In this document: positions 1 to 11,045 of the stretch, piece after piece
How the letters are laid out: every line of letters starts with the position of its first letter
Position numbering within the stretch: the stretch's first letter is position 1
NCBI GenBank assembly: GCA_964247135.1
Contig: CAXTTL010000164.1
Span: 1-11,045 of the forward strand
DNA length: 11,045 nt
Source of the DNA: an uncultured Deinococcales bacterium
Lineage (GTDB): Bacteria; Deinococcota; Deinococci; Deinococcales; JAAFIG01
Reading direction: 5' to 3'
Program-made: the position numbers and the translations under genes
Notes under the pieces: model-generated
Databases searched by the model: none
What the model was told of the DNA's origin: nothing
Seen by the model: only the letters and a program-made list of their open reading frames with translations

Positions 1-334
1 CAACCGCGCAGAGCAAACCGGCAACAATCGTGGCGGGCAAAAACCCCAAATTGTAACCAGCCAGAAAACCAGGCAAATCGGGCAGGTAAGCCAGTTTTTT
101 GGAAACACTGAGCGTCAAAATGCCGCTCGAGTACGCGCCAAGTGCCATAAAGCCAACATGCCCGAGCGAAAACACGCCCGTAAAACCGTTTGAAAGCCCA
201 AGGCTGGCGACGAGGATGATATTGATACCCATGACGATCAGGACACGAACGAGGTATTGCGGCAACATATTCGGCACCAACAAGGTGAACGTTGCGAGCA
301 AGCCAAGCGCGATGATGAGCCTCGAGTATTTCAC
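1..334 (-). CDS. livM: Branched-chain amino acid ABC transporter permease, LivM type (3'-truncated by window edge)
   Basis: Not in the ORF track. Manual translation from GTG at 334 gives MKYSRLIIALGLLATFTLLVPNMLPQYLVRVLIVMGINIILVASLGLSNGFTGVFSLGHVGFMALGAYSSGIL..., open to position 1. It has the LivM-type G(F/Y)TGxxSLGHxxFxxxGAY motif, a GTGA overlap with the livH stop, and AAGAGG upstream. Confidence 0.9.
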   Translation of the reverse strand, partial: MKYSRLIIALGLLATFTLLVPNMLPQYLVRVLIVMGINIILVASLGLSNGFTGVFSLGHVGFMALGAYSSGILTLSVSKKLAYLPDLPGFLAGYNLGFLPATIVAGLLCAV

Positions 335-1236
335 AGTTTGACCTCTTGTTTGACGCCGACAATGCCACCAGGTCTAAACAGCAAAAACGCGATCAGCAGC
401 GTGAAGACAATCGCGTCGCGGTACGCGCCCAAACCCCATTCGCTCGGCAAACTCTGGATCAAAACCTCGAGCGCCCCGAGCACAAAACCGCCAATGATGG
501 CGCCTGGAATGCTGCCGAAGCCACCGATGATGGCAGCGACAAAAGCCTTTAATAGCGGCGTGAAACCCATGTGCGGTTCGACCACGCCCGCCTGCGCCGC
601 CCAGAGCACGCCAGCCAACCCTGCGAAGCTGGACGCCATGACAAACGCCACGACAATCACCGTGTTGACGTTGATGCCGACCAGATAACTGGCGGTCAAA
701 TCCTCGGCGGCGGCTCGCATTCCAAGCCCAACTTGGGTGTTGCGCACAAACCATGCCAGAAACAACAGTGCTGCCAGGGTCAAGCCAAAGGTCAAAAGAT
801 TGATGCTGGTAAAAGAGATTCTTCCGTCTGCCAGGTTAAACGAAGCGCCAAGCCAGTCAGGAAGCGGAAAATTCCGTGGACTCGAGGTAAAAATTAAAAT
901 GCCCAGATTCTCGAGGATGTAGGTGAGCGCCACGCTGGTCAGCAGCATGGTGACATCTGGAGCGCCGCGCACCGGACGGTAGGCGACCCGTTCGATGATG
1001 ATGCCCACCAAAGCCGAAATGACGATGCCGAGCAAGACCGCCAGCAAAAACGGAACGCCCGCCATCTCGAGCACCAAGGTCCCGAAGGCGCCAACCATCA
1101 TCATGTCACCGTGGGCAAAGTTGGTTAAGCGCAAAAGCGAAAAAATGATCGACAATCCGACTGCCACCAGCGCAAACATGCTGCCTTGGCTGACGGCGTT
1201 GATGATTTGTTGCAAACTGTACTCGAGGATGTTCAT
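331..1236 (-). CDS. livH: Branched-chain amino acid ABC transporter permease, LivH type
   Basis: 301 aa, hydrophobic. Motifs QQIINAVSQGSMFALVAVGLS, NFAHGD, IERVAYRP, GMRAAAED, KAFVAAIIGGFGSIPGA, RPGGIVG. ATGA overlap with livF. Confidence 0.93.
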   Translation of the reverse strand: MNILEYSLQQIINAVSQGSMFALVAVGLSIIFSLLRLTNFAHGDMMMVGAFGTLVLEMAGVPFLLAVLLGIVISALVGIIIERVAYRPVRGAPDVTMLLTSVALTYILENLGILIFTSSPRNFPLPDWLGASFNLADGRISFTSINLLTFGLTLAALLFLAWFVRNTQVGLGMRAAAEDLTASYLVGINVNTVIVVAFVMASSFAGLAGVLWAAQAGVVEPHMGFTPLLKAFVAAIIGGFGSIPGAIIGGFVLGALEVLIQSLPSEWGLGAYRDAIVFTLLIAFLLFRPGGIVGVKQEVKL

Positions 1237-1979
1237 GCCGCCCTCGCGTCAAGTTCAATTGCGCCACCCAAATAGGCTTGCGCGACGCGTTCGGAATTGG
1301 CGCGAAGTTCACTGGCGCTGCCCTCGAGCACGATTTCGCCGGTGCGGAGCACGTAAGCACGGTCTGCCAAGTTCAGGGCGATGTTAACGTTTTGTTCGAC
1401 CAGCAAAATGGTCGTGCCAGACTTTTTAAGTTCCGCCAGGGTCGCAAAAATTTGGCGAACGATCAGCGGCGCAATTCCGAGGCTGGGTTCGTCGAGCAGC
1501 AGCATTTTCGGGCGATTCATCAAAGCCCTCGTCAGCGCCAGCATTTGTTGTTCTCCACCCGAAAGCGTGCCAGCGGTTTGGGTTTTTCGCTCCGATAAAA
1601 TCGGGAACATGTCAAACATCCGATCAACGTCAGATTGAATGTTTTCTTTATCAACCCGTTGACTCGCGCCCAACCGCAGGTTCTCGAGCACGGTCATGCC
1701 TGGAAACACCCGCCGTCCTTCTGGAGTGTGCGAGATGCCCAATGCCACAATTTGAGTTGGGTTGAGTTTCGAGATGGGTTGGTTGGCGTAACTGATGCTG
1801 CCCGATTTAGCTTTGACCAACCCCGAAATGGCACGTAAGGTCGTACTTTTTCCCGCGCCGTTCGCCCCCAAAAGCGCCACCACCTCGCCAGATTTTACCT
1901 CGAGCGAAACATTTTTGAGCGCCCGAACCGCGCCGTAATTGACCTCGAGCTGCCCGAGTTTGAGAAGCGTTTCACTCAT
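1233..1979 (-). CDS. livF: Branched-chain amino acid ABC transporter ATP-binding protein, LivF type
   Basis: Walker A GANGAGKST, PEGRRVF, signature LSGGEQQML, Walker B LLLDEPSLG, VEQN switch typical of LivF. ATGA overlap with livG. Confidence 0.94.
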   Translation of the reverse strand: MSETLLKLGQLEVNYGAVRALKNVSLEVKSGEVVALLGANGAGKSTTLRAISGLVKAKSGSISYANQPISKLNPTQIVALGISHTPEGRRVFPGMTVLENLRLGASQRVDKENIQSDVDRMFDMFPILSERKTQTAGTLSGGEQQMLALTRALMNRPKMLLLDEPSLGIAPLIVRQIFATLAELKKSGTTILLVEQNVNIALNLADRAYVLRTGEIVLEGSASELRANSERVAQAYLGGAIELDARAA

Positions 1980-2755
1980 GCGGCTGCCTCTTCGCTGGCG
2001 CCCAAATACGCCTCGCGCACGCTCGGGTTGGCTTGCACCTCGAGCGGTGAACCTTGAGAGATGGTGTTGCCATACGCCAGCACCTGAATGCGTTCGCAGA
2101 GGTTCATGATCAAGTCCATGTCGTGTTCAATCACAATCACCGCAACTTGATAATGGTCGCGGATTTGGCGAATCAACTCGAGCAGCGCCCTCGTTTCGCT
2201 CGAATCCAGACCGGCGGCGGGTTCGTCGAGCATCAATAATTTTGGTCGTGTGGCGAGCGCCCTGGCGATTTCGAGGCGGCGTTGATCGCCGTAAGGCAGA
2301 CTGCCCGCTTTGTCGTGAAGTCGAGTCTCGAGGTTCACCAATTTTAGCACCTCGAGGGCGGTGGCATCGATGGCGCGACTTTGCGCGTTCATACCGCCAA
2401 ACAGGGCTTGCGCCAGGTTGATTGGATGACGAAGTTGGGCACTGACACGGAGATTCTCGAGCACGGACAGTTCTTTAAAAAGGCGCGTACCTTGAAAAGT
2501 TCGGGCAATTCCCAACCTGGCGATTTTGGCGGGTTCCAAACCACCAATCTCTGTCCCCAAAAGTTTGACGCTGCCCGAAGTGGGCGCAATAAAGCCGCTG
2601 ATGACGTTAAACAACGTACTTTTGCCGCTGCCGTTCGGACCGATCACACCGATCAACTCGCCAGCTTGGACCCGTATCGAATGGTTTTGCAGGGCGACCA
2701 GCCCTTTGAAGGCTTTGGTGAGGTTGTTCGTCTCGAGCAATGGTGCGCTTGGCAT
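1976..2755 (-). CDS. livG: Branched-chain amino acid ABC transporter ATP-binding protein, LivG type
   Basis: GPNGSGKST, GIARTFQ, LPYGDQRRLEIARALA, LDEPAAG, IEHDM, VREAYLG. The ATG at 2755 is preferred over the GTG at 2770 because a TGnTATATT box lies 5 nt before it. Confidence 0.92.
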   Translation of the reverse strand: MPSAPLLETNNLTKAFKGLVALQNHSIRVQAGELIGVIGPNGSGKSTLFNVISGFIAPTSGSVKLLGTEIGGLEPAKIARLGIARTFQGTRLFKELSVLENLRVSAQLRHPINLAQALFGGMNAQSRAIDATALEVLKLVNLETRLHDKAGSLPYGDQRRLEIARALATRPKLLMLDEPAAGLDSSETRALLELIRQIRDHYQVAVIVIEHDMDLIMNLCERIQVLAYGNTISQGSPLEVQANPSVREAYLGASEEAAA

Positions 2756-2760
2756 TGGTG

Positions 2761-2769
2761 AATATATCA
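2761..2769 (-). promoter_or_regulatory. Putative extended -10 box of a leaderless livG transcript
   Basis: Minus strand TG-A-TATATT-CACCA-ATG, with no clear Shine-Dalgarno before the ATG. Confidence 0.5.
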
Positions 2770-2910
2770 CTTTCTGGCACCAGGAGTGACTGCCATTTTG
2801 GATACGCCCTCGAGCCTCGAAAAAGACGTGGACATCACGCTCGAGCCTGTGTTATGCGGAATTAACGAGAACACTCCGTTATTCCGTACTTTTGCCACTC
2901 CCGTTGGTCG

Positions 2911-2942
2911 GGGGAACAGTCGATAAAGCATGACTGTTCCCC
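2911..2942. repeat. Perfect 11-bp inverted repeat (hairpin) between the kinase and livG
   Basis: GGGGAACAGTC, 10-nt loop, GACTGTTCCCC. There is no U-tract on either side. Confidence 0.75.
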
Positions 2943-3050
2943 GCAATTCGGTACTAGATTCTTTCACAATCTCGAACCTAAGCTTAAATTGCACGCAACA
3001 TGAGGCGCTTGGCAATCATCAATACCAAGGAAGTGCTTTGCGCAAAGTGT

Positions 3051-4553
3051 TCAAGTATTTTTGACTTTCTCGAGTTTTTCTATCAGGCGAATTTCGGTTT
3101 GATTGGTACGCCACGGCAAAAGGACATCGATTGTTGTCCCGACACCAACCTCGCTAGCGATCACAACCTGCCCTTTGTGCGCCTCGACGATCCATTTGAC
3201 GATGCTCAAACCCAGACCGCTGCCGCCCATTTGCCTGTCCCTGGCGGTATCGACGCGGTAAAAACGGTCAAACAGGCGCTCGAGGTGTTCCTGGGCAATG
3301 CCTGGTCCGTTGTCTTTGATTCGCAAGCGAATGCGTTTCTCGAGCGGCTCTTTGATGACCGCCACCAAAATATGGCTCGCGCCAGCCTTGAGGGCATTTT
3401 GCACCAGATTGCGAATCACCTGACGAATCCGGTTGGGGTCAACGAAGGCTTTGATTTCTCGGTCGCCCTCAATTTCGATTTCGGTGTCTCCAGCGATGGC
3501 AACAATCTCGAGGTGAACATCTTCGGCAAGTCCGACCAGACTGGTTTCGACTGGCTCGAGCGGAAAACCCGCGTCGGCTCGAGCCAAATCCAGAAGGTCA
3601 CCGATCAATTTCCCGAGACGCACCGACAGTGTGGTGATTGCCTCGAGCGACTCTCTTTGCTGGTCGGTTGGGTTGGTGCGCCGCAGCAAGTAACTGGCAT
3701 GACCACCGATTGCCGTGACCGGCGTGCGAAGCTCATGGCTGGCGTCGGCGGTAAAGCGGCGCTGGGTTTCAAAGCTGTGCTCGAGCGACTCGAGCATCCC
3801 GTTCAAGGTGTGCGCCAGGTCTTGCACCTCGTCGTTGGTGCCTGGTTCTGGAACCCGCCGCGAGAGGTTCGAGATGCTGACTGAACTGGCGGCATCGCGT
3901 ACCGCACGAATTGGCTCGAGCGCACTGCCCGCCAGAGAATACGAACCGATGGCAGCCAGACCCGCACCCGCCAAGGTCACGATCAGCAAGGTGCGTTGCA
4001 GGGTTGCCAGCAATTCATCGTTGGTACTTGGGTCCCTGGCAACAAAAATGACATTGGTAATTTTGGTTCCACCGTTCGCAGCCAAAACGTCTGGTTCGAT
4101 CAGGGCGCGAACTTCGACAGGTTTTGGCTGTTCAAGAGATAAAAAACCGCGCCCAGCAAATTCTCGGTTTCTCAGCAAAGCCGCATAATCATCATCACCC
4201 AAACGAATCTCTGCACCCAATTGCTCGAGGGTTGGGTTCGGATACGATGTGGGTTGAAGCGATGAAAATGACTGTATATCGATGGCGTCAGGTGTACCGT
4301 AAAACCGTAAAACAACTGCGAAAGTCTCTTGAGAAATACTCGACCAGTCATTCGTCAAACCGTTGCTGATCGGATGGCGTTCTTCATTGGCTTGGTTTAA
4401 ACGCCGTATTTGCTCGAGGTTGGAGTTCAAATCCGACTCGAGGTTTTGACGGATGTTGCTGCTGATCTGCGAATAGACCGCCACAAAGACGCCCGTCAAC
4501 AGCAGGGCAATCAGGGCGGTGTAAAGCAATGTCAAACGCCAACGCAGTGTCAA
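3051..4553 (-). CDS. Membrane-bound two-component sensor histidine kinase (2 TM, extracytoplasmic domain, HAMP, HisKA, HATPase)
   Basis: 500 aa from TTG with GAGGTG upstream. H-box FTADASHELRTP, N-box NLVQNALK, G1 DNGPGI, F-box LFDRFYR, G2 GGSGLGLSIV. Two hydrophobic segments near aa 7-27 and aa 189-208. Confidence 0.95.
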   Translation of the reverse strand: MTLRWRLTLLYTALIALLLTGVFVAVYSQISSNIRQNLESDLNSNLEQIRRLNQANEERHPISNGLTNDWSSISQETFAVVLRFYGTPDAIDIQSFSSLQPTSYPNPTLEQLGAEIRLGDDDYAALLRNREFAGRGFLSLEQPKPVEVRALIEPDVLAANGGTKITNVIFVARDPSTNDELLATLQRTLLIVTLAGAGLAAIGSYSLAGSALEPIRAVRDAASSVSISNLSRRVPEPGTNDEVQDLAHTLNGMLESLEHSFETQRRFTADASHELRTPVTAIGGHASYLLRRTNPTDQQRESLEAITTLSVRLGKLIGDLLDLARADAGFPLEPVETSLVGLAEDVHLEIVAIAGDTEIEIEGDREIKAFVDPNRIRQVIRNLVQNALKAGASHILVAVIKEPLEKRIRLRIKDNGPGIAQEHLERLFDRFYRVDTARDRQMGGSGLGLSIVKWIVEAHKGQVVIASEVGVGTTIDVLLPWRTNQTEIRLIEKLEKVKNT

Positions 4554-4605
4554 AACGCACCTCGAGTGCTGAGATTGCGGGTTCTACACTTTTTTCCACT
4601 TCGCT

Positions 4606-4649
4606 TCTTGACCATAAAATGCACCTGTCTTGACCCTAAAGATGCACCT
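4606..4649. repeat. Tandem imperfect 21/22-bp direct repeat upstream of the kinase
   Basis: TCTTGACCATAAA-ATGCACCT (4606-4626) and TCTTGACCCTAAAGATGCACCT (4628-4649). Confidence 0.8.
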
Positions 4650-4771
4650 AGCGGGCTGGGTCGCTTCGGGCATGGTCGCTCCAAAAAGTTCCAAACCCTT
4701 CATCTCAACACCATTCCCTGCTCGCCTAGCTCGGAAAGTGCTGCGCACTTTCGGGAATTTTGCCAATTTCA

Positions 4772-4797
4772 ATCATAAAGGGCGGTCAAGCCGCCCT
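4772..4797 (-). terminator. Probable weak intrinsic terminator after the response regulator
   Basis: Minus strand AGGGCGG-CTTGA-CCGCCCT followed by TTATGAT, about 22 nt after the stop codon. Confidence 0.55.
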
Positions 4798-4819
4798 CCA
4801 AACCATTCCTCGAGATTGA

Positions 4820-5497
4820 TCACTCCTCGCGCAAGACATAACCGACACCGCGCACGGTGTGAATCAGACGGCGTTCGCCGCCCTCCTCAAGTTTGCGGCG
4901 CAAGTACCCGATGTAGACATCCACGACGTTGCTGCCGCCGGTGTATTCGGGCCAAACCTTCTCTTCAATTTCAAACCTCGAGAAGACCTTGCCTGGGTTG
5001 CGTGCCAGCAACTCGAGCAGCTCGAATTCTTTCGCTGAGAGTTCGACGCGGCGTCCGCCCCTGAAGACTTCGCGTCCGTCGAGGTTCATGACCAGATCGG
5101 CGACGCGAACCTCGCCGGTCACGGCTGGGTTGACGCGGCGCAAATGGGCGCGAACCCGAGCCAACAGTTCTTCGATGGAGAACGGCTTGACCAAATAATC
5201 GTCCGCTCCGGCATCAAGTCCTTCGACCTTGTCGCTGATCGCGTCTTTGGCGGTCAGAATGACGATTGGCGTGTTCGAGGTTTTACGAACCCGACGTGCA
5301 ACTTCAAGTCCGTCGAGCACGGGCAGCATCAGGTCGAGGATCAGCAGGTCGGGGTTGACTTCTCTAAATTTTGAAAGCCCTGTGACCCCGTCAAATGCCA
5401 CTTCGGTCTCATATCCTTCAGCATTCAGCTCGAGTTCGATAAATCGGGCAATGTCTTTTTCGTCTTCGACGACCAGCACCAATGGTTTGCGTTCCAT
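4820..5497 (-). CDS. OmpR/PhoB-family DNA-binding response regulator (225 aa)
   Basis: Receiver domain VLVVEDE...ILDLMLP...LTAKD...[10 protein letters not shown], winged helix LSAKEFELL...[15 protein letters not shown]...IHTVRGVGY. Start moved to the ATG at 5497 (MERKPL), which has TATAAT 6 nt upstream. Confidence 0.96.
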
Positions 5498-5503
5498 GAC
5501 CGC

Positions 5504-5509
5504 ATTATA
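5504..5509 (-). promoter_or_regulatory. -10 box of a leaderless response-regulator transcript
   Basis: Perfect TATAAT-GCGGTC-ATG with no SD sequence. Confidence 0.72.
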
Positions 5510-5644
5510 TGAGAACAATCATGAGAGCCAGACCATTCATCACATGAGAAGTTTCTTCGTGCCTAACAATCAATATTTGATAAAGGTTTCAAAAGCCTGT
5601 CTCAGAAAGGATTCATGATTAAAGTCCCGTCATCTTTCGTGTTT

Positions 5645-6538
5645 TCAAATCCCCAACAATGCCCGAGCCGCCGTTTTATCAAGCTCGAGTTGGTCTTTTA
5701 AGGCGTCCAGCCCAGCAAATTTTTGTTCGCTGCGCAGTCGATCTAAAAAATCCACACGAACTTCAAGACCGTACAGATCGCCAGAAAAATCAAAAACAAA
5801 AACTTCGAGCGATTCGGTCATGCCATTCACGGTTGGACGCGTTCCGACGTTCGCCATGCCGCCCCGAAGCACACCGTCCGGCGTCTCGAGTTGGACCGCA
5901 AAAACTCCAGGTGGCAGAATTTTACCGTTTGAGACGGCGATGTTGGCTGTCGGAAAACCAATCGTGCGACCCAATTGTTTGCCAGTCACCACCACGCCGC
6001 GTGCGCTGAACGGTCTCCCCAGAAACGCCCGCGCCGCCTTGACGTCCCCAAGCTCGAGCAGCCCCCTGATCTTGGAGGCTTTGACCACCTCGCCAGAAAA
6101 TTTGAGTTGCTCGAGGGCGATCAATTCTGTGGTGATCTGACGTAAATCTTCCAAACCACCACTTCTATGCTGTCCAAAACGAAAATCATTGCCGACCACA
6201 ATGGCTTTAGGCTCGAGGACCCGCAAATCCTCGAGAAAAGCCTCTTTGCTGCGCTGAGAAAACTGAATCGTGAACGGAACCGTCACCACTTCATCGACAC
6301 CGTAATGTTCGAGAATTTTGAGTTTTTCCGCCAGCGTGTAGAGGTATTTTGAACCCTCGAGCAAGACCCGCGTCGGCTGGTCAAAGGTATAGACCACGCT
6401 TGGGACGTGATGCTCGAGCGCCAAAGACTTTTGACGCGCCAACAAAGCCTGATGCCCAAGGTGCAAACCATCAAATGAACCGATGGCGAGAATGCTGGGC
6501 GTGTGGGGACGGTCGAGGGGATTTTGGTAAACGAGCAT
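5645..6538 (-). CDS. ribF: Bifunctional riboflavin kinase / FAD synthetase
   Basis: IGSFDGLHLGHQ (HxGH), VGNDFRFG, GRTIGFPTAN, GMANVGTRPT, FDFSGDLYG, LRSEQKF. Confidence 0.96.
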   Translation of the reverse strand: MLVYQNPLDRPHTPSILAIGSFDGLHLGHQALLARQKSLALEHHVPSVVYTFDQPTRVLLEGSKYLYTLAEKLKILEHYGVDEVVTVPFTIQFSQRSKEAFLEDLRVLEPKAIVVGNDFRFGQHRSGGLEDLRQITTELIALEQLKFSGEVVKASKIRGLLELGDVKAARAFLGRPFSARGVVVTGKQLGRTIGFPTANIAVSNGKILPPGVFAVQLETPDGVLRGGMANVGTRPTVNGMTESLEVFVFDFSGDLYGLEVRVDFLDRLRSEQKFAGLDALKDQLELDKTAARALLGI

Positions 6539-6579
6539 AAACCATTAAAACCTGTAGGCTTAAAATCAAGTGTCCTGAT

Positions 6580-6601
6580 GGTTCAGCTTCGGTTCAGCTT
6601 C
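6580..6601. repeat. Perfect 11-bp tandem direct repeat upstream of ribF
   Basis: GGTTCAGCTTC GGTTCAGCTTC, overlapping the 10-bp palindrome GCTTCGAAGC (6597-6606). Confidence 0.8.
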
Positions 6602-6692
6602 GAAGCAAATACTCGGTGGCAACCAGGTGTCCCCCACCCTGGTGACAAAGCTCGAGCGGATCAACCATTTTACTTCATTCGCTCGAGCCTTT

Positions 6693-8015
6693 TTACAATC
6701 TTGGCATTTTCCCGCCAAACAAATTCGCCAAACCGCGACCTTTTGCGCCTTTCATCATGCGCATCATGTCTTTCATCTGCTCGTGCATTTTGACCAGGCG
6801 GTTCAGTTCTTGCACGGTCACACCCGAACCCGTGGCGATCCGGCGGCGGCGCTGCCCATCGATCACTTTCGGATTGCGGCGCTCGCGTAAGGTCATGCTC
6901 GAGATCATGGCTTCAATGCGTTTGAACTGCTTTTCGTCCACGTTGACATCGTCGGGCAGCGCCCGCGAAAGCCCTGGAATCATTTTGACGATGTCACCTA
7001 TCGAACCCATGCGCTGAATGGATTTGAGTTGCTCAAGCAAATCTTCAAAATCAAAATCGCCCGGTTTTTTCGGCGCGAAGGCTTTGATGTCGGCTTGCTG
7101 GGCGCGTTCAATCAGGGTTAAAACGTCACCCATGCCCAGAATTCGCTGCGCGATGCGGTCAGGATAAAACGGCTCGAGTCCAGCAATTTTTTCCGAGACG
7201 CCAGCGAAGACAATCGGTTTGCCAGTCACGCTTCGCGCCGAAAGTGCCGCGCCACCTCGAGCGTCACCGTCGAGTTTGGTCATGATTAAGCCCGAAACGC
7301 CGATGCGTTCATCAAAGGCTTTGGAAACATTCAATGCCTCCTGACCGGTCATGGCATCGACCACCAGGAAAGTCTCAGATGGGGCAAGTTGCCCCTTGAG
7401 GTCTGCCAGGGCGTCCATCAGGCTCTCGTCAATCTGAAGACGCCCTGCGGTGTCCACAATCACCAAATCGTGATAGTTGGTTTTCAGGTACGCCTCGAGT
7501 TTGGACTTGGTGAGGCTCGGCAGTTCGTTATCGCCAACCTCGAGCACGGGCACGCCGACCTGCTGACCCAAAATCCTCAGTTGCTCTCGAGCGGCGGGGC
7601 GTTGCGTGTCGGCGGCAATCAACAGCGGTCGGCGACCCTTGGATTTGTACATGGCGGCAAGCTTGCCCGTGGTGGTGGTTTTACCCGCGCCCTGCAAACC
7701 GACCATGAACCAGACGTTGCCCTCCTGTTTTAAAACAGGTTGTTGCGCCTGACCGCCGAGCGTTTCGACCAGTTCGTCGTAAACGATTTTGACCACTTGC
7801 TGCCCAGGGGTAAGTGAACTTAAAACCTCTTCGCCGATGGCTTTTTCCTGCACCTTGGCAACGAAATCTTTTGCCACCACAAAATTGACATCCGCCTCGA
7901 GCAATGCCACCCGAACCTCGCGCAAGGCGGTCTTGACATCGTTTTCGTTCAGTTTGCCGCGACCGCGAAGACCTTCAAAAATATCCTGGAGTTTTTTGCC
8001 TAAAGAATCAAACAT
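6693..8015 (-). CDS. ffh: Signal recognition particle protein Ffh (440 aa)
   Basis: True start MFDSLGKKL at 8015. Motifs [50 protein letters not shown], and a Met-rich M domain (SMTLRER). Confidence 0.98.
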
Positions 8016-8021
8016 GTTTTT

Positions 8022-8027
8022 ATTGTA
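8022..8027 (-). promoter_or_regulatory. -10 box of a leaderless ffh transcript
   Basis: TACAAT-AAAAAC-ATG (6-nt spacer) with no SD sequence. Confidence 0.68.
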
Positions 8028-8087
8028 CCGTGCCGACAAACTGCCGAAAGTGAAATCTGGTGATGTTTGTATCCTTAATGCTCGAGA

Positions 8088-8109
8088 TATGATGAACAAA
8101 GTTAAGGAG
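8088..8109 (+). promoter_or_regulatory. Putative -10 box and Shine-Dalgarno of bcp-rpiA
   Basis: TATGAT at 8088-8093, and AAGGAG at 8104-8109, 5 nt before the ATG at 8115. Divergent from ffh. Confidence 0.55.
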
Positions 8110-8114
8110 CCATC

Positions 8115-8570
8115 ATGGAAAAAGCACCCGCGTTTAACTTGCACGACCAAAACGGCAAACAACACTCGCTCGAGGACTTTAAGGGCAAATACCTGGTCTT
8201 GTACTTTTACCCCAAGGATGACACCCCAGGCTGCACCAAAGAAGCCTGCGATTTCCGCGATCAGATCGGCAGCCTGCGCGAACTTGGTGCGGAAGTGCTG
8301 GGCGTCAGTGCCGATGACACCTCGAGCCACGAGCAGTTTGCGGGAAAATACGGACTCAATTTCCCGCTCCTGGCAGATGACGGCGCAGTGATTGCCAAAG
8401 CCTACGGGGCTTACGGCAAAAAAAACATGTACGGCAAAATCAGTGAAGGCATCATGCGCAAAACTTTTTTGATTGATCCAAACGGCGAAATCGTTAAGGC
8501 TTGGGGCAAGGTCAGCGTCGAGGGACACGTCGAACAGGTCACGGCGGCACTCAAGGCAGCCCTGGCATGA
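8115..8570 (+). CDS. bcp: Thioredoxin-dependent thiol peroxidase (BCP/PrxQ peroxiredoxin)
   Basis: [22 protein letters not shown] (PxxxTxxC with CxxxxC resolving Cys), [20 protein letters not shown]. Confidence 0.95.
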
Positions 8571-9256
8571 CCGACCTCGAGACATTCAAACAACAAGCCG
8601 CGATTCAAGCCGTGACCCACGTTCGTTCGGGCATGGCGGTTGGGCTTGGCACGGGCAGCACCGCCAAATACGCGATCCTCGAGATTGGTCAGTTGGTGCG
8701 CGAGAATAAACTCTCGGGAATAGTGGGCGTGCCGACTTCGGAGGCATCGGCACAGTTGGCAATTGAAAACGGTATTCCGATTGCGGAACTGACCGCAGCA
8801 GGCGTCGAGGTTGCCATTGACGGCGCGGATGAAATCGATCCCAACCTCGATTTGATCAAAGGTCACGGCAACGCGCTGGTCAAAGAAAAACTGGTCGAAT
8901 TCAACGCCAAACTTTTTATTGTGGTCGCAGACTCGAGCAAGCTGGTCGGTCAACTTGGTGAGAAGTTTTCGGTGCCCGTTGAAATCATGCAGTGGGGTTA
9001 CAAAGCGACGCTGATTCAACTGGCAGCCGTTGCGCCGCAAGTTCAAGTGCGTCAGCACATGATCGACGGACAACCCGTGATCTCGGACAATGGAAATTTT
9101 ATCGCACACTGTACCTTCACCGAAATCAAGAACCCTCGAGAAACCGAAGACCGCATCAAACATATTCCAGGTGTGATCGGCACGGGCTTGTTCTTGGGAC
9201 TGGCTAAAATTGCTTATGTCGCAGGGGAAAATGGTGTTCAGAAACTCAAACGTTGA
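8567..9256 (+). CDS. rpiA: Ribose-5-phosphate isomerase A (229 aa)
   Basis: Start at ATG 8567 (ATGA overlap with bcp). Motifs [50 protein letters not shown]. Confidence 0.93.
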
Positions 9257-9300
9257 GGCTCGAGCCACGACGGATTTCAACACGCTTTTTCATGGAACTT

Positions 9301-9309
9301 TGGTAACTT
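9301..9309 (+). promoter_or_regulatory. Putative extended -10 box of a leaderless lipoprotein gene
   Basis: TG-G-TAACTT-GAAGC-ATG with no clear SD sequence. Confidence 0.45.
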
Positions 9310-9314
9310 GAAGC

Positions 9315-9809
9315 ATGAAATCAATTCGACCAGTTCTGCTGTTGGTTTTCTCGAGTTTGGTGGCGTGCGGTGGCACGACCCCCGAACAACCACCAGTCAA
9401 ACCGCCACCCCCGCCCGCAGGTTCGTTGTACAAGTTGGTCAGCACACCAAAGAACACGCCAACGGGTAAAATCTCAACCAAAACCGATGAGATTTGGGTG
9501 GACAAAGGCGGCAGCATTCAACTGGTCATCAATGCGCAACGCCTCTCGCCGCTCGCCAAAAAAATCAAAATTACGGTCAGCCCCTCAGGCTCGCATTTAA
9601 GCGTCACCCCGCTTGAGCAAATCGTTTCTGCGACGGGCAACGCCACCTTCACGGTTTCCGTGGACTCGAGCATCAACCCCGCGACAGACCCAAATCCTTA
9701 CTTTTTCGTTTACGGTTATCCGTTGGGCGATAATGACCGTTCGCTCGATGAGGAAATTCGCTTGGATTATGGCTGGGACATTAAAAAACCACCAACCATT
9801 GCGCCGTAA
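9315..9809 (+). CDS. Uncharacterised lipoprotein (164 aa)
   Basis: Signal peptide MKSIRPVLLLVFSSLVA-C (lipobox LVAC), Pro-rich linker (PEQPPVKPPPPP), then a beta-rich segment. Followed by a terminator. Confidence 0.8.
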   Translation: MKSIRPVLLLVFSSLVACGGTTPEQPPVKPPPPPAGSLYKLVSTPKNTPTGKISTKTDEIWVDKGGSIQLVINAQRLSPLAKKIKITVSPSGSHLSVTPLEQIVSATGNATFTVSVDSSINPATDPNPYFFVYGYPLGDNDRSLDEEIRLDYGWDIKKPPTIAP

Positions 9810-9830
9810 ATTCAAACCTCGAGCCTCAAT

Positions 9831-9864
9831 AAAAAAAGCGCCCAGGATTCACCTGGGCGCTTTT
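9831..9864. terminator. Bidirectional rho-independent terminator between convergent genes
   Basis: AAAAAAA-GCGCCCAGG-ATTCA-CCTGGGCGC-TTTT. Confidence 0.9.
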
Positions 9865-9876
9865 AAATTTAAATCT

Positions 9877-11045
9877 TTAGTTTGTCAGACCCAAGGCATT
9901 CTCGAGTTCGGTACGTGGCGCATCGGCACGTTTGCCGTACAGTCCGCGCCAAGCATCCTCGGTTTCGTAACCGCCATCTGGTCCTAGAATGTTCAGCCCT
10001 GGTTTGATGTACTGCTTGATGGCGTCAGAATCGGTGGCTTGGCGGGCAGCCTTGCCGTAAACGTCGGTATAAAATGTTCCATCGTTATCTGGGTCAAGCA
10101 GCCTGACGGTATCGTTGTATTTGAGGGTTAAATTCGGTACAAAGAATGTTCTTTCATCGCCGTGGGAGTCATTGGTCACGGTCTGAGAGCAGGTTAAATC
10201 GTTGCAGGTTGTGCTTGGGTTGCGAATGTCAATCTCGAATTTCGGGAAGGCATGACCTTTTTCGCTGCCGCCGTCGAACCAGTCGGCAACGTCCAAGCCG
10301 AGCGTAGGATTGAGTCCGCCCTGCCAGTTTTCGTAACCGTTGTTGCGATCTTGACCGTCGCCCACACTCTTGACCCGAATGCGCTTAAAATATTCGGATT
10401 GAACGTTGGTGGCAATCGCTGCCTGATCTGGACAGGTACCAGCACCCTGAATCAATGGATGTTTACCGGCAATGTCGTTGTTGGTCTGTGATGATCCAAA
10501 ATCACCCTTGTAGCCAAGCTCCGCCACAATATTGTCTGGGTAGGTCTTTTTCAGGTCGGTGACGATGATGACCACCGTATGCTTTTGCGTGCAGACGCGG
10601 TGCAAGTCGTGGGTTTCGGAGTGCACATTGATGTACCAGCCGTAACCGTGCTCGGTGTCCCGAATCGCAATTCCCTTAAAGCCCTCGTGAATTTCCATTT
10701 GGTTGTTGTTCTTGGCGGCGACATACTCGAGCGCCCAACCTGGCAAGCCCACCAAGGCTGGGTCAGAGCCGTGTTCGTGCCTGAAATAACACCAGTACGC
10801 GGGGTCAATTTGTGGATGCCAAGATTTGTACATCACGCCGTCAGGTCCTGGGGTCGAGTACAGGCTGTCGAGCCAGGCTGGGCATGTGTCGTTGGCAACG
10901 GGCAGCGTCGAACCTGCGGGTGCATTGGTCGCCAGCGTTGGCGCAGGTGTCGCCGTTCCATTGGCTTCGGCAAAGACAACCGTGTATGCCTTGTCCGTGC
11001 CCGCTTTGCCTGGAGAACCCAGTTTGATCTCGCCTTTGGGAAATG
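9877..11045 (-). CDS. Uncharacterised, probably secreted protein with HEHG motif (5'-truncated, at least 388 aa in the window)
   Basis: The frame of the 9877..10836 ORF stays open to the window end by manual translation: ...FPKGEIKLGSPGKAGTDKAYTVVFAEANGTATPAPTLATNAPAGSTLPVANDTCPAWLDSLYSTPGPDGVMYKSWHPQIDPAYWCYFRHEHGSDP... It is rich in D/N/G/T, has several Cys, and ends at the terminator. Confidence 0.82.
   Translation of the reverse strand, partial: FPKGEIKLGSPGKAGTDKAYTVVFAEANGTATPAPTLATNAPAGSTLPVANDTCPAWLDSLYSTPGPDGVMYKSWHPQIDPAYWCYFRHEHGSDPALVGLPGWALEYVAAKNNNQMEIHEGFKGIAIRDTEHGYGWYINVHSETHDLHRVCTQKHTVVIIVTDLKKTYPDNIVAELGYKGDFGSSQTNNDIAGKHPLIQGAGTCPDQAAIATNVQSEYFKRIRVKSVGDGQDRNNGYENWQGGLNPTLGLDVADWFDGGSEKGHAFPKFEIDIRNPSTTCNDLTCSQTVTNDSHGDERTFFVPNLTLKYNDTVRLLDPDNDGTFYTDVYGKAARQATDSDAIKQYIKPGLNILGPDGGYETEDAWRGLYGKRADAPRTELENALGLTN

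Follow-up and report, generated by a model that had tools for sequence, protein, structure and literature searches.

HIP1 (GCGATCGC) of cyanobacteria and the alternate HIPs are short, GC-rich palindromes that are enriched tens of fold in the genomes that carry them. The DUS of Neisseria and the USS of Pasteurellaceae are likewise short words that are over-represented genome-wide and common to related species; they are 9 to 12 nt long, non-palindromic and present about once per kb, they leave a mark on protein sequences, they are scarcer in imported DNA, and their spread is attributed to point mutation together with biased uptake, the uptake bias having been shown experimentally. Restriction targets are normally avoided. 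Finally, the Dcm/Vsr system, which causes the CCWGG excess of E. coli, is a repair bias by which the target of a methylase becomes more frequent; the effect is minor and comes at the expense of one specific neighbour.

Here, we describe the hexamer CTCGAG in Deinococcota, a GC-rich palindrome that is also enriched tens of fold. The excerpts of PMC5861425 and PMC13756078 on which we draw describe HIP1 as conserved in coding and non-coding DNA, as occurring in all frames and in non-coding DNA, as spreading by substitution rather than insertion, and as a proposed uptake mark; by the same excerpts, HIP1 is also conserved between species above background, uses disfavoured codons and is patchy, with close relatives that lack the word. 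CTCGAG behaves alike in its frames, its mode of spread, its conservation in coding and non-coding DNA, its use of a disfavoured codon (CGA) and its patchiness. The two words differ in that HIP1 is an octamer and CTCGAG a hexamer, in the very high density of CTCGAG (6.7 per kb), and in that no common cognate methyltransferase was found among the carriers of CTCGAG. Moreover, HIP1 variants are reported as conserved in the excerpt of PMC5861425, whereas one-mismatch variants of CTCGAG are conserved below average.

With DUS and USS, CTCGAG shares the genome-wide excess, the occurrence in related species, the mark on proteins and the scarcity in imported DNA, as well as a local enrichment immediately behind genes (the 30 nt that follow stop codons hold 12.2 copies per kb as opposed to about 6.5). 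Unlike them, it is a 6-bp palindrome without a conserved extension and is several-fold denser; a 6-bp word is of low specificity at any one site, and it is density that would have to discriminate. The same word is the XhoI/PaeR7I-type target, for which avoidance is the norm and not the 25-fold enrichment found here, and in contrast to Dcm/Vsr the enrichment involves six positions and drains no neighbour. In total, CTCGAG is a palindrome whose genome-wide enrichment passes a threshold of about 15-fold and which stands in all frames and in non-coding DNA, spreads by substitution and is conserved beyond matched controls; it is very probably a HIP-like word maintained by a force that is directional and selection-like.

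CTCGAG in the window and across the genome

The window, i.e. the whole stretch of 11,045 nt that was analysed, contains exactly 67 bare CTCGAG hexamers (126..10731; 6.1 per kb), the first at 126 and the last at 10731. Dinucleotide-preserving shuffles of the window have a mean of 2.33 and a maximum of 7 copies, and 67 was reached in 0 of 200. The original prediction, made by manual count, had given the same number against about 3 expected and had reported GAGCTC as missing; this word has 0 copies both in the window and in the entire genome of 5,091,702 bases. With genes assigned from ORFs and Pfam families, 46 sites are in-frame Leu-Glu (CTC-GAG), 5 are Ala-Arg-x (xCT-CGA-Gxx), 6 are x-Ser-Ser/Arg (xxC-TCG-AGx) and 10 lie outside called genes (2809, 2840, 4561, 4809, 6651, 6682, 8081, 8169, 8321 and 9818). 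This split upholds the claim that CTCGAG occupies all three frames and intergenic DNA, while several single assignments have changed: 126 and 321, read before as Ser-Ser/Ser-Arg, are Leu-Glu in a putative ORF, and of two further sites so read, 8321 is non-coding and 8932 is Ala-Arg-x; 9135, read before as Ala/Pro-Arg, is Phe-Ser-Arg. Eight of the nine copies formerly listed as intergenic lie outside called genes; the ninth, 9259, is Ala-Arg-x in the opening codons of an ORF without family match, and the addition of 8169 and 8321 gives ten.

Individual sites illustrate how the same six bases are read. On the minus strand, the copy at 466..471 in the livH-like permease gene is Leu-Glu (CTC GAG), the copy at 4977..4982 in the response-regulator gene is Phe-Ser-Arg (TTC TCG AGG), and ffh has copies at 7586..7591 (GCT CGA GAG, Ala-Arg-Glu), 7256..7261 (GCT CGA GGT, Ala-Arg-Gly) and 6898..6903 (ATC TCG AGC, Ile-Ser-Ser). 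At ffh alignment column 427, to which window position 7586 corresponds as reckoned from the start of the ffh reading frame rather than as tabulated, CTCGAG stands in 13 of 16 genomes of the family and in none of 27 from outgroups; the outgroups read GCC CGC GAC/GAG at the same place, and this copy was made by synonymous recoding. At column 760, taken by arithmetic to be window position 7256, CTCGAG is present in 7 of the 16 family genomes and again in none of the 27 outgroups.

Pairs of intergenic copies lie between the livG-like gene and the histidine kinase gene (2809..2845; copies at 2809 and 2840, the DNA between them unique), between the histidine kinase and response-regulator genes (4561..4814; 4561 and 4809) and between ribF and ffh (6651..6687; 6651 and 6682). 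The first and the last of these pairs have a spacing of 31 nt in common, and their sequences are unrelated. Three copies (8081..8326; 8081, 8169 and 8321) lie upstream of the likely start of ffh and are non-coding if that start is near 8018; the SRP54 domains begin at residue 195 of the 630-residue ffh ORF. By gene assignment, a further intergenic copy (9818..9823) lies between two ORFs without family match. Around the sites the flanks are unique and variable, with G at -1 in 39% and C at +1 in 38% and no further position standing out, and the flank comparison revealed no longer repeat unit, in agreement with the prediction that the unit is the bare 6-mer.

The genome of 5.09 Mb has 33,925 copies of CTCGAG, corresponding to 6.7 per kb or one per 150 bp, and the next commonest palindromic hexamer has 3,272. 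As had been inferred from the window, the pattern is genome-wide and not confined to this contig: all 386 contigs carry the word (2.6 to 11.3 per kb), and even the poorest of 1,473 windows of 5 kb contains 8 copies. Under Markov models of order 0, 1, 2, 3 and 4, observed/expected ratios (O/E) are 24.8, 35.2, 14.4, 3.45 and 1.24, and no hexamer stands above CTCGAG under orders 0 to 3; the enrichment therefore survives a tetramer-preserving null, which had been named as a possible refutation, and the order-4 null is uninformative because G follows 88% of all CTCGA. In coding DNA, 28,780 copies are observed and 4,032 remain after shuffling of synonymous codons, a roughly 7-fold excess that is raised in every frame (5.6-fold in-frame, 13.5-fold and 11.5-fold in the other two). 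In intergenic DNA there are 3,938 copies against 110 expected (O/E 35.9), where "non-coding" is approximate because the gene calls are crude, being longest ORFs with over-extended starts. Outside CTCGAG, TCGA occurs 20,685 times, near the zero-order expectation of 19,771 for all TCGA. At least one copy is present in 98.6% of ORFs of at least 600 nt; the site-free ORFs of this length are 42 of 3,088, and among the 25 of them listed, 19 have a GC content of 0.26 to 0.43. DNA that looks recently imported thus lacks CTCGAG. Taken together, CTCGAG is a bare 6-bp word of double-stranded DNA of a Deinococcales family and not a mobile element, a codon effect or a peptide effect, and the HIP1-like character originally proposed for it, frame-independent and intergenic, stands.

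Conservation of sites and the mark on proteins

The comparison of two species, G000 and G045, comprising 248,493 aligned columns at 85.1% identity, points to a directional force that keeps the sites, in support of the predicted genome-wide system that creates or selects them. CTCGAG is kept at 80%, the hexamer median being 44%, which places it second of 1,340 hexamer classes; in the three frames it is kept at 82.5%, 70.5% and 81%, and in non-coding DNA, of which the alignable and thus more conserved portion is compared, at 77%, against 45% for all hexamers. This conservation is limited to the six bases: adjacent hexamers are kept at 39 to 45%, and per-base identity is 0.93 to 0.95 within the word and 0.80 to 0.89 outside. 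At aligned orthologous positions CTCGAG differs by single substitutions without insertions, transitions make up most of the losses and gains, which involve all six positions, and the loss of the word is about three to four times slower than that of other hexamers. Gain and loss were compared pairwise between the two species, and a raised gain combined with a lowered loss is accordingly deduced from stationarity; the product of the two effects is about 9, short of 25.

The pressure is also visible in the proteome. Leu-Glu occurs 22,865 times as opposed to 9,580 expected, a ratio of 2.39 that is the highest among all dipeptides, whereas Glu-Leu has an O/E of 1.01. The 17,529 in-frame copies, which make up 61% of coding CTCGAG, encode 77% of all Leu-Glu pairs, and CTC is the codon for 82% of the Leu residues that precede Glu and for 15% of all others. 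In the ffh comparison, synonymous recoding is accompanied by replacement of Thr/Val by Glu. The pressure for CTCGAG is thus strong enough to cause synonymous recoding, amino acid replacement and a 2.4-fold rise in Leu-Glu.

Distribution across Deinococcota

In line with the proposal of a lineage-wide pattern, the comparison across Deinococcota found CTCGAG enriched in 19 of 19 genomes of the Deinococcales family, which is uncultured-looking; the original guess of Deinococcota as the phylum was correct. With densities of 3.3 to 9.1 per kb and an O/E of 11 to 30, all 18 genomes other than the present one share the enrichment at a GC content of 46 to 64%, most family genomes being incomplete metagenome bins (57 to 94% complete). 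A three-site cluster pattern has 108 to 1,026 matches in each of the 19 and 0 to 1 in 111 genomes of genus g7, and assemblies made independently, one of them a one-contig genome, carry the same sites at identical places. In another family, two genomes are also enriched, and their congener lacks the enrichment: G217 has 7.5 copies per kb and a Leu-Glu O/E of 2.71, while the corresponding values for its congener G218 are 0.30 per kb and 1.24. Elsewhere, CTCGAG is avoided in Deinococcus, is present at 6 to 8 times expectation in Meiothermus-like genomes, and escapes a purge of TCGA in the Thermus-like genus g9. Among the matches listed in a viral scan, no phage had the same CTCGAG signature.

These differences could reflect an ancient putative CTCGAG-reading system in Deinococcota whose outcome differs by lineage, giving a 25- to 36-fold pile-up with rewriting of proteins in this family and part of the genus in the other family, holding the word at that 6- to 8-fold level in Meiothermus-like genomes, shielding it from the TCGA purge in Thermus-like genomes, and being lost or reversed in Deinococcus. 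If true, CTCGAG would be the first highly iterated palindrome outside cyanobacteria and a density-coded own-kind mark for uptake or recombination that is independent of a recognisable methyltransferase; we regard this reading as doubtful. We found no published account of CTCGAG as a highly iterated palindrome of Deinococcales.

Explanations for the CTCGAG excess

New copies of CTCGAG come about through ordinary point substitutions, which can fall on any of the six positions. Substitution origin, slow loss, six-base conservation and undepleted one-mismatch neighbours together are what a site-level fixation bias, either selection or a selection-like drive, would produce; the scaled strength per site is about ln(25 to 36), or 3.2 to 3.6. 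The source of the force may be natural selection, biased uptake or recombination, or a six-position repair bias, all of which are compatible with the data. The word would be read as a palindrome by a putative factor, vertically inherited and probably a dimer, that binds or modifies DNA without being a recognisable restriction-modification methyltransferase. By analogy with the work on HIP1, the most likely role would be that of an "own-kind" DNA mark favoured in uptake or recombination by selection or molecular drive; as no reader was identified, this purpose is inferential. The reading as a whole, with HIP-like word, selection-like force, reader and mark, is tentative, and we put its chances at somewhat below even.

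Alternatively, the origin may be coupled to methylation, with an orphan CTCGAG methyltransferase followed by methyl-directed or very-short-patch repair that would both restore sites after damage and fix newly made ones (Elhai's ratchet or a Dcm/Vsr-like bias, as proposed for HIP1). This mechanism, the first named in the original prediction, appears unlikely to us. HIP1 and the alternate HIPs co-occur with cognate methyltransferases in the excerpts of PMC4390886 and PMC13756078, CTCGAG-rich genomes are rich in methyltransferases (at least 12 candidates in G000, of which C, E, F, G and M have no assigned specificity), three methyltransferase families have 2, 5 and 7 matches in G217 and 0, 0 and 0 in CTCGAG-poor G218, and CTCGAG in g9 is spared as if separately protected. 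However, the support sought among the enzymes has not emerged so far: none of six G000 candidates tested over 19 genomes is family-wide (close relatives in about 4 to 7 of 19, weaker matches in 6 to 17), two of the six, whose partners are legible, partner PvuII-type and SacI-type nucleases and belong to ordinary restriction systems for other words, and PF01555 is unmatched in the complete genome G030. Given the incompleteness of the genomes and the candidates of unassigned specificity, a co-distributed methyltransferase, perhaps of an unrecognised family, may nevertheless exist. PF04555, the XhoI family, occurs with adjacent methyltransferases in 7 of 363 genomes of the order and in 0 of 19 family genomes, and these methyltransferases have no close relative in G000 or any of the 19, the best match (E-value 3.5e-17) covering a motif only; CTCGAG as an XhoI-type restriction target is rejected on these grounds and on that of its enrichment. 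Nor do the data favour biased repair: Vsr (PF03852) is unmatched in the 84% complete G000 and the neighbours CTTGAG and CTCAAG are not depleted (O/E 1.16 and 1.17), on which basis a Dcm/Vsr product is rejected as well. Losses per symmetric position pair number 59, 54 and 42, the last being the CpG pair; CpG transitions are thus not the commonest losses, which speaks against 5-methyl-CpG. Lastly, a ratchet lowers loss without raising gain, whereas in the sister species 12 to 25% of the one-mismatch neighbours correspond to a complete CTCGAG.

An architectural role, in which an abundant protein that is nucleoid-associated or organises the chromosome binds CTCGAG and a dense cover of sites is maintained by selection, is in our view decidedly unlikely. 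The uniform coverage of the genome and the equal treatment of coding and non-coding DNA are consistent with it; so is the short-range deficit of second sites (pair correlation 0.51 for distances of 1 to 30 nt, rising to 0.90 for 31 to 60 nt), which fits diminishing returns of neighbours. Against it, no candidate protein was identified, and up to the 3 kb that the spacing analysis reached, the 3-nt codon period is the sole periodicity. The periodicity reported for HIP1, 10 to 90 kb, is beyond the reach of contigs with a median of 9.3 kb. A structural role is among those proposed for HIP1 in the excerpt of PMC5861425.

A purely context-dependent mutation or repair bias, by which a polymerase or repair activity makes CTCGAG from near-matches and seldom destroys it, without function, could likewise leave neighbours undepleted and sites seemingly conserved through an equilibrium asymmetry of gain and loss. 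Such a bias is nevertheless very improbable, in that it would need to affect each of the six positions and each of the 18 neighbours while showing an ordinary transition/transversion spectrum, and we know of no polymerase or repair activity of this kind; for HIP1, Xu et al. opposed replenishment by biased repair in the excerpt of PMC5861425. Finally, a by-product of codon or dipeptide usage, TCGA richness, a dispersed repeat, assembly or binning, to which the in-frame share of coding copies and the low order-4 ratio might point, has practically no chance, being refuted by the intergenic excess, the stronger enrichment of out-of-frame readings, TCGA at its expected level, unraised Glu-Leu and missing GAGCTC, the unique flanks and the recurrence of sites between assemblies.

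Regarding the own-kind mark that we favour, uptake sequences are reported to be evenly spaced, and CTCGAG, with near-random spacing (CV 0.96) apart from the short-range deficit, is not. ComEC, found in 18 of the 19 genomes of the family, is permissive only for the uptake idea. Competence genes are also present in Deinococcus and Thermus, which have no extreme CTCGAG enrichment.

Abundance of CTCGAG and its imprint on genes

The enrichment of CTCGAG is real, large and lineage-wide. The window contains exactly 67 copies, the number reached by manual count in the original prediction, against a mean of 2.33 and a maximum of 7 in 200 dinucleotide-preserving shuffles; GAGCTC, claimed to be missing from the window, has 0 copies there and also 0 in the entire 5,091,702-base assembly of the source genome, G000 (386 contigs, the window being C164; 52.7% GC, 84% completeness, 1.8% contamination). 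CTCGAG occurs 33,925 times in this assembly (6.66 per kb), the runner-up among palindromic hexamers being TTTAAA with 3,272 copies, and it is present on 386 of 386 contigs at 2.6 to 11.3 per kb (median 6.8), with a minimum of 8 and a mean of 33 copies per five-kb window (n = 1,473). Under Markov nulls of order 0, 1, 2, 3 and 4 the observed/expected ratio (O/E) is 24.8, 35.2, 14.4, 3.45 and 1.24, respectively, and at orders 0 to 3 CTCGAG ranks first among all 4,096 hexamers; the order-4 null repeats the enrichment, because G is the next base after 88% of CTCGA. The enrichment thus survives the tetramer-preserving null and is spread over the whole assembly rather than restricted to one contig.

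The flanks of CTCGAG in G000 are weakly informative (a G immediately precedes 39% of sites and a C immediately follows 38%), a palindromic extension of at least 4 bp is present at 180 of the 33,925 sites, and no bigger repeat unit or hairpin context was found around the sites in this genome. Given these variable flanks, the lack of a larger repeat and the null models, the unit is therefore the hexamer itself, as had been proposed. In agreement with this, 62% of TCGA in G000 lies inside CTCGAG and its remaining contexts are at the expected level. The only periodicity detected up to 3 kb was the codon period. Close pairs of sites are underrepresented: the pair correlation is 0.51 for distances of 1 to 30 nt, rises to 0.90 for 31 to 60 nt and is about 1.05 at larger distances; a start-to-start spacing of 6 has zero cases in G000, because GAGCTC would arise, and spacings of 7, 8 and 9 have 87, 11 and 115 cases, respectively. 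An Rfam search of the window gave no match.

With genes crudely approximated by 4,560 longest ORFs, which cover 87% of G000, coding DNA has 6.5 CTCGAG per kb and the remainder 7.5 per kb. Strictly intergenic DNA (506,715 nt, 47% GC) contains 3,938 copies against 110 expected (O/E 35.9), and spacers between convergent, tandem and divergent genes have similar densities (8.1, 8.0 and 6.9 per kb, respectively). Within genes, CTC-GAG, xCT-CGA-Gxx and xxC-TCG-AGx are read 17,529, 4,569 and 6,682 times, and a gene-by-gene permutation of synonymous codons (10 replicates) leaves 3,110, 339 and 583, respectively; thus, the out-of-frame readings exceed the in-frame reading in enrichment. The predicted occurrence in all frames and between genes is borne out, and the excess persists in every frame under this amino-acid-preserving null. 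The 30 nt that follow stop codons hold 12.2 sites per kb compared to about 6.5 elsewhere, and the number of sites peaks at 180 to 187 for a start two bases past the stop, versus about 45 at adjacent positions; these sites do not belong to longer hairpins.

The pressure reaches the proteome. Leu-Glu occurs 22,865 times in the G000 proteome against 9,580 expected, a ratio of 2.39 that is the highest for any dipeptide (Glu-Leu 1.01, Ser-Ser 1.63), and CTCGAG encodes 77% of these pairs. CTC makes up 82% of Leu codons ahead of Glu and 15% otherwise, and GAG makes up 84% of Glu codons behind Leu and 33% otherwise. In ffh, the family has GCT-CGA-GAC/GAG where outgroups have GCC-CGC-GAC/GAG, a synonymous recoding with a rare codon, and Leu-Glu where outgroups read Leu-Thr, Leu-Val, Val-Asp or Leu-Gln, changes that amount to amino-acid replacement. 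The case illustrates the reach of a DNA-level pressure on a proteome, with approximately 13,000 surplus Leu-Glu pairs.

Lineage distribution and conservation of the sites

Ffh places G000 in the Deinococcales, with 84% identity to the closest named record, a metagenome bin, and approximately 70% to Deinococcus species. Among the genomes compared, its family comprises 18 further genomes in five genera, and all 18, sampled as 3.4 to 20 kb stretches around ffh, have 3.3 to 9.1 CTCGAG per kb (O/E 11 to 30) at 46 to 64% GC; an additional 350 kb of the sister species, G045, has 6.4 per kb and a Leu-Glu O/E of 2.58. In an order-wide search of 363 genomes (G333 in the totals only) for three CTCGAG lying no more than 36 nt apart, all 19 family genomes gave 108 to 1,026 matches, compared to 0 to 1 across the 111 genomes of genus g7, which we take to be Deinococcus because named Deinococcus loci show like behaviour. 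Genus g9 gave 0 to 3 matches, Meiothermus-like genera 5 to 151 and family f2 0 to 78. In g35, a genus of a different family, two genomes gave 431 (G216) and 578 (G217) matches and their congener G218 gave 0. Sampled DNA of G217 has 7.5 CTCGAG per kb (O/E 29.5), a Leu-Glu O/E of 2.71 and 0 GAGCTC, and that of G218 has 0.30 per kb (O/E 1.3) and a Leu-Glu O/E of 1.24; both genomes have approximately 57% protein identity to G000, so G217 does not belong to the family of G000 under a wrong label. The order-wide comparison places the extreme enrichment throughout the family and, in addition, in G216 and G217.

Other lineages treat the word differently. Deinococcus avoids CTCGAG: six loci (126 kb) contain 6 copies (O/E 0.14) at a Leu-Glu O/E of 1.0, CTCGAG writes just 10 of 297 Leu-Glu pairs, and TCGA is at the expected level. 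In g9, which is likely Thermus-like judging from 2-Mb genomes and 65-71% GC, TCGA is 2 to 5 times under expectation (16 genomes, 16-20 kb each; L132, L343-L357), and 34 to 100% (median 85%) of surviving TCGA sit in CTCGAG versus approximately 11% with random flanks; here, CTCGAG seems to be spared from a purge of TCGA.

In an alignment of G000 and G045 (248,493 columns, 85.1% identity), 77% of non-coding CTCGAG are unchanged (n = 191) against 45% for all hexamers, and in the three coding frames 82.5% (n = 918), 70.5% (n = 264) and 81% (n = 376) are unchanged. Among the 1,340 strand-merged hexamer classes with at least 60 occurrences, CTCGAG ranks second in conservation (79.8%, median 44%). At offsets of 6 to 24 nt in both directions, 39 to 45% of hexamers are unchanged, and per-base identity is 0.93 to 0.95 within CTCGAG versus 0.80 to 0.89 beyond; the conserved object is precisely the six bases. 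Relative to five congeners, 66 to 81% of sites in the window are kept versus 40 to 45%, with balanced turnover (7 to 16 sites in the window only, 8 to 14 in the other genome only). Conservation in orthologues above that of other hexamers, which the original prediction had proposed as a check, is therefore found in both comparisons. As a separate observation, hexamers containing CATG (CATGCG, GCATGA, ATCATG and others) match CTCGAG in the strength of their conservation between G000 and G045 (0.68 to 0.82, against the median of 0.44); perhaps CATG is avoided and these copies have survived where the position is constrained.

Changes at CTCGAG between the two species are mainly transitions and involve every position, with 59, 54 and 42 losses at position pairs 1/6, 2/5 and 3/4, respectively. 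One-mismatch neighbours have ordinary abundance in G000 (O/E 0.5 to 1.8) except those with CTAG, which is avoided generally; their conservation is under average, and 12 to 25% are full CTCGAG in the sister species. CTCGAG is lost three to four times slower than other words. Together, the 25- to 36-fold enrichment, the undrained neighbours, the gain at every position and the slow loss fit a stationary process in which fixation is biased in favour of the complete word, with a scaled strength that would be approximately ln(25 to 36) = 3.2 to 3.6. A repair path converting one particular mismatch does not fit gain and loss at every position together with undrained neighbours. The behaviour of the sites demonstrates a force that maintains CTCGAG, as distinct from its agent and its purpose. 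Indifference to frame and coding status together with the palindromic sequence point to recognition as double-stranded DNA, likely by a symmetric protein.

Only 42 of 3,088 ORFs of at least 600 nt in G000 lack CTCGAG, and 19 of the 25 listed among these 42 have a GC content of 0.26 to 0.43; the most atypical codon-usage decile has 4.95 CTCGAG per kb and the middle deciles have 6.2 to 7.2. CTCGAG is a sharp signature in this lineage for binning and for detecting imported DNA. A PF01555 methyltransferase gene in G000 (C189:4856-5632) has 39% GC and no CTCGAG, and by composition looks like a recent import.

Candidate methyltransferases and other readers

Profile searches of G000 used Pfam PF04555, PF01555, PF00145, PF07669, PF02384, PF02086 and PF03852; neither an XhoI-family nuclease nor Vsr was found by Pfam search of this 84% complete genome. 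There are twelve methyltransferase candidates in G000. A screen of the 4,560 crude ORFs for the motif [DNS]PP[YFWH] returned 41 ORFs, 33 of them new (21 of the 33 scanned with Pfam and 3 with PADLOC), and added one candidate, M (C51:9055-10599; 514 residues), whose whole length aligns with a PADLOC model of type II methyltransferases (E 2.5e-153) and which matches no Pfam family at E <=1e-5. Genomes with relatives of M (37 to 93% identity) occur here and there across the order, among them one genome of the Deinococcus genus; a 217-residue gene without a known family overlaps the start of M. Family- or order-wide searches took six candidates: B, C, F, G, L and M. Of the others, E, H, I, J and K, the last four resemble type I, type IIG or helicase-fused enzymes. 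The six have close relatives in approximately 4 to 7 of 19 family genomes and weaker matches in 6 to 17 of 19, and this distribution is patchy, with several family genomes that are 91 to 94% complete lacking them. PF01555 was not found in the one-contig relative G030.

Two of the six are unlikely CTCGAG methyltransferases since they adjoin nucleases of other types. Candidate B lies beside a PvuII-family nuclease (E 9e-67; C36:19236-21059, L140:5236-7060), which fits the near-absence of CAGCTG from G000 (15 copies); G217 has a copy of B at 67% identity plus the adjoining gene. Candidate L, a D12-class methyltransferase on the minus strand (C320:2152-2985), overlaps a downstream SacI-family nuclease gene (29.7 bits, cut-off 19.3; region C320:1061-2985), and this SacI-type system fits the absence of GAGCTC; the gene surroundings of the cassette differ among G000, G030 and G217. 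XhoI-family nucleases were found in 7 of 363 genomes of the order, with none in the family or in the 111 genomes of g7; the methyltransferases that adjoin these nucleases (six of PF01555 and one TaqI-like) were rejected as the reader of CTCGAG because they have motif-level similarity only and no close relatives in G000 and the 19 family genomes. Three methyltransferase families have 14 matches in G217 and 0 in G218, a contrast that a general restriction load fits as well as a specific link to CTCGAG. The orphan CTCGAG methyltransferase originally put forward is so far not supported: the six candidates are patchy, two have PvuII- or SacI-type partners and close relatives of the XhoI-linked enzymes are missing from the family. 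Judging from incomplete bins and recognisable enzyme families, a HIP1-style cognate methyltransferase is not evident in G000 or its family; it may nevertheless exist, be it one of the five candidates of unassigned specificity or a member of an unrecognised enzyme family.

Many other palindromic hexamers are near-absent from G000 (GGGCCC 1, CGGCCG 3, AGGCCT 4, CGTACG 5, GGATCC 7, CCGCGG 11, GCATGC 17, ACTAGT 18 and AGATCT 25 copies). Depletion of palindromic hexamers is also seen in G045 and G217 and not in G218, which suggests that genomes rich in CTCGAG have been under very heavy restriction pressure in the past.

Scanning viral contigs for the cluster pattern gave at least 126 stretches, with 80 loci of at least 4 kb among the matches listed. 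The densest of those listed lie on high-GC contigs and mostly contain GAGCTC too, which looks like codon usage; the family signature was found in none of the 80 loci. ComEC, which 18 of the 19 genomes of the family have, permits an uptake role for CTCGAG without supporting it.

Relation to HIP1 and genes of the window

The function of the highly iterated palindrome HIP1 has been debated for thirty years, and the phenomenon has been regarded as peculiar to cyanobacteria; CTCGAG is a HIP phenomenon outside this phylum. In the published accounts cited here, HIP1 is described as 15- to 300-fold enriched, as conserved whether or not the DNA is coding and as having a periodicity of 10 to 90 kb (PMC5861425), and is tied to the methyltransferases DmtA and DmtC (PMC4390886; PMC13756078). 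It has lately been proposed as a DNA-uptake mark (PMC13756078; bioRxiv 10.1101/2024.09.10.611283), on the basis of a methylation-dependent gain in transformation and covariation with pilus and competence genes (PMC13756078). CTCGAG resembles HIP1 in its strong enrichment and in its conservation in coding DNA as well as outside it. It differs in phylum, word length and density, in the behaviour of its one-mismatch variants and in being without an evident methyltransferase.

In searches of the open-access literature we found no published report of CTCGAG enrichment. As an independent case, CTCGAG is helpful through its different and shorter word in another phylum and with no obvious methyltransferase partner found. 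Moreover, it offers natural contrasts, i.e. genomes rich and poor in CTCGAG within a single genus, and sister lineages of which some enrich and others avoid the word, which open the general question of why genomes fill with one palindrome to comparative genomics and simple experiments. XhoI would leave DNA of G000-like genomes either shredded or uncut, providing a one-day readout of methylation.

Within the window, the ffh frame (6693-8585) is open for 630 codons, with SRP54 domains from residue 195 and relatives of approximately 440 residues; ffh therefore probably starts near 8018, leaving 8019-8410 as probable non-coding DNA. Three further ORFs have no Pfam match: 9315-9809 (164 residues), 9877-11043 (at least 388 residues) and 8411-9283 (290 residues), the last of which has relatives at 67 to 74% identity in the genus only.
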